NCBI GenBank assembly: GCA_049287025.1 | Contig: JBAQFA010000022.1 | Span: 30,225 to 94,224 of the forward strand | Direction of reading: 5' to 3' | DNA length: 64,000 nucleotides | Source of the DNA: Candidatus Magasanikiibacteriota bacterium | GTDB lineage: Bacteria; Patescibacteriota; Patescibacteriia; Magasanikbacterales; UBA922 | Shown: in pieces, positions 1 to 64,000 of the stretch | Numbering within the stretch: the first letter of the stretch is position 1 | Layout: each line of letters begins with the position of its first letter | Made by a program: the position numbers and the translations under genes | Notes under the pieces: generated by a model | The model's input: the letters and a program-made list of their open reading frames with translations, nothing else | Databases searched by the model: none | What the model was told of the DNA's origin: nothing

Positions 1-13
1 AGATATTTGTACA

Positions 14-42
14 TTGACAAAACATATAAAAATGTGTATACT
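14..42 (+). promoter_or_regulatory. sigma70-like promoter TTGACA-17-TATACT driving high-GC ORF
   Basis: ttgaca at 14-19, 17-nt spacer, tatact at 37-42; GGAGG at 60-64 five nt before ATG 70. Confidence 0.5.
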
Positions 43-69
43 TTTTTTAACAACTGACTGGAGGCGACC

Positions 70-291
70 ATGAGTCGCTCGACATTTGCTAGGAGGATGC
101 GCGAAGTGGCGAGGGCCTCTGGCCTTCGTCGTGGTGCTATCCGTCAGCAGGTAGTGGTATTCACCCCTAACGGCCAGTACGTGGGCCGAATCAAGCGGGT
201 GGAGGGATACCAGGTGGTGATTGCTTCTAGGTCGTTGATCGAGCGCAAGATCCGCGGATCTCGGATTCGCAAGATCACGCTCGTCGGCTAG
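70..291 (+). CDS. hypothetical basic 73-aa protein, compositionally foreign (high G+C)
   Basis: ORF with strong G/C third-position bias in AT-rich genome; own promoter and SD. Confidence 0.45.
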   Translation: MSRSTFARRMREVARASGLRRGAIRQQVVVFTPNGQYVGRIKRVEGYQVVIASRSLIERKIRGSRIRKITLVG

Positions 292-454
292 GGCATTCGT
301 GCTCAAGCCGACAAAAAAGGCACATTCAACAACCTACAAGGAGAACAAGGGGGGCCGACACAACAAGGAGGCCCAAAAAAGATTATCATGTTTGGTAGTC
401 TTTTTTGTTTTTATATTCAATATTTTGCTTTACATCTGAGTTTGTGTTAAAATG

Positions 455-545
455 ATCTTTGTTAGGAGCGCTTCCGTTCAATACGGGGGCTGAGAAGTAT
501 CCTTATAACTTGATCTAGGTAATGCTAGCGCAAGGAAACAGAAAC
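455..545 (+). promoter_or_regulatory. TPP (THI-box) riboswitch
   Basis: ggagcgcttccgttcaatacgggggCTGAGAagtatccttataaCTTGATCTAGGTAATGCTAGCGCAAGGAA closely matches the conserved thiM-type aptamer (CUGAGA, ACCUGAUCUGGAUAAUGCCAGCGUAGGGAA); downstream alternative hairpins and T-run; upstream TTGCTT-17-TAAAAT promoter near 427-455. Confidence 0.8.
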
Positions 546-615
546 ACTAATTTTGTTCACTAATCTTCACTAATAGTGTTTGTTGTTTCCTTGTTAGGAA
601 ATTTTTTTGTTTTTA

Positions 616-1247
616 TGAAAATTTTGATAATTGCCAATGGAGAAATTAAAAATTATGGATTTTATACATATTTAATTAGTCAGTCTGCTTTAGTTATTTG
701 TGCTGATGGGGGAGCGAATCATTGTCCTGGTTTAGACGTGGTGCCAGATTATGTAATTGGGGATTTTGATTCGGTTTCTAAAGATTTGTTGGAAGAATTA
801 AAAAATAATCATAAAACAAAAGTTATTTATGATCCAGATCAGGACAAAACTGATTTGGAATTGGCAATTAAACTTGCAGAATCATTTCAACCAGAAGAAA
901 TAAATATTATTGGGGCGATTGGTGATAGAATGGATCATACTTTAGCAAATATAATTTGTCTGGATCAAGTAAATAGAAAAATTAAAGCCAAAATTATAAA
1001 TGAAAAAAATGAAATTGAATTGATAGAAGATATTTGTGAGATAGAAGGGGAGCGGGATGATATCGTGTCTATTATCCCATTAAATTTGGTGACAGGGCTC
1101 ACTTATGAAGGATTGAAATATGGAGTAAAAAATAAACAAGTTGATTTGGGTTGGATTGGAGTGTGTAATCGTTTAGAAAATGATACAGCTAAAATTAAAA
1201 TAAATAGTGGTAAAATTTTGGTTATTAAGATTTCAGATAACAAATAG
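616..1247 (+). CDS. thiamine pyrophosphokinase (TPK)
   Basis: GGANHC and DYVIGDFDS motifs typical of TPK; ATG at 616 preferred over upstream alternative start at 576. Confidence 0.75.
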
Positions 1248-1296
1248 CAGATAACATTAAGCAGTAGACAAAATCTAAATGCTATCTGTTATCTGC
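1247..1296. repeat. composite palindrome gcagataaca...tgttatctgc with duplicated cagataac half-sites
   Basis: 10-bp perfect inverted repeat 1247-1256 / 1287-1296 plus direct copies. Confidence 0.5.
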
Positions 1297-1340
1297 ATTC
1301 TGAGACTATTAAACAACACACAAATTAATTAATAATAATT

Positions 1341-2744
1341 ATGCTTAATATTTCATCTGTCGACTACTCAATAATCATAATCTATTTTATTTCCCTACTC
1401 GCTATTGGCTATTTTATCAAGCACAAATTTATTGAGACTTCTGATTATTTCTTGGCGGGCAGAAGGTTAACCTTACCAATTTTTGTGGCCACGCTTGTTA
1501 GCACTTGGTATGGTGGTACTATGGGAGTAGTGGAATTATCTTTCAATTATGGTTTGGTCAATTGGCTGACGCAGGGATTTTTTTGGTATTTGAGTTATTT
1601 ATTTTTTGCTTTTTTCTTGGCCAAAAAAGTCCGTCAATCAGAGCTTTTTACGGTACCTGATCAACTAGAAAAATTTTATGACAAACGGTCGCGTTTTTTG
1701 GGTGGAATTTTTAGTTTTCTCATGGTGACGCCAGCGCCTTATATTTTATCTTTGGGAATTATTTTTTCGTTATTTTTTGGTTGGCCAGTCTGGGCTGGAG
1801 CCTTGTTAAGTACTATTATTACGATTTTTTATACTTATCGTGGTGGTTTTCGAGCCGATGTCATTACTGATGTGATTCAATTTTTTCTAATGTTTATTGG
1901 TATTGGTTTGCTAGTTCCTTTTGCTGTAGCAAAATTTGGGGGCTTAAGTTTTTTACAAGCCAATTTACCAGCCACGCATTTTAGTTTAACCGGGGAGTGG
2001 ACCACACAAATGATTTTAGTTTGGGGATTTATTGCTTTTTGGACTTTGCTTGATCCGAGTTTTTATCAACGTTGTTATGCTACCAAAAATGATAAAATCC
2101 CTAAGAAGGGAATATTAATTTCAATTTTATTTTGGATGGTGTTTGATTTTTTTACGACCACGATTGGTATGTATGCTCGGGCAGCGATGCCAGACCTAGA
2201 TCCAGCCACAGCCTTACCCATGTTCGCGATCGCTGTTTTACCAAAAGTTTTTTTAGGATTATTTTTTACTGGTTTGATCGCTTCTATTTTATCTACCGTA
2301 GATTCTTTTACTATGCTTGGGGCGATGAATCTCTCTCATGATTTATACAAGAAAATTTTTAAGCCAGATCTTAGTGGAGAAAGAGAAATAAAATTAACTC
2401 GTTACGGCATAATTTTTACGGCTGGAATTTCTTTAATCATTGCTATTTTTGCTAGATCAATTATTGGTATCTGGTATACTATTGGAACAATTGGTATAAG
2501 TGCTATGTTAATTCCTCTATTGTTTGGTTTTTTTTACAAACGTAAACTCTGTGCCAGTGCTTCATTTTATTCTATGATTTTTGGGTCACTTACTGCCATC
2601 GGCTGGCTAATTTATGGCTATGCCAATATGGTTGATGGTTGGGCTAGTTATTTATGGGGTATAGAGCCGATGTATCCCGGACTTATCGTATCACTGGTCG
2701 TTTATATTGGAATAACAATATTTCAAAATAAAAAATCTCTATAA
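1341..2744 (+). CDS. sodium:solute symporter (SSS) family transporter
   Basis: about 13 TM segments, LAGRRL motif near N-terminus. Confidence 0.75.
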   Translation: MLNISSVDYSIIIIYFISLLAIGYFIKHKFIETSDYFLAGRRLTLPIFVATLVSTWYGGTMGVVELSFNYGLVNWLTQGFFWYLSYLFFAFFLAKKVRQSELFTVPDQLEKFYDKRSRFLGGIFSFLMVTPAPYILSLGIIFSLFFGWPVWAGALLSTIITIFYTYRGGFRADVITDVIQFFLMFIGIGLLVPFAVAKFGGLSFLQANLPATHFSLTGEWTTQMILVWGFIAFWTLLDPSFYQRCYATKNDKIPKKGILISILFWMVFDFFTTTIGMYARAAMPDLDPATALPMFAIAVLPKVFLGLFFTGLIASILSTVDSFTMLGAMNLSHDLYKKIFKPDLSGEREIKLTRYGIIFTAGISLIIAIFARSIIGIWYTIGTIGISAMLIPLLFGFFYKRKLCASASFYSMIFGSLTAIGWLIYGYANMVDGWASYLWGIEPMYPGLIVSLVVYIGITIFQNKKSL

Positions 2745-2752
2745 AAACGAAC

Positions 2753-2784
2753 GACCCCCGACATGCAACTTGCACGCGGGGGTC
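2753..2784 (-). terminator. GC-rich hairpin terminator of high-GC gene
   Basis: gacccccg...cgggggtc stem with inner tgcaa/ttgca stem; T-run follows on minus strand. Confidence 0.55.
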
Positions 2785-2808
2785 TGTTCTCTCGCCGGGG
2801 TGACGAGC

Positions 2809-3276
2809 TCAGCTGTAGAAGCCGAGCCTCTGCCACCAGTGGGGCGGGAAAACGACGTTCGGGTTGAACTTCTGGTCGGCATCGGTGGATGACACCTTTA
2901 CCGGCTTGATCTGGACGTCCCTGTTCACGAAGAACTGGAACGTCACGAGGTCACGACCGATGTAGGTGGAAACCACAGCTACCCCGTCCGATCCCGACTC
3001 TACGTAGCCGTAGTAGTCGAAGCCGGCACCAATCTTGGGGACTTCGAGGTAGAAGCCCACCAAGGTGGTGAAGGGTCGGCCGTCCTCGCTACGCAACACG
3101 ATGTTGCGCATGCCAGGCGTCTCCTGACCGCCGTAGCTGAACTCGACCAGGTGATGGCTCGACTCCGCGAACTGGTTGAAGAAGTTGAACTTCTTCATCA
3201 TTTCGCTGGCGAGGAACCAGCTGGTGGAGGCGAACAGGACGACCAGCAATGCAAGCAGAATCGTGAGCTTGTTCAA
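2809..3276 (-). CDS. hypothetical membrane-anchored protein, compositionally foreign (high G+C)
   Basis: TTG start at 3276 preceded by GGAGAG; N-terminal TM helix; track ORF to 3348 would overlap its own promoter. Confidence 0.45.
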   Translation of the reverse strand: MNKLTILLALLVVLFASTSWFLASEMMKKFNFFNQFAESSHHLVEFSYGGQETPGMRNIVLRSEDGRPFTTLVGFYLEVPKIGAGFDYYGYVESGSDGVAVVSTYIGRDLVTFQFFVNRDVQIKPVKVSSTDADQKFNPNVVFPPHWWQRLGFYS

Positions 3277-3319
3277 TTGTCTCTCCAGATTTGGGTTGTT
3301 CTCAACTTCCGAACGATTC

Positions 3320-3348
3320 AATATAACATAAAAACAGACCTTTGTCAA
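3320..3348 (-). promoter_or_regulatory. sigma70-like promoter TTGACA-17-TATATT (minus strand)
   Basis: tgtcaa 3343-3348 and aatata 3320-3325 on plus strand. Confidence 0.5.
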
Positions 3349-3384
3349 GGTCTATTTAGTATAATTTAGCTAGATTTAGGCTTT

Positions 3385-4176
3385 TTATTTATTTTTAGTA
3401 AATACGACAGAATTTATAACTTTTTCTATATCTTTTATAGTAATTTCTGGGTATTTAAAATAAAAACTTAATGTTTTGAATTCATCACTATAGTCTTCAG
3501 GTAGTTTTAAAATGGCAATTATTCCATCTTTTTCATTCGCATAAAAATTAATTGCATAAAACACATAGGCTTCAAGATTATCTTCTCTAATTATAGTTTT
3601 TAAATAATTTTTATCATTAGTTATTGAAGAAGTGTTAAATTCATAATTATTTGTATGCCAATAATCTTTACCTGCAGTAAAATCTTTAGAAACACCACCA
3701 GCAAATTCATACCCATGATTAGATAAGTCAAGTACACGCCAACTATATTGCGAACCACTATCTAAACTATAATACTCTGGAGCTAATTTCGGTGATTGAT
3801 AATTATAATCCGTACTACTCACTGCTCCCAAAGGTATGGGAAAATTAAAAGAAATATTTACATCTTTACTTTCAAATTTTTTCCAAACAAATTTGTTAAT
3901 TTTTGGAATATAAACATCTACATTTTCTGATATTCTAGCATTGTTATAAACAAATTCTTCATTATTTTTAGGATAAATATAACATCCATTACCACAACTA
4001 ATTAATTCTTCTGGTGTGGTTAATATTTTACCTTCAACAGTGTTCAATTGAATTTTTTTAATTTCTTCTTTTTTTACTATTTCAACATTTTTGTTTACTA
4101 TTTCAACATTTTTGTTTTTTGTGGCACAGCCTGTAGTAAAAATAATAATAATTAGAACTAATAAAATTTTATACAT
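3385..4176 (-). CDS. lipoprotein, hypothetical
   Basis: lipobox FTTGC after signal peptide; internal 21-bp tandem duplication near 4075-4120. Confidence 0.5.
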   Translation of the reverse strand: MYKILLVLIIIIFTTGCATKNKNVEIVNKNVEIVKKEEIKKIQLNTVEGKILTTPEELISCGNGCYIYPKNNEEFVYNNARISENVDVYIPKINKFVWKKFESKDVNISFNFPIPLGAVSSTDYNYQSPKLAPEYYSLDSGSQYSWRVLDLSNHGYEFAGGVSKDFTAGKDYWHTNNYEFNTSSITNDKNYLKTIIREDNLEAYVFYAINFYANEKDGIIAILKLPEDYSDEFKTLSFYFKYPEITIKDIEKVINSVVFTKNK

Positions 4177-4180
4177 AAGT

Positions 4181-4441
4181 TTATTTATTTTTTAACCACC
4201 ATTTTTTAAAAAAGGGAATTGATAAAGTAGAAATAACAAAAGCAAGAGAGGGGACAACCGCATTTTTAAATGGTTCTGATAAATTGGCAAAATAAAAAAA
4301 TATAGTGATTACCAAATAAGTAGAAACCAGAATAATGAATCGGCGTGCCCAGCTCGTTTCCCAGGCTTTGTCTTTCTCTACCCGTTCATTACGTTCTTTT
4401 ATTTCATTTATTTGTTGTTGAAGTTCTTCATTTGTGGGCAT
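4181..4441 (-). CDS. small membrane protein
   Basis: ORF, one or two TM helices. Confidence 0.35.
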   Translation of the reverse strand: MPTNEELQQQINEIKERNERVEKDKAWETSWARRFIILVSTYLVITIFFYFANLSEPFKNAVVPSLAFVISTLSIPFFKKWWLKNK

Positions 4442-4451
4442 AAAATTTTAA

Positions 4452-4766
4452 TTATTTTTTAAAATATTTTTCTTTTATTAGCCAGATCAATCCCATAAGA
4501 CAAAAAAATAAAGCAAGAACGAGTGAATAGAGTGAATGGCCAACACCACATTTGATATCATCTGGGTTTAACCAGCAATCAATTGGACCGGCTAAAAATT
4601 TTGTATACAAACTCAAAATGATAGCGACTGCAATTAAATACAGACCTTTATGGTACCAGGCCTTACCTCTGGCTATTTTTTCTAGCGGTAAGTAGACTCC
4701 TAGGAAAATCATGCTGAGAGCTAGAGTAAAAAATAGTACTTGTATGATTGGTGATGTATTCATCAT
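4452..4766 (-). CDS. small membrane protein
   Basis: ORF, three TM helices; overlaps next gene by ATGA. Confidence 0.4.
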   Translation of the reverse strand: MMNTSPIIQVLFFTLALSMIFLGVYLPLEKIARGKAWYHKGLYLIAVAIILSLYTKFLAGPIDCWLNPDDIKCGVGHSLYSLVLALFFCLMGLIWLIKEKYFKK

Positions 4767-5386
4767 AATAAATTGTTAAGAGTAGAATATCCTAAATATA
4801 TGGCAAAGGCAATTAAAATACAACCGGCAATAAAAGAAATTATTTTCATTACTTTTTCATTGACAAATCTCTTGCCCATATGTGCTAAAAAAGAAATGAC
4901 AAATCCCCAAATTATTGCGCCCAAGATTACAAAGCCTAAATTTATCAAAAAATTAAGGTTATGTGTATTGTAGTTTGGGTTGGAAGCAAAGATGCTATAA
5001 AAACCTAGCCACGCAATGGGAGCTAAGGGGTTTGTGATGTTGATTAAAAATCCAGCCCAGAAAGTATCACCAAAAGTTTTTTTAATTTTTTTATCTAAAA
5101 TATTTTTTCCAAAAGCGTTTTTGATATCACCAATACCAAAGTAAATTAATAGTAGCACGCCAAAAGTTCCTAAGACCAGGGAAAAAGTTTGACTTTGGAA
5201 AAAAGAAGTAAAAGCAAAAAAGATTAAGATCAAATAAATGGCGTCGATCAAAACTGCACCCATGTTGGTTATAAACGCTGACCAAAATCCATGTTCTAGT
5301 CCGCGTCGAATAGTTAAAATAGTCACTGGACCAATAGCGGCTACAAAACTAATACCAAGGATAATGAATTTTAGAAAGTCGGGCAT
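4763..5386 (-). CDS. LysE/RhtB family translocator
   Basis: about 200 aa, 6 TM, N-terminal GPV..RGL motif. Confidence 0.5.
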   Translation of the reverse strand: MPDFLKFIILGISFVAAIGPVTILTIRRGLEHGFWSAFITNMGAVLIDAIYLILIFFAFTSFFQSQTFSLVLGTFGVLLLIYFGIGDIKNAFGKNILDKKIKKTFGDTFWAGFLINITNPLAPIAWLGFYSIFASNPNYNTHNLNFLINLGFVILGAIIWGFVISFLAHMGKRFVNEKVMKIISFIAGCILIAFAIYLGYSTLNNLL

Positions 5387-5390
5387 AAAA

Positions 5391-5939
5391 TTAAATCATT
5401 TTTAAAAAATTTCTAAAAATTTGTTTTCCATTTTCACCAGAGACTTCAGGATGGAATTGTAAGCCATATTTATTGCCAAATTTCATGGCTTCATTTTCAC
5501 AAGAAATAGATTTGGCCAATAACATAATATCAACCGGCAAAGAGACAAATTCAGAGTGTTCTTTTTTAAATAAAGTATTTTTATCTACGCCTTCAAATAG
5601 GGGATCATATTGAATAATTTCAATTGGTTCATCTTTACTAATCAATTCACCATGGCCAATTTGTCCGCCATACAAAAGACCTAATATCTGATGACCGAGA
5701 CAGATTCCTAAAACTGGAATATTAATATTTTTTATAAATTCAAATGGCTGAATAAATTTTTTATAATCAATTTGTGAAAGTTTGGTTGGTCCACCAGTAA
5801 TAATAATGCCAGAGTAAACGTTAAAATCATGATTTGTGATTTAATCAATGTTTACAACTATATTTTTATAACCAAAATCATTAAAAGTATTTTGAATATT
5901 TTTTAAAAACATGGTGCCACAATTAATAATACAGATCAT
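5391..5939 (-). pseudogene. class I glutamine amidotransferase (GuaA-N-like) interrupted by in-frame TAA
   Basis: GICLGHQ Cys and FHPEVS His motifs; ATG 5939, in-frame TAA at 5841-5843 (codon 33), frame continues ITNHDFNVYSGIIITGGP. Confidence 0.5.
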
Positions 5940-5952
5940 AATTTATTTTAAC

Positions 5953-6267
5953 TTACTTTTTTATAATTTTAATTCCTCTTAATCCTAAAATCAATAAAAC
6001 CAAAATAATTATTTTTAAAATATAGTGGCCATGTAAATCTAAAAAATTTTTTGTAAATGGAGTAACGTTGCCAACTAATAGATGTATAATAATAGAGATT
6101 GGTAGAGTAAGAAAAAGCCAATTGATTTTTGGTATGTCAAGTTTGATTTTTTTAAAGAGTTTGGTTAATAGGGGAGAAAGTAACCAAATTCCAAGAAAAG
6201 AAACAACAAAATCAAAAATTGCATAGCCACCCAATCTAAATTGACGTAGAAATTCAATAATAGACAT
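5953..6267 (-). CDS. small membrane protein
   Basis: ORF with 3 TM. Confidence 0.4.
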   Translation of the reverse strand: MSIIEFLRQFRLGGYAIFDFVVSFLGIWLLSPLLTKLFKKIKLDIPKINWLFLTLPISIIIHLLVGNVTPFTKNFLDLHGHYILKIIILVLLILGLRGIKIIKK

Positions 6268-6270
6268 AAA

Positions 6271-6882
6271 TTATTTATTAAATTTATTCCACTTTTCAAT
6301 CAAAGCTAAAATATCTTTTTCAAATTCTAGCATTAGTTTTTGATTGTTTTCCGCGGTTTTCCAGTTTGATCTTTCTTCAGCTCCGAGTAATCTGCCAAAA
6401 ATATCTCTAAAAAATCTTGGATAACCCAGGTCAGTATTTACTAACCATTTTTGATTTTTATTTTCCAAGAAAAGATATTTTTGTTTTTGAACAAATTCCT
6501 TTTTCATTTCTTCTAGATTAGAAATTTTATGCAAGGTTTTTTCATCTGGTATTATTTGTTCAGTATTAAAATTAAAAGGTAAGAAATGGGTGTGAGCATG
6601 AAAAACAGTTTGACCAGTAACACCGTGTTCAAATATTCCTACTTCACCATAGTATGTTTTTATAAACAATTTAACTTTTTCGTATAGTTCTATATATTTT
6701 CCAAAAGCGTCTTCTGACAAACTACCCATGGTAGAGACATGAGCTTTGGGAATAATAAGAATATGTCCTTCGGTGAGTGGGTGAACATCACAAACAATCC
6801 AAAATAAATTATCAGTATAGAGTGGATGTTTTAGTCCGATTTCACCAGGGCAGTGAGCGCAGTTGTTATCTTGATTATTCAT
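6271..6882 (-). CDS. HIT family hydrolase-like protein
   Basis: HAHTHFL histidine triad motif, CAHCPGE N-terminal. Confidence 0.55.
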   Translation of the reverse strand: MNNQDNNCAHCPGEIGLKHPLYTDNLFWIVCDVHPLTEGHILIIPKAHVSTMGSLSEDAFGKYIELYEKVKLFIKTYYGEVGIFEHGVTGQTVFHAHTHFLPFNFNTEQIIPDEKTLHKISNLEEMKKEFVQKQKYLFLENKNQKWLVNTDLGYPRFFRDIFGRLLGAEERSNWKTAENNQKLMLEFEKDILALIEKWNKFNK

Positions 6883-6925
6883 AAAATTACAACACTATTG
6901 TATCATCTTTTATTAAATAAAAAAA

Positions 6926-6950
6926 CTCCCCAGGGTTGGTGGGGAGTTCT
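6926..6950. terminator. bidirectional intrinsic terminator aaaaaactccccagggttggtggggagtt
   Basis: A-run, GC stem, T-run. Confidence 0.6.
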
Positions 6951-7019
6951 GTGTTTGAATTATTTTTTTATACCTATTATTCCACTAATGTAAATTTCAA
7001 TTTTTATATGTATTAAATA

Positions 7020-7517
7020 TTATTTATTGCACGCCTCATAAAAAAGTATAGCAGATTTTACTCGTAGGTATTCAATACAAGATGCCATCACTGGTTGAGC
7101 TTGTTCTGAAAATAATTTATCATCACAACCTTTATTTCTAGGTGATTTTCTACAATTTAAGATTTTTTCCGCTATATTATTGTTGTAAAATGAGTAACAG
7201 CCAAGTGCAATTTTATCTACCTGTTTTCCAATATCTAAATTTTTAGTAACACAGTCTTGATAATTTTTGTCAGATTGAAGTAATTTTATAGCTTTTAAGC
7301 TTATGGCATATTCTTCTTTTGTGAAAGTGTGAGACTGTGTACTATCGTTTTTATTATCAGTAGATTCAATATCATTGTTTGTTTGAACTGGTGGCTGAGT
7401 AATAGTTTTGGATTGTTCTGGATTAGCGGAATCATCATTTATTAGAGTGTCTTGTCCGGTAGTGGCACAGCCAGTTAAGAGGAGTGCAAAAGATAATGCA
7501 AAAATGATTTTTTTCAT
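7020..7517 (-). CDS. lipoprotein, hypothetical
   Basis: LLTGCATT lipobox. Confidence 0.5.
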   Translation of the reverse strand: MKKIIFALSFALLLTGCATTGQDTLINDDSANPEQSKTITQPPVQTNNDIESTDNKNDSTQSHTFTKEEYAISLKAIKLLQSDKNYQDCVTKNLDIGKQVDKIALGCYSFYNNNIAEKILNCRKSPRNKGCDDKLFSEQAQPVMASCIEYLRVKSAILFYEACNK

Positions 7518-7605
7518 AATAGTATGAAATGATTAATTAGTTAATAAAATTTGTATAATTTAAGCAAGATTGTTATATATGATGATTATATCACTTTTTT
7601 CCATA

Positions 7606-7633
7606 TAAAAAAACTCCCCAGGGTGGGGAAGTT
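7606..7633. terminator. intrinsic terminator aaaaaactccccagggtggggaagttt
   Basis: same family as 6926. Confidence 0.55.
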
Positions 7634-7643
7634 TAATTGTATT

Positions 7644-8690
7644 TTATGATTGATCACGTTGAATTCCACTAGGGGTTGCTTGAATTTTACCAAATCCTAG
7701 GGCTGACCCGTTTGTTTCTAAGTAGAAGTTCATTTTGTAAGTTTGTCCATCGTTTGAGACATAGGTATAGTTTGATTGTGGTGATAGTGGGTCAGATGGA
7801 ACTGGGTTCATAAATTGGTAAGGCTTTTCACATCCGGCTGGTTCAAAACCATTTTCTCCTAAACATGTGTAGTTTTTTGAACCTAGAATAATGGCTGAGT
7901 TTGCTAGAGGATATTTGTGGTTGTTTTGATAATATAGTTCTAAAGATGTTTGAATTCGTCTCATTTCGCTTATTCTTTGTTCATCTCTTTTTTTTGCTTC
8001 TAATTCTAATGTAACCTCATCTGGTAGAGCGGGGACATTAGTAATTAATGTTTTTAGTTCTTTGTTTAAAGCACACTCAGCTTTAGTTTTTACTACCATA
8101 GCATAACCAGCGTAAGAAACGTCTTGGAGAATGTCAATATTAGTTTTTTCCCAATTTTGAATAGTTGGATTCCACAAATACATTTTTTCAAATTCACAGT
8201 TACCTATAGTAAGCCCGCCTTGAGAAAATTGTGGCACTATAGAAATAAAGTTCCAGCCAGCATGTAGTTTTACTGGTCTGGTAAAGGCATCTTTACTAAC
8301 TTCTAGAGTAAATTTCGCTGGCTGTTTAAAATAAATCCACATGGGGGATAATTGTAAATAATCGCGATTCTGTGCCATTATTTGGTAATCAGCATCTTTG
8401 TATCCACCAGAAGTAGTGATATATCGACCAACAGATGGGGCATAGACATAGAAAGGTGTTAAGATGTTTGATAAATCATTATTTTCATACAAATCCATAC
8501 CAGAAAAACCACCTTCTGGTAATAAATTCCAGCCTTTAGCTATTTCAATTTCTATCAACCAATGGTCAGCGTTTCTTGGGCTAGTCTTATCAGGAATGCT
8601 AGTTAATTTGGAACTAGTCATAGCTTGAGCTATTAGAGCCGAGCCAAAAATGATGGTTAGAATGATTGTGAAGAAAAAATATTTTTTCAT
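7644..8690 (-). CDS. secreted protein with C-terminal pilin-like domain
   Basis: Sec signal peptide; LELYYQNNHKYP resembles pseudopilin globular-domain motif. Confidence 0.45.
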   Translation of the reverse strand: MKKYFFFTIILTIIFGSALIAQAMTSSKLTSIPDKTSPRNADHWLIEIEIAKGWNLLPEGGFSGMDLYENNDLSNILTPFYVYAPSVGRYITTSGGYKDADYQIMAQNRDYLQLSPMWIYFKQPAKFTLEVSKDAFTRPVKLHAGWNFISIVPQFSQGGLTIGNCEFEKMYLWNPTIQNWEKTNIDILQDVSYAGYAMVVKTKAECALNKELKTLITNVPALPDEVTLELEAKKRDEQRISEMRRIQTSLELYYQNNHKYPLANSAIILGSKNYTCLGENGFEPAGCEKPYQFMNPVPSDPLSPQSNYTYVSNDGQTYKMNFYLETNGSALGFGKIQATPSGIQRDQS

Positions 8691-8706
8691 ATTATATAAA
8701 TTTTAT

Positions 8707-8931
8707 TTAATCTTTTGGTAGAGCCGGTGGCGGTGGTATAACATTATCAGAATCAGAATTTTTAGTTTCAGTATTGTTTGTTTTTATAACAGCGTTATTT
8801 ACAGTTTCTTCATCACTTGGTAGAGCTGGTGGTTGTGGTGCCACCTCGTCATTTTTTTGTGATTTATTATAAGTAGTAGCACAGCCACTCATTATTAGTA
8901 TCAAAACTAATAATAACATTGTTTTTTTCAT
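8707..8931 (-). CDS. small lipoprotein
   Basis: MSGCATT lipobox; leader 8932-8960 duplicated at 7518-7550. Confidence 0.45.
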   Translation of the reverse strand: MKKTMLLLVLILIMSGCATTYNKSQKNDEVAPQPPALPSDEETVNNAVIKTNNTETKNSDSDNVIPPPPALPKD

Positions 8932-9049
8932 ATAGTATGAAATGATTAATTAGTGAATAGACTTTAGCATAATTAAGCTAAAATGTCAATATAAAATGGC
9001 TTGGTTATTATAGCATAATTTTTTGTATAAAAATACTTCAAAAATATAT

Positions 9050-9079
9050 TTGACTAAGTATATAAAATTTGGTTAAATA
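9050..9079 (+). promoter_or_regulatory. sigma70-like promoter TTGACT-17-TTAAAT
   Basis: immediately upstream of high-GC ORF, SD ctgagg. Confidence 0.4.
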
Positions 9080-9102
9080 TTTTTGGTAACCAACTGAGGC
9101 TG

Positions 9103-9300
9103 ATGATGTGTCTCTTTAGCGAGCTGTCCGAGGGATCGCACTTCCATCGGAAGGACGACCATGTGATCTACAAGAGGATGCGGCTGGCCTGGTATGTGTT
9201 TTGGCTCGGAATCTGCCGAGCCAACGCCGTCCGACTCGAGGATGGCAGTGGCCCGAAGTACTGTCGGGTCGCGGACAATACGGAGGTCGTCTGGGTCTAG
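9103..9300 (+). CDS. hypothetical 65-aa protein, compositionally foreign (high G+C)
   Basis: highest GC3 of the overlapping frames; promoter and SD; GC hairpin 9313-9340 after stop. Confidence 0.35.
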   Translation: MMCLFSELSEGSHFHRKDDHVIYKRMRLAWYVFWLGICRANAVRLEDGSGPKYCRVADNTEVVWV

Positions 9301-9413
9301 CCAACCCACCCCCCCCTGTGATATCGTGTTGCAGGGGGCAACCGAGATTGGGAGGATTTTTATAAACACCCACCATGACTTGCTTTGATTCTGTTTTATA
9401 AAACCGAGTTAGA

Positions 9414-9500
9414 GTAAGGAGACGGTGGGTGTTTTGTTTTATAAAAAAACTCCATAGGGTGGTGTTTAGGGTTCCAGAAAAAAAAGAAAATCAATAATAA
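9414..9500. repeat. direct repeat copy 1 (about 85 bp) flanking high-GC cassette
   Basis: about 90% identical to 9991-10082; contains terminator-like core aaaaaactccatagggtggtg. Confidence 0.7.
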
Positions 9501-9593
9501 AATTACTTGACAAATTTTGTGATATGTTATAGCATAAGACGCTGTATCAGTGGGCCTTTAGTGTCACTTGGACAATAAACGGAGGTGAGGACC

Positions 9594-9899
9594 ATGATCG
9601 TCTTTGGCTGGCTGAAGAAACTTCGGGAACGGAAGGTGCGACGCCTAGAGCAGCAGGAGGCTGCGAGGGCGAAGATGCGGCAGGCGATTGTCGCCTTCAA
9701 CGAGGAGGACTCTGTTGATCCGGTGGCTCGGATCAACAAGGTGGTGCCCATCCTGCAGGCCTACACCACCCTAGCCGACGCTTTCGACCCCGGGTGGCGA
9801 CAGTGGGGGAAGTGCGACCTCACGACTATTCCGGAACTCCACGAGTTCCGAGGCTACATCGGGGTCGTTTTCGCCGACTGTGAGAGCCTGTTCGACTGA
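9594..9899 (+). CDS. hypothetical 101-aa protein, compositionally foreign (high G+C)
   Basis: GGAGGTGAGG SD 9581-9590; TTGACA 9506-9511 promoter; high G+C. Confidence 0.4.
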   Translation: MIVFGWLKKLRERKVRRLEQQEAARAKMRQAIVAFNEEDSVDPVARINKVVPILQAYTTLADAFDPGWRQWGKCDLTTIPELHEFRGYIGVVFADCESLFD

Positions 9900-9990
9900 C
9901 CACAGTTCGTTGGCTTGTAGAGAGGGGGCAAGTCAACGGTACAACAACAACCATTCCACCCCTCGTTAATATTTCAGAATTGGAATAATA

Positions 9991-10082
9991 GCGAAGGAGA
10001 AGAGGAATGGTTTTTGTTTTATAAAAAAACTACATAGGGTGGTGCTTAGGGTTCCAGCAGAAAAAGAAAATCAATAATAAAA
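9991..10082. repeat. direct repeat copy 2
   Basis: see 9414-9500. Confidence 0.7.
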
Positions 10083-10106
10083 CCGACTATTGAGTCGGTT
10101 TTATTT
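10082..10106 (-). terminator. hairpin terminator aaaaccgactattgagtcggtttt
   Basis: 8-bp stem, T-rich on minus; near-identical copy at 10816. Confidence 0.55.
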
Positions 10107-10130
10107 GTCTTTTAATATGTTGTGGGGTTA

Positions 10131-10763
10131 TTAATAAAGAAACACACTTACTAATCCAACTAAAATAATAATAATGCCTAATATTTTTCTAACAACATCC
10201 TCATGCTTTTGATAAAATGATATAGCCCATTTTTGTGAAAACAATTTTGCCCACACGGATCCCATAAGAAAATAAATTGCGGGCAGTATTATGAAAGAAA
10301 TAAATAATACCCACCATGGGAATTCAACTTTTCTTATAGCAAAGAATACGCTCATAAAAAATACAGCATATTTTGGATTAAACAACCCAGTTAAAAAACC
10401 CATTCTTATGGCCTCAGTTTTAGTAAGTTCTTTTATGTGTTCTTTTTCTCCTTCTATTTTTTTTGTCATTATCTCTCTGGAGAGAATTGTTCTCATGCCT
10501 ACGCCAGTGAGATAAATTACACTCAAAATTTGAATTGTTTCAAAAGAAAAATCCCAAACTTTGGAGATGAGAGAAAAAGCGACAATTGACCAAATGATAT
10601 GTATTATGGTGGCCATAGCATTACCCATGGCTGTTTGGATGCCGGTTTTACGTGAGTAAATTAAAGAATTTCTAACAATGACAAAAATTGATGGTTCAAT
10701 TTTGAACCACTCCAAAACACCCAAGGCGCCAAACATTATGATTGATAGTATATTGTCTGCCAT
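10131..10763 (-). CDS. LysE/RhtB family translocator
   Basis: 6 TM, about 210 aa. Confidence 0.5.
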   Translation of the reverse strand: MADNILSIIMFGALGVLEWFKIEPSIFVIVRNSLIYSRKTGIQTAMGNAMATIIHIIWSIVAFSLISKVWDFSFETIQILSVIYLTGVGMRTILSREIMTKKIEGEKEHIKELTKTEAIRMGFLTGLFNPKYAVFFMSVFFAIRKVEFPWWVLFISFIILPAIYFLMGSVWAKLFSQKWAISFYQKHEDVVRKILGIIIILVGLVSVFLY

Positions 10764-10815
10764 ATCATTACATGATATTAAAATTTTTAAAAATAGTCAA
10801 ATAAAATTTTAGTAA

Positions 10816-10841
10816 AACCGACTGGTGGGTCGGTTTTATTT
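10816..10841 (-). terminator. hairpin terminator aaaaccgactggtgggtcggtttt
   Basis: repeat of 10082 hairpin. Confidence 0.55.
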
Positions 10842-10896
10842 GTCTATACTAGTGTTTAAAATCTCCTCCGGGGTTATGGGGTATTATTATTTGAAT

Positions 10897-11496
10897 TTAT
10901 ATAATTTTTATATACTCAGCAAACCTTTTGCCGTAATCGGATATGAAAATTATAGGGTTAAGATTTTCATCTTGAGCACCATTCATCATAAAATCTCCTC
11001 TTCTAGTTTCCAGAAAACCTAATGATATTAGTTTGTTAACGCCACCATAAATTAGGTATATATCATTTCCGCCTAATGACCTTATTGGTACAGGGTCTTG
11101 ATTGCTAAAAAGAGAAGCTAGTAAAATGCACTCGAATTCAGATAAATCATCTAATATTTTTAAGAAAGTTTTGCGTTCATCGATATCATTTATAATAGGT
11201 GTGTTCAATGTTTTTATAAAAAAATTTTTTAATAATCGTTTTTTTTCTTCCCTTGTCTCTATCTCAACTCGGTTTAGTATGTCTTCAATTAAATTGGTTA
11301 GGTCTTCCTTGTTGTGTTTAGACAAAGCAGACTCATTAATTGGATTTTGTTCCAATTCCTGTTTGACTTGTTCTAAAAATTTTTCTAATCTTTCAAATCT
11401 TTTTTCTTGTTTGTTTCCAAAATATAAAGTTGCAAGTGATCCACCTATATATGGGACAGCATTCAATCCCGCTTCAATTATGGTGTCTCGTTTCAT
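10897..11496 (-). CDS. hypothetical protein, co-oriented 26 bp downstream of clpB
   Basis: ORF; no recognised motif. Confidence 0.45.
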   Translation of the reverse strand: MKRDTIIEAGLNAVPYIGGSLATLYFGNKQEKRFERLEKFLEQVKQELEQNPINESALSKHNKEDLTNLIEDILNRVEIETREEKKRLLKNFFIKTLNTPIINDIDERKTFLKILDDLSEFECILLASLFSNQDPVPIRSLGGNDIYLIYGGVNKLISLGFLETRRGDFMMNGAQDENLNPIIFISDYGKRFAEYIKII

Positions 11497-11522
11497 ATTT
11501 ATAATATTAAAATAGTATTTTA

Positions 11523-14159
11523 TTATTTTATTTCAATCTTATCCTTATTTATTTCCACCTTCACCTTGTCACCATCCTCAATCTTTCCTTCTACAATTTG
11601 CATAGCGAGTTTGTCCAAGAGTTCAGTTTGCAAAACTCGTTTTAGAGGGCGAGCGCCGAGATTGGGATCATAACCTTTTTTGGCGAGCCAGTCTTTGGCT
11701 TTTTTGCTCACATCTAGTTCAATTTTTTTACCAAGCAGGCGAGTGGCGATTTTGGCGAGTTGTAAGTCAACAATTTCGCGGATCTGTTCCTCATTCAATG
11801 GATGGAAAGTAATAATATCATCTACACGATTTAGAAATTCTGGTTTAAATTGTTCACGCAGAGCTTCCATTACTTTATTTTTTATCATTTCTTCTTTTAA
11901 TTTTTTATCTCCATCGCCAGAAGCCGAAAATCCAAAGTCACCACTTCTACCCATTTGCATGATCATGTCTGAACCAATATTTGATGTCATAATAATGACC
12001 GTGTTTTTGAAATTTACTTTCCGGCCCTTAGAATCTGTCAGGTGGCCATCTTCCAGAATCTGCAACATCATATTGAACACATCAGGATGGGCTTTTTCTA
12101 TTTCATCAAATAAAATAACTGAGTATGGTCGGCGACGGACGATTTCGGTCAGTTGTCCGCCCTCATCATAACCAACATAGCCAGGAGGGGAGCCAATCAT
12201 TTTGCTAATCGCATGCTTTTCCATATATTCGCTCATATCTACACGCACGAGAGCATCTTCTTCATTAAACATAAATTCAGCCAGAGCTTTGGCTAGTTCA
12301 GTTTTGCCCACACCGGTTGGACCCATGAATATAAATGAACCAATCGGCCGTTTTTCTTCACTCACTCCAGCGCGTGATCGACGAATGGCATTTGATATGG
12401 CCGTGATAGATTCTTCTTGACCAATCACCCGTTTTTTCAAATCTGTTTCCATGTGCGCGAGTTTTTTTATTTCGTCCTGGAGCATTTTACTTACGGGAAT
12501 ACCAGTCCAACGCGCGACTACTGCGGCAATATCTTCTTCATTCACTTCTTCTTTTAGAATCGCTCGGCCTTTTTGAATTTCGGCCAAATGTTTTTCACTT
12601 TTTTTGATCGCTTCTTCCATCATCGGGATTTTGCCATAGCGAATCTCCGCGACTTTTTGCAAATCACCTTTACGTTCTTCAATATCCGCTTGTTGTTTTA
12701 GTTTATCAATTTCTTTTTTGTGTTCGCGAATTTTGGTTATGATTTCTTTTTCATTTTTCCAATGCACTTCCAATTCATGACTTTTTTCTTTCAAGTTGGC
12801 TAATTCTTCTTTTAATTTTTTCATCCGGTCTTTGGATTCACTATCTTCTTCAGTTTTTAGAGCGCGGAGTTCAATATCAATCTTCATCATTTTCCGTTTC
12901 ATTTTGTCCAGGTCATCGGGCATAGAATCTATTTCCATACGGAGAGCAGACGTGGCTTCGTCAATCAGGTCAATCGCTTTGTCTGGTAAAAAGCGATCAG
13001 AAATATAGCGCGTAGAAAGTTCTACCGCGGCTACAATAGCCGGGTCAGTAATCCGCACACCATGATGCACTTCATATTTTTCTTTTATACCACGAAGAAT
13101 CGCAATCGTGTCATCTACACTTGGTTCATGAACCATGACAGGTTGAAAACGGCGTTCAAAAGCGGCATCTCGTTCAATATATTTTTGGTATTCTTTGAGA
13201 GTCGTGGCGCCAATGGTATGAAGTTCACCGCGGGCCAGAGCTGGTTTCAACATGTTGCTTCCGTCAATCGCACCCTCGGTAGAGCCAGAGCCGACAATCG
13301 TGTGGAGTTCATCAATAAATAAAATTATTTTTCCATTAGCTTCAGTGATTTCTTTTAACACTGCTTTAAATCTTTCTTCAAATTCACCACGGAATTTTGT
13401 GCCAGCAATCAATGACCCAATATCCAAAGCAATCACTTCTTTATCTTTTATACTTTCTGGCACATCACCATCGACAATTCTTTGCGCTAGGCCTTCTACA
13501 ATCGCCGTTTTACCTACACCTGGTTCACCAATTAAGACTGGATTATTCTTTGTTCTACGAGAAAGCACTTGCATTACCCGACGCACTTCATCATCCCGAC
13601 CAATCACTGGATCAAGTTTTTCTTTACGCGCCAAGTCAGTGAGATTTTTTCCATATTTTTCCAAAGCTTGATATTTGCTTTCTGGCTCAGGTGAATCAAC
13701 TTTTTGGGTACCTCGCACTTTTGCTAAAACTTTTAAGACATCATCATACTGAACTGCTTGATTTGATAAAACATCACTAATTGGATTTTTGTTAGTCAAA
13801 AAAGCCAAGAGTAAATGTTCTACACTAATATAGTCGTCGCCCATTTTTTGCGCTTCATTGCCAGCATTTTGAATAATATACATCATGGCCTGACCCATTA
13901 AGATTTGTCCTAAACCACCATGAGACATCTGACCTTTTTGTTTCGGTAAAACATTAATCATGGCTTGGACTTCATTTCTCAGTTGCTCTAGATTAACATT
14001 TAATTTTTTCATGATAGACACAACCACACCATCTTCTTGTTCTAATAGGGCAGAGAAGAGATGAGGAGGTTCTACTTGCGGTTGGCCATTTTCATTGGCA
14101 ATTTGATAAGCGCGTTGTAGAGCTTCTTGTGATTTGTGGGTAAAGTTTTGTGGTGTCAT
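11523..14159 (-). CDS. clpB: ATP-dependent chaperone ClpB
   Basis: two AAA+ modules ([16 protein letters not shown]), coiled-coil middle domain, 878 aa. Confidence 0.92.
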
Positions 14160-14202
14160 AAAACATTGATTTCACTGATTAATATGGATTTCACTGAGAG
14201 CA

Positions 14203-14229
14203 TTAGCACTCTTAGTATCCGAGTGATAA
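14203..14229. promoter_or_regulatory. CIRCE-like HrcA operator TTAGCACTC-N9-GAGTGATAA
   Basis: matches CIRCE consensus TTAGCACTC-N9-GAGTGCTAA with one mismatch; 44 bp upstream of clpB. Confidence 0.65.
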
Positions 14230-14230
14230 T

Positions 14231-14258
14231 ATTATAACATCTTGTATTTTTTTGTCAA
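14231..14258 (-). promoter_or_regulatory. clpB promoter TTGACA-16-TATAAT
   Basis: tgtcaa 14253-14258, attata 14231-14236 on plus strand, abutting CIRCE. Confidence 0.6.
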
Positions 14259-14293
14259 ATTTGCTATTATTATAGCATAAAATTAGTTAAGAT

Positions 14294-14560
14294 ATGATTA
14301 ATATGCTAGATAAATTCAAAGATGAAAGCAAAAAAGTTGGTTTGGAAGTTAGACAAAAAGTAGCGACTTTTATTTTGGCTGGTTTTGGGTTAGTGGCTGG
14401 TTTGGCTTGGAATGAAGCCATCAAAGGGTTGATTGATAGATATTTTCCTCTAGCTTCTGGTGGTGGTTTATTGGCAAAGTTTTTGTATGCTTTTATTATT
14501 ACGATTGTGATCGTGGTGGTGTCAATTTATATTTTAAAGACAGAGAAGAAAAGTGATTGA
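14294..14560 (+). CDS. small membrane protein
   Basis: 2 TM ORF. Confidence 0.4.
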   Translation: MINMLDKFKDESKKVGLEVRQKVATFILAGFGLVAGLAWNEAIKGLIDRYFPLASGGGLLAKFLYAFIITIVIVVVSIYILKTEKKSD

Positions 14561-14562
14561 AT

Positions 14563-14645
14563 AGAACACAAATTTAACAAATTATTCCAAATCTTCACAA
14601 ATATATTTGTGGGAATTTGTCTGATTTGTGTAATTTGAGTTCTAT
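14563..14645. repeat. IR-bounded element (family C) tagaacacaaatt...aatttgagttcta
   Basis: 13-bp terminal inverted repeats; second copy 18134-18222. Confidence 0.5.
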
Positions 14646-14646
14646 T

Positions 14647-15375
14647 ATGAATGTCTTGGGAATTAAAATTAGTGAATTGTCAAAAAATCAAACACTAGAA
14701 AAAGTGGCTGAATTTTTGCATGGTGAAAAACAAAATATAATTTTTACCCCTAACCCAGAAATGCTCGTTGATGCTCAGAAAGATAAATATTTTAAAACTG
14801 TTTTGAATAGTGGTGATTTAAATGTGTGTGATGGTTTTGGTCTTTCTCTAGTTAGCGGTGTTAAGAGATATCCTGGTGTAGAACTTATGTTAGATATTTG
14901 CGCGTTAGCAGAAAAAGAAAACAAATCAGTGTATTTTTTAGGGTCTGGCGATAAAGAAGTAATTAGTAATTTGCAATTAGTAATTAAAGAGAAATATTCT
15001 GATTTAAAAATCGCCGGTGCTCACCCTGGACCCAAGTTACAAGTTACAAGTTACAAGTTACAAGTTGATGAACACGAAAACAATGATCTTGTCGCCGACA
15101 TTTCAATGACTGCACCGGATATATTATTCGTCGCCTTCGGTCATGGTAAACAAGAAAAATGGATTCATGAGAATCTAAAGGATTTACCAAGTGTACGAAT
15201 TGCTATGGGTGTGGGTGGATCATTTGATTTTATTTCTGGCAAAGTAAAACGCGCCCCTTTATTTATTCGCAAAATTGGGTTAGAATGGATGTATCGTTTA
15301 GCTATTCAGCCAAGCCGATTTGGTAGAATATTTAAGGCTACTTTTGTATTTATTTATTATTTTTTAAAAAAGTAA
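14647..15375 (+). CDS. WecB/TagA/CpsF family glycosyltransferase
   Basis: family-typical length and C-terminal FIRKIGLEWMYRL; ATG 14647 preferred over TTG 14617. Confidence 0.65.
   Translation: MNVLGIKISELSKNQTLEKVAEFLHGEKQNIIFTPNPEMLVDAQKDKYFKTVLNSGDLNVCDGFGLSLVSGVKRYPGVELMLDICALAEKENKSVYFLGSGDKEVISNLQLVIKEKYSDLKIAGAHPGPKLQVTSYKLQVDEHENNDLVADISMTAPDILFVAFGHGKQEKWIHENLKDLPSVRIAMGVGGSFDFISGKVKRAPLFIRKIGLEWMYRLAIQPSRFGRIFKATFVFIYYFLKK
15034..15061 (+). repeat. 7-bp tandem repeat (aagttac)x4 inside CDS
   Basis: perfect copies, fifth partial. Confidence 0.9.
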
Positions 15376-15377
15376 AG

Positions 15378-15457
15378 AATGTAGAATATTGAATATAGAA
15401 TACCATTGATTTTATTTGTATATTCTACATTCCATATTCTAAATTCTATATTCTAAT
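15378..15457. repeat. long AT-rich palindrome gaatgtagaatat...atattctacattc
   Basis: 13-bp perfect IR with about 30-nt loop plus further tagaata/tattcta repeats. Confidence 0.6.
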
Positions 15458-15458
15458 T

Positions 15459-16214
15459 ATGTTAAGTAAAAAAATAATCCAACACATCAACAAACTCGGT
15501 CAGAAAAAAGTTCGTCATGAAGAACATGAATTTATTATTGAAGGTATAAAGGGTATAAGTGAAGCTTTGGAATCTGACGCTAATATTCTTTTGTTGGTAG
15601 TAGAAGGTAATCGGCGCGATGAAAATGAATTTGTTGAATTAATTAAATTAGCAGAAAGACAACAAGTTTCAATAGAATTTTGTGGACGCAAAGAAGTGGA
15701 TGATATAAAAACGACTGATACTTTTCCTGGAGTTTTGGCAATTGTGGAGCAATCTGAGGTTGAGTTGAATGATTTAACAGGTAATATAATTTGCCTTGAT
15801 GGTGTCAAAGACCCGGGTAATCTTGGGACAATTATTCGTACCGCTGATTGGTTTGGTATAAAAAATATAATACTCGCCGAAGATTGTGTCGATCCATACA
15901 ATCCAAAAGTTGTACGCAGTACCATGGGTTCAATTTTTCGAGTAAATATTTTTGAGAGTGAGGGGATAGTGAGAGATTTGAGTTATTTACAAGAAGACGG
16001 ATATAAATTGAATGGTTTGGTGATGAACGGTGTTAATTTGGATAAACTTAAACCTGGGAATAAAGAAATTTATGTTTTAGGCAGTGAATCCCATGGTATC
16101 AGACCAGAGGTTGAAAAAATATTAGATAAAAAGTATACTATTTCTGGTTCTGGCTCGGCTGAATCTTTGAATGTTGCTGTCGCTTGTGGAATTTTATTGT
16201 CTCGTATATCCTGA
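15459..16214 (+). CDS. SpoU/TrmH family RNA 2'-O-methyltransferase
   Basis: C-terminal SPOUT motifs (LGSESHG, NVAVA). Confidence 0.7.
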   Translation: MLSKKIIQHINKLGQKKVRHEEHEFIIEGIKGISEALESDANILLLVVEGNRRDENEFVELIKLAERQQVSIEFCGRKEVDDIKTTDTFPGVLAIVEQSEVELNDLTGNIICLDGVKDPGNLGTIIRTADWFGIKNIILAEDCVDPYNPKVVRSTMGSIFRVNIFESEGIVRDLSYLQEDGYKLNGLVMNGVNLDKLKPGNKEIYVLGSESHGIRPEVEKILDKKYTISGSGSAESLNVAVACGILLSRIS

Positions 16215-16650
16215 ACGAAGTGAAGGATCTTTCGGAGCAATTTTGTGTGGTTTATAATATAAAATTGTAGTATGATCTGGAGGGAAAAAATTTATTATGT
16301 TTATATAATGGCTAGTATAAGTAGAGTTCTATATGTTGGTTATACTGATTCTATTATTAAAAGGGGTTTTCAACATAAGACAGGTTTTTTTGAAAATGCA
16401 TTTACTAAAAAATATAGAATAAATAAACTAGTATATTTTGAAACTAAAAATAGTAAAGAGATGTCTTTAATAAGAGAAAAACAAATAAAAGGATTACTTA
16501 GAAAAAAGAAAATACAAATGATTGAGGAGAGTAATCCAAATTGGGAAGATTTGTATAAAGTTATTATGTCTTTATATCAAGTAAAATAGTAATTTAAAGA
16601 GTAGTCTGGTTGACGTACAGATCCTTCGTCGCTGTGGCTCCTCAGGATTT
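16205..16650. mobile_element. family-A palindromic-element arms flanking a GIY-YIG gene (possible autonomous form)
   Basis: atcctgaacgaagtgaaggatct at 16205 and inverted agatccttcgtcgctgtggctcctcaggat at 16618. Confidence 0.35.
16272..16589 (+). CDS. GIY-YIG nuclease domain protein (about 105 aa)
   Basis: YVYIM..LYVGYT..R...H motif pattern. Confidence 0.65.
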   Translation: MIWREKIYYVYIMASISRVLYVGYTDSIIKRGFQHKTGFFENAFTKKYRINKLVYFETKNSKEMSLIREKQIKGLLRKKKIQMIEESNPNWEDLYKVIMSLYQVK

Positions 16651-16659
16651 TTATATAAT

Positions 16660-18132
16660 ATGATAAGAACAAGATTTGCCCCCAGTCCAACTGGTTATGT
16701 CCATATTGGCAGTCTAAAAATGGCTTTGACTGATTATTTACTTGCTAGACAAAAAGGCGGGCAGTTTATTTTACGCGTAGAAGATACGGATCAAGGAAGA
16801 TTGGTAGAAGGGGCAGTAGAAAATTTACTTAGAACTTTGGATTGGGCAGGAATAAATCCAGATGAAGGAGTAAAATTTGATGTGGATAATAAAGTTGTTC
16901 AAGTGGGGGATAAGGGTCCATATATTCAATCTGAACGTCTAGATATTTATCATAAATATCTAGATGAACTGGTGGAAAAAGACCAAGCTTACTATTGTTT
17001 TTGTTCTAAAGAAAGATTAGATGAAGTGAGAAAAATTCAAGAATTAAATAAACAAGCGACCGGTTATGATGGGCATTGCCGAAGTATTAATTTAGAAGAA
17101 GCAAAAAAAAGAATTGAAGCCGGGGAGAAGGCAGTCGTAAGAATGAAAATGCCAAAAGAGGATGTTACAAAATTTACTGATTTAATTCGTGGTGAAGTTG
17201 AGTTTCAAAATAAATTGATTGATGATCAAGTAATTTTGAAATCTGATGGTTTCCCGACTTATCATTTGGCCGTTGTAGTAGATGATCATCTCATGGAAAT
17301 AACCCATGTTATACGGGGTGAAGAGTGGTTATCTTCTACACCCAAGCATATTGAATTGTATAAGATGTTTGGTTGGGAACCACCTTTATTTGCTCATTTA
17401 CCACTATTATTAAATCCTGATAAATCAAAACTTAGTAAACGCCAGGGTGATGTAGCTGTAGAAGATTATATTAAAAAAGGTTATTTACCAGAAGCGGTTT
17501 TGAATTTTGTGGCTTTTCTTGGTTGGAATCCTGGTGATGAAAGAGAAATATTTAGTTTGGAAGAATTAGTTAAAGAATTTTCTTTGGAAAAGGTTAGTAA
17601 AGCTGGCGCAGTTTTTAATTTGGAAAAACTTGATTGGTATAATAGGGAGTATATGAAGAAAATGGACAGTGCGGAACTGGCTAATAGATGTAAGGTTTTG
17701 TTTGAAGAGAAATATCACATATCACATATCACATATCACATATCACTCGATAAAGTAGTAGGGTTAGAAAAAGAAAGAGCCACGACACTAGTGGAGTTAG
17801 TTGATAATGTTAAATTTATATTTGAAATGGGGGAGTATGATAAAGAATTATTGGTCTGGAAAAAAAGTACAGCTGAGGATGCGAAAAATAAATTACAACA
17901 GCTCTCAGATTTATTGAACACATTTAGTGAACAAGACTGGTCTAAAGAAAATCTAGAAAAGAAAATAGGGGAGTGGGTAGTAGAAAGTGGCTTTGGCATG
18001 GGTGACGTCTTATGGCCAATGCGCATAGCTCTATCAGGCCAAAAGAATTCTCCCGGACCATATGAAATTGCTGATGTATTAGGGAAAGAAGAGTGTTTGT
18101 TACGGCTAAAATTGGCGATTAACAAAATTTAA
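16660..18132 (+). CDS. gltX: glutamyl-tRNA synthetase
   Basis: HIGS and KLSKR class I motifs. Confidence 0.9.
   Translation: MIRTRFAPSPTGYVHIGSLKMALTDYLLARQKGGQFILRVEDTDQGRLVEGAVENLLRTLDWAGINPDEGVKFDVDNKVVQVGDKGPYIQSERLDIYHKYLDELVEKDQAYYCFCSKERLDEVRKIQELNKQATGYDGHCRSINLEEAKKRIEAGEKAVVRMKMPKEDVTKFTDLIRGEVEFQNKLIDDQVILKSDGFPTYHLAVVVDDHLMEITHVIRGEEWLSSTPKHIELYKMFGWEPPLFAHLPLLLNPDKSKLSKRQGDVAVEDYIKKGYLPEAVLNFVAFLGWNPGDEREIFSLEELVKEFSLEKVSKAGAVFNLEKLDWYNREYMKKMDSAELANRCKVLFEEKYHISHITYHISLDKVVGLEKERATTLVELVDNVKFIFEMGEYDKELLVWKKSTAEDAKNKLQQLSDLLNTFSEQDWSKENLEKKIGEWVVESGFGMGDVLWPMRIALSGQKNSPGPYEIADVLGKEECLLRLKLAINKI
17712..17746 (+). repeat. 7-bp tandem repeat (atatcac)x5 inside gltX
   Basis: encodes YHISHITYHIS. 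Confidence 0.9.
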
Positions 18133-18133
18133 T

Positions 18134-18222
18134 AGAACTCAAATTACCATAATGGCCAAAATTTACCAAAATAAATTTGCGAAAATTTGAGGTAATTTTG
18201 GAAATTTGTGTTCTATTATTCG
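18134..18222. repeat. IR-bounded element (family C) tagaactcaaatt...aatttgtgttcta
   Basis: second copy of 14563-14645 element, directly upstream of M23 gene. Confidence 0.5.
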
Positions 18223-18245
18223 TATTAAGATGATATAATATTTAC

Positions 18246-19484
18246 ATGAAGAAAATTTTGCCTGTCATTTTATTTATACTATTAGTTGGATTATTATTCC
18301 AGCCTATTTTTGTATATACTGAAAATGTGGGTGGTAATACTGCCGAAATTGAACAATTAAACAAAGCCATTGCGGAAAAAAAGGCCAAGATTAAACAATT
18401 AGAACAAACTATAGAAGAATATAAAAAACAAATCAATCAAAAACGATTAGAGTCGGTTTCTCTCAAAAATCAAATGGCGATTATTAATAATCGAGTTTTG
18501 CAAGTTGAATTGGATATTAAAATTACAGAAGAAAAACTTGATTCTTTGCAATTGGAAATTGAAACTTTACAATTATCAATTGAGGACAAAGAAAAAGTCA
18601 TGAATAAACAAAAATTAATTTTGGCTGAGCTAATTCAAGATATACATTATAATGATAATAAAAATTATTTGGAGATCGCCGCTGGCTATGATAACTTTTC
18701 TGATTTTTATAATCAACTGCAATATGTGCAGACCTTGGATCAGGAATTGGGAAAGAATGTGAAGACTCTACGTGGTATAAAAGAAGAATTGCAAGCTAAA
18801 AAGACTCAAACTGAAGAATGCAAAAAATCTTATGATGATTTGAAAAAAGAATTAGAAGAAAAAATGAAAGATTTGAATGATCAGGTGAATTATAAAGCTA
18901 CTTTGCTGACTCAAACTCAATCATCTGAAGCTAAATACCAAACATTATTAACTAGTTTAAAATCTCAATATCAACAAATAGAAAATGAAGTTTCATCAAT
19001 TGAACAAGAAGTGAGAAGAAAACTTGAAGCGGCTAATAAATTGGATAATATTCCTGGTGATTCTACGCAATTGTCTTGGCCAACCCAGAGTCGATATATA
19101 ACAGCTCGTTTTCATGATCCAGATTATCCTTATCGTCATGTTTTTGAACATACAGGTATAGACATTAGGGCTGGTCATGGAACAGCCTTAAAAGCGGCTG
19201 CCTCAGGCTATGTAGCCCGGGCAAAAAAGTGTTCTCTGGCTAGTTGTTATAGTTATGTCATGTTGGTTCATTCTGGTGGAATTGCGACTGTTTATGGTCA
19301 TATGAGTGGTATTACAGTGTCAGAAGATCAATTTGTCACCAGAGGGGACATAGTTGGTTATTCTGGTGGTACACCTGGCACAGCTGGTGCGGGTCCATTT
19401 GTGACTGGGCCACATCTTCATTTTGAAGTCAGAAAAGATGGTATTCCAGTTAATCCATTGAATTATCTGGTACAGGACTGGTAA
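18246..19484 (+). CDS. M23 family metallopeptidase with N-terminal coiled coil (EnvC-like)
   Basis: HTGIDI and GPHLHFE motifs; long coiled-coil. Confidence 0.75.
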   Translation: MKKILPVILFILLVGLLFQPIFVYTENVGGNTAEIEQLNKAIAEKKAKIKQLEQTIEEYKKQINQKRLESVSLKNQMAIINNRVLQVELDIKITEEKLDSLQLEIETLQLSIEDKEKVMNKQKLILAELIQDIHYNDNKNYLEIAAGYDNFSDFYNQLQYVQTLDQELGKNVKTLRGIKEELQAKKTQTEECKKSYDDLKKELEEKMKDLNDQVNYKATLLTQTQSSEAKYQTLLTSLKSQYQQIENEVSSIEQEVRRKLEAANKLDNIPGDSTQLSWPTQSRYITARFHDPDYPYRHVFEHTGIDIRAGHGTALKAAASGYVARAKKCSLASCYSYVMLVHSGGIATVYGHMSGITVSEDQFVTRGDIVGYSGGTPGTAGAGPFVTGPHLHFEVRKDGIPVNPLNYLVQDW

Positions 19485-19534
19485 TTTGTTTGCGATACTA
19501 ATATACGAATTCATACTAATTATACTAATATAAT

Positions 19535-20128
19535 ATGGTTATTGTTTTTGATCTAAGTGGAGTATTTTTAAATAAAGGAATGAAAGTGGCGATTAAAAGA
19601 ATAAGTAATAAATATAATTTAGAACCTGAAAAAATCAGGTTTGTTTTAAATGGTTCTTTTGCTGAGGAATATAGGAGTGGTTTAATTGACGTAGTTGATT
19701 TTTGGGAGAAGGCTAAAAATAAATTAGGTGTAGAAGACATTGCTGGTGTAAAACAAATATTTTTTGATTCATATGAACCACAAAAATCCTCAGTTGAATT
19801 GATTAAACAGATTAAGAGTAAAGGAATTAGAGTTGGCTATTTATCAAATAGTCCAAAAGACAGAACAGAATATCTAGACAAAAAATATAATTTCATTTCG
19901 TTATTTGATTTTGGACTTTTTTCTTTTGATGCTCATCTGTGTAAACCAGATAAGAAAGTTTATGAGAAATTATTAGAGGATTTTGATTTGAAAGCCGAAG
20001 ATGTTATCTATACTGACGATGTCCAAAAAAATCTGGAACCGGCAAAAGAGCTTGGTATAAAGACAGTGTTGTTTAATGATGTAGAAAGTTTTAAAAAAGA
20101 ACTTGAACAGTCGGGCATAATACTCTAA
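19535..20128 (+). CDS. HAD superfamily hydrolase
   Basis: DLSGV motif I at N-terminus, C-terminal D-D motif. Confidence 0.6.
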   Translation: MVIVFDLSGVFLNKGMKVAIKRISNKYNLEPEKIRFVLNGSFAEEYRSGLIDVVDFWEKAKNKLGVEDIAGVKQIFFDSYEPQKSSVELIKQIKSKGIRVGYLSNSPKDRTEYLDKKYNFISLFDFGLFSFDAHLCKPDKKVYEKLLEDFDLKAEDVIYTDDVQKNLEPAKELGIKTVLFNDVESFKKELEQSGIIL

Positions 20129-20214
20129 AAATTATTAGCTGATAAATATCTTGTGTCGCACAATATTTAGGAAGGGGAGAGAGGATATAGAAAAAGGGGA
20201 TATAAAAATTAATA

Positions 20215-20248
20215 AAAGACCTCATTAATATGTGAGGTCTTTGTTTTT
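20215..20248 (+). terminator. intrinsic terminator aaagacctcattaatatgtgaggtctttgttttt
   Basis: 10-bp stem then T-run. Confidence 0.7.
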
Positions 20249-20514
20249 AATAAATGTTTTAAATTACTAATTACTAATTCACCTAATTTCTAATAAAAAA
20301 ATAAAATAAATTTTAAAATCAATAATATTTTATATAAGTGTGTTGAAGGTATAGTAAATAAGGTAAATGGTATTAGTTGTGAGTCTTTTTGGCTTAACTT
20401 AGTAGTATGTTTATACCTGGGCTCTAGAAACCCCTAGTATATAGTGTCGTATAAGATATATTGTGCGACGCCACTACTATCTTAGTCTAAGGAGAAAAAC
20501 CTATTCTCCCCTGT

Positions 20515-21531
20515 CTATTGCCAATAAATTTTTCCTAAATAACGAAGATCAATATATTGTAAATTATTTCTTTTTATTTTATTTTTTAAAGTATATTGCA
20601 ATTCTTCAAATTGTTTATCAATTTCTTTATTTAGCTTCACTTTTATGTCCCAACCCTCCCTAGTCTTGATTATCCCATCTCCCAGGTCGTTTTCTAGCAC
20701 TACATAGCCAAATGCTATATCAGTCCGCTTGGTTAATAAATTGAACCAGCTTATAATTCCGGCCACATTGTTTTCATTCAAAACCTGATCATTCAAATTT
20801 GTGTCTCTGTTTCTAATATCATAAACAATGGGATAATCACCCATTTCATTTACAATATTTCTAACTGACGGAATATGGGCTAATTTTATCACATCAGTTT
20901 TTGTAATAATTTCACCCGTTTCATTGGTTGAAGTGGTTATTTTGGTTTCAGTTTGCCATTCATCATCCCCGACTTTACGAAGAATTTCTACAATATGGCC
21001 ATCAGTCCCAATATAACTATAATTTATTCCATTGTCATAAATCAAAGTAGAAATTTTTTCTTCAACTACGATATTTAAATTATTCGGAAAAGTCTTGCTA
21101 ATAATAATTGATTCAATGGGAAATTTTTCTTTTAAAATATCTCTAACCTCGTCTAGGTCAACAATGAAATAGTTTTGTCCAGGAAAAATAAATAATCGTT
21201 TATAATTAATCACCCCCAGTGTAGCTTCTTTTATTTCTGTCTCAGAAATTCTTTGTAAGCCAGCTATGTTTATAGTTTTGATATAAAAGAAATGACTAAA
21301 AACGCTAATAATTATCATTGATAATATAGCTATACCCAAAATGGATAGTTCAATAATTTTTTTCCAATCTCTTTCCCCTTTTTCTTGCCAAAATGGATTT
21401 CTTTTTCTCTTGTGCCAATCAAAGTCGCGCTGGGCAGTATTTTTTGAAGAAGAAAAAATAAAATCAGAAGCGATCTTGAATCCCCGACCCCACTTGCGTT
21501 TGTGTTTGTGAATGTTAAAATTATTGTACAC
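20515..21531 (-). CDS. FtsQ/DivIB-like cell division protein (POTRA)
   Basis: N-terminal TM anchor and POTRA-like domain. Confidence 0.45.
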   Translation of the reverse strand: MYNNFNIHKHKRKWGRGFKIASDFIFSSSKNTAQRDFDWHKRKRNPFWQEKGERDWKKIIELSILGIAILSMIIISVFSHFFYIKTINIAGLQRISETEIKEATLGVINYKRLFIFPGQNYFIVDLDEVRDILKEKFPIESIIISKTFPNNLNIVVEEKISTLIYDNGINYSYIGTDGHIVEILRKVGDDEWQTETKITTSTNETGEIITKTDVIKLAHIPSVRNIVNEMGDYPIVYDIRNRDTNLNDQVLNENNVAGIISWFNLLTKRTDIAFGYVVLENDLGDGIIKTREGWDIKVKLNKEIDKQFEELQYTLKNKIKRNNLQYIDLRYLGKIYWQ

Positions 21532-21540
21532 AGTAACTTA

Positions 21541-22557
21541 TCAATTTAAACAAAGTTTATTTATTTTTTCCATTACAGTTTTATCAACATCCAACCAACC
21601 TCTTTTCAAACACTTAGCTTTATTTTTATAAGCTCGTTCTCCAGGTATTAAAATTTCTTTTATAGTGGTTCTTTTTCTTGATTTTTTAAGTTCCTTTATT
21701 AGTTGGGTGTTTTCTTTTTTAAATTTGTTTAGATTAACAAATTTGCTTGGGTCAATGGCTAGATATAGGGCACCACGTTGTTTCCATTTTTTATTTAAGA
21801 AATTTTTAATACCAAAACCAGAATTAACTAATGAGCCAGTTAATATTTCAAATAATATTCCTAGAATATAACCCTTATAATCACCAAAAGGCAGAGCAGA
21901 ATAAGCTTTATCTGGGTCAGTCGCTATATTTCCCTTTTTATCTAAAAAAGAATTTAGTGGTAAATTTTTGTTTAGAAGTTTAGAGAATTCTACTTCCCGC
22001 CAAGCTTTGACTGAAATTGCCATATCAGCCACGATTGGTTCACAGGTGGTTGGGATGGCAAAGCCAATTGGATCAGTACTTATCACTGGATCAATTCCTC
22101 CAAACGGGGCTACTAGTGGAGCTCCCCCGTTATGAAAAACTATGCCAATTAAATTATGTTTAGCAATTTCTTCAGCTTGACTACCTGGTCTAAGAATTGC
22201 TTGAGTTTTATAAGTACCGACCATAGCAATGCCAAATTGTTTGGCTTTTTTTATTAGAATTTTTTTTGCTAATTGGGCGACTAATTGACCAGCCTGTTTG
22301 CCCCCGTCAATAAGAGCATAAGCTTTTTGATTTTTTTTAATAATAATTTTTTTTGGATCAGAACTATTTTTCAATCTATTTATATCATAAACTCCACTAA
22401 CAAAAGCTGCTAAGCCGTGAGTTTTTTTACCCAACAGTTCGCCTTCTAAAAAATCAGCAAAAATAATATTAGCAATATCTTTTTTCATTTTACATTTTGA
22501 AACTAAAAAGTTTTCGCAAGTTTTTCTAATTTCATTTATTTTTACTTTCATAAACAT
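21541..22557 (-). CDS. Ldh_2 family (malate/L-lactate dehydrogenase-like) oxidoreductase
   Basis: LGKKTHGLA-type motif. Confidence 0.5.
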   Translation of the reverse strand: MFMKVKINEIRKTCENFLVSKCKMKKDIANIIFADFLEGELLGKKTHGLAAFVSGVYDINRLKNSSDPKKIIIKKNQKAYALIDGGKQAGQLVAQLAKKILIKKAKQFGIAMVGTYKTQAILRPGSQAEEIAKHNLIGIVFHNGGAPLVAPFGGIDPVISTDPIGFAIPTTCEPIVADMAISVKAWREVEFSKLLNKNLPLNSFLDKKGNIATDPDKAYSALPFGDYKGYILGILFEILTGSLVNSGFGIKNFLNKKWKQRGALYLAIDPSKFVNLNKFKKENTQLIKELKKSRKRTTIKEILIPGERAYKNKAKCLKRGWLDVDKTVMEKINKLCLN

Positions 22558-22700
22558 TGATTACACTGATTTAATTTCTGTTTTAATCTGCTTTAATTTG
22601 TTCAAATCTGCTGTTTTGTATAATTTAACAGCAGATTAAACGAATTATAACGGATTTGAGCAGATATATACAACGCTAATTAATTTTATGTGTTATATTA

Positions 22701-23114
22701 CTAAATGATTTTTTGTAAATCACCATAAATAATGGTTGGCTTTACCGCTTCAATCTCTGATTCACAGTAGGGCATTTTTGGTATTGGATTGAGTAAAAAA
22801 ATCTTTTGATTTAGTACATGAGCAAAGCCTATTTCCATTAAGGTATTACCACCAATATAATTTTCAATATTGTTTTTATCAAAATTTAAAACAAGAATGG
22901 CGTCAGCGCCTTGCATCATATTCCAAAATTCACGAATAGCATCATCGTTGTGTTTTTGGTAGAGTTTTATATCCTCTATCTCTTCAGCTGTCTTGCCAAT
23001 CATTGTTTTGTGAAGATTTGTTAAAAAAGCTTCATGACCTAATTCAGAAAGTTTGTTGCGGTACTCAACCATTTTGTCGGTAAATTGCATGGAACCTACA
23101 ATTCCTATTTTCAT
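22701..23114 (-). CDS. hypothetical protein (nucleoside 2-deoxyribosyltransferase-like fold possible)
   Basis: ORF only. Confidence 0.35.
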   Translation of the reverse strand: MKIGIVGSMQFTDKMVEYRNKLSELGHEAFLTNLHKTMIGKTAEEIEDIKLYQKHNDDAIREFWNMMQGADAILVLNFDKNNIENYIGGNTLMEIGFAHVLNQKIFLLNPIPKMPYCESEIEAVKPTIIYGDLQKII

Positions 23115-23127
23115 ATTAAAATTTATA

Positions 23128-24141
23128 TCAAAATCCCCTTTTAATTTTTCTAATTGACTCTACCAACCAATTTAACCAATATTTGGATGTAATGGGTAAA
23201 TCTTGGCAATGTAATAAATCTTTTTGTGAGCCACCAAAACCTTTTTTAAAATGAGTGATACCATGGAAAGGATGATTTTTTGGTGAGTTTTCTGGCGCTA
23301 TTCCCCAAAAATTATAATATTTTATATTTCTTTTTTTTGCTTCTTTTATAGCTTCCCATTGCAGTAAATACGAGGTTGGTAGGCGTTTATCAAGGCTCAG
23401 TGAAGCTCCATGGCGATAAGCAGACATGTTGCCGTAAAACATAACTATAGCAGAAGAATCTAGTCTTCCATCTGGTAAATAAGCATTAAGAACAAGAGCT
23501 TCATTGTGTTGAGAGAAAACAGAAAATTCGTTGGTAATATATTTTTGGGAAAAGCGATGAAAATTGTGGCGTTTGGCTGTTTCGTCATGGAGTTTATTAA
23601 AATTTTCTAGATCAGCTACTTGGTTTTTGATTTCAATTTTTACATTCTCTTTTTCACAACGATGAATTAGGTTGCGGTGATTTTTATTCATGTCAGTTAG
23701 TAGCTGTTCTTCAGTTTTATCTAAGTCTAAAATCCACGTAGTCTCGGCCAAGACATGCATTGGGGCTGGTCTAAAGCCTAATTTTTTAAACAGATTTTTA
23801 TTGTCTTCGGTTTCATCTAGAAAAGGACTAATTCTAATAAAATCATATTTATTTTTCTCTGCAAAAGATTTTAGATAATTGATAAAAATATCTAAAAATT
23901 TATTTACTTCTCCAATTGGACCATAGGGTAAATAGAGAAAGTCCCCTCTTTTGGCATGAGTACTGATAACTAATGAACCACCAATTAATTTATAATCCTC
24001 ATAAACACCAAAGATCCAGGATTGTTCAGACATTGATTCATAAAATTCTCCATAATGAAAAGATTGAACAAAAAGTGTGTTCATTTGAGATAAGACAAAA
24101 TTTTCCCAGTCATTTTTATTCTCCACTACTCTTACTTCCAT
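23128..24141 (-). CDS. FemAB-family peptidoglycan bridge-formation protein (GNAT fold)
   Basis: length and family-like segments. Confidence 0.45.
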   Translation of the reverse strand: MEVRVVENKNDWENFVLSQMNTLFVQSFHYGEFYESMSEQSWIFGVYEDYKLIGGSLVISTHAKRGDFLYLPYGPIGEVNKFLDIFINYLKSFAEKNKYDFIRISPFLDETEDNKNLFKKLGFRPAPMHVLAETTWILDLDKTEEQLLTDMNKNHRNLIHRCEKENVKIEIKNQVADLENFNKLHDETAKRHNFHRFSQKYITNEFSVFSQHNEALVLNAYLPDGRLDSSAIVMFYGNMSAYRHGASLSLDKRLPTSYLLQWEAIKEAKKRNIKYYNFWGIAPENSPKNHPFHGITHFKKGFGGSQKDLLHCQDLPITSKYWLNWLVESIRKIKRGF

Positions 24142-24146
24142 AAAAT

Positions 24147-25385
24147 TTAATATTGGTTTATTAAGTTTATTATTCTCTCTGCATCCATATTAGTAATGTT
24201 TGTGTCAGTGGGTAGATTGATAGACATGGCAGAAAGTTCTTCAGCTTTTGGGCAATCTCCAGTTTTGTATCCAGATTTAGTAATATCAATATCAGTCGGA
24301 GCTATGGGGCTTCTATACCAATCACCCAAAATAATATTTTGTTTTTTGGCTAACTGTTGTAGTTCAATTGGATTTTTAACTAAAATATTATAGCGAAGCC
24401 AAACTGATTCTTCTGTCCACACGGGCTTAATAATTTTGGAATTATTAATTTTATCATTATAAAGTTTGGCAATGGTTTGCCTATGATCATTAAATTCAGA
24501 AATTTTTTCAGTTTGATTTAATAAAATTTTCGCAAGAGCATTTGGTAGTAGTGATGGGTAAAACAAAACTTGTTTGCCATTTTTTTCTTGGTTATAAATA
24601 ATTTTATTTATTAAATTTAGTTTTTTTGCTATCCCTAAGAGCCACTTTCCTATTTTAATTCCATATAGCTTTTTACCTATAAAAAATATTGGATAATGAC
24701 ACAAATGTTGTTTAATTTTTAAAAGTCTAGATTGTGGCAATCGTGATTGATAATCTTTAATTTTTTTGGCAATTTCTTCACTATTAGTAATCAATCCCCC
24801 ACCTCGGACACAGGAAATAATTTTATCACTCCCAAAACTAAACATCCCAATATCACCAAAAGTACCTAGTAATTTATTATTGTATTTAGCCCCTAAGGAA
24901 TGAGCACAATCTTCAATTACTTTTAAATTATTTTGTTTGGCAATTACTAATAATTTTTCTAAATTAGCTGGCTTGCCAAAAGTATGCTGAATAATTAAGA
25001 TTTTTGCTTTAGGAGTAATTTTTTTCTGCAAATCATCTGTACTCATGTTAAAATCACTGTCTATATCAATATATATTGGCTTGGCTCCTGTCCAAACGAT
25101 AGCATTGCTCACTACCATGCATGTATAGGCTTGGACTAACACCTCATCATCCTGTTTTATTTCTAAAGATTTTAAAACATAAAATAAAGCGGTGCGACCA
25201 CTATCAAAAGCAAAACTATGTTTAGCAGAGAAATAATTTTGCAACCAAATTTCTATTTTTCCTGTGTATTCTCCTTTTTTCCAAGACAAGGGTTTAAATA
25301 AAAAAACACCAGCTGTTTTCACATCTTCCGTAGTTAGGTTAGGCGCAAAGCCAGTAAAAATAAATTTTTTAAAAAAACTAAACAT
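24147..25385 (-). CDS. DegT/DnrJ/EryC1/StrS PLP-dependent aminotransferase
   Basis: GDIGMFSFGSDKII Lys-PLP region. Confidence 0.7.
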   Translation of the reverse strand: MFSFFKKFIFTGFAPNLTTEDVKTAGVFLFKPLSWKKGEYTGKIEIWLQNYFSAKHSFAFDSGRTALFYVLKSLEIKQDDEVLVQAYTCMVVSNAIVWTGAKPIYIDIDSDFNMSTDDLQKKITPKAKILIIQHTFGKPANLEKLLVIAKQNNLKVIEDCAHSLGAKYNNKLLGTFGDIGMFSFGSDKIISCVRGGGLITNSEEIAKKIKDYQSRLPQSRLLKIKQHLCHYPIFFIGKKLYGIKIGKWLLGIAKKLNLINKIIYNQEKNGKQVLFYPSLLPNALAKILLNQTEKISEFNDHRQTIAKLYNDKINNSKIIKPVWTEESVWLRYNILVKNPIELQQLAKKQNIILGDWYRSPIAPTDIDITKSGYKTGDCPKAEELSAMSINLPTDTNITNMDAERIINLINQY

Positions 25386-25387
25386 AA

Positions 25388-26983
25388 CTAAATTTCTTTT
25401 TCTGAATTTTGTAGAATTTCATCTAGAACTATTTTTGGTAAACGATTTTCTAAAAGAATAGCTGAGTGAGAATTTTTTATAGTTTTAACATAATTAAGTA
25501 ATTCCAGTGGTTCATAAATTGTCTTTAATTCAATATTAAATTTTGGAACCAAACCATTTTTGATTGGTTCAATAAAATCAGGCGTGATTAAAACTAGTTC
25601 ATCGGCTGTATAAGAAATTTCTCCAGCGATTTTTTCATGTTCTCCATTACTCTTTTCTCCCAGTTCTAACATACCGCGGGTTATTACAATTCTTTTTTGT
25701 TCAGTCGGAAATTTTGACAAATAGTCTAGGGCAGATTTAAAACCTTCAGGATTGGAATTGTAACTGTCGTCAATTACATTACAATTGCCATATTTATAAA
25801 GATTGACTGTCTGTGGCAGTTCTTTAATGGAATTTAAGACATCTTCACGCTGTAAACCAAAAAAATAACTTACTAAAACACAGGGTACGATATTAAAAAC
25901 ATTATGTACTCCACGTAGGTGGGCTTTGGTTGTCACCGGTTCATTTTTTTCATAAGTCACAGTCGCTTCAACTGTGTCCAGTGAATCATGTATATTTTGG
26001 ATTAATAAATTTGGTTTGAATTCTACTTCAGTTCCAAAAGTTTTTATTTGGCACTTAAGTTCAGATAAAAATTCTCTGCAATATGGATTGTCAGAATTGG
26101 TCACAGCCAAACCATCTTGAGGTAGAGATCGAAGTAATTCATACTTAGCTCGTTGCAAATTTTTCATACTACCAAATAGAGATAGGTGTTGATTGGCAAT
26201 GGCAGTGAGAATACCAATGGTAGGTTTTACCATGTCGCAAATAGTTTTTATTTCACCTAGATTATAAGCGCCCATTTCTACGATAAAAATTTGTTGATCA
26301 GAAAAATCTGTATTTAAAATAAATTTGGCAATGCCAATTTCCGTATTAACATGTTTGGGAGTAGATATAACTTTAAATTTTTTGGTTAAGAAGTGTTCTA
26401 AAAATATTTTTGTAGTAGTCTTACCATAACTGCCAGTAATGCCAATAACTTTTAAATTTTTGTAAGTTGTTATTTTTCTGGTAGCTCTTTTTATTATTAT
26501 TTTTTTAATTAAATCAGTTAGAAAATTTACAAAGTAGACTATCAAACCAAGTACAAAAATTCTAGTCATCATTAATATTAGCAAAGCATCCCAATTGTGT
26601 GATTTGAACAAAAAGCTTACTTCCAAAAATATAGGAATAAGAATTAAAAATGATGATTTAAAAGTAAATACTGGTCTAATAAATTTCTTTCTTTTAAATA
26701 TTTTATAAATGTCATGGATAAAGTTGATAACTAAAATAAATAAAATAACTGCCTTTTGTAGAGGAATACTTAGGGGTAAAAATAAGGCGATCATTATCAG
26801 CAAAGCTCGATGGACAATATTAAATTGAAAAGTAAAATGTTTACCTTGTTCAGTATTTAAAAAATCTCTAAATCTATCCCAGCGATATTCTTTCAACTGA
26901 GCAAAATAAACAAAATAGCTATAGTCGGAAATAGCAGAAAAAATCCAGAGGATTAGTATAAGTAAATTTAGTGTGGAAAACAT
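25388..26983 (-). CDS. murF: UDP-MurNAc-tripeptide--D-Ala-D-Ala ligase with N-terminal membrane domain
   Basis: GITGSYGKTTTK P-loop at about residue 183 preceded by 4-5 TM helices. Confidence 0.7.
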   Translation of the reverse strand: MFSTLNLLILILWIFSAISDYSYFVYFAQLKEYRWDRFRDFLNTEQGKHFTFQFNIVHRALLIMIALFLPLSIPLQKAVILFILVINFIHDIYKIFKRKKFIRPVFTFKSSFLILIPIFLEVSFLFKSHNWDALLILMMTRIFVLGLIVYFVNFLTDLIKKIIIKRATRKITTYKNLKVIGITGSYGKTTTKIFLEHFLTKKFKVISTPKHVNTEIGIAKFILNTDFSDQQIFIVEMGAYNLGEIKTICDMVKPTIGILTAIANQHLSLFGSMKNLQRAKYELLRSLPQDGLAVTNSDNPYCREFLSELKCQIKTFGTEVEFKPNLLIQNIHDSLDTVEATVTYEKNEPVTTKAHLRGVHNVFNIVPCVLVSYFFGLQREDVLNSIKELPQTVNLYKYGNCNVIDDSYNSNPEGFKSALDYLSKFPTEQKRIVITRGMLELGEKSNGEHEKIAGEISYTADELVLITPDFIEPIKNGLVPKFNIELKTIYEPLELLNYVKTIKNSHSAILLENRLPKIVLDEILQNSEKEI

Positions 26984-26987
26984 ATTA

Positions 26988-27776
26988 TTAGTTAATAAAG
27001 TTTTTAATTATTTCTAATAATTTTTCTTTTGTCTGTAAGTGTAGACCGTGTCTGGCATTTTTAATTATTTCTAATTTTGAATTTTTGATTAGTCCATTCA
27101 ATTTGTAAGCATCAGACACTGGTAAATAACCATCCATAGTGCCCCAGACAATTAGAGTTGGTACAGTGATTTTACTGGCTTCCTCTCCCCTATCTTGGCG
27201 AATAATATTTTTAAAAATTTCCCGTTTTATGCCTGAAGTGTCATGGTAATCTTTAGCGCCAATGGCTTTGTGGAAAACATCCTCAGCCCAGAGCGAACCT
27301 TTTTCTATCCACGGAATTTTGAAAATTAGTTTGCCAAATTTTGCAGCAAAATTAAAAATTACTCGTCTAAAAGTTTTTTTTGGTCTAAATACTGCTGGAG
27401 CTACTAAAATTAACTTATCAATCATGTCTGGATATTTACTTGTAAATACAGTGGCGACTTGACCGCCGAAAGAGTGGCCTAACATCACTAATCCTGAGGA
27501 GTCCGCAGACGACGAAGGATCCTGTTGTATTTTCAATTCAATGTTGGATTCATTATCATCGAGATCTTTCGACTTCGTCTCAAGATTGTGTTTTACAAAT
27601 TCAACATAATCTTCTACTCCCCAAACAGTGTCAGGACATGGTTCATTACCAAAACAAGGTAATTCAATAATCTGAATATCAAAATCATTACTGGCTAATT
27701 CAGCAAATTCTTTCCACGTGGCTTTGTTTCCTCCCCAACCTGGCAAAATTATGAGTTGTTGTCTTGAATTATTCAT
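26988..27776 (-). CDS. alpha/beta hydrolase carrying in-frame palindromic-element insertion
   Basis: GHSFGG nucleophile elbow; insertion 27488-27580. Confidence 0.6.
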   Translation of the reverse strand: MNNSRQQLIILPGWGGNKATWKEFAELASNDFDIQIIELPCFGNEPCPDTVWGVEDYVEFVKHNLETKSKDLDDNESNIELKIQQDPSSSADSSGLVMLGHSFGGQVATVFTSKYPDMIDKLILVAPAVFRPKKTFRRVIFNFAAKFGKLIFKIPWIEKGSLWAEDVFHKAIGAKDYHDTSGIKREIFKNIIRQDRGEEASKITVPTLIVWGTMDGYLPVSDAYKLNGLIKNSKLEIIKNARHGLHLQTKEKLLEIIKNFIN

Positions 27777-27826
27777 TTCATTTCTATCTGATTTTTTAAC
27801 AAAGATTAATAATATTTATATGATTT

Positions 27827-28345
27827 TTATTTTGTGTATATAGAACCAAACCTTCCCTCTGATAAAATTTTTACAATTTCCCCTGGTTCAAATATTCTAC
27901 CATTCATACAAACATATATACCAGGTTCTAATTCTTGTGATTTTGCTACAGCATAACCAAGATTAAAACCTGCATCAGTTGGACTGAATCCCATTAGCGG
28001 AATCATAGAACAAACGAATATAATTGTTTTATTATTATTTTTTAATTGTGCTTTTATATAACGGGCAGTATCTGGCAAAGTATAAGTTCCATGTGTGATG
28101 ATGATTCTATCAGATTTACTATTTTTAATTTCTTTTAAAATATTTTTTCTGTCCGTTCTAGTTAGTTGTCTACTATCTTTCATGCAAACTTCAGTGAAAT
28201 CAGTTTTTTCATAGAGTTTTAAAGATTTAATGAATTTAGGAACAGCAGATTGTTCATTAGGGATAGCAGTATCTTTGGTCCCGTCATAATATGAATCAAT
28301 TGTGCCTCCAGTTATAATGAAATGGATTGTATTTTTTTTAGACAT
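27827..28345 (-). CDS. asparaginase-like N-terminal domain protein
   Basis: FIITGGTIDS motif. Confidence 0.5.
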   Translation of the reverse strand: MSKKNTIHFIITGGTIDSYYDGTKDTAIPNEQSAVPKFIKSLKLYEKTDFTEVCMKDSRQLTRTDRKNILKEIKNSKSDRIIITHGTYTLPDTARYIKAQLKNNNKTIIFVCSMIPLMGFSPTDAGFNLGYAVAKSQELEPGIYVCMNGRIFEPGEIVKILSEGRFGSIYTK

Positions 28346-28350
28346 AATTT

Positions 28351-29580
28351 CTATTTTAAAAATTTTTTATTCATAAATTTTTGCAACACCTCTGGCACTA
28401 GTACACTGCCATCAGCTTGTTGGAATTGCTCTAAAATAGCCGGAATAAGACGGCTGGTAGCTAGACCAGAAGCATTGAGAGTGTGAACAAATTTATTACC
28501 GTTTTCAGATTTGTAACGGATATTGCCCCGGCGAGCTTGATAATCAAGTGCATTGGAGGCACTACTAACTTCTTTATAAATTTCCATGCTTGGAATCCAG
28601 ACTTCTACGTCCATGGTTTTTGACATTGCAGCCGAAGCATCACCAGCCGCCAAGAGTGAAGTTTGATAATGCAAACCCAAACCCTCAACTAGTTTTTCTA
28701 CGGCATTGACCATTTCAGCAAAAGCTTCCCAAGATTTGTCTTCGGTTGTAAATTGGAACATTTCAATTTTATTAAACTGGTGTCCGCGGACCATTCCCCT
28801 TTCTTCTTTTCTATAACTTCCGGCTTCTCTTCTAAAACAAGTAGAATAAGCATAATATTTGATTGGTAAATCTTCGCCAGATAAAATTTCATCGCGATGG
28901 TAATTGCCGAGCATCATTTCTGAAGTGGCATTTAGACAATTGCCATCCTGAGTCCAATACAAATCATCTCTAAATTTTGGCAAATGACCAGACACGTAAG
29001 CTGAATCTTCGTTTAATAAATATGGTGGAATAATAAAAGTATAGCCATTATTGCGATGAAATTCTATAAAATAATTTAACAAAGCCCATTCTAATAAAGC
29101 GCCATCACCTTTATAAATCCAAAAGCCAGCCCCAGACATTTTGGCTGCGCGTTCATAATCAATCAATCCTAATGAAGTGGCTAGTTCCACATGATCTTTT
29201 GGAACAAAATCAAATTTCGGTTTGGCTCCAAAAGTTTTTATAACTTTATTATTTTCTTTGCCCCCAGCTGAGACATCGTCAGCGGGAATATTAGGTAAAG
29301 CCGATAATTTTTCTTTTAGATTTTCCTCTACATTTTTCAATTCATCATCAAGTTTTTTTATTTCATCTCCCAATGTTCTCATGTTGGTAATTTCTTCCGG
29401 AGTAGGTTTGCCTTTACTGCCTTTATTTCTTTCGGCTTTCAATTCATCCACTTTGGTAATTATATTTTTTCTTTCATCATCTAACTTAATAATAGTTTCC
29501 AAATCAACGCTTTCCATTCGTTTCAGAAGCGCTTGTTTAACTTCGTTTGTTTTTTCACGGATTAAATTTATGTCTAACAT
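28351..29580 (-). CDS. serS: seryl-tRNA synthetase
   Basis: coiled-coil arm and class II motifs. Confidence 0.9.
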   Translation of the reverse strand: MLDINLIREKTNEVKQALLKRMESVDLETIIKLDDERKNIITKVDELKAERNKGSKGKPTPEEITNMRTLGDEIKKLDDELKNVEENLKEKLSALPNIPADDVSAGGKENNKVIKTFGAKPKFDFVPKDHVELATSLGLIDYERAAKMSGAGFWIYKGDGALLEWALLNYFIEFHRNNGYTFIIPPYLLNEDSAYVSGHLPKFRDDLYWTQDGNCLNATSEMMLGNYHRDEILSGEDLPIKYYAYSTCFRREAGSYRKEERGMVRGHQFNKIEMFQFTTEDKSWEAFAEMVNAVEKLVEGLGLHYQTSLLAAGDASAAMSKTMDVEVWIPSMEIYKEVSSASNALDYQARRGNIRYKSENGNKFVHTLNASGLATSRLIPAILEQFQQADGSVLVPEVLQKFMNKKFLK

Positions 29581-29622
29581 ATAAAAAGGAATAAAGAATA
29601 AGGATTAAGGAGTAAATAATTT

Positions 29623-30081
29623 TTATTCATAACTTTTTGCCTGATATGATATAGGAAAAAGTTCTTGTGAGTCTGTTTTAATTATTTTAGAAAAGTCTTC
29701 GTTAGCGAGTAGGATATTTATCTTTTTATTTTCACCTGAATAATTTTCTGCTTCACTTAAGATTTGTCTACACAATCCACAAGGTGAAATTATTTCATTT
29801 TCCATTTTACCATCATAAAAACCCACAATAGCGATCATTTCATAATTATAATTTTTATCAAAAATAGCTTTATCTAGAGCCATACGTTCAGCACAAGTGG
29901 AATTACTAACATTTGTACGGCGGACACTAGTACCCTCATAAGCAGTTCCGTCTGTACATAGTAACGCTGCACCAACATGTCTAGTACCTCTTTTATTCCA
30001 ATAATGATTTCCTGCTTGTTTCGCTTGGTCAAGCAAATCTTTTTCAATTTGATTTAATTTTTCCAAAGAGGTTTCCTGCAT
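29623..30081 (-). CDS. cdd: cytidine deaminase
   Basis: CAER and PCGLCRQ zinc motifs. Confidence 0.8.
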   Translation of the reverse strand: MQETSLEKLNQIEKDLLDQAKQAGNHYWNKRGTRHVGAALLCTDGTAYEGTSVRRTNVSNSTCAERMALDKAIFDKNYNYEMIAIVGFYDGKMENEIISPCGLCRQILSEAENYSGENKKINILLANEDFSKIIKTDSQELFPISYQAKSYE

Positions 30082-30083
30082 AT

Positions 30084-31109
30084 TTATAAATTATTTTCTT
30101 GAATAGCATTTAATAATTCTGGCATCATTTGGTCAAGCCATTCATTGTCTCCAGGTAAAAAATTATATTTGCTGTGAGTAGTAGGATCAATCCATTTGGC
30201 ATCCAAGACTTCGTTATTATTGATATTTAGTTTACCACCGGTTATTTTACACACCACTGGCACAAGATAAACTTGATAACTAAAATTAGGAAATTTATGA
30301 TTTTTCACTGCAATTTTTTGCAATTGTTTAACAACTTTTATTTTATACCCGACTTCTTCTTTGGCTTCTTTGATAACCGTACTTTCTACTGATTCTCCAA
30401 AATCACAAATTCCACCAGGTACTTCCCATTTTTTATGTGATTCTTTGCGGTGTGGATCATTGCGTAGAGTGATTAATAATTTTCCGTCTTGAATTATCAA
30501 AGCGCACGGGACCACAATATGCTTGGCGCCAAATTGATTTTGCAAATAGTATTTTATTTTTTGTAAAGCCTTGCCACGGTGAGAACAAGAATTTTTTTCT
30601 TGCATATCCATCTCAGCATAGGTTTTTTTCTTCTCATTTACATGAAAAATTGGATCATAAGCAAAACCATCTTTACCTATTTCTTTTTCCGTGATTTTTC
30701 CTTCAGTCAATCCACTAACTAGATACACATCTTGATTATTTTGATTATAAAGTGAACAGACAATCGCAAAAGTAGCCGAACGATTTTTCTTGGCTTTCAT
30801 TTTTTCTAAAATAATTTTTCTTCTTTCTTCGTCAGTCTTGCCAATGCGAGCTGAATAAACACCCGGATAATTTTTTAGAGCCTTAACAAAAATACCGGAA
30901 TCTTCACTTAGAGTAATTAGACCAGTCTTTTCGCCATAATAGCTAGCTTTGAGCATGGCATTTTGTTCTAGAGTAATACCATTTTCGTCTGGTTCAGGAA
31001 TGTTTTTATCCAAGTCTTTTAAACTCAAAAATTCAAATGGCAAATCACCTAAGAATTCTTTAATTTCTTTAAATTTTCCAGAATTTGTTGTTGCTATCAA
31101 AATTTTCAT
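30084..31109 (-). CDS. RdgB/HAM1 NTP pyrophosphatase fused to NUDIX hydrolase
   Basis: N-terminal TTNSGKFKE; C-terminal Nudix box GGICDFGESVESTVIKEAKEEVG. Confidence 0.75.
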   Translation of the reverse strand: MKILIATTNSGKFKEIKEFLGDLPFEFLSLKDLDKNIPEPDENGITLEQNAMLKASYYGEKTGLITLSEDSGIFVKALKNYPGVYSARIGKTDEERRKIILEKMKAKKNRSATFAIVCSLYNQNNQDVYLVSGLTEGKITEKEIGKDGFAYDPIFHVNEKKKTYAEMDMQEKNSCSHRGKALQKIKYYLQNQFGAKHIVVPCALIIQDGKLLITLRNDPHRKESHKKWEVPGGICDFGESVESTVIKEAKEEVGYKIKVVKQLQKIAVKNHKFPNFSYQVYLVPVVCKITGGKLNINNNEVLDAKWIDPTTHSKYNFLPGDNEWLDQMMPELLNAIQENNL

Positions 31110-31123
31110 ATTAGTGTCAGCTC

Positions 31124-31140
31124 CTCCCCTATAAGGGGAG
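31124..31140. repeat. GC-rich palindrome ctcccctataaggggag (family B)
   Basis: perfect 6-bp arms. Confidence 0.6.
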
Positions 31141-31230
31141 GTTGGGTGGGGTCTTAATTATCTCGAACTATATTGTTACTTAATAAAAAGTTTATTACAT
31201 ACAACGACCCCCTCGGTCACTTCGTGTCGG

Positions 31231-31249
31231 CTCCCCCTCATAGGGGGAG
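31231..31249. repeat. GC-rich palindrome ctccccctcatagggggag (family B)
   Basis: perfect 7-bp arms; third copy in-frame at 43565. Confidence 0.6.
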
Positions 31250-31251
31250 AG

Positions 31252-31671
31252 TTAGACGAGACGTTCAATATATTTTCTAATTTTATTTGATTTTAATTCA
31301 TTTGCTCTATAGGGGGTTAATTTTACAATTTTTGTATTTAACCCAAAACTAGTAATGGCATCCTCCAGTTTATCAACATAAACTTTTTGATCATAGCCAA
31401 GAGCGATTATGTCTGGTTTTTTTTCTTTGATTACTTTATAAACATCGGTCTTATCACCCAAAATAACTTCATCAATCAAATCAATATGTTTTAAAAAATC
31501 AAGTCGTTCTTTTTCACTATGCAGAGCACCATATTGTTTTATTCTTTCTACATTAATATCTCTGGCCACAACTGCAATAACATAGTCACCATATTCTTTG
31601 GCTTCCTTAAACATGTGGATGTGTCCACCATGGATAATATCAAATGTACCAAAGATCATTACTTTTTTCAT
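31252..31671 (-). CDS. cytidylyltransferase-like (HxGH) nucleotidyltransferase
   Basis: GTFDIIHGGH motif. Confidence 0.65.
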   Translation of the reverse strand: MKKVMIFGTFDIIHGGHIHMFKEAKEYGDYVIAVVARDINVERIKQYGALHSEKERLDFLKHIDLIDEVILGDKTDVYKVIKEKKPDIIALGYDQKVYVDKLEDAITSFGLNTKIVKLTPYRANELKSNKIRKYIERLV

Positions 31672-31699
31672 AACACAGATTTAAACAGATTATTCTGGA

Positions 31700-32098
31700 T
31701 TATACAGATTTAAATTTATTATAGTTTCTGTAATTTGCGATTCTTTTTACTTCTAAACTAGGATTGCTAAAATTGATTAACAAACCAACTTCTAAATTAC
31801 TTGCTTTGAGATAAGAAACTGTTTGGGTTTGAAAAATTTTTGGTAGATCTCCACTAACAGCCTTGAGTTCCACTATTATTTTGTTATTTATTAATAAGTC
31901 TACTCTGAAAATACCAATTAATTTATTTTTGTAATAAACATCATACTCGTATTCTGTTTCAACTTTAAAATTTTCTTCTAATAAATCATTTAGCATGGCT
32001 TGGTGATAAATTTCTTCTTTAAAACCAGGACCCAATTGAGTATGTATTTTCATTGCAATACCAATTATTTTTTTTGTTAAATCCACATCTTTATACAT
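31700..32098 (-). CDS. GxxExxY family protein
   Basis: GPGFKEEIY motif. Confidence 0.7.
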   Translation of the reverse strand: MYKDVDLTKKIIGIAMKIHTQLGPGFKEEIYHQAMLNDLLEENFKVETEYEYDVYYKNKLIGIFRVDLLINNKIIVELKAVSGDLPKIFQTQTVSYLKASNLEVGLLINFSNPSLEVKRIANYRNYNKFKSV

Positions 32099-32121
32099 AA
32101 TATTACTATCTGTAAAATCTT

Positions 32122-33618
32122 TTAAAAATCTGTGGAATCTGTGTTTTGTTCAACAGGTTTCATCAAAGGAAATAGTGTCACTTCTCTTAAAGTATGTGAA
32201 CCAGTAATAAGAGCGGCAAAACGATCAATTCCAATACCAGTACCGGTCGCTGGTGGCATGCCATGTTCTAGTGCTTCTACATAATCCCAATCATTATTCA
32301 TGGCTTCTTCATCACCCTCGGCTTTGTTTTTTACTTGCTCAGCAAAACGTTCCCGTTGATCCACTGGATCATTTAATTCGGTATAAGAATTACTCAATTC
32401 AAAACCATTCACAATCAACTGGAACATCTCAGTATAGCGTGAATCCTCAGCTTTTTTGGCCAATGGTTTTAATTCTATGGGATAATTCAAAACAAAAGTT
32501 GGTTGAATTAATTTTGGTCTGGTTGATTGTTTGTATAGTTCATCAATTAATTTTCCCCGTTCAGTAATATCTTCCGGATCATAACCTTTTGTCTTCATTT
32601 CTTTTGCTAGTGATTCCACATCAGTAAAATTATTTATATCAATTCCAGAATATTCTAAAACTGCATCATGAAAAGTGATTCGTTTGTATGGTCCAGCAAA
32701 ATTAATTTTTTGACCGTCAACTTCTACTTCTAATTTACCAACTGATTTTTCTACCACAAAAGGAATTAATTCCTCATGCATTTTCATATTGTCTTCGTAG
32801 TCAGCATAAGCCCAATAATATTCTATCATGGTAAATTCTGGATTGTGTTGGTGATCAACGCCTTCATTTCGGAAAGCGCGTCCCATTTCAAAGGTGCGTT
32901 CAAAGCCCCCAACTAACAATCTTTTTTGCCATAATTCTCCCATACAAATGCGTAAATGTACTGGCAAGTTGTAAGCATTGAGATGGGTGTCAAATGTTTT
33001 GGCCATAGCTCCCGAGGCAATAGTTTCCAAAACAGGTGTTTCTACTTCAACAAAGTCCTTGCTAAACATAAACTCACGCATATAACGTAAAATTCGTCCG
33101 CGAGCGAGAATTTTTTCCTTCTCTTCTGGATTGACCAAGAAATCAATATATCTTTTGCGATAACGAGCTTCTTCATCTTGTAAACCATGAAATTTGTCGG
33201 GTAAAGGTAAGAGTGATTTGGCCAACAAATTCCATTTTTTAACTAAAATTGATGGCTCACCTTTGTGGGTGGTAAATTTTTCTCCTTCCACAGAAATAAT
33301 GTCTCCAATATCAATTTTTTTGACAAATAATTTATAGTCAGCCTCATCAATTTCCCCTTGTTTAAAAGCCACTTGCATTTGGCCAGAATTATCTTGTAAA
33401 TGACAAAAAGTCAGTTTGCCCATATCGCGTTTTGTCATGATCCTACCGGCCGAAGCAATAAAATCGCCCTCGTTTTTTTCTAGAGCCTGTTTAAGGGTGT
33501 GTTCACGTTTTACTCTAGCTGGATAAGGGTTAACACCAGCTTCTCTTAGTTCTTCTAGTTTTTTTAGACGAATCGCCCGTTCGTCGTTTATATTGATTTC
33601 TGGAGAAATATTATCCAT
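32122..33618 (-). CDS. lysS: lysyl-tRNA synthetase class II
   Basis: OB-fold N-domain plus class II motifs. Confidence 0.9.
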   Translation of the reverse strand: MDNISPEININDERAIRLKKLEELREAGVNPYPARVKREHTLKQALEKNEGDFIASAGRIMTKRDMGKLTFCHLQDNSGQMQVAFKQGEIDEADYKLFVKKIDIGDIISVEGEKFTTHKGEPSILVKKWNLLAKSLLPLPDKFHGLQDEEARYRKRYIDFLVNPEEKEKILARGRILRYMREFMFSKDFVEVETPVLETIASGAMAKTFDTHLNAYNLPVHLRICMGELWQKRLLVGGFERTFEMGRAFRNEGVDHQHNPEFTMIEYYWAYADYEDNMKMHEELIPFVVEKSVGKLEVEVDGQKINFAGPYKRITFHDAVLEYSGIDINNFTDVESLAKEMKTKGYDPEDITERGKLIDELYKQSTRPKLIQPTFVLNYPIELKPLAKKAEDSRYTEMFQLIVNGFELSNSYTELNDPVDQRERFAEQVKNKAEGDEEAMNNDWDYVEALEHGMPPATGTGIGIDRFAALITGSHTLREVTLFPLMKPVEQNTDSTDF

Positions 33619-33691
33619 ATATATAAAAAATTGGCTAATAGAATTAGACTTAATTATGTAATTATTTTAACATAAAATTTATTTAAATACA

Positions 33692-33715
33692 AATACCCCC
33701 AAATTTGGGGGTATT
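33692..33715. terminator. bidirectional terminator aatacccccaaatttgggggtatt
   Basis: perfect 12-bp palindrome flanked by A/T runs. Confidence 0.7.
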
Positions 33716-33731
33716 TTGCTATTTTTAGCAG

Positions 33732-34202
33732 TTATTTCACTTGTAAAATCTTGAATTCTTGCACCCCAGACGGCAATTGTACTTCAACCTTATCCCCCTT
33801 CTTCTTACTCATAAAAGCAGATCCCAAAGGAGATTCATTGGAAATTTTGCCAGTGGATGGATCAGCTTCTTGGGCTCCAACAATAGTATATTCTTTTTCA
33901 CCGCGTTCGCCTCTAACCAAAACAGTTGAGCCAATGTTTACTGTTCCACCAGTTTGTGTGTCTTCATCTATAATTTCAGAATTTTCCAAAATATATTGAA
34001 TTTGTTTGACTCGGCTTTGTGCCCAGGCCATGTCCTCACGAGCTTGGTGGTATTCGGCATTTTCTGACAAATCTCCCATTTGTCTAGCATCATCAATTCT
34101 TTTGGCTAGAGCAGGGATTTTTTCTTCTCTTAGTTCTTTTAGTTCGGCTTCTAATGATTCTAGCTTGTCCTGGCTCATGTACTGAGTAATTTCATCTGGC
34201 AT
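33732..34202 (-). CDS. greA: transcription elongation factor GreA
   Basis: coiled-coil N-domain and FKBP-like C-domain. Confidence 0.85.
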   Translation of the reverse strand: MPDEITQYMSQDKLESLEAELKELREEKIPALAKRIDDARQMGDLSENAEYHQAREDMAWAQSRVKQIQYILENSEIIDEDTQTGGTVNIGSTVLVRGERGEKEYTIVGAQEADPSTGKISNESPLGSAFMSKKKGDKVEVQLPSGVQEFKILQVK

Positions 34203-34402
34203 AGTAATTGTTTATTATATAAAATATTTAAAGTAATAAAAACCGCTTTTTCGCGGACTGTGTAATAGTATTATAACAGAGTGAGAGCTGGCGTCAAATA
34301 ATCTTATCCACACTTGTCATAAAGATACAAAATACAAGCGAGTCCTACAAATATGTTTTAATTTAAAAAATTGTATTTTGTTACGTGTATTTTGTTTGTT
34401 GT

Positions 34403-36400
34403 CTATTGTTTCGTGTATTTACCCCACCATTGATAAAATTCATAAGCAATCGGAGCTGAAATTGAACTTCCCTCTCCACCCTCCTCTACCATGATAGTGA
34501 CAACAATTTCTGGATTATCAAATGGCGCAAAAGAAGTGAACCAAGCGTGGTTTTCTTTGTTAGAATTCCATTGGGCTGTACCAGTTTTTCCAGCCGAAGT
34601 AAAAGGTAAAAGAGCTAAACGTCGGCATGAACCATAGATAACACAGTCGCGCATACCAAGTCTGACAATGTTAATATTTTTTTCATCTATAAAATTTTTA
34701 TTAATTATTTCTGGAGAAATAGTTTGTTCTTCTTTGGTAATTGGGTCAACAGCCGATTTAACAATTTGTGGTTTATAAATAGTGCCACCATTGGCAATGG
34801 TAGCTGTCATATTGGCAATTTGTAGTGGTGTAACAATCAAATCGCCTTGGCCAATTGATAAATTGTAAGTATCACCAACATACCACCGTTCTTTTTTGGT
34901 AGTTTCTTTCCATTCTTTTGAAGGTAAAAATCCAGCCTGTTCCCCTGGTAAATCTATACCTGATTTGACAGCAAAATTAAATTTACGCAAATAATCAGTA
35001 ATTTTGTTTACACCCAAACCTACAAAGTCATTGTATCCCCCACCAATATAATAATAAAAAGTATTTACAGACCAGGCCAAAGATTTTCTCACGTCAGTCA
35101 CACCATGACCCCCTGCTTGCCAATCGGGGAAAAACCAAGTACCAATTTGCAATCCACCCGTGCTTAAAAAACTAGTAGCACCGTTAATAATCTTTTCTTG
35201 CAAAGCGGCCGAAGCCATGACCGGCTTGATAGTGGAACCAGATGGATATGTACCGCCAATCGCCCGATTAAATAATGGATTATTGATATCTTCAATGTAT
35301 TTTTTGTAATTAGTTTGAGTAATTCCTCCAGAAAAGTCATTATTATCAAATGAAGGTAAACTTACCAAAGCTAGTATTTCTCCCGTGTTAGGATTCATTA
35401 CAATGCCACTAGCACGTTGTTTTTTGGCGACATCCAAATTTTGTTGGATAATTTTTTCTAAATTATTTTGCATGTTAGCATCAATCGCTAATTTGATATG
35501 AAATCCTGGCTTGGGTGGCTCTTCGGCAATAATAGATTGTTCTTTACCTGTCGCATTTACTTCTATACGTTTTTTTCCATAAGTCCCCCTCATAAAACTT
35601 TCATAACTTTTTTCTATGCCAGTTTTTCCTATACTGTCAGATGGCAAATAACCGGATTTGTACAATTCATCTAGTTCTGGTTTATTTAATTTTCCAATAT
35701 AACCTAAAACATGGGCAAATGAATTGGCTGTAGTGGTAGTGGTATTTTGTGCTTCTTCGGTCGGGTGCAAATATAATCTTTTGCTACTGCGTTGGATTTG
35801 AATTCCGGGTAGTTCATTGGAATCAATTAAAATTGATAAAGCTTTTTCATAATCTATGTCTTCTTTTATAATAATAGATTCATAACTATAAGAGCCATAC
35901 TCATCTAGAATTTTGTTAATTTCATTTTTATCAATGTTTAATAATTGAGAAAGTTTGTCTATTAAATTATTTTTGGTTTGTTTTTCTCTTGGCAAATCTT
36001 GGGGTACTAGAGCTAGAGAAAAGTTTGGAATATTTTTTGTTAATTGAATATTATTTCTATCATAAACCAAACCCCGTTCAGCCACAATCGGGATTATTCT
36101 CTCTCGATTATTTTCCGCTGATAATTGGTAGACGTCAGCTTTAATAATTTGCAAATAGATTAAACGAGTGATGATTAAAGAAAAAGATAATATTAAAAAT
36201 ACAAACAAATAAAAGTTTTTTTTCGGAGTAAAACTAGTATTGGTGTATTGACCAATTTGGGGAGTTGAAACTTGCCGATCAGTTTTATTTTCAAAATATA
36301 AAGATTCTTCTGTCCAAGATTTACGATATCTACCATCAAGAGAACCACTATTTATGTCAGAAGAATTGATTTCAAAAAAGTTTTTATTATTATCACTCAT
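34403..36400 (-). CDS. mrdA: penicillin-binding protein 2 (rod-complex transpeptidase)
   Basis: STIK, SGN-type, KTG motifs; clustered with mreBCD. Confidence 0.85.
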   Translation of the reverse strand: MSDNNKNFFEINSSDINSGSLDGRYRKSWTEESLYFENKTDRQVSTPQIGQYTNTSFTPKKNFYLFVFLILSFSLIITRLIYLQIIKADVYQLSAENNRERIIPIVAERGLVYDRNNIQLTKNIPNFSLALVPQDLPREKQTKNNLIDKLSQLLNIDKNEINKILDEYGSYSYESIIIKEDIDYEKALSILIDSNELPGIQIQRSSKRLYLHPTEEAQNTTTTTANSFAHVLGYIGKLNKPELDELYKSGYLPSDSIGKTGIEKSYESFMRGTYGKKRIEVNATGKEQSIIAEEPPKPGFHIKLAIDANMQNNLEKIIQQNLDVAKKQRASGIVMNPNTGEILALVSLPSFDNNDFSGGITQTNYKKYIEDINNPLFNRAIGGTYPSGSTIKPVMASAALQEKIINGATSFLSTGGLQIGTWFFPDWQAGGHGVTDVRKSLAWSVNTFYYYIGGGYNDFVGLGVNKITDYLRKFNFAVKSGIDLPGEQAGFLPSKEWKETTKKERWYVGDTYNLSIGQGDLIVTPLQIANMTATIANGGTIYKPQIVKSAVDPITKEEQTISPEIINKNFIDEKNINIVRLGMRDCVIYGSCRRLALLPFTSAGKTGTAQWNSNKENHAWFTSFAPFDNPEIVVTIMVEEGGEGSSISAPIAYEFYQWWGKYTKQ

Positions 36401-36939
36401 ATTTTGAATAGACCAGATTCTATAATAGTAGTATTAAAACGACGAGATGATTTAGAAATAATAAAATATATAATCGCTAAGGCAGTTAGAGTAAAGATAA
36501 ATTCCCAAAAAAAAGTTATAAAAATTGATTGCCAAGGAATGCTGGTAGTAAAAGATAAAAATTTAGCTAAAATTAGTAATAATAAGTACAGGACACGATA
36601 AAAAAATAAGGCGAAAAATCCAATAGCCAAAGTAGAAAGTAGAGAGCGGTTGGTAAAAATTTCTTGGTACAACCAATAAGTAAATAAGATGCTAATCGTA
36701 CTGGAAAAAAGTATAATACCAAATGGTGTAGTTGAAAAAAGTTCCAAAAGTAAATGTGAAAAAAACGCAAACCAAATAATTGTTCCTGAATTTTTCCAAA
36801 GAATAAAAATAATAATCGCAATAAATAAAATGTTTATTTTATTAAATGGATAAGGTAGTAAATAAGACAAGCCGATATTAAGAACTGTTAATATTATTAT
36901 AATAAGGCTAATACCAAAAAATCTTAAAAATTTTGCCAT
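36397..36939 (-). CDS. mreD: rod shape-determining protein MreD
   Basis: polytopic small membrane protein downstream of mreC. Confidence 0.55.
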   Translation of the reverse strand: MAKFLRFFGISLIIIILTVLNIGLSYLLPYPFNKINILFIAIIIFILWKNSGTIIWFAFFSHLLLELFSTTPFGIILFSSTISILFTYWLYQEIFTNRSLLSTLAIGFFALFFYRVLYLLLLILAKFLSFTTSIPWQSIFITFFWEFIFTLTALAIIYFIISKSSRRFNTTIIESGLFKI

Positions 36940-36940
36940 A

Positions 36941-37741
36941 TTATTTTTTTAGTTTTATGATGGATACCAAAAATATTTTATTCAAATCACCAGCCGTTTT
37001 TAATATGGCTTTTTGGAAAGGCTGATAAGCTTCTTTTTCAACCGCTTCAACCATACCAATTACCAATCCTTTTGGAATGGTAATTTCTAAACCCGAAGAT
37101 ACAATTATATCACCCACACCCACCTCTTCGTTTTGGGGAATATAGTTCATTTTTACACTAATACCATAACCACCTTCTACCAAACCAATACTTTTGTCTT
37201 GATTTAAAACTGTCGCGGCAATTTTACTTTGATTATCATTGATTAATCTAGCTGTGGCAGTATGTTCTTCTACCTTTATAATTTTACCCACTAAAATTCC
37301 TTCACCAATAATAACAGGAAAATCTTTTTCTATACCATCATTTGATCCACGATTTATAATAATAGAACTACCAACTGGATCAATGTTTTTTCCAATTACT
37401 TCGGCGCCAATAAAATCATAATTATTTTTCTTGGCAAAATTTAATTGATTTCTTAATTCAATATTTTCTTGTTCTAATAAATTATTATTAATGGCCTTTA
37501 ATTGACAACTTAAAAATTCTGATTTTGTATTTTTGTAAGCATTTTTTAATTCATCAATAGAGGAAAATTCGTCAGTTTCTCCGTCAATTTTTATGTTGGC
37601 TTTGTAGATTAGTTTTGAACTTGGCACCATAATTCCGCGCAAAAAATTTTCGATTGGATTTAACCAACCGATATAGTGGAGACTGCTAATTATTATAATG
37701 ACGAGAGAAACACTAAAAAATGTTTTTATTTTTTTATTCAT
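36941..37741 (-). CDS. mreC: rod shape-determining protein MreC
   Basis: N-terminal anchor, coiled coil, beta domain. Confidence 0.7.
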   Translation of the reverse strand: MNKKIKTFFSVSLVIIIISSLHYIGWLNPIENFLRGIMVPSSKLIYKANIKIDGETDEFSSIDELKNAYKNTKSEFLSCQLKAINNNLLEQENIELRNQLNFAKKNNYDFIGAEVIGKNIDPVGSSIIINRGSNDGIEKDFPVIIGEGILVGKIIKVEEHTATARLINDNQSKIAATVLNQDKSIGLVEGGYGISVKMNYIPQNEEVGVGDIIVSSGLEITIPKGLVIGMVEAVEKEAYQPFQKAILKTAGDLNKIFLVSIIKLKK

Positions 37742-37789
37742 AAAAGATTATTTTTCAAATCACGATTGGCTTTTATGATAGAGGATTTT

Positions 37790-38839
37790 TTATCTTTTTG
37801 ATTTTCTGGCAGATGGTAAGGCAACTTCTTTTAGAAGATTTTCATCTTCTAATAAAATACCAGTGCCTCTAACTACAGAAGTAAGAGGATCATCGGCAAT
37901 TCGTACGGGTATATCAGTCGCTTCGGAAATAATTCTATCAATTCCTTTTAACAGTGCTCCGCCACCAGTCAAAAGCAAACCTCTCTCATGGATATCGCCG
38001 GTCAATTCCGGAGGAGTTATTTCCAAAGTAGTTTTTACCAAATCAACAATTATATTCACCGATCGAGCCAAAGCTTCTCTAATATGTTCATCTGTCACCA
38101 TCACTTCTCTTGGTAAACCACTGACCACGTCTCGACCGCGCATGGGGAATTGAATATTTTCTCCAGTATCAATAGCTGTACCAATTTTTATTTTTATTTG
38201 TTCAGCATGACTTTCACCAATAAACAAATTAAATATTTCTTTGGCATATTGCATAATATTCCGATTCATTTCATCACCGGCGACTGGAGTGGAGCGCCAA
38301 TTGACTACGCCGTTCAAAGAAATAACTGCTACTTCGGTTGTACCTCCACCAATATCCACAATCATATTGCCGATTGGGTCTTGAATAGGCATGTGTGAAC
38401 CGATCGCGGCGGCCATTGGTTCTTGGACAATATAAACTTCTTTGGCGCCAGCCGAAATGGTAGCATCTTCTACAGCCTTGATTTCCACCTCAGTCACTTC
38501 TAGTGGTACACAAATTATTACTTTTGGTCTAGAAACAAGGGCAAATTTGTCATCATTTATTTTATCAATAAAATATTTTAACATTTTTTCCGTCACTTCA
38601 TAATCAGAAATAATCCCATGATTTAACGGCCGGGTGATCTCAATATGAGGTGGAGTTTTGCCCAGCATGTATTTGGCTTCATTGCCGACTGCCAAAATTT
38701 GTTCGGTTCTGGTATTAATAGCGACTACAGTTGGTTCATTGATTACAATGCCTTTTTCTTTAATAAAAACCAAAGTATTGGCTGTACCCAAATCAATGCC
38801 AATTTCTGTATTAAATTTTTTGAAAAGATTTTTAAACAT
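37790..38839 (-). CDS. mreB: rod shape-determining protein MreB
   Basis: actin-fold motifs GIDLGTANT, DIGGGTTE. Confidence 0.9.
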   Translation of the reverse strand: MFKNLFKKFNTEIGIDLGTANTLVFIKEKGIVINEPTVVAINTRTEQILAVGNEAKYMLGKTPPHIEITRPLNHGIISDYEVTEKMLKYFIDKINDDKFALVSRPKVIICVPLEVTEVEIKAVEDATISAGAKEVYIVQEPMAAAIGSHMPIQDPIGNMIVDIGGGTTEVAVISLNGVVNWRSTPVAGDEMNRNIMQYAKEIFNLFIGESHAEQIKIKIGTAIDTGENIQFPMRGRDVVSGLPREVMVTDEHIREALARSVNIIVDLVKTTLEITPPELTGDIHERGLLLTGGGALLKGIDRIISEATDIPVRIADDPLTSVVRGTGILLEDENLLKEVALPSARKSKR

Positions 38840-38879
38840 AAGTAATTTGAGATAAGTAGAGATAAATGGAGATATTGTT

Positions 38880-39458
38880 TTATGATTCTAAGTCATCACT
38901 ACCCCATTCTGGTGCCGGAGTATGTTTTCTCATAAAATCAAAATCAGTAACCAGTGGATCAATTGTCTCGAGTCTTAAATGGAGTGTTCTGGCAAAATTT
39001 TCTGAGGTATCTGGCTTTTTTTGATTAAATTGTAAAGCTAATTTAATTTTTTCTAAACATTTTTTTACTTCCCCAACAATAGGTCTTAATTTTTTTATTA
39101 GCCAAATTGATTCTTTTTGGTTCATCATCGTTTGTATTTCAGTCAAATAACGATTTACAACTCCTCGTATTTCATCACTGGCAGAAGTAAAAACCTCGCT
39201 CGTGGTTAATTCTATAATTAGTCCGTGTAATTCTAACGCTCTTTCTCTTGCTAATTTTTTCTGTTCTCTAGTTTTTTCTCCGGTTTCTAATCTTTTTTCT
39301 TCTCCTGCTAACGTCAAATCCGGACTGTCATCAACTCTAGGAGAGGTTTCAGCTAGAATGGATTTTTCCTCAGCATTAGTAGGTCTTTCAGTAGCAGTTC
39401 CAATTTTTGAAAATTGTCCTCTATATTTAGGATCGACTTCAAAACTTACTCTTATCAT
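38880..39458 (-). CDS. hypothetical protein
   Basis: ORF only. Confidence 0.45.
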   Translation of the reverse strand: MIRVSFEVDPKYRGQFSKIGTATERPTNAEEKSILAETSPRVDDSPDLTLAGEEKRLETGEKTREQKKLARERALELHGLIIELTTSEVFTSASDEIRGVVNRYLTEIQTMMNQKESIWLIKKLRPIVGEVKKCLEKIKLALQFNQKKPDTSENFARTLHLRLETIDPLVTDFDFMRKHTPAPEWGSDDLES

Positions 39459-39482
39459 AAATTAATATTTAGATGTTATTAT

Positions 39483-41147
39483 TTATACAATTTTCTCCAT
39501 TTTAATTTCTCCACTTTTTCTATCTTTTACCTCAATACTCCCCTGTTCCAAAGTTTTTGGACTAACAATATAACGCGTAGGAATACCAATCAAATCACTA
39601 TCAGCAAATTTTTCTCCAGCACGAAGATCACGATCATCATATAAAACTTCTTTACCTTCACTAATTAATTTATTATACAGCTCATCAACTTTTTTAACAC
39701 CCTCTTCGTCTTTGCAAAGTGAAATTAAATGAATTTGATAAGGAGCAACTGTCTCTGGCCAGATGATACCTTTGTCGTCATAAAATTTTTCTACAATAGT
39801 GGCCAGAGTTCTATCAACGCCAATCCCATAGCAACCCATATAGTAAGGTTTTTCTTTTCCTTCTTTATCTTTAAACGTGGCTTTCATGCGACTGCTGTAG
39901 TGTTCACCGAGTTGAAAAATATTTCCGACTTCAATACCGCGCCCCTCTTTTAGAATACTACCATTTTCACTTTCAAATCCGTCTTGAGCCATAGCAATAT
40001 CACCCTCAATATTAGGAGTAAAATCTCTATCAATATTTATATTTAATAAATCACCATATTTTTTATTGGCTCCACCATAAGCATTTTTTATTGTTCGTAA
40101 TGAATCATCAGCTACAATAAAAACTTTTTTATCAATATTAACTGGTGAAATAAAACCAGGTTCACTGCCAATCGCTCGAACTTCATCTTCACTAGCCATA
40201 CGAAGTTCATTAGCTTCTGTTATATGTTTTAATTTTGTCTCATTTACATCCAAATCACCACGAATAATGGCTAATATATATCTGCCCTTATCATCAATAA
40301 AAAGTACATCCTTAATCTGTTGCCATAGTGGTAAATGATGAAATTCAACTCCGTCTTCCATTGAATTACCACGCTTGGCTTCAACTTCTTGCAAATTTTT
40401 TTCTTCCTCATCAATATTTTTATTGGCTTTTTTAAATTTGGCCACATCTTCGTGAGCAGCATAGGTTCCATCTTCAGAAATAAGAAAACGACTTTCTCCA
40501 GAATCACATTCCACTACAAATTCATGACTGTATTCACCGCCAATATAGCCATTGTCTGCTTCTACTACCACTGTTTTTAAACCCATGCGTTCAAATATTC
40601 TAGTGTAGGTATGCCACATTTTTTCATATTCAATTTTAAAATCCTCTTCATTGGCGTGAAAAGAATAAGCATCTTTCATAAGAAATTCTCTAACTCTAAG
40701 CAGTCCGCCACGAACACGCAATTCATCTCTAAATTTTTGAGAGAATTGATAAATGTTGAAAGGTAAATCTTTATAACTCATATTATACTTTCGCACCAAA
40801 TCAACCATCATCTCTTCGGCTGTTCCACCAAGAGCAAAACTACTTCCATTTCTATCTTTTATGGTCATAAGTTCAAACCCGGCCGATTCTGTCCGGTTGG
40901 TTTCTTTCCACAATTCTAATGGATGTAAAACAGGTGTGATAATTTGCAGAGCACCAGCTTTATTCATTTCTTCTTCAATAATTTTTATAACCTTATCTCT
41001 TACGCGTATACCCAAAGGTAAAAAATAATAACGGCCAGCAGTTGATTCTCTGATAAATCCAGCTTGATACAGATATTTATGACTGATCATTTTAATATCA
41101 GAGGAAATTTCTTTTACTGTTTTCGTAAATAATTGTGATTGACGCAT
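39483..41147 (-). CDS. proS: prolyl-tRNA synthetase
   Basis: class II motifs. Confidence 0.9.
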   Translation of the reverse strand: MRQSQLFTKTVKEISSDIKMISHKYLYQAGFIRESTAGRYYFLPLGIRVRDKVIKIIEEEMNKAGALQIITPVLHPLELWKETNRTESAGFELMTIKDRNGSSFALGGTAEEMMVDLVRKYNMSYKDLPFNIYQFSQKFRDELRVRGGLLRVREFLMKDAYSFHANEEDFKIEYEKMWHTYTRIFERMGLKTVVVEADNGYIGGEYSHEFVVECDSGESRFLISEDGTYAAHEDVAKFKKANKNIDEEEKNLQEVEAKRGNSMEDGVEFHHLPLWQQIKDVLFIDDKGRYILAIIRGDLDVNETKLKHITEANELRMASEDEVRAIGSEPGFISPVNIDKKVFIVADDSLRTIKNAYGGANKKYGDLLNINIDRDFTPNIEGDIAMAQDGFESENGSILKEGRGIEVGNIFQLGEHYSSRMKATFKDKEGKEKPYYMGCYGIGVDRTLATIVEKFYDDKGIIWPETVAPYQIHLISLCKDEEGVKKVDELYNKLISEGKEVLYDDRDLRAGEKFADSDLIGIPTRYIVSPKTLEQGSIEVKDRKSGEIKMEKIV

Positions 41148-41156
41148 AAAAAATTT

Positions 41157-41564
41157 TTAAGAATTGAAATGTGGTTGATGATTATGATTATTTTTTGTAC
41201 TCCAAACAAAAGCTAGATATAAAATTAAGGCTCCTAGTAAAAGCAAAGCATTCCACCAACGTAAATAATTTATACCTTGTAAATAAAGTAAAACAATTAT
41301 TAATCCAGAAAAAAATACAGAATCTTTAAAACTTTTTTGGACATAACGGAACATAGGTAACTGCTCTTTTGAAAAGAATCTTCTGATCATAAAAGCAAAA
41401 ATTGAAATAGTTCCAAGTAAAGCCAAAAATAAACTAATATAAAAAAAACTAAATCCTAGACCAGTGTCTTGGAATGGATCAATGTTAATAACTACTATCC
41501 ACCAGGCTGCCCAGCACAGGATAGAGCCTAAAATCATTACTGTAAAGTATTGTTTGAGTGTCAT
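41157..41564 (-). CDS. membrane protein
   Basis: 4 TM ORF. Confidence 0.4.
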   Translation of the reverse strand: MTLKQYFTVMILGSILCWAAWWIVVINIDPFQDTGLGFSFFYISLFLALLGTISIFAFMIRRFFSKEQLPMFRYVQKSFKDSVFFSGLIIVLLYLQGINYLRWWNALLLLGALILYLAFVWSTKNNHNHQPHFNS

Positions 41565-41571
41565 AGAAACC

Positions 41572-41696
41572 GTTCATCCCGAGTGATCCGCCCAGGGCGG
41601 AGACGAGGGATCTTTCCTATCTAGAATTTTAGTTGAAAAAAAGATTCACCCTTCGGGTATCTTCGACCTCACCCCTATCGGGGATTCGGAATGAAG
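41572..41696. repeat. palindromic intergenic element family A copy
   Basis: arms cgttcatcccgag...cgagggatctttcc / ...ggggattcggaatgaag. Confidence 0.6.
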
Positions 41697-41762
41697 TTAA
41701 AAAAAAGCCTTTTATAGCTATTATATTGTAGTATATTTAGATATTTTTATCAATAGGGGTGA

Positions 41763-42023
41763 TTATAACAAATACCTGATCCTATCCACCTCTTTTTTGC
41801 CTAATTTTAGATTAATTTTTTTAACAATTTCTTCTTGATTTTCTCGGACTTGCTGGGCAATTTCGGAATTAGAACAAGAAACTGTTAATGTCCGGTTTTT
41901 TAAAAAAAGTGGATTAATTTTTTCCGCAATTTCAGATTTAAAAATACTAACAAGACATTCTTTGACATGGGCAATGAATTCATCATCTTTTTGCAGTTTG
42001 TTTGTTTGGCTTTGTGATTCCAT
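41763..42023 (-). CDS. DUF721/DciA-like small protein
   Basis: pattern resembles DUF721. Confidence 0.4.
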   Translation of the reverse strand: MESQSQTNKLQKDDEFIAHVKECLVSIFKSEIAEKINPLFLKNRTLTVSCSNSEIAQQVRENQEEIVKKINLKLGKKEVDRIRYLL

Positions 42024-42027
42024 ATAA

Positions 42028-42534
42028 CTAAACTCTATATAATCTTATATTACCACATATTCTCTCTGGTTGCCAATCTGGGAAGCTAAAACCATAGGAA
42101 ATTACTCTGGCGCCAGGTTTCATTTCTTTGATTATTTTAGTTTTTAATTTTTCCATTTTTGATTGAATAAAATATAACATGATCACATCAGTCTGTTTTA
42201 AATCGGTTTTCCACAAATCTTCTCTCAAAATTGTAATATTTTTGATTTTTCTTAATTTTATTTTACTCCACCAATAAAGAAATGGGTTTATTTCAATGCC
42301 AATGCACTTTTTGCATTTAGGTGAGGCAATTTTCAAAAAACGACCGTCACCAGATCCCAAATCCATTAAAATATCACTGTCTTTTAAATTAGTTAGCTCT
42401 AGCATTTCTTTTACATGTTTTTTTGTAGTGGGAACAAAAGGAGCGCCCAAAATAAAAGCATAAATAAAATAAACACTAAATATAAAAAAGAATAAGTAAA
42501 ACAGAATAACGGCAAAGTATGCTATAAATATCAT
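42028..42534 (-). CDS. small class I SAM-dependent methyltransferase with N-terminal TM
   Basis: DLGSGDGRF motif I. Confidence 0.55.
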   Translation of the reverse strand: MIFIAYFAVILFYLFFFIFSVYFIYAFILGAPFVPTTKKHVKEMLELTNLKDSDILMDLGSGDGRFLKIASPKCKKCIGIEINPFLYWWSKIKLRKIKNITILREDLWKTDLKQTDVIMLYFIQSKMEKLKTKIIKEMKPGARVISYGFSFPDWQPERICGNIRLYRV

Positions 42535-42555
42535 ATGAGGGTTTTAATTTTTTTA

Positions 42556-42690
42556 ATCCCGAATCCTCCGATGAGGGATCCCTTTCCCATGCATTTAACA
42601 AGGGTATTATATATTAATATTGTAAGAAACTTGAAAAGGGATTTCCTCTTGGAGGATTTTCAACCTCATCCTAAAGAATTCGGAATTCAC
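42556..42690. repeat. palindromic element family A copy; 3' arm encodes helicase C-terminus and stop
   Basis: atcccgaatcctccgatgagggatccctttcc ... gaaaagggatttcctc...gaattcggaattcac; helicase ends EFRIL-TAG inside arm. Confidence 0.6.
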
Positions 42691-45600
42691 AAATTTCCTT
42701 AAAATCACAATACTGACAAACATGTTTATTTGGGGTAGCAATAAAATTATTGGTTTTAATTTGGTTGATTGTTTTAAGAATTTTTTCTTGTAATTTTTCC
42801 AAATCTTTATCTTCACCAATAAAAGAGGTTTTTAAATTATCATTAACATAATAAAAAGTCAGCTGGCCAACTGGACCAATGTTCCGATATTCAGGAAGAG
42901 TTTGAGCCGCAATTTGATAAATCAATAGTTGTTGTTTGTCTTCTGTTGTGAGAGTCTCTTTGGCTTTGCCAGTTTTATAGTCAATAATTTCTAAACTACC
43001 GTCCGCTACCTTGTCTATTCTATCAATTCTACCATGGACAATGTAATCCCCGACTTTAACCTTAAACCAACCCTCTAGAGATACTGGGATAGTCCAATTA
43101 TTTTGTTGGGAAGAATAAAAGATTTTCAAAATTTCTTTGCCTTTGGCAAAATATTTTTCTCGTTGTTCACGGCTATTGTACCAGTCTGGTGCCCAATTTT
43201 TTTCATACATTTGTAATAATTCATCTTGACTGGGTACTTTAATTTCTCCTGTATCTGGTTTTGTTTCTACAGGCAAACCAAACAACGAAGCTTGTTTTAC
43301 ACTATTCAACTCTTGAATTTTGGTATAAAAATCTTGCAGAGTATTATGGATGGTATTACCAAAACTAAAACTCGCACTGCCTTTCATGGGAATTTTTAAA
43401 ACATGGGCAAGTTTGTATTGATAAGGACAGCGTTCATAAGAACTGATTTGAGAAAAGGAAAATTTGTTAGGTGTTTCATAAATTAACTCCTCGCCTACCA
43501 GAGGAGGTTTAGGAGAGGTCATTTTTAAATCCAAAATTTGTTTTTTATCCAGGCCCCCTCCAACTCCCCCTTGTAGGGGGAGAGCTTCAGACAGTTCTGT
43601 TAAAAACCGACTAATTTTCTTTTTGCGTGTTCCACCATAATCCTCAGCGCTAGTTAAAAATAGTTTTTCTTTGGCTCTGGTACATGCTACATAAAATAAA
43701 CGTCTCTCCTCTTCATAATGAAAATCACTATTGGGTAAATTATCTTTGACTAGTTCATCAGGCAATTCCAAATTACCACCCTTTTTTCTAGTTGGGAATC
43801 TTTCTTCTACCAGATTTACCACAAAAACATATTTATATTCCAAACCTTTGGCGCCGTGAACGGTAATAATGTTCACTGAATCTGGTGTGTCTTCGGGTTG
43901 GTAAATTTTTCCACCATCACCCGAATCAATAATATTATTAAAATGTTCGACAAATTCAAGTACCTTACAATCAGGCGTGATTTGTTCAAATGTTTTTATT
44001 AAATCAAGAAGTTGTCTTAGATAATTAATTTGTCGAATAATTTCTCTATCACCATTATTTTCACCATGAGTCAGATAAGTTAGATAATCACTATTTTCTA
44101 AAAAATTATACAACACAGCAGTTGGCCTGTCATAACGCGCTTGCTTCATACCACTGTGAATTGTTTCCAAAATTTTACTAGCAATTTTTTGTCCGCCAGT
44201 AGAAATATCAAACTCTGATCCTCGCTTCAAAACTTCGTAATAACTAATAGATTTTTGTTTGGCTCTGGCGGTAATTTTTTGCATGTCATTTTCATCTATT
44301 GCCCAGGCTGGCATACGTAAAAGTCGGTACATGGCTCTATCATCATAAACATGGGTTAATAATTGAAAAAAAGCCAGGCAATTTAGCACAATTGGCTGTC
44401 TATATAGGCCAGATGAGGCCAAATACTCGTAAGGAATACTAGCCTGCTCTAAAGCCTGAATAAAGGGCTCTACGTGCGAATTAGCCCGGACTAAAATAGC
44501 AAAATCATCCCAAGACATTGATTCCACAGATTTGGATTTGATTTCACTGATTTTTTTTATTACAGCTTGGACTTCATCATCCAAAGTCTGACAATGAATG
44601 TGTTCTATTACGTTATTCTGAGGAGTCGAAGACGACGAAGAATCCCGTTGTTTATTGCTTGAACCACGGGATCCTTCGCTCCGCTCAGGATTATGCAATT
44701 TCTTGTCTATCTTTAATTTTACTTCCAGACGATCAGGATTATTATTTTGAATACTTTTATAACTTAGATCCAAAATTTCTTGAGCAGAACGATAATTTTC
44801 ATTCAAAACAATTTCTTTAGCATTTTTAAAATCTTCTTTAAAATGCATAATCACAGAAACGTTTGATCCGCGGAAACTGTAGATACTTTGATCATCATCC
44901 CCTACTACGGTTAGCTGACAATTCTGAGGCAAAGCCGAAGAATCCCGGTGTTTGTCGCTTGAACTACGGGATCCTTCGCTTTGTTCAGGATTAAGAGCCA
45001 ATAATTTAATTAATTGATACTGTGACCAATTCACATCTTGGAATTCATCTACTAAAATGTAAGTAAATCTTTCTTGCAAGGCTTTGAGAATATTTGGTCG
45101 ATCTTTTAATAATTTGACTGTATAAAAAATTAAATCGCCAAAATCCAAGTACCCGTTGTCCAAAAGTAATTGATTATAAGTATGGTAAGCGTTAGCTAGT
45201 TCGGTTTGGCGATTTTTTTCTTGAATGTTGGCTTCGTCTTTATCCATTTTTACATTTTCTACATATTCCAAATATTCAGTTGTAGAAACTAATTCATCTT
45301 TGGCTTTGGAAAAATGATTCAAAAGCGAATGAATCATAGACATGGGACTACCTAGTGGTCGATAATAATCTAGATTGAAATCATATAAATGTTTTTTTAC
45401 CAAGAGCCAAGCGTCAGTGTCAGTCATAAGTTTGAAACGCGCTGGCAAACCAATTTCCAAACCATATTCTTCAAGAATTTTTTGACAAAAAGCATGAAAA
45501 GTAGAAATTTGTAAATCGGTATAACCAATATCCAAAATATCATCTACTCTTTCTACCATTTCGCCAGCTGCCTTCTCGGTAAAAGTGAGAGCCAAAATAT

Positions 45601-45748
45601 TTTCTGGTTTGGCTAATTTTTGTTCAACTAAATAAGCAATCTTTTGCGTGATTACTGTGGTTTTGCCTGTACCAGCACCCGCTACTATCAATAGTGGTCC
45701 GGATGTGTGTTCTATGGCTTGTTTTTGTTGTTGGTTCAGATTGTACAT
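42671..45748 (-). CDS. UvrD/PcrA-like helicase fused to C-terminal PD-(D/E)XK (Cas4/AddB-type) nuclease
   Basis: AGAGTGKT Walker A; C-terminal Cys cluster C..CQYCDFKEIC; three in-frame repeat insertions. Confidence 0.8.
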   Translation of the reverse strand: MYNLNQQQKQAIEHTSGPLLIVAGAGTGKTTVITQKIAYLVEQKLAKPENILALTFTEKAAGEMVERVDDILDIGYTDLQISTFHAFCQKILEEYGLEIGLPARFKLMTDTDAWLLVKKHLYDFNLDYYRPLGSPMSMIHSLLNHFSKAKDELVSTTEYLEYVENVKMDKDEANIQEKNRQTELANAYHTYNQLLLDNGYLDFGDLIFYTVKLLKDRPNILKALQERFTYILVDEFQDVNWSQYQLIKLLALNPEQSEGSRSSSDKHRDSSALPQNCQLTVVGDDDQSIYSFRGSNVSVIMHFKEDFKNAKEIVLNENYRSAQEILDLSYKSIQNNNPDRLEVKLKIDKKLHNPERSEGSRGSSNKQRDSSSSSTPQNNVIEHIHCQTLDDEVQAVIKKISEIKSKSVESMSWDDFAILVRANSHVEPFIQALEQASIPYEYLASSGLYRQPIVLNCLAFFQLLTHVYDDRAMYRLLRMPAWAIDENDMQKITARAKQKSISYYEVLKRGSEFDISTGGQKIASKILETIHSGMKQARYDRPTAVLYNFLENSDYLTYLTHGENNGDREIIRQINYLRQLLDLIKTFEQITPDCKVLEFVEHFNNIIDSGDGGKIYQPEDTPDSVNIITVHGAKGLEYKYVFVVNLVEERFPTRKKGGNLELPDELVKDNLPNSDFHYEEERRLFYVACTRAKEKLFLTSAEDYGGTRKKKISRFLTELSEALPLQGGVGGGLDKKQILDLKMTSPKPPLVGEELIYETPNKFSFSQISSYERCPYQYKLAHVLKIPMKGSASFSFGNTIHNTLQDFYTKIQELNSVKQASLFGLPVETKPDTGEIKVPSQDELLQMYEKNWAPDWYNSREQREKYFAKGKEILKIFYSSQQNNWTIPVSLEGWFKVKVGDYIVHGRIDRIDKVADGSLEIIDYKTGKAKETLTTEDKQQLLIYQIAAQTLPEYRNIGPVGQLTFYYVNDNLKTSFIGEDKDLEKLQEKILKTINQIKTNNFIATPNKHVCQYCDFKEICEFRIL
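43565..43584. repeat. family B GC palindrome inserted in-frame in helicase
   Basis: ctcccccttgtagggggagag encodes LQGGVGG. Confidence 0.55.
44618..44696. repeat. compact family A element inserted in-frame in helicase
   Basis: tctgaggagtcgaagacgacgaagaatcccg ... gggatccttcgctccgctcaggat. Confidence 0.6.
44921..45000. repeat. second compact family A element in-frame in helicase
   Basis: ttctgaggcaaagccgaagaatcccgg ... gggatccttcgctttgttcaggat. Confidence 0.6.
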
Positions 45749-45753
45749 AATGT

Positions 45754-46524
45754 TTATACTCTATGTCCTAATGTTATCTGTGGAGCATTTATATTTTTTT
45801 CGATGTATACTATTGTCTTCATAATAGACCACCAACTACCATAAATATAGTTATCAGCATTTTCATATGTCCAACTATTAATCATTCCAACAAATTGATC
45901 ATCTATTTCTTCGTAGTCGGTCTGGTATTTTTCTTGTGATGATAGTAAACAGTATTTTTTGGTCAATGGTAGGTGTGCACCATCAGCAGGATTATCACAT
46001 GAAATGAAGTTGTCTCCATTAGAAATAAAAATCTTAAAGTTACTATTATACATTACATGCATGTGCACATCCATTAATGCAAACATACCAATTAGTCCCC
46101 CTTTTTTTATGTCTTTTTCTTTAAAACTATTTTCATTTATATTGTATTTATCTTGAAAATCATGGAGTTCCTGTGACATTCTTGTTGTATTTTTTATCTG
46201 TTTAGGTACACGTGAATATAGACTAGAATAGATACTTATAACTAATCCTTTAATTTTTTCAATTGGAGAACGATCCTCTATCATTTTAATAAGATTATTA
46301 TATAAATAATCTATTTTAGCAAAAAATTCGTCTTCAATTAAAGTTATGTTTGTCCCATTAATATTTTTGTAGCTGTAAAGATGTTTTTCTAGAGCATTAT
46401 CTTTAATGGATATTTCCGTCATTATTTTTAAATTTTTGTCAAATCTCCAAATAAAAATTTTATTAGGATCACTGGTAAAATGTTTTTGTATAACTTCAGG
46501 GATAAAATGGTGTCTTTTTTTCAT
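45754..46524 (-). CDS. hypothetical protein (DUF4238-like N-terminal HHFIP motif)
   Basis: KRHHFIPEVIQKHF resembles DUF4238 N-terminus; 5 bp upstream of helicase. Confidence 0.4.
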   Translation of the reverse strand: MKKRHHFIPEVIQKHFTSDPNKIFIWRFDKNLKIMTEISIKDNALEKHLYSYKNINGTNITLIEDEFFAKIDYLYNNLIKMIEDRSPIEKIKGLVISIYSSLYSRVPKQIKNTTRMSQELHDFQDKYNINENSFKEKDIKKGGLIGMFALMDVHMHVMYNSNFKIFISNGDNFISCDNPADGAHLPLTKKYCLLSSQEKYQTDYEEIDDQFVGMINSWTYENADNYIYGSWWSIMKTIVYIEKNINAPQITLGHRV

Positions 46525-46653
46525 TTAATATGTTTATTATTTCAAAGCAAACTTAATATATAGTATTTACACGATTAGGGAAAGAAAATTTATAATTCCT
46601 TTTTCATTTCAATAGTATTCCCATGATCTTTGGAGTGAACTATTTTAATTTTT

Positions 46654-47154
46654 TTAATTCCAATTTTTCCACTCAAAGCGTAAAATACTATAGATATAAT
46701 CATCCCAAAGTTTTCCATCTAATTCATGGTGTTCGCGCAACACTCCATCGCGGTGAAAGCCTAGATCTTTCAATATTTTCACCGATGGCTTGTTAAAAGA
46801 ACTAGTTTGACAATACAATTTATTAAAATCAAAATTTTTGAACAAATGATTAACGCAGTACCTTAACATTGTTTCACCATATCCTTGCCCTCTGTATTTT
46901 GGGTTAATTGTATAACCACATTCACATGATTTGTTGCGTTTATTTATACTAAAATAATTAAATTTTCCAATAGGTTCTTTTATGTTTTCTATAAAAAATG
47001 AAAATGTCAAAACTTGAGGATCAGCAAAAGCTTTTCCCTCTCTAATTTCACGACAAGTTATTTCTTCCATTCTGCCTTCCTGTTGCCATTTTTTGAATAG
47101 TTCTTTTTGTTTTTCTGTAGAGCGTTTAAGTTTCATATATAATAAGAACCACAA
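46654..47154 (-). CDS. GNAT N-acetyltransferase (RimJ/RimL-like)
   Basis: YRGQGYGETMLRYCVNHLF acetyl-CoA motif. Confidence 0.7.
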   Translation of the reverse strand: MWFLLYMKLKRSTEKQKELFKKWQQEGRMEEITCREIREGKAFADPQVLTFSFFIENIKEPIGKFNYFSINKRNKSCECGYTINPKYRGQGYGETMLRYCVNHLFKNFDFNKLYCQTSSFNKPSVKILKDLGFHRDGVLREHHELDGKLWDDYIYSILRFEWKNWN

Positions 47155-47197
47155 GGCCTTTAATATTTTTGTATTTTAGCACTATTTTGCAAAAAAG

Positions 47198-47225
47198 AAA
47201 ACGGGCTTTTACAGAGCTCCGTTTT
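47198..47225. terminator. hairpin aaaacgg...ccgtttt with T-run on minus strand
   Basis: 7-bp stem. Confidence 0.45.
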
Positions 47226-47398
47226 CTCGTAAGTTTTTATCTCGACAATGGTTAGCAACCGCATGCTCCACCGTCAAGCTTACTGTTGATCCTTTTGTTT
47301 CCCATAGGTAAAATATTAATAATTAATCCTCCTATATCTATATAATACATATTTAGTATGATATGTGTCAAGAGGTGGATAACTAAGTATAAAAAAAC

Positions 47399-47420
47399 CA
47401 GCTTTTTCAAGCTGATTTTT
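47399..47420. terminator. bidirectional terminator A7-cagctttttcaagctg-T6
   Basis: follows stop of Cys-rich gene. Confidence 0.6.
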
Positions 47421-47425
47421 TGGTC

Positions 47426-47659
47426 TTACTCTTTATCATCTTCATTTTCGTCTAGATCCCCACTCTCTAGTTCTTCGTCTGTTTCGCTTTCATAGCATTC
47501 ACAACAATCACCACAACCGCCACATTTGGGGCAAAGTTCGTCCTCGCTAAAGGGCATATCACATTTACGACATTCCATAATGTAATTAATTAGATAAGGT
47601 GTCACGCTAGGGACATGACAGGATATACAATTAAAATTTATTGGCAATTGCAACCACAA
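47426..47659 (-). CDS. cysteine-rich small protein (CxxC x4, acidic tail); internal ATG gives 50-aa MECRKC... form
   Basis: 11 Cys incl. CGGCGDCCEC. Confidence 0.4.
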   Translation of the reverse strand: MWLQLPINFNCISCHVPSVTPYLINYIMECRKCDMPFSEDELCPKCGGCGDCCECYESETDEELESGDLDENEDDKE

Positions 47660-47775
47660 CCACCATCACCACAACAAGATTCATCTTCTTTGCAATCACA
47701 GCAAGCCTTGCAACAAGTTTCTTGTTCGCAACCATTTTCCTCGTTTAATTCTACTCCGCATTTTTTACAATTCAT
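47638..47775 (-). CDS. cysteine-rich 45-aa peptide (metallothionein-like composition)
   Basis: MNCKKCGVELNEENGCEQETCCKACCDCKEDESCCGDGGCGCNCQ, 13 Cys, below ORF-track cutoff. Confidence 0.4.
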   Translation of the reverse strand: MNCKKCGVELNEENGCEQETCCKACCDCKEDESCCGDGGCGCNCQ

Positions 47776-47836
47776 ATTGATTTAATTAATTATTATTAAT
47801 AATATTTTACCAATTTTAAAGTATTTTGTCAATAAT

Positions 47837-49141
47837 TTACATCCCCTCTCCTAATTCATCTGGTTTAACATTGGTTTGTTTATATATTTCTCGTTCAAAT
47901 AGGAATATTCCTAGTACGCTAACCAAGACAATAGATAGGAGAATAGATGAAGACAGACTCTCAGTAAAGACATTGTTAAAAATAGCTATGGCTAAAAACG
48001 TCAAACCGATCTCCCCTCTTATTGTCGTGGCTCGAGCAATCAGTATTCCTTCTTTTTTATTTTTATAAAAGAAACGGATGAAACACTTACCTACAAAAGC
48101 CAAAATAACAAACATGATAGCGTACAACCAAGTATGATAATCAAATAAAGATTCTCTAGTCAACATTGTTCCCAAGCTGACCAAAAATCCACCAACAAAA
48201 ATATGCATATAGCCTTCAATTTTTGACCAAATTTCGTTTTTTATTTTATTATCCATTTTGGATAGTATTAGACCAATGCCAAACGCCCCTAAAATTGGTT
48301 CTAGACCAATGGCCGAAGTTAGAGCACAAGCTAAAATTAAAGCTCCAAAAAAGAAACGAGTATAAGATCCAGTACTTGTCGTCACATAGTGTTGATCTAA
48401 ATATTTTACAACTTTGTCTACAAAGTTGAATGACCACATAACAAAGGCGACAAACAAGAATCCGATAATTGATAATGATATTAAGAAAATATCACCAAAT
48501 CCCGCACTACCATATAAAAATTTACCCAAAATTGTCAAAAGCAACATACCAATGATATTGCCAATCAAAGCGATGCTTAAAATTTTATCACCAACTTCGG
48601 TATGGAGTTTGTTACCAGCCTTGAGAGCCGAGACTGAAAGCCCTAGAGATGTAGCAGTAAAAATACCACCAAGGAAGATTGCTGGCAACCAATTAATATC
48701 TAATAAATAAAAACCAACTAAGGAAAATAAAGCTAACTGAACTAATGTGGCAGACACAGCGGATAAAATATTGGAACCAAAATTCTTTTTGAGAATTGCC
48801 AAATCAAAGTATAGTCCAGCTTCAAATAAAATAAAAAATATTCCAGCTAAGCGAGCAATCTCGACTCCTTGGGCATAGGGATCAATGGCGCCAAATAAAG
48901 CCGGACCAATTATTATACCCATAAATATTTTACCAGCCATTGGGGCAATGTTAAAGATTTTGGCCAAACGAGCGCCAAAAGAAGCAAAAATTGCCAAGAA
49001 AGATATATCCAAAAGAATTGGTAAAATAGTACTAATTTCATAGCTATCACTTGCGATTAAGACTGGCCTCAAATAATACAAAATAAAAATCGCAATGACT
49101 GATTCTATAATTACCAAGAATAAACTTTTTAATTTGTCCAT
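47837..49141 (-). CDS. cation:proton antiporter (CPA/Kef-NapA-like)
   Basis: about 12 TM, GIIIGPALFG motif. Confidence 0.55.
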   Translation of the reverse strand: MDKLKSLFLVIIESVIAIFILYYLRPVLIASDSYEISTILPILLDISFLAIFASFGARLAKIFNIAPMAGKIFMGIIIGPALFGAIDPYAQGVEIARLAGIFFILFEAGLYFDLAILKKNFGSNILSAVSATLVQLALFSLVGFYLLDINWLPAIFLGGIFTATSLGLSVSALKAGNKLHTEVGDKILSIALIGNIIGMLLLTILGKFLYGSAGFGDIFLISLSIIGFLFVAFVMWSFNFVDKVVKYLDQHYVTTSTGSYTRFFFGALILACALTSAIGLEPILGAFGIGLILSKMDNKIKNEIWSKIEGYMHIFVGGFLVSLGTMLTRESLFDYHTWLYAIMFVILAFVGKCFIRFFYKNKKEGILIARATTIRGEIGLTFLAIAIFNNVFTESLSSSILLSIVLVSVLGIFLFEREIYKQTNVKPDELGEGM

Positions 49142-49218
49142 AGGGATTAATTAATAAATTATAAATTAAGTTGCTAATATTATACTATAATTACACTAAA
49201 AGAGACAATGTTCGTGGG

Positions 49219-49244
49219 GATAAAAAATTCCACAAAAGTGGAAT
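49219..49244. terminator. bidirectional terminator aaaaaattccacaaaagtggaattt
   Basis: 8-bp stem with A/T runs; ends Ehr-like operon. Confidence 0.7.
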
Positions 49245-49291
49245 TTAAGATTATTAAAATAGATTAATAAATTTCTAATTCACTCAAACTA

Positions 49292-50860
49292 TTATAAATC
49301 ATTACCAGAATATGATAAATTAAAACTTTTATTAATTAATGGAAAATCAGGTACAATATTACCAATACCTGCATATCCCAGTACAGACCAGTTGACAAAT
49401 GATGGATCACGAGGAAAAACCCTGTCAATCTCCCCTATTGAATTAGTTGTTACAAAATACATTATTTCTCCACGCCAACCTTCTACAGAACTAATGGCCA
49501 AAGAATTTTTTTCTAACTTATTAATTCCTTGACAAACAATTTTGCCCTTTGGCAATTTTTCTAAAGCTTTTTCAATGACCGCTATTGATGAACGTACCTC
49601 TTTCACTCGAACAAAAAATCTAGCGTAAGCATCACCATCTTGTTCAACAGGAACATCTCCAATAGAAAGTTCACTATAAGCTGCATAAGGAAAATCAATA
49701 CGAGTATCACGCGCAACTCCTAAAGCTCGACTCGGAACCCCCACTATTCCATGATCTACAGCAACATACGAAGGTAATTTTCCTGTGCCTTTTAAACGAT
49801 TTAAAAGTGAGACACTGTTTTCGGCAATGGCAATAATTTCAGAAAAATCTTTGTTTATTTTATTTAATTCAAGGGATAAAAATTTAATATTATTTTCATC
49901 TAAATCTTTTTTTACTCCACTAACAGTGTTTACTCCACGCAAAAATCTACTACCAGTTAATTTTTCATTAATCTGCATTACCATTTCTCGTAATCTCGCA
50001 CCATTACTTCCCCCAAAATTAAAACCAGTATCCAACATCATGGCACCAATATCACCAAAATGATTTGCCAATCTTTCTAATTCAGCAAAAATAACTCGTA
50101 AATAATTAGCTCTTTTTGGTACGACAGTATTACTCAGCTGCTCTACGGCCTGACAAAAAGCCAATGAGTGACTAAAAGAACTATCACCAGAAATTTTTTC
50201 TGAGAGTTTTATTTTTTCATCTAAAGATAATTGTTCAAATAATTTTTCACTGCCTTTGTGAACATATCCTAGACGTGATTCTAACAACAAAATTTCTTCG
50301 CCAGCTACACTAAAACGAAAATGACCTGGCTCAATAATACCAGCATGAATCGGACCAACAGGAATTTCGTAAACACCCTCGCCTTCTACTTTTTGAAATT
50401 TGTATAAGTCATTATGTGCATTGGCTGGCCTGTTATTCCAATCAAAATCTTTTCGCAAAGGAAACATGTTTGTTGGCCAATTTTCATGCAAAATTACAGG
50501 TCTTTCATCAGGATGTCCAATTGGCTTTAGACCAAAAAAAGTTTTAATTCTTCGTTCATAAATCCAGGCCTCATGCATAGTAGGAGCCAAGGCTGGGAAT
50601 TCTTCAGAATTTTTTAATACTATAAATGGAATAATAAAACATTTTTCTTCTGGTGATGCAAATACATACCATATTTTGTAACACCCATTTTCTTTTCGTT
50701 CATCTGTGGCAGTAATTAATTTTAAAGAAAGCTTTTCATTATCATGTAAGTCGTGGGCTAATTTGATAATTTCTGTCGTTGGTACTTCAAAAATTACCGT
50801 ATTATCAAAAGATGAAACTTTGGTATCTTTAGTAATATATTTTGTTAATATTTGGTTCAT
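49292..50860 (-). CDS. NuoC-NuoD-like fused large subunit lacking NiFe-ligand cysteines
   Basis: GPIHAGIIEPGHFRF..GEEIL; site aligned to RICGVCxxSH reads KISGDSSFSHSLA; C-terminus SFNLSYSGNDL vs DPCxSCTDR. Confidence 0.7.
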   Translation of the reverse strand: MNQILTKYITKDTKVSSFDNTVIFEVPTTEIIKLAHDLHDNEKLSLKLITATDERKENGCYKIWYVFASPEEKCFIIPFIVLKNSEEFPALAPTMHEAWIYERRIKTFFGLKPIGHPDERPVILHENWPTNMFPLRKDFDWNNRPANAHNDLYKFQKVEGEGVYEIPVGPIHAGIIEPGHFRFSVAGEEILLLESRLGYVHKGSEKLFEQLSLDEKIKLSEKISGDSSFSHSLAFCQAVEQLSNTVVPKRANYLRVIFAELERLANHFGDIGAMMLDTGFNFGGSNGARLREMVMQINEKLTGSRFLRGVNTVSGVKKDLDENNIKFLSLELNKINKDFSEIIAIAENSVSLLNRLKGTGKLPSYVAVDHGIVGVPSRALGVARDTRIDFPYAAYSELSIGDVPVEQDGDAYARFFVRVKEVRSSIAVIEKALEKLPKGKIVCQGINKLEKNSLAISSVEGWRGEIMYFVTTNSIGEIDRVFPRDPSFVNWSVLGYAGIGNIVPDFPLINKSFNLSYSGNDL

Positions 50861-50864
50861 AATA

Positions 50865-52304
50865 TTAATAAGTCAATGACACCATATTTATTAATTTTGA
50901 CAAAAATGGCGGGAGATAAAAACTTAGACAAAAAACTATAACTAATAATACCAATGGTGAAACAAGCAACCAACCACTAACTTCACCAACTGCTACATCA
51001 TCAGTTTTCTTTCCAAAAAACATTTTTGTGACATGTTTAAGAAATCCAACAAAAACTATCGTCGTAAAGATAATAACTAAAATAGTTACAATCGGATTAG
51101 TTTTTATACCAACAGATAAAATTAACATTTTGGAAAAAAATATACCAAACGGTGGCATTCCAGTTAGAATTAAAAAGCCAATTATAAATATTATACTGGT
51201 GAAAGGAACAACACTTAGCGCACCTTTAATTCTATTAATTTTTGATGAATTATATTTCAACAATAAATTACCAGAAGAAAAAAAGAGAATTGCTTTTATA
51301 CATGAGTGGTAAATTAAGTGAATAGTGGCAGCAAAACCACCCAAACCACCCAAACCAAAACCAAGTATAATTAACCCCGCATTCTCAATGCTTGAATATG
51401 CTAACAATCTTTTATAATTCTTGGCATTAAACATAATTAACGCTGGAATACCGATTGATAACATACCAAAAATAATTAACAAATTTTTACTAAATAAATT
51501 ACCCACAGCAATATCTGTAATAATCTTAAATTTCATTACAATAACAAAAGCTACTGGTAATAAGGCACCTGACAATAGCGCCCCAAGAGGTGCTGGTGCT
51601 TTACTGTAAGCATCTGGTTTCCAAGTGTGCATTGGCACCAATCCAATTTTGGTTCCATAACCAATGAGAATAAAAATAAAGGCAATCTTCCCTAACAGTG
51701 GATCAAGATGAATGGCATTATCTGCTAAAATTTGCCAGTTAATTAATCCAGTATTAGACAAATTAACTGAAGTAAAATATAAAAGGGTGCCAAAAAATCC
51801 CAAAATTAAACCAATGGAATTTATAATTAAATATTTCCACGCTCCTTCTATTGCCGAAGGCTTATTGTAAAAACTAATTAAAAAAGCAGTTGATAAAGTT
51901 GTGGCTTCAATTGAGATCCAGGCAAAAATTGGACTACTAGCTGTAATAGCCAAAAACATGGCCAAAAGAAAAATGTTTAGCAAAGTAAAAAATTGTTTGA
52001 CTCGATGAAATCCAATAATATTTTTTGCTGTTTCTTGATGAAAATATTGAATTGAGTAAATAGTAGTGACAAAACCAATTAGTCCAACAATTAGCATGGT
52101 AATTGCACTAAGAGCATCAACATAAAATATTCCGTATTGCATGTAGGATCCAATTTCTGCCACCTTAATAGCTACTATAATTGATCCAGTCAAGGTCACA
52201 CCTGAAGATAGTACGGAACAGGCTTCAACGCTACTTCGGTGTTTTATAAAAAAACAAATGGCAGAAGCTATAATAAGTGATATTAAAATGATAATAATTT
52301 CCAT
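50865..52304 (-). CDS. NuoN/NuoM/MrpD-like antiporter subunit
   Basis: HTWKPDAYSKAPAPLGALLSG motif, 14 TM. Confidence 0.7.
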   Translation of the reverse strand: MEIIIILISLIIASAICFFIKHRSSVEACSVLSSGVTLTGSIIVAIKVAEIGSYMQYGIFYVDALSAITMLIVGLIGFVTTIYSIQYFHQETAKNIIGFHRVKQFFTLLNIFLLAMFLAITASSPIFAWISIEATTLSTAFLISFYNKPSAIEGAWKYLIINSIGLILGFFGTLLYFTSVNLSNTGLINWQILADNAIHLDPLLGKIAFIFILIGYGTKIGLVPMHTWKPDAYSKAPAPLGALLSGALLPVAFVIVMKFKIITDIAVGNLFSKNLLIIFGMLSIGIPALIMFNAKNYKRLLAYSSIENAGLIILGFGLGGLGGFAATIHLIYHSCIKAILFFSSGNLLLKYNSSKINRIKGALSVVPFTSIIFIIGFLILTGMPPFGIFFSKMLILSVGIKTNPIVTILVIIFTTIVFVGFLKHVTKMFFGKKTDDVAVGEVSGWLLVSPLVLLVIVFCLSFYLPPFLSKLINMVSLTY

Positions 52305-52308
52305 AGAA

Positions 52309-52956
52309 TTAGTCTTTTAAATATTTCATCTCAGTCACGTCTAAAGAACCAAAATGTTTTTGTATCATACCAATAAATACTGTTGCAATAATAATCCAGA
52401 CGAAGATATCAAAAACAATTCCGATTTGTAAAATTGGTGATTGTTCTAAACCAGCAAAAAAACCAAAAGCCACAATACTATTTTCCAACGAAAGTACGGC
52501 AATAATTTGTGAAAGCGCTACTTTACAATTTACAATCAAAAACAATGAGATAAATATCGCTGATAATGCCAAATATAAAAGATGTTCGTTGGCAGGAATA
52601 ATATGAGCGAGTGATACAAATAATTTTGAGTGAGCAAAAGCAGTCAAAATTGTCACGGAAATAAGAGTAAGTGGCGTATTGACGTAAGTCGTAACTAAAA
52701 ATTTTAACTTGAATTTGTTAATTAAATTGATAAAGAAAGCCGGAGCTAAAATGACCTTTACCACCAGAACCAAACACGCTACAAAAAGTAATGACACTTT
52801 TCTTGTTTCCAAAAAAGAATTAATCAATAATAAAACAATGATTAGTGACTGCAGACTGTAAAGTACAGCCGTGGTAATATTTTTTTTGACAATATGTAAA
52901 GAGACTATTGTTATAAAAAATAATGTTAACAAAATTTGATTATAAAATGAGTTCAT
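52309..52956 (-). CDS. HyfE/EchA-like small membrane subunit
   Basis: 215-aa polytopic protein inside the cluster. Confidence 0.4.
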   Translation of the reverse strand: MNSFYNQILLTLFFITIVSLHIVKKNITTAVLYSLQSLIIVLLLINSFLETRKVSLLFVACLVLVVKVILAPAFFINLINKFKLKFLVTTYVNTPLTLISVTILTAFAHSKLFVSLAHIIPANEHLLYLALSAIFISLFLIVNCKVALSQIIAVLSLENSIVAFGFFAGLEQSPILQIGIVFDIFVWIIIATVFIGMIQKHFGSLDVTEMKYLKD

Positions 52957-53885
52957 AAATTACTTATTAATCCAAGCGCAATAATATTTAAGACAAAAGA
53001 AATAATCAATAAATCTGGCAAGCGAAAAAATCTATACTTTGCAATACTTGATTCAAGAATAGCAATTGCAAGATAAAAGATGGATATTTTTATTGCAAAA
53101 ATTATTAAACCTAAAAATAATGCTTTTAAATCTGCACTCTGAGCAATTCCCCAAGGGAAAAATAAATTCGCTCCTAGTGATATAAAAATTAACAGCTTAT
53201 TGGCAGAAGCCCATTCCATCAACGCTAATTTTTTTCCAGAATATTCCAATATCATGGCTTCATGAATCATGGTCAATTCCAAATGCGTGGCGGGATTATC
53301 AAACGGAAACCTGGCTGTTTCGGCCAATAACACTATAAAAAATCCAAAAAAGGCCAACAAAATTGATGAAAATGACTGACTATATGGAGAGACAATGTGA
53401 TTTGAAATATTAAATAAGTTTGTAGTATTGGCAACAATACTAATAGTCAATAAAGAAAAAATTAATCCCCCTTCTGCTAGAGCTGATATAGTCATTTCGC
53501 GACTTGATCCAAATCCACCAAATGCACTCCCACTATCCATACCTGATAACGCCAAAAAAAATGTTCCAATGGAGAGTAAATAGACAATTACCAATATATC
53601 ACTCGTAATGTTGTTAGAGAATAAACTTCCAAAAAGTGGAATACTAGCACCGACAATTATCGTCACGGTAAAAACAATAATCGGAGCGTAATGAAAAATC
53701 CAAGAAGCATCTTTACTAACAATCTCGTCTTTATGAAAAAGTTTGTATAAATCCCAATAAGGCTGAAAAATACTCGCTCCTTGTCGATTTTGCAGTTTGG
53801 CTTTTAATTTTTTTACCAAACCAACACCCAACGGCGAGAGTACTGGAACAAAAATACATTGAATTATCCAAATTACAATCATCAT
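52953..53885 (-). CDS. NuoH/HycD-like membrane subunit
   Basis: RFPFDNPATHLELTMIHEAMILEYSG motif. Confidence 0.7.
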   Translation of the reverse strand: MMIVIWIIQCIFVPVLSPLGVGLVKKLKAKLQNRQGASIFQPYWDLYKLFHKDEIVSKDASWIFHYAPIIVFTVTIIVGASIPLFGSLFSNNITSDILVIVYLLSIGTFFLALSGMDSGSAFGGFGSSREMTISALAEGGLIFSLLTISIVANTTNLFNISNHIVSPYSQSFSSILLAFFGFFIVLLAETARFPFDNPATHLELTMIHEAMILEYSGKKLALMEWASANKLLIFISLGANLFFPWGIAQSADLKALFLGLIIFAIKISIFYLAIAILESSIAKYRFFRLPDLLIISFVLNIIALGLISNL

Positions 53886-53888
53886 AAA

Positions 53889-55937
53889 TTAGTTGGCTAC
53901 AATTAAGGTAATAATCAAAGCAATAAATATATATAATATATAGGCATTGACGTTTCCACTCTGAATTTTTTTAAGTTTCTCTGATAATGTTTCAATAAAT
54001 TTTTGCATGGGTTCATATAGATGACTCCGATACATATCATTAATACTCAAAGTAACCCCTCTAAACTTTGGGAGATACCGACTTTTTTCGTCATGATATT
54101 CAACTTCATGCTGTAAACTTGGTTTTAAAACACCTCTAAATATGGTAATAATTGACCGAGAAAATCCAGTAGCCGTTATTTCCATTCTGGAGTTCAAATC
54201 AACACCGCAGTCCCAAGTAGCACCCGAACTAATATCTTGTTTTCTATACACTAAATATTTTACACTTAATAAAACAACCATAAATACGATTAACAATAAC
54301 AAAAGTAAAATTGGAGCCGAAACAAAAGAAAAGCTTCCAACACTTATACCTTGATCAGTGGATGTTTTTAGGACGGAAGAAACTGAACTTAAAACCTTCA
54401 AACTATTTCCGATGCCAAGTAAGATAGATGATATATAGCCAGAAAATACACCAAACAACAATGAACACAAGGCTAACATTCCCATACCAAAACGTAATGT
54501 CAATGATGATTCCTTGGCGTGCTTGACTTCTTCACTTCTGGGCCGAGCTAAAAAGGTCGCTCCAAAAGCCTTGACAAAACAGGCCAAGGCCAACCCACCA
54601 GTAAAAGCGAGAGCACCAGCCGAAACCATGAAAATCCATTTAGCAGAAAAATCCAATGCTATTATCCCCTGGAACAAGGACTGAAAAGTAAGCCATTCAC
54701 TGAAAAAACCATTAAACGGTGGCAGGGCCGAAATGGCCATGGAGCCAACCAAGAAAAACATGGCTGTGTAAGGCATAAATTTGATCAATCCACCATATTC
54801 TTCTATGTTTCTAGTGTGGGTGGCGTTGATTACTGATCCTGCTCCCAAAAATAATAACGACTTGAATGTGGCATGATTTAGCGTATGAAAAAGAGCCGCC
54901 ACCAAACCAAGAATCGCTAACGCTGGCATATTCAGTGAAGTAAAAGTCAAGGCACTTCCTAAACCGAGTAAAATAATTCCAATATTTTCAATACTATGAT
55001 AAGCCAGTAATCTTTTGATATCATGTTCGGTAAGTGCATACAACACTCCGAGTAACGAAGACACGGCGCCAACGATAAGAAGAGTAAGACCCCACCAGCT
55101 CGGGACAGGCTGTAAAATGTCCAAAAATAATCTAATCATCATGTAAATACCAGTCTTTATCATTACCCCAGACATTAATCCTGACACGTGGGAAGGAGCA
55201 GCTGGATGAGCGCTTGGTAACCAAATATGAAAAGGGATTACGCCAGCCTTGGTACCAAACCCGATCATGGCTAAAATAAAAATAATATTTTTAATTGATA
55301 ATGGAATCAAACCTACTTCTAATTTGATGTTTTCAAAATCAAAAGAACCGGTAAATTTGTAAAACAATATAAAAGCCAAAATAATAAACGCTGTGCCAAT
55401 GTGAGTCATAACTAGATACAAAAATCCAGCCTTGACATTGCTTTCATCGTGGCGATCATAAATGACAAGAAAAAATGAAGCCACTGACATAATTTCCCAA
55501 GCAACCAGAAAAAATAACTCATTACTAGCTGTAACGACCATCAACATACCAGCAATAAACAAGTTATAAAAAAAACCAAGTGCACCAATATTATATTTTT
55601 GATAATAATGTTTTACATAACCAACACCATAGACCGAACAGAATAAAGTGATAAGTGAAATTACAAATACAAAAAATGCGGACAATTTATCAATATGAAA
55701 AGATATTGAAAATAAAGGAAAAATAGATGTACCAAGCTGATAAGTTAGTTCGGACGAAACTGTTAACAACAAAAATGACAACCCTATCCCCCACAGTGAT
55801 CCCGCAATAGCAAAAACGTTGCCCCAAACGTTGGCAATTTTATCGCTCTTTTGAAAAACTAATGAACCAACCGCCCCCACAAAAAAGAATAGCAATAAAA
55901 TATTGAAACCTAATGATGACGTAAGAAAGCTAATCAT
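53889..55937 (-). CDS. NuoL/MrpA-like antiporter subunit
   Basis: HIWLPSAHPAAPSHVSGLMSGVMIKTGIY motif. Confidence 0.75.
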   Translation of the reverse strand: MISFLTSSLGFNILLLFFFVGAVGSLVFQKSDKIANVWGNVFAIAGSLWGIGLSFLLLTVSSELTYQLGTSIFPLFSISFHIDKLSAFFVFVISLITLFCSVYGVGYVKHYYQKYNIGALGFFYNLFIAGMLMVVTASNELFFLVAWEIMSVASFFLVIYDRHDESNVKAGFLYLVMTHIGTAFIILAFILFYKFTGSFDFENIKLEVGLIPLSIKNIIFILAMIGFGTKAGVIPFHIWLPSAHPAAPSHVSGLMSGVMIKTGIYMMIRLFLDILQPVPSWWGLTLLIVGAVSSLLGVLYALTEHDIKRLLAYHSIENIGIILLGLGSALTFTSLNMPALAILGLVAALFHTLNHATFKSLLFLGAGSVINATHTRNIEEYGGLIKFMPYTAMFFLVGSMAISALPPFNGFFSEWLTFQSLFQGIIALDFSAKWIFMVSAGALAFTGGLALACFVKAFGATFLARPRSEEVKHAKESSLTLRFGMGMLALCSLLFGVFSGYISSILLGIGNSLKVLSSVSSVLKTSTDQGISVGSFSFVSAPILLLLLLIVFMVVLLSVKYLVYRKQDISSGATWDCGVDLNSRMEITATGFSRSIITIFRGVLKPSLQHEVEYHDEKSRYLPKFRGVTLSINDMYRSHLYEPMQKFIETLSEKLKKIQSGNVNAYILYIFIALIITLIVAN

Positions 55938-55938
55938 A

Positions 55939-56481
55939 TTATTTTTTGGCTACAGATTTAGCGTCCAGTATTTCTAACAAATTTAATAAATGACAAATTA
56001 TCGTTTTCGGAGATGGTGGATTGCCTGGAATACAATAATCTACTGGTATTATATTGTCTACTCCATCAAAAGTGGCATAGGAACCCTTATATATTCCTCC
56101 ATTAATTGCATCATCGCCAACAGCTATAATAATTTTGGGGTTAGGGGTGGCATTGTAGGCTCTTCTTAAAGCCTCAGACATATTTCGCGTGACAGGTCCA
56201 GTGACCATCAACATATCAGCGTGCTTTGGAGACGCCACAAAATGAATACCAAAACGCTCCACATCATAAAAGGCATTGGAGAGTGCAACTAACTCCTGCT
56301 CGCAGGCGTTGTCCGAACCTGCGTCAACTTGTCTAATCGCCAACGACCCCTTAAATAATTTTTTTACATTATCTTGAATTTTTTTTCCTACAACATCCAA
56401 ATCTATTTTTTCACAATCAAAGTCACTTAGAGGAATAATATTATTGGAAGTAGAAAAAATTTTTAACAAAAGTTTCAGCAT
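55939..56481 (-). CDS. NuoB-like small subunit with N2-cluster cysteines replaced
   Basis: DAGSDNACE, GDDAINGG, IPGNPPSP in place of CCxxE, GxCxxxGG, GCPPRP. Confidence 0.7.
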   Translation of the reverse strand: MLKLLLKIFSTSNNIIPLSDFDCEKIDLDVVGKKIQDNVKKLFKGSLAIRQVDAGSDNACEQELVALSNAFYDVERFGIHFVASPKHADMLMVTGPVTRNMSEALRRAYNATPNPKIIIAVGDDAINGGIYKGSYATFDGVDNIIPVDYCIPGNPPSPKTIICHLLNLLEILDAKSVAKK

Positions 56482-56527
56482 ATTTTTAAAAGTATTTCAA
56501 TGTAATAAAAATATAACCATGCACACC

Positions 56528-56556
56528 ATTTTATATTATTTTTATTTTCTTGTCAA
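56528..56556 (-). promoter_or_regulatory. promoter TTGACA-17-TAAAAT of Ehr-like operon
   Basis: tgtcaa 56551-56556 and atttta 56528-56533 on plus strand; 13-bp IR aaaaaacattcac/gtgaatgtttttt flanks region 56560-56632. Confidence 0.5.
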
Positions 56557-56680
56557 TAAAAAAAACATTCACCCTTCTCCTTAAATTAATTCCATAATTA
56601 TAGAATCAAATCAAGTGTGGTGAATGTTTTTTCACTACCACCAACCCACCATCCCACTGGATGGCGGGGTTGACGGTTTT

Positions 56681-56893
56681 TTAGCCTGGGACGACAGAGA
56701 AGACCAACGTGTTGTCAGGGAAGTAAACCCTCTTCTGTCGAATTCCCTCGTCCAACATCACGGTGGCGATGGCGTTGTACTGATAGTGTTCATTGACAAC
56801 CACTAACAGTACTTTGGTGTAGAGCGTTCCCTCTGGGAGTTTCCCCAGACGAAACTTGCCGTTGACCGACAACTGACCAAAAGTCATATTCAT
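56681..56893 (-). CDS. hypothetical 70-aa protein, compositionally foreign (high G+C)
   Basis: high-G+C ORF; promoter TTGACA-16-TAGAAT; palindrome ccatccagtgggatgg after stop. Confidence 0.4.
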   Translation of the reverse strand: MNMTFGQLSVNGKFRLGKLPEGTLYTKVLLVVVNEHYQYNAIATVMLDEGIRQKRVYFPDNTLVFSVVPG

Positions 56894-56923
56894 GACCAGA
56901 CCACGTGGCAGTTTGAGTAATAT

Positions 56924-56951
56924 ATTCTATATTAAATTTAAATTTTGTCAA
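56924..56951 (-). promoter_or_regulatory. promoter TTGACA-16-TAGAAT for high-GC ORF
   Basis: tgtcaa 56946-56951. Confidence 0.45.
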
Positions 56952-56955
56952 TAAA

Positions 56956-56984
56956 AAAACACACATCATGATAGTGTGTGTTTT
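56956..56984 (-). terminator. terminator aaaacacacatcatgatagtgtgtgtttt
   Basis: 10-bp stem then T7 on minus strand; follows 57003-57449 gene. Confidence 0.6.
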
Positions 56985-57002
56985 AAAATCAGTAACTTTT
57001 AT

Positions 57003-57449
57003 TTATTTCTCAGTTTCTACATTATGACTAATTGTTATTTCTTCAATTACAATTTTCATTAATTTATCCAGTCTTGCGGATCCTTCTGCTCTTTCTTCTT
57101 TTCTAGTTGAAGGTAGTCGTTGCAATTCACTCTTACGTCTATTGATCTCGACCATAACTTGTAAAAACTTTTCTTTTGTGTCAATTTTTTTGATGCTATC
57201 AGCAAAATCTATCCATTCTTTAACACCACCACTAATACCCTCTTCTTTGGTAAAGGCGGCTAATATATTAGAAAAATCGGTGTGGTTTTTAATATTACCA
57301 TTATCAAATCCTTCCAAAATCATGTTATATTTAGCTTCCAAACCAATAGCTTCTCCTAAATTATGGCTTCCCTCTGCCAATTCCCTGTCATCTTTTGCTT
57401 GTATTAAATCTTCTAAGAATCGAGGTGTATCCCCATTTGGTTCACTCAT
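57003..57449 (-). CDS. hypothetical protein
   Basis: ORF only. Confidence 0.45.
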   Translation of the reverse strand: MSEPNGDTPRFLEDLIQAKDDRELAEGSHNLGEAIGLEAKYNMILEGFDNGNIKNHTDFSNILAAFTKEEGISGGVKEWIDFADSIKKIDTKEKFLQVMVEINRRKSELQRLPSTRKEERAEGSARLDKLMKIVIEEITISHNVETEK

Positions 57450-57544
57450 ATATTTTATATATTAAAAAATAAATATTACATATTAATATCTTAACATATC
57501 GCAAAAAAAAAACAAGCTTGAAGTAAAAATAGGGTGTGGACAAA

Positions 57545-57572
57545 AAACACACACCAATTTTGGTATGTGTTT
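57545..57572 (-). terminator. atp operon terminator
   Basis: aaacacacacc/ggtatgtgttt stem, T-run on minus. Confidence 0.6.
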
Positions 57573-57590
57573 TGTATTTTGTGTCTCGTG

Positions 57591-58013
57591 TTATTTCACG
57601 TTTTTGTATTTCTTCGCCACTCTTACCCGATTCATTTCTCTATCAATCACAGCTTGCAAACGAGCAAAGTTAACATCCTCACCAGTTTTGGCTTTGGTCA
57701 TTTCTTCTTCGGCTCTAATTCTAGCTTGTTCAGCGCGATCAATATCAATCGCATCAGCTCTTTCTATATTATCAGCCAAGATAATTAATTCATTATTACC
57801 TTTTATTTCCAAGAAACCACCAGAGACAGCAAAAGGATGTTCACCATCTTTATCAACAATTTTTAATTCTCCAGCCTTAAGCACAGACACAAGTGGAATG
57901 TGATTTGGTAAAACTGTTATCTCACCAGACATAGTTGGAATAGAAACCTGAAAAATTTCATTTTCATAAACAACTTTTTCTGGAGTAGCGATTTTGAATT
58001 TGATTGTATTCAT
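57591..58013 (-). CDS. atpC: ATP synthase epsilon subunit
   Basis: position and size, beta-sandwich plus helical C-term. Confidence 0.8.
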   Translation of the reverse strand: MNTIKFKIATPEKVVYENEIFQVSIPTMSGEITVLPNHIPLVSVLKAGELKIVDKDGEHPFAVSGGFLEIKGNNELIILADNIERADAIDIDRAEQARIRAEEEMTKAKTGEDVNFARLQAVIDREMNRVRVAKKYKNVK

Positions 58014-58124
58014 AATCTCGAGCGAAGCGAGAGATCCCTTTTCTTTGGGTTTAACTTCGCTTTATTTTAAAAATTTTTTAATGTTTTGGAAAGGGATTCC
58101 TCATCCTTCGGGATTCGGAATGAA
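58014..58124. repeat. family A palindromic element (intercistronic atpD-atpC)
   Basis: about 90% identical to 62689-62795 copy; abuts atpD TAG. Confidence 0.7.
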
Positions 58125-59616
<1,492 letters not shown>

Positions 59617-60585
59617 TTATTCTAACGCTGCAGCACCACCAGCAATCTCGGCAATTTCTTGGGTAATACCAGCTTGGCGGGCTTTGTTATAAGTTAAGTT
59701 CAATTCATCTATCATATCTTCGGCAGAATCACTAGCATTTCTCATCGCCATCATACGGGCGCTGTGTTCACTGGCCGATGATTCCAAAGCTGCTTGAAAA
59801 ATCTGTGTTTCCACTAGTCTTGGTAAAATTGTTTTTAAAACATCAGTTGTGTTTGGTTCAAACAGGTAGGTATCAGTAATCAAAGTTTTATTATATTTTT
59901 GTTCATCTGTCATCAAGTTGCCATTACCAGCCCCAAGATTATTCATCATTTTTTCCAAATCATGTTCGGAAATTGGTAAAACTTGTCTCAATTTTGCATT
60001 CTGGACAATCGCTGATTGATAATCAGTATAAGCGACTACTACTTTGTCATATTTCTTAGCTTCATATTCCCCCACAATCATTTTGGCAATTGGTAAAATG
60101 TCATTTAAATTTGGAGTATCAGAAATATCACTATATGAGGCAATTAAATTAAAGCCGTTTTTCTTGGCAAAATCAGCGCCTTTTTTTCCAATACCAATGA
60201 CATCAATTTCAATATTTTCATTTGGTTCAATGTGTCCGTTTTCTACTCTGTGTCGGCTAATATTTTTTGGATCCTTTAATTGTTCAGTAGTTTTTCTAAT
60301 AATATTCGCATTAAAGCTACCACACAGACCACGGTTAGATGTTACTAAAACCACTAATAGTTTTTTTACCGGCCTCACTTCTAATAAAGGTAATTTTACT
60401 TCCTGTACTTTTGACAAACTAACCAAAAGATCCCAGGCCATTTTGGCATAAGTGCGAGTATTAACAGCTGCCTCAGTTGCTTTTCTCATTTTAGCAGCAG
60501 CAACCATTTCCATGGCTTTCGTAATCTTCTTCGTATTGCCAACGGATTTGATGCGACGTTTAATTGCTTTGGTATTTACGGCCAT
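59617..60585 (-). CDS. atpG: ATP synthase gamma subunit
   Basis: N/C-terminal coiled-coil helices. Confidence 0.85.
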   Translation of the reverse strand: MAVNTKAIKRRIKSVGNTKKITKAMEMVAAAKMRKATEAAVNTRTYAKMAWDLLVSLSKVQEVKLPLLEVRPVKKLLVVLVTSNRGLCGSFNANIIRKTTEQLKDPKNISRHRVENGHIEPNENIEIDVIGIGKKGADFAKKNGFNLIASYSDISDTPNLNDILPIAKMIVGEYEAKKYDKVVVAYTDYQSAIVQNAKLRQVLPISEHDLEKMMNNLGAGNGNLMTDEQKYNKTLITDTYLFEPNTTDVLKTILPRLVETQIFQAALESSASEHSARMMAMRNASDSAEDMIDELNLTYNKARQAGITQEIAEIAGGAAALE

Positions 60586-60589
60586 ACAA

Positions 60590-60716
60590 ATTCATTCCGA
60601 GAGTAGCGAGGAATCTTTTTTACCTCTTACTTCTAGAAATAATAAATTAGTAATTTTAAATAATACTTTTTAGGAAAGATTCCTCACCCTCGCTTGAGCT
60701 CGAGTTCGGAATGAAC
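60590..60716. repeat. family A palindromic element (atpA-atpG)
   Basis: cattccgagagtagcgaggaatctttt ... aaagattcctcaccctcgcttgagctcgagttcggaatg; abuts atpA TAG. Confidence 0.7.
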
Positions 60717-62203
60717 TAACGACTAAATTCGTTGCAAGCTTCTTTCAATTCACTTTCAACACTATCATCCCAATCACCTTTTGCCAACTTATCTAACAAA
60801 GTTCGTTTTGATTTGTTCATAAATTCAATCATTTTCTTTTCTGCTTCAGCAACTTCTTTTACAGCAAATTTATCAAAATAACCATTGGACACAGCATAGA
60901 TAACAGCGATCTGTTCTTCTACGGCCATTGGACTATATTGTGGTTGTTTTAATAATTCTGTCATGCGTTGACCTAGATCAATTTGTCTCTTGGTATCAGC
61001 ATCCAAATCACTAGCAAACTGAGCAAAGGCTTCTAATTCACGGAATTGTGCCATGGCAAGTTTAATCTTGCCAGCCACTTTTTTCATCGCTTTCAATTGA
61101 GCCGCTCCACCTACACGAGACACTGAGATACCAATATTTAGAGCTGGTCTAATACCTTTGTAAAACAAATCTGTTTCCAAGAAAATCTGACCATCAGTAA
61201 TAGAAATAACATTGGTTGGGATATAGGCAGTCACATCACCAGCTTGAGTTTCAATAATTGGTAGAGCAGTAATAGAACCACCACCATTTTCTTTACTTAG
61301 TTTGCAAGCGCGTTCCAAAAGACGTGAGTGTAAATAAAATACATCACCTGGATAAGCCTCGCGCCCTGGTGGACGGCGAAGTAATAGAGAAATTTCACGA
61401 TAGGCCCAAGCTTGTTTGGTAAGATCATCATATACGACTAAAACATCTTCACCTTTGTCAGCAAAATATTCGGCCATGGCCACACCAGCGTATGGAGCAA
61501 TAAATGACATAGAAGCTGGATCTGATGCACCAGCTACTACCACAGTAGTATATTCCATGGCGCCGGTTTCTTTTAATTTGGCTACGATACGAGCAACTTT
61601 GGATTCTTTTTGACCAACGGCTACATAAACACATTTCATGTTTTGACCTTTTTGATTGATAATGGTATCAATCGCAATCGCAGTTTTACCAGTTTGTCTG
61701 TCGCCGATAATAAGTTCACGTTGACCACGACCAATTGGAATCATCGCATCAATCGCTTTGATACCAGTTTGGACTGGTTGGTGAACTGGATGACGTTTCA
61801 TAACACCAGGCGCAATCTTTTCTACTGGATAAAATTCTTTAGTATTAATTTCACCTTTACCATCAATCTCTTGACCTAAGGCATTTACCACTCTACCAAC
61901 CATTTGTTCTCCGACTGGTACGGACAAAATTCTACCAGTACGTTTGACTGTATCCCCTTCTTTGATCGCTTTATAATCCCCCAAGATCATGGCACCAACA
62001 GTCTCTTCTTCCAAGTTTAGAGCTACACCAAAAACTCCGCCAGTAAATTCTAGCATTTCTTGATATTGACATTTGGTTAAGCCAGACATGCGAGCAATAC
62101 CATCACCAACTTGAATAACTGTACCAACTTCTTCAGTTTGAACAGTTTTTTCAAAGTCAGCAATGTGCTTTTTTAATTCTTCAACGATTGCGTTTGTAGA
62201 CAT
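60716..62203 (-). CDS. atpA: ATP synthase alpha subunit
   Basis: GDRQTGKT P-loop. Confidence 0.95.
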
Positions 62204-62295
62204 AGAATAATAATTATATTTTTATATTAAATTAAAATTTTGATCACTGATCACTGTTTACTTTTATTGTTAATAATCAATGATCTGTGATCAAT

Positions 62296-62688
62296 TTATT
62301 GTAAGTGTTTACTAAGATTAATTAGCTGTGTTTTTAAACTCGCATCCAAAATTTTATCTTCTGTTTTTACTGCCACTCCACCAAGTAAATCTGTATCAAT
62401 AGTTTCAATCGCTTCTACCTGATTACCGAAAACTGATTTAATTTTTTCCAAAGTATTTTTGTCTAATTTTCTCGCTGACTTAACTTCTATTTCTATTACG
62501 CCAGCTTGTTTTTTGGCGTATTTTTCAAATTCTTTAATAATATTGTCAGACTGTTTTAATTTTTGATTGGCAACTAAAATAGCGACAAACTTTTTTAAAG
62601 CATTGTTTAATTCTCCACCTTTAAGCTCTTTTGTACTATCATACAGAGCTTCAGCGTATTGTTTGTTTGAAATTTTCTTTTTTGACAT
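62296..62688 (-). CDS. atpH: ATP synthase delta (OSCP) subunit, short
   Basis: position; C-terminal LLGG pattern. Confidence 0.65.
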   Translation of the reverse strand: MSKKKISNKQYAEALYDSTKELKGGELNNALKKFVAILVANQKLKQSDNIIKEFEKYAKKQAGVIEIEVKSARKLDKNTLEKIKSVFGNQVEAIETIDTDLLGGVAVKTEDKILDASLKTQLINLSKHLQ

Positions 62689-62795
62689 AATCTCGAGCGA
62701 AGCGAGAGATCCCTTTTCATTGGGTTTAACTTCGCTTTATTTTAAATGTTGTTTAATGTGTTGGAAAGGGATTCCTCACTCCGTTCGGAATGAAC
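62689..62795. repeat. family A palindromic element (atpF-atpH); 3' arm encodes last 7 codons and TGA of atpF
   Basis: ttcggaatgaacg rc encodes IRSFRTE-stop. Confidence 0.7.
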
Positions 62796-63375
62796 GAATT
62801 GTTTCTTCAATCAAAGTGACATCTTTTTTGTCATCCAATTTTTCATTCATTATTTTTTCCACAGCCGCAATAATAAGATTAACAGTTTCTTTCTTAATTT
62901 CAGTCATCATACTTTCTTTTTCTATTTGGATATTTCGTTTGGCCTGATCAACCAACATCTCAATTTCTTTCTTGGCTTTTTCTTTCATGTCAACAGACAA
63001 TTTTTCTGCCTCAGTGTGTGATTTTTCAATTATTTTATTGGCTTCCACTTTCGCTTGATCCAATTTTTCTTGAAATTTCACTTCACTCATTTGCAAATTA
63101 GTTTCCACTGCCTTAGCATTATCAATGCTGTCGTCAATTATTTTTTTACGTTCTTCCATGGTCTTCGTCAATGGTTTTAAAATCAAAAACCAAACAATCG
63201 CACCAACAATGGCAAAGTTTAATAATTGAAAACCAAATAATTGAGCATTGATACCAAGTGAGGCTGCAACACCCTCATTTTTTGGAGCAACGGTAGTGTG
63301 TTCTGCGGTGGTAGCTTCAACATTTGTTTCTTCTACAGCTTCAGAAGAGGCGTAAGCATTTTCTATTAAAAACAT
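62776..63375 (-). CDS. atpF: ATP synthase b subunit
   Basis: N-terminal TM plus long helix. Confidence 0.7.
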   Translation of the reverse strand: MFLIENAYASSEAVEETNVEATTAEHTTVAPKNEGVAASLGINAQLFGFQLLNFAIVGAIVWFLILKPLTKTMEERKKIIDDSIDNAKAVETNLQMSEVKFQEKLDQAKVEANKIIEKSHTEAEKLSVDMKEKAKKEIEMLVDQAKRNIQIEKESMMTEIKKETVNLIIAAVEKIMNEKLDDKKDVTLIEETIRSFRTE

Positions 63376-63503
63376 ATTTTTTATTTAATAATTATATTAG
63401 TTTATCTCCATTTATCTCTATACTATTTCATAAAATTGAGATAAATAGAGATAATGAAATAATCTGATTACGCCGGATCATATTTGACCCAGCGTCTATC
63501 AAT

Positions 63504-63725
63504 TTATTTCAATGTAAATACAACTACAAGGGCGTAGATGGCGATAGCTTCAGCAAAAGCTGCACCAAGCAACATTGGGACGAACAATTTTCCAGCAGAT
63601 TCTGGGTTACGTCCGATTGATTCCATAGCTTTGCCTACCAATTTACCGATAGCAAGAGCTGGAAACATACCACCGATTGCCATGGTGAAGGCTTTGGCCA
63701 AGACCACGATAGATGCGTGTTCCAT
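63504..63725 (-). CDS. atpE: ATP synthase c subunit
   Basis: two TM hairpin, conserved carboxylate region. Confidence 0.85.
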   Translation of the reverse strand: MEHASIVVLAKAFTMAIGGMFPALAIGKLVGKAMESIGRNPESAGKLFVPMLLGAAFAEAIAIYALVVVFTLK

Positions 63726-63805
63726 ACTTTTTCCTCTTAGATATTAGAGCCGATCGACCAAGGTTGGATATTTAAGGTCGTGGGTAATATCAATTATTAA
63801 TTAAG

Positions 63806-63945
63806 CACACTGTCATCCTGAGCGACAGCGAAGGATCTTTCTTATCTCGGATTTATTTAATTCATAATTTATTGAAATAAATATGCCTGTGGTAAGAAAG
63901 ATTCCTCGTCATCTCTTTCAGGATTTCTCGGAATGACAGAAAAAC
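63806..63945. repeat. family A palindromic element (atpB-atpE)
   Basis: ctgtcatcctgagcgacagcgaaggatctttctta ... taagaaagattcctcgtcatctctttcaggatttctcggaatgacag. Confidence 0.7.
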
Positions 63946-64000
63946 TAATGTTCCTCTGCTCCATGTGGTGCGCTAGTGGCTACAGTTAAATAAACAATTG
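63935..64000 (-). CDS. atpB: ATP synthase a subunit, C-terminal fragment (runs off window)
   Basis: minus-strand frame ends ...APHGAEEH-TAG, a typical a-subunit C-terminus; operon position. Confidence 0.45.

What the first reader, a model, noticed from the sequence alone, without database searches (positions are those of the whole stretch)
56620..56990. Compositional island 5: G+C-rich 70-aa gene inserted between the atp-proximal hypothetical gene and the Ehr-like operon promoter
On the minus strand, a terminator of the upstream gene is followed at once by TTGACA-16-TAGAAT, then a 70-aa high-G+C ORF (MNMTFGQLSVNGKFRLGKLPEG...), then a ccatccagtgggatgg palindrome. The next promoter region is flanked by a 13-bp inverted repeat (aaaaaacattcac / gtgaatgtttttt). 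The cassette sits exactly at an operon boundary, as expected for neutral insertion of a foreign module.
Basis: seen in the sequence. Interest (0 to 1): 0.55.

Follow-up and report, generated by a model that had tools for sequence, protein, structure and literature searches.

The report
Conserved GC-rich mini-gene cassette, shared terminator
A 70-codon G+C-rich gene with its own promoter and an unusually elaborate terminator sits in an A+T-rich candidate-phyla-radiation chromosome; it is a real, fast-evolving orphan protein gene kept at the same spot in a sister lineage, and one of a small family of such cassettes that share the same 3' RNA module but carry unrelated genes.

Summary
The sequence features are all there, but the cassette runs to 56558, not 56620.

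**What it is.** The window is core chromosome of a Ca. Magasanikiibacteriota MAG (33.7% GC). The unit consists of:
- a terminator;
- the promoter TTGACA-16-TAGAAT;
- a 70-codon ORF with GC3 0.67, against 0.23-0.33 in host genes;
- a GC hairpin;
- a long nested terminator hairpin carrying AAGGAGA, followed by U8.

**Coding evidence.** Only one protein homolog exists (55% identity). It lies at the same position after atpC in a sister genome whose AtpD is 96% identical, and it is G+C-rich there too. dN/dS is 0.40, and 0 of 186 permutations reach that value. The promoter and 3' tail are better conserved than the ORF. So this is a selected, fast-evolving orphan protein gene that predates the split. 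It is not a recent neutral insertion and not an ncRNA.

**The shared tail.** The same tail architecture follows islands 3 and 4 and two cassettes in another CPR contig, with compensatory changes at 19 of 27 stem positions. It follows no native gene. The cargo proteins are unrelated orphans.

**Origin.** Cassettes are bracketed by direct repeats of the local terminator or tRNA end, and no recombinase or phage gene lies in the window. Foreign origin is plausible but unproven. The function of the protein and of the AAGGAGA tail is unknown.

The parts
56953..56984 (-). Upstream intrinsic terminator: hairpin AAAACACACACUA...UGUGUGU followed by U7. It abuts the cassette promoter.
   Evidence: Seen in the sequence. 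Fold -10.7 kcal/mol, z -3.1. It is conserved together with the cassette in L082, although the upstream gene differs there. A near-copy follows atpC at about 57575-57535.
56924..56951 (-). Sigma-70-type promoter: TTGACA, 16 nt, TAGAAT.
   Evidence: Matches 11 of 12 consensus positions. The same boxes and spacing occur in L082, with TAAAAT as the -10 box.
56894..56917 (-). Inferred 5' leader of about 24 nt, with no Shine-Dalgarno motif. The transcription start is inferred from the position of the -10 box.
   Evidence: The leader is nearly identical in L082 (AUAUAUUACUCAAACU...). No GGAG, GAGG or AGGA lies upstream of the AUG. The same is true of 41 of 44 native genes.
56681..56893 (-). 70-codon ORF (NCBI aa, WA057_04105): an orphan, fast-evolving protein gene, predicted all-beta.
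   Evidence: ORF listed. GC1/2/3 of 0.51/0.30/0.67. One homolog, P0006: 55% identity, E 8e-16. dN/dS 0.40. In permutations only 9.3% keep the ORF open, and 0 of 186 of those reach dN/dS of 0.40 or lower. The AlphaFold2 model has pLDDT 54 and five strands.
56641..56672 (-).
   Evidence: The whole tail folds at -57.8 kcal/mol, z -8.7. Hairpin 1 is almost invariant in L082 and recognisable in L137.
56558..56632 (-). 3'-UTR hairpin 2, the cassette terminator. Its parts are: outer stem 56632-56619 / 56573-56560 (A-tract plus CAUUCACC, pairing with GGUGAAUG plus U-tract); inner helix of 13-16 bp within 56615-56580; invariant AAGGAGA at 56582-56576 in the 3' internal loop; U8 at 56565-56558.
   Evidence: Inverted repeats I1 and I2. 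Folds. Compensatory changes against L082, island 3, island 4 and L137. Covariance model R1 scores it 127.6 bits. Sequence conservation with L082 stops at the U-tract.
56945..56959 (-). Left copy of the perfect 15-nt direct repeat TTTTTTTATTGACAA (U-tract plus -35 box).
   Evidence: Repeat family D1, spacing 395 nt. The exact 12-mer TTTTTATTGACA occurs only at these two places in the 64 kb.
56550..56564 (-). Right copy of the same 15-nt direct repeat. It overlaps the -35 box of the Ehr-operon promoter (56556-56528).
9050..9442 (+). Sister cassette, island 3: promoter TTGACT-17-TTAAAT (9050-9078), 65-codon GC-rich ORF 9103-9300 (GC3 0.78), and a tail of the same architecture at 9320-9442.
   Evidence: Sequence. 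GC3. R1 match of 38 bits, E 9e-7. Fold z -7.7.
9507..10021 (+). Sister cassette, island 4: promoter TTGACA-17-TAGCAT (9507-9535), Shine-Dalgarno GGAGGTGA, 101-codon ORF 9594-9899 (GC3 0.79), and a tail at 9910-10021. It is bracketed by 71-nt direct repeats at 9432-9502 and 10012-10082.
   Evidence: repeat family D2, 94% identity. R1 match of 32 bits, E 2e-5. Fold z -6.1.

Best explanation
The feature is a self-contained, monocistronic mini-gene cassette.

**How it is built and read (partly inferred).**
- A near-consensus sigma-70 promoter starts a transcript of about 360 nt. The transcript length and ends are inferred.
- A short leader without a Shine-Dalgarno motif precedes a 70-codon ORF.
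- The ORF encodes a small, probably all-beta, cytoplasmic orphan protein. It evolves about 18 times faster than AtpD but is still under purifying selection.
- The 3' UTR has two hairpins. The second is a long nested stem closed by an A-tract/U-tract pair and followed by U8. It most likely terminates transcription, insulates the Ehr promoter that starts 2 nt later, and possibly stabilises the mRNA. All three roles are inferred.

**History.** The cassette was already in place, just downstream of the atp operon, in the common ancestor of two Magasanikbacteria lineages, and it has been retained since.

**Family.** It belongs to a lineage-restricted family of cassettes with this layout: AT-rich promoter, then a GC-rich and mostly Shine-Dalgarno-bearing orphan ORF, then a GC hairpin, then the AAGGAGA terminator hairpin. 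The cargo ORFs are unrelated, but the 3' module is conserved in structure.

**Likely origin (inferred).** The G+C-rich cargo most likely came from outside this A+T-rich genome, which makes little use of Shine-Dalgarno motifs. The cassettes appear to have entered at terminator/U-tract junctions by recombination that duplicated the local target.
For: **It is a real coding gene.**
- GC3-GC2 is 0.37, reached by 0 of 2000 shuffles.
- The ORF, its start codon and its frame are kept in the ortholog, with one clean one-codon indel.
- dN is 0.31, dS is 0.77 and dN/dS is 0.40, against 0.04-0.12 for atpD, atpC and the Na/H exchanger.
- Random placement of the 61 substitutions keeps the ORF open in 9.3% of replicas, and 0 of 186 open replicas reach dN/dS of 0.40 or lower.

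**It is syntenic and old.**
- The only homolog (P0006) lies in the order atpD, atpC, [67 aa], Na/H exchanger in GCA_003510435.1 and in seven other contigs.
- That copy has GC3 0.61 against a 0.24 background.
- A second assembly of the window's own population differs by 1 base in 12,968.

**The non-coding parts are under selection.**
- The promoter, leader and tail are nearly invariant, while the ORF is about 69% identical, which is close to the level at synonymous sites.
- Conservation ends at the U-tract.

**The tail structure is supported.**
- The tail folds with z -8.7.
- Six tails folded independently give the same architecture, with z from -6.1 to -8.5.
- 94-97% of cells are paired, and compensatory changes occur at 9 of 14 outer and 10 of 13 inner positions.

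**The tail is specific to the cassettes.**
- With filters off, covariance model R1 finds only islands 5, 3 and 4 in the 64 kb. Every other sense-strand match has E above 0.1; one antisense self-hit on island 5's own palindromic hairpin scores E 6e-5.
- In 100 other loci it finds only the ortholog and two cassettes in L137.

**Signs of insertion.**
- Island 5 is flanked by a 15-nt perfect direct repeat.
- Island 4 is flanked by a 71-nt repeat.
- L137 cassette A is flanked by a 19-nt perfect repeat of the tRNA-Lys 3' end plus a repeated terminator.

**Foreign style.**
- Only 3 of 44 native genes have a Shine-Dalgarno-like motif. Islands 1, 3 and 4 do, and so do both L137 ORFs (read directly from the sequence).
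- Cassette ORFs have GC3 of 0.51-0.82, against 0.23-0.33 for host genes.
Against: - No transcript, protein or termination data exist. The transcription start, the 3' end and translation are all inferred.
- Island 5 itself lacks a Shine-Dalgarno motif, so the 'foreign style' argument applies to its sister cassettes rather than to it.
- No donor lineage or more distant homolog was found among 1.84 billion representatives. Foreign origin therefore rests on composition alone.
- The family is defined by six tails from only three genomes. The alignment of the two most divergent tails was fitted by hand, although single-sequence folds agree.
- The flanking repeats consist of a U-tract plus a -35 box. 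These are functional motifs that could recur without any insertion event.
- The role of the invariant AAGGAGA is unexplained.
Confidence: 0.65

Rival explanations
1. A recently acquired foreign module was dropped neutrally at an operon boundary. It is tolerated because it disrupts nothing, and it has no function of its own.
For: - The composition is anomalous.
- The protein is an orphan.
- The module has its own promoter and terminator.
- It is flanked by a 15-nt direct repeat.
- It lies in a region where modules differ between close relatives.
Against: - It is present at the same position in a sister lineage, with dS of about 0.77 between the two copies.
- dN/dS of 0.40 is well below the neutral expectation of 0.91, with 0 of 186 permutations reaching it.
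- The promoter and tail are conserved well above the level at synonymous sites.
Confidence: 0.08
2. The G+C-rich island is a structured non-coding RNA, as G+C-rich islands in A+T-rich genomes often are. On this view the 70-codon ORF is a by-product of having few stop codons in G+C-rich sequence.
For: - The minus strand of the island folds far better than shuffles, z -4.9.
- The tail alone folds with z -8.7.
- There is no Shine-Dalgarno motif before the AUG.
- The non-coding tail is the best-conserved part.
- Other long open frames exist on both strands.
Against: - No Rfam family matches even at E of 10 or lower beyond noise.
- The composition shows strong three-base periodicity.
- dN/dS is 0.40, the frame is preserved and the indel is a clean 3 nt.
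- Native genes also lack Shine-Dalgarno motifs, so its absence here is uninformative.
- Covariation inside the ORF rests on two sequences only.
Confidence: 0.07
3. A mobile gene-cassette system, integron-like in logic. The conserved two-hairpin tail would be a recombination site, recognised as folded DNA or RNA. A recombinase encoded elsewhere would use it to insert orphan ORFs next to terminators or tRNA ends.
For: - Unrelated cargo genes carry a 3' palindrome that is conserved in structure but variable in sequence.
- Islands 3 and 4 form a tandem pair.
- Each of three cassettes is bracketed by direct repeats of the local target: 15, 71 and 19 (extending to about 53) nt.
- One cassette lies at a tRNA-Lys 3' end.
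- The tail never follows a native gene in the sequences examined.
Against: - No integrase, transposase or phage gene lies anywhere in the 64 kb.
- The attC core motifs (RYYYAAC / GTTRRRY) are absent, as read directly from the sequence.
- Every cassette has its own promoter.
- The U-tract after the stem and the A-tract before it are what an intrinsic terminator needs.
- The island 5 cassette has stayed at one locus across a speciation event.
- Flanking repeats of variable length fit homologous recombination better than site-specific recombination.
Confidence: 0.15
4. A native, vertically inherited gene whose G+C-richness is maintained by selection, for example for mRNA structure or stability or for special codon use, and does not reflect foreign origin.
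For: - Both orthologs keep GC3 of 0.61-0.67 despite a 0.24 background.
- The whole mRNA is strongly structured.
- No donor was found.
Against: - The two genomes are so close (AtpD 96% identical) that slow decay from a higher starting GC explains the retained bias without invoking selection.
- Sister cassettes carry Shine-Dalgarno motifs that are alien to this genome.
- The island 2 protein has homologs of native composition in a 50% GC genome.
- Cassettes are flanked by target duplications.
Confidence: 0.1

Closest known systems
Phage 'morons' (independent transcription units in prophage genomes; PMC3594210)
   Same: A single small gene with its own promoter and its own factor-independent terminator. 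Its GC content differs from that of the surrounding genes, and it is inserted between two functional gene blocks. The definition was read.
   Different: - The host is a core chromosome (atp, Ehr, mur, mre and tRNA-synthetase genes), not a prophage.
- There are no PHROG matches and no similarity to phage or plasmid DNA.
- Morons are not known to share a common 3' RNA module across unrelated cargo genes. That statement rests on my own knowledge.
Integron gene cassettes with attC sites
   Same: Small, mostly orphan ORFs of deviant composition. Each is followed by an imperfect palindrome whose structure, not its sequence, is conserved. They sometimes occur in tandem.
   Different: - There are no R''/R' core sites, no intI or attI, and every cassette has its own promoter.
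- The palindrome is flanked by A and U tracts like a terminator.
- The cassettes are scattered, not arranged in an array.
Bidirectional intrinsic (Rho-independent) terminators
   Same: A stem preceded by an A-tract and followed by a U-tract of 7-8 residues. Sequence conservation ends at the U-tract.
   Different: - The stem is about 30 bp long, nested, and has a conserved internal loop with an invariant AAGGAGA. The loop exceeds what the consensus scan accepts, so one search did not list it.
- Ordinary terminators in the same window are short GC hairpins.
Palindromic intergenic repeats and MITEs (REP/BIME, Correia, RUP)
   Same: A hairpin element of about 75 nt with perfect 14-nt terminal inverted repeats. 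It is located 3' of genes and present in several copies.
   Different: The copies differ by compensatory changes that preserve pairing, which indicates selection on structure and not decay of a repeat. No solitary copies were seen. The element always follows a G+C-rich ORF.

Membership tests
Phage moron | Own promoter and own terminator around a single gene | tested here: met
   TTGACA-16-TAGAAT matches 11 of 12 positions. A two-hairpin tail ends in U8. No transcript data are available.
Phage moron | GC content differs from the flanking genes | tested here: met
   50% against 33.7% overall. GC3 is 0.67 against 0.23-0.33.
Phage moron | Resides in a phage or prophage genome | tested here: not met
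   All other genes of at least 130 aa in the window that found a Pfam match are housekeeping genes; seven such ORFs had no match. No PHROG hit. No phage or plasmid DNA match. No tail copies in viral contigs.
Phage moron | Absent from the same position in related genomes ('more DNA') | tested here: not met
   It is present at the same position in the sister lineage L082. It is absent from the distant relatives L003 and L014.
Integron gene cassette | attC site with R''(RYYYAAC)/L''/L'/R'(GTTRRRY) cores | tested here: not met
   By direct reading of the six tails, the outer arms are A-tract plus CAYYCACC pairing with GGUGRRUG plus U-tract. There is no GTTRRRY.
Integron gene cassette | Integron integrase and attI nearby, or an array of promoterless cassettes | tested here: not met
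   No recombinase in the 64 kb. Each cassette has its own -35 and -10 boxes. Only islands 3 and 4 are in tandem.
Integron gene cassette | The structure of the 3' palindrome is conserved while its sequence varies | tested here: met
   94-97% of cells are paired, with compensatory changes at 19 of 27 positions. Independent folds agree.
Intrinsic terminator | Stable stem immediately followed by a U-tract | tested here: met
   A perfect 14-bp outer stem plus a 13-16-bp inner helix, then U8. Termination itself is not testable here.
Known structured RNA family (Rfam 15) | Match to a covariance model at or near its gathering score | tested here: not met
   The only gathering-level hit in the window is a TPP riboswitch at 454-553. 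In 56450-57050 the best hit is 21 bits against a gathering score of 54.
Type I toxin-antitoxin locus | Small hydrophobic membrane toxin with an overlapping antisense RNA | tested here: not met
   The protein has no hydrophobic stretch (sequence) and is predicted all-beta. Only weak antisense promoter-like sites, matching 9 of 12 positions, were found. An antisense RNA was not tested further.
Anti-phage defence protein (PADLOC) | Match to a known defence-system model | tested here: not met
   No hit for any cassette protein.

The most novel reading that the evidence does not exclude
These cassettes are a previously undescribed, CPR-restricted gene-capture or mobility system. G+C-rich, Shine-Dalgarno-bearing, fast-evolving orphan ORFs would be packaged between a consensus promoter and a conserved two-hairpin 'AAGGAGA' module. 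The module would serve as the handle for insertion at terminator or tRNA 3' ends, using machinery encoded elsewhere, and would double as a terminator and stability element. The system would supply episymbiotic bacteria with a rapidly turning-over set of small effector proteins.
Probability: 0.2. Interest if true: 0.8.

Novelty: new variant of a known kind. Interest (0 to 1): 0.55.

Why it matters
CPR (Patescibacteria) genomes are tiny and full of unannotated small genes.

If confirmed, this would show that some of these genes arrive and persist as standardised expression cassettes. Each cassette would have a foreign-looking ORF, a native-style promoter and a dedicated structured terminator module.

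That would give three things:
- a handle (covariance model R1) for finding such cassettes systematically;
- a candidate class of fast-evolving proteins involved in host or phage interaction;
- a concrete case of modular gene gain and loss at terminator junctions in reduced genomes.

It is also a caution for annotation. Two of the five island ORFs in this window (islands 1 and 3) are not in the protein collection at all. The presumably non-coding tail is the most conserved part of the locus.

Tried and rejected
**RNA and tRNA searches**
- Rfam (gathering and E-value modes) and ARAGORN found nothing in the island.

**Protein family and structure searches**
- Pfam, PHROGs, PADLOC and NCBIfam on all cassette proteins gave nothing significant.
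- A PDB sequence search gave nothing better than E 0.3.
- AlphaFold2 on the two-sequence alignment gave pLDDT 54, too low to interpret. Foldseek against PDB gave nothing below E 4.

**Relatedness among island proteins**
- By eye I thought the island 3 and island 5 proteins shared a C-terminal ...DNTxVxxV motif. BLASTP, and an HMM of the island 5 family run against 788 ORFs, rank island 3 at E = 42, so I rejected this.

**Homolog searches**
- The word-index protein search, both single-sequence and profile, returned only the two known clusters.
- The hits P0007 and P0008 in the exhaustive search are giant repeat proteins at E of about 1e-4. I treated them as spurious.

**Collection scans**
- The metagenome scan with the tail pattern gave 120 stretches (137 matches in all loci fetched). 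Six are followed by a T-run, and only one of those is a true family member, L137.
- Two viral-contig scans gave no family member.
- Syntenic loci from 14 more distant CPR genomes carry neither the ORF nor the tail.

**Reinterpretations considered and dropped**
- The mini-ORF that starts at the AUG/GUG 7-8 nt after AAGGAGA has no conserved frame or sequence beyond the U-tract, so I do not regard it as coding (direct reading of the tails).
- The 'AAAAAAACTCC...' motif downstream of the island 3 and island 4 tails turned out to be a decayed copy of the ordinary bidirectional terminators at 6925-6950 and 7608-7633.
Full report
**Source and setting.** The window has 33.7% GC. Its genes are ordinary chromosomal genes:
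- thiamin pyrophosphokinase behind a TPP riboswitch;
- ClpB, GltX, SerRS, LysRS and ProRS;
- Mur ligase, PBP2 and MreBC;
- an AddA-like helicase;
- an Ehr/Mbh-like NuoB/L/H/D complex and the atp operon.

The 68-aa version of the ORF is annotated in NCBI as a hypothetical protein of a Candidatus Magasanikiibacteriota MAG. A second assembly of the same population, L001, differs from the window by one base in 12,968. The island is therefore not an assembly chimera.

**Checking the observation.**
- a hairpin plus U7 at 56984-56953;
- TTGACA-16-TAGAAT at 56951-56924, matching 11 of 12 positions;
- the 70-codon ORF at 56893-56681;
- the palindrome ccatccagtgggatgg at 56664-56649;
- an inverted repeat that is really 14 nt and perfect, at 56632-56619 and 56573-56560.

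The compositional island spans 56611-56881 at 50% GC. The ORF has GC1/2/3 of 0.51/0.30/0.67, against GC3 of 0.23-0.33 in host genes. This periodicity is not reached in 2000 shuffles in which the longest ORF was taken each time.

**RNA or protein?** G+C-rich islands in A+T-rich genomes are often structured RNAs, and the minus strand does fold well (z -4.9). However, Rfam gives nothing, and the coding evidence is strong.

- An exhaustive HMMER search of 1.84 billion representatives found exactly one homologous cluster, P0006 (67 aa, 55% identity, E 8e-16).
- The two genes share the start M-[ND]-M-x-FGQL and differ by one clean codon indel.
- dN is 0.31, dS is 0.77 and dN/dS is 0.40. For atpD, atpC and the Na/H exchanger of the same genome pair, dN/dS is 0.04-0.12.
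- When the 61 observed substitutions are placed at random, the ORF stays open in only 9.3% of replicas. Among the 186 open replicas the median dN/dS is 0.91, and none reaches 0.40.

It is therefore a genuine protein gene that evolves about 18 times faster than AtpD at non-synonymous sites. Nothing is known about the protein. Pfam, PHROGs, PADLOC, NCBIfam and PDB give no match. The AlphaFold2 model is a low-confidence five-stranded beta structure (pLDDT 54) with no meaningful structural neighbour.

**Synteny.** P0006 is encoded in GCA_003510435.1 (Ca. Magasanikbacteria) and in seven further contigs. Six places from different samples were listed. The gene order is always atpD, atpC, [67 aa], Na/H exchanger.

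The window has the order atpD, atpC, hyp148, [70 aa], six-gene Ehr operon, Na/H exchanger. AtpD is 96% identical between the two genomes. The cassette was therefore present in their common ancestor, and the 148-aa gene and the Ehr operon are what differ between them.

The ortholog is also a G+C island, with GC3 0.61 against 0.24. Because the two genomes are so close, a retained GC bias does not by itself require selection. It only dates the acquisition, if there was one, to before the split.

Fourteen more distant CPR loci that carry the NuoB-like gene have neither the ORF nor the tail. In two of them the atpC-to-Ehr interval holds unrelated variable genes.

**What is conserved.** In the alignment of the two cassettes, four parts are nearly invariant:
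- the upstream terminator;
- both promoter hexamers and their spacing;
- the first 17 nt or so of the leader;
- about 100 nt of the 3' tail.

The ORF is about 69% identical, which is close to the level at synonymous sites in neighbouring genes. Similarity stops exactly at the U-tract. The non-coding ends are thus under stronger constraint than the protein.

**The 3' tail.** The 131 nt after the stop codon fold into two hairpins (-57.8 kcal/mol, z -8.7).

- Hairpin 2 (56632-56558) has three layers:
  - a 14-bp outer stem, formed by an A-tract plus CAUUCACC pairing with GGUGAAUG plus a U-tract;
  - an internal loop;
  - a 13-16-bp A+U-rich inner helix.
- An invariant AAGGAGA lies in the 3' internal loop, and the hairpin ends in U8.

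It closes the cassette's own terminator and does not flank the next promoter. The TATAAT between the arms is the apical loop and varies among homologs. The strong Ehr promoter, TTGACA-17-TAAAAT, starts 2 nt after the U-tract.

Against the ortholog, every substitution in the two helices preserves or improves pairing: U-A to C-G, G-U to G-C, U·U to A-U, and U-A to U-G.

**A family of cassettes.** A descriptor scan and covariance model R1, built from three tails, gave the same picture.

- In the whole 64 kb with filters off, R1 finds only island 5 (127.6 bits), island 3 (9320-9442, E 9e-7) and island 4 (9910-10021, E 2e-5). Apart from an antisense self-hit on island 5's own hairpin (E 6e-5), all other matches have E above 0.1.
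- In 100 other loci it finds only the ortholog and two convergent cassettes on a third CPR contig, L137 (FLOH01000657.1).
- L137 itself came from a metagenome scan in which it was the only true match among 137.

Each of the six tails folds on its own into the same nested architecture, with z from -6.1 to -8.5. In a manual register, 94% of outer and 97% of inner cells pair. Compensatory double changes occur at 9 of 14 outer and 10 of 13 inner positions. The two most divergent members were aligned by hand.

All six tails follow G+C-rich ORFs with GC3 of 0.51-0.82. Each of those ORFs is preceded by a sigma-70-like promoter. None follows a native gene.

The cargo proteins have 65, 101, 70, 75 and 139-152 aa. 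They are unrelated to each other and to anything known.

Islands 1 and 2 have the same overall plan of promoter, Shine-Dalgarno motif, G+C-rich ORF and terminator, but simpler tails.

**Foreign style.** Only 3 of 44 native genes have GGAG, GAGG or AGGA within 20 nt of the start codon. Islands 1, 3 and 4 carry GGAGG, GAGG or GGAGGUGA. Both L137 ORFs carry AGAGG or GAGGUG upstream of the start, as read directly from the sequence. Island 5 has none.

The island 2 protein has a homolog of native composition in a 50% GC genome, next to tRNA-Gln. This fits an outside origin for the cargo, but no donor was identified for island 5.

**Insertion signatures.**
- Island 5 is bracketed by a perfect 15-nt direct repeat, TTTTTTTATTGACAA (56959-56945 and 56564-56550). 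Its 12-nt core occurs nowhere else in the window.
- Island 4 is bracketed by 71-nt repeats that are 94% identical.
- L137 cassette A lies between tRNA-Lys and a perfect 19-nt copy of the tRNA's 3' end plus a repeated terminator.
- The A+T-rich hyp148 unit lies between two similar terminators.
- The Ehr-operon indel relative to L082 falls exactly at 'TTTTTTTAT|' junctions.

Modules in this region therefore appear to be gained and lost by recombination at terminator and U-tract junctions. The repeats vary in length and are made of local sequence. This fits homology-driven (Campbell-type) events better than a dedicated site-specific system.

No integrase, transposase or phage gene lies in the window. 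There is no similarity to phage or plasmid DNA. No tail was found in viral contigs.

**Comparison with known systems.**
- In logic the unit is closest to a phage 'moron': its own promoter, its own terminator and a deviant GC content (PMC3594210). It is not in a prophage, and it is shared by a sister lineage.
- It resembles an integron cassette in having orphan cargo plus a 3' palindrome conserved in structure. It lacks attC cores, an integrase and promoterless organisation.
- The tail meets the structural definition of an intrinsic, potentially bidirectional terminator. It is far more elaborate than the ordinary terminators of the same genome, and it carries an invariant Shine-Dalgarno-like heptamer whose role I cannot explain. 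From memory, Shine-Dalgarno-like 'STAB-SD' elements stabilise some Gram-positive mRNAs. That is a lead, not a test.

**Verdict.**
- The interpretation 'foreign module' is plausible but unproven.
- The interpretation 'neutral insertion' is contradicted.
The cassette is one member of a small, lineage-restricted family defined by a shared, covarying 3' RNA module attached to unrelated, fast-evolving orphan genes.

I rate it a new variant of a known kind (moron-like or cassette-like autonomous units), of moderate interest. There is a minority chance that it marks a genuinely new cassette-mobility system in CPR bacteria.

Noticed in passing
window 454-553 (+): A TPP riboswitch (67.8 bits, above the gathering score) lies directly upstream of a thiamin pyrophosphokinase gene (576-1247). 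It sits just downstream of G+C island 1.
   Followed up: partly
window 26-396 (+), ORF 70-291: G+C island 1: TTGACA-17-TATACT, a GGAGG Shine-Dalgarno motif, and a 73-codon basic ORF (GC3 0.68). Its tail has AAGGAG motifs and an A-tract/U-tract hairpin but no nested inner helix. The ORF is absent from the public protein collection.
   Followed up: partly
window 2715-3324 (-), ORF 2809-3348: G+C island 2: a 170-179-aa membrane-anchored orphan protein (GC3 0.82) with a plain GC hairpin terminator. Its small family (P0002-P0005) shares a C-terminal PPHWWQRLGFY motif. One member has native composition in a 50% GC genome, next to tRNA-Gln (L088 8968-9549).
   Followed up: partly
window 9432-9502 and 10012-10082: A 71-nt direct repeat (94% identical) brackets the island 4 cassette. 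Part of it looks like a decayed copy of the ordinary bidirectional terminators seen at about 6925-6950 and 7608-7633.
   Followed up: partly
whole window (44 native genes): Native genes almost never have a Shine-Dalgarno motif (3 of 44). Many start codons sit directly behind A+T-rich or TATAAT-like sequence. The G+C-rich cassettes mostly do carry GGAGG-type motifs.
   Followed up: partly
window 57003-57590 (-): The A+T-rich 148-aa orphan gene next to the cassette is itself bracketed by two similar terminators: AAAACACATACC...GGTGTGTGTTTTTT after atpC, and AAAACACACACTA...TGTGTGTTTTTTT after the gene. It is missing from the sister genome L082.
   Followed up: partly
window about 49290-56556 (Ehr operon), compared with L082 10340-10360: The whole six-gene Ehr/Mbh-like operon is present in the window lineage and absent from the sister lineage. 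The break points lie exactly at 'TTTTTTTAT|' junctions after terminator hairpins.
   Followed up: partly
L137 1237-2139: tRNA-Lys (1237-1310) is followed by an 828-bp segment that holds a 75-codon G+C-rich cassette. The segment ends in a perfect 19-nt copy of the tRNA's 3' end plus a repeated terminator. This resembles attL/attR of a tiny integrated element that has no integrase.
   Followed up: partly
L082 12913-14181 (-): The sister genome has another G+C-rich (50-53%) orphan ORF of 302-311 aa with no Pfam match, a few kb downstream of the cassette. No R1-type tail is found there.
   Followed up: no
window 9103-9300 (+) versus 9073-9369 (-): In island 3 the longest ORFs are on the minus strand (98 and 86 aa). 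The promoter, the Shine-Dalgarno motif, the GC3 signal (0.78) and the tail all point to the 65-codon plus-strand ORF. That ORF is not in the protein collection.
   Followed up: partly
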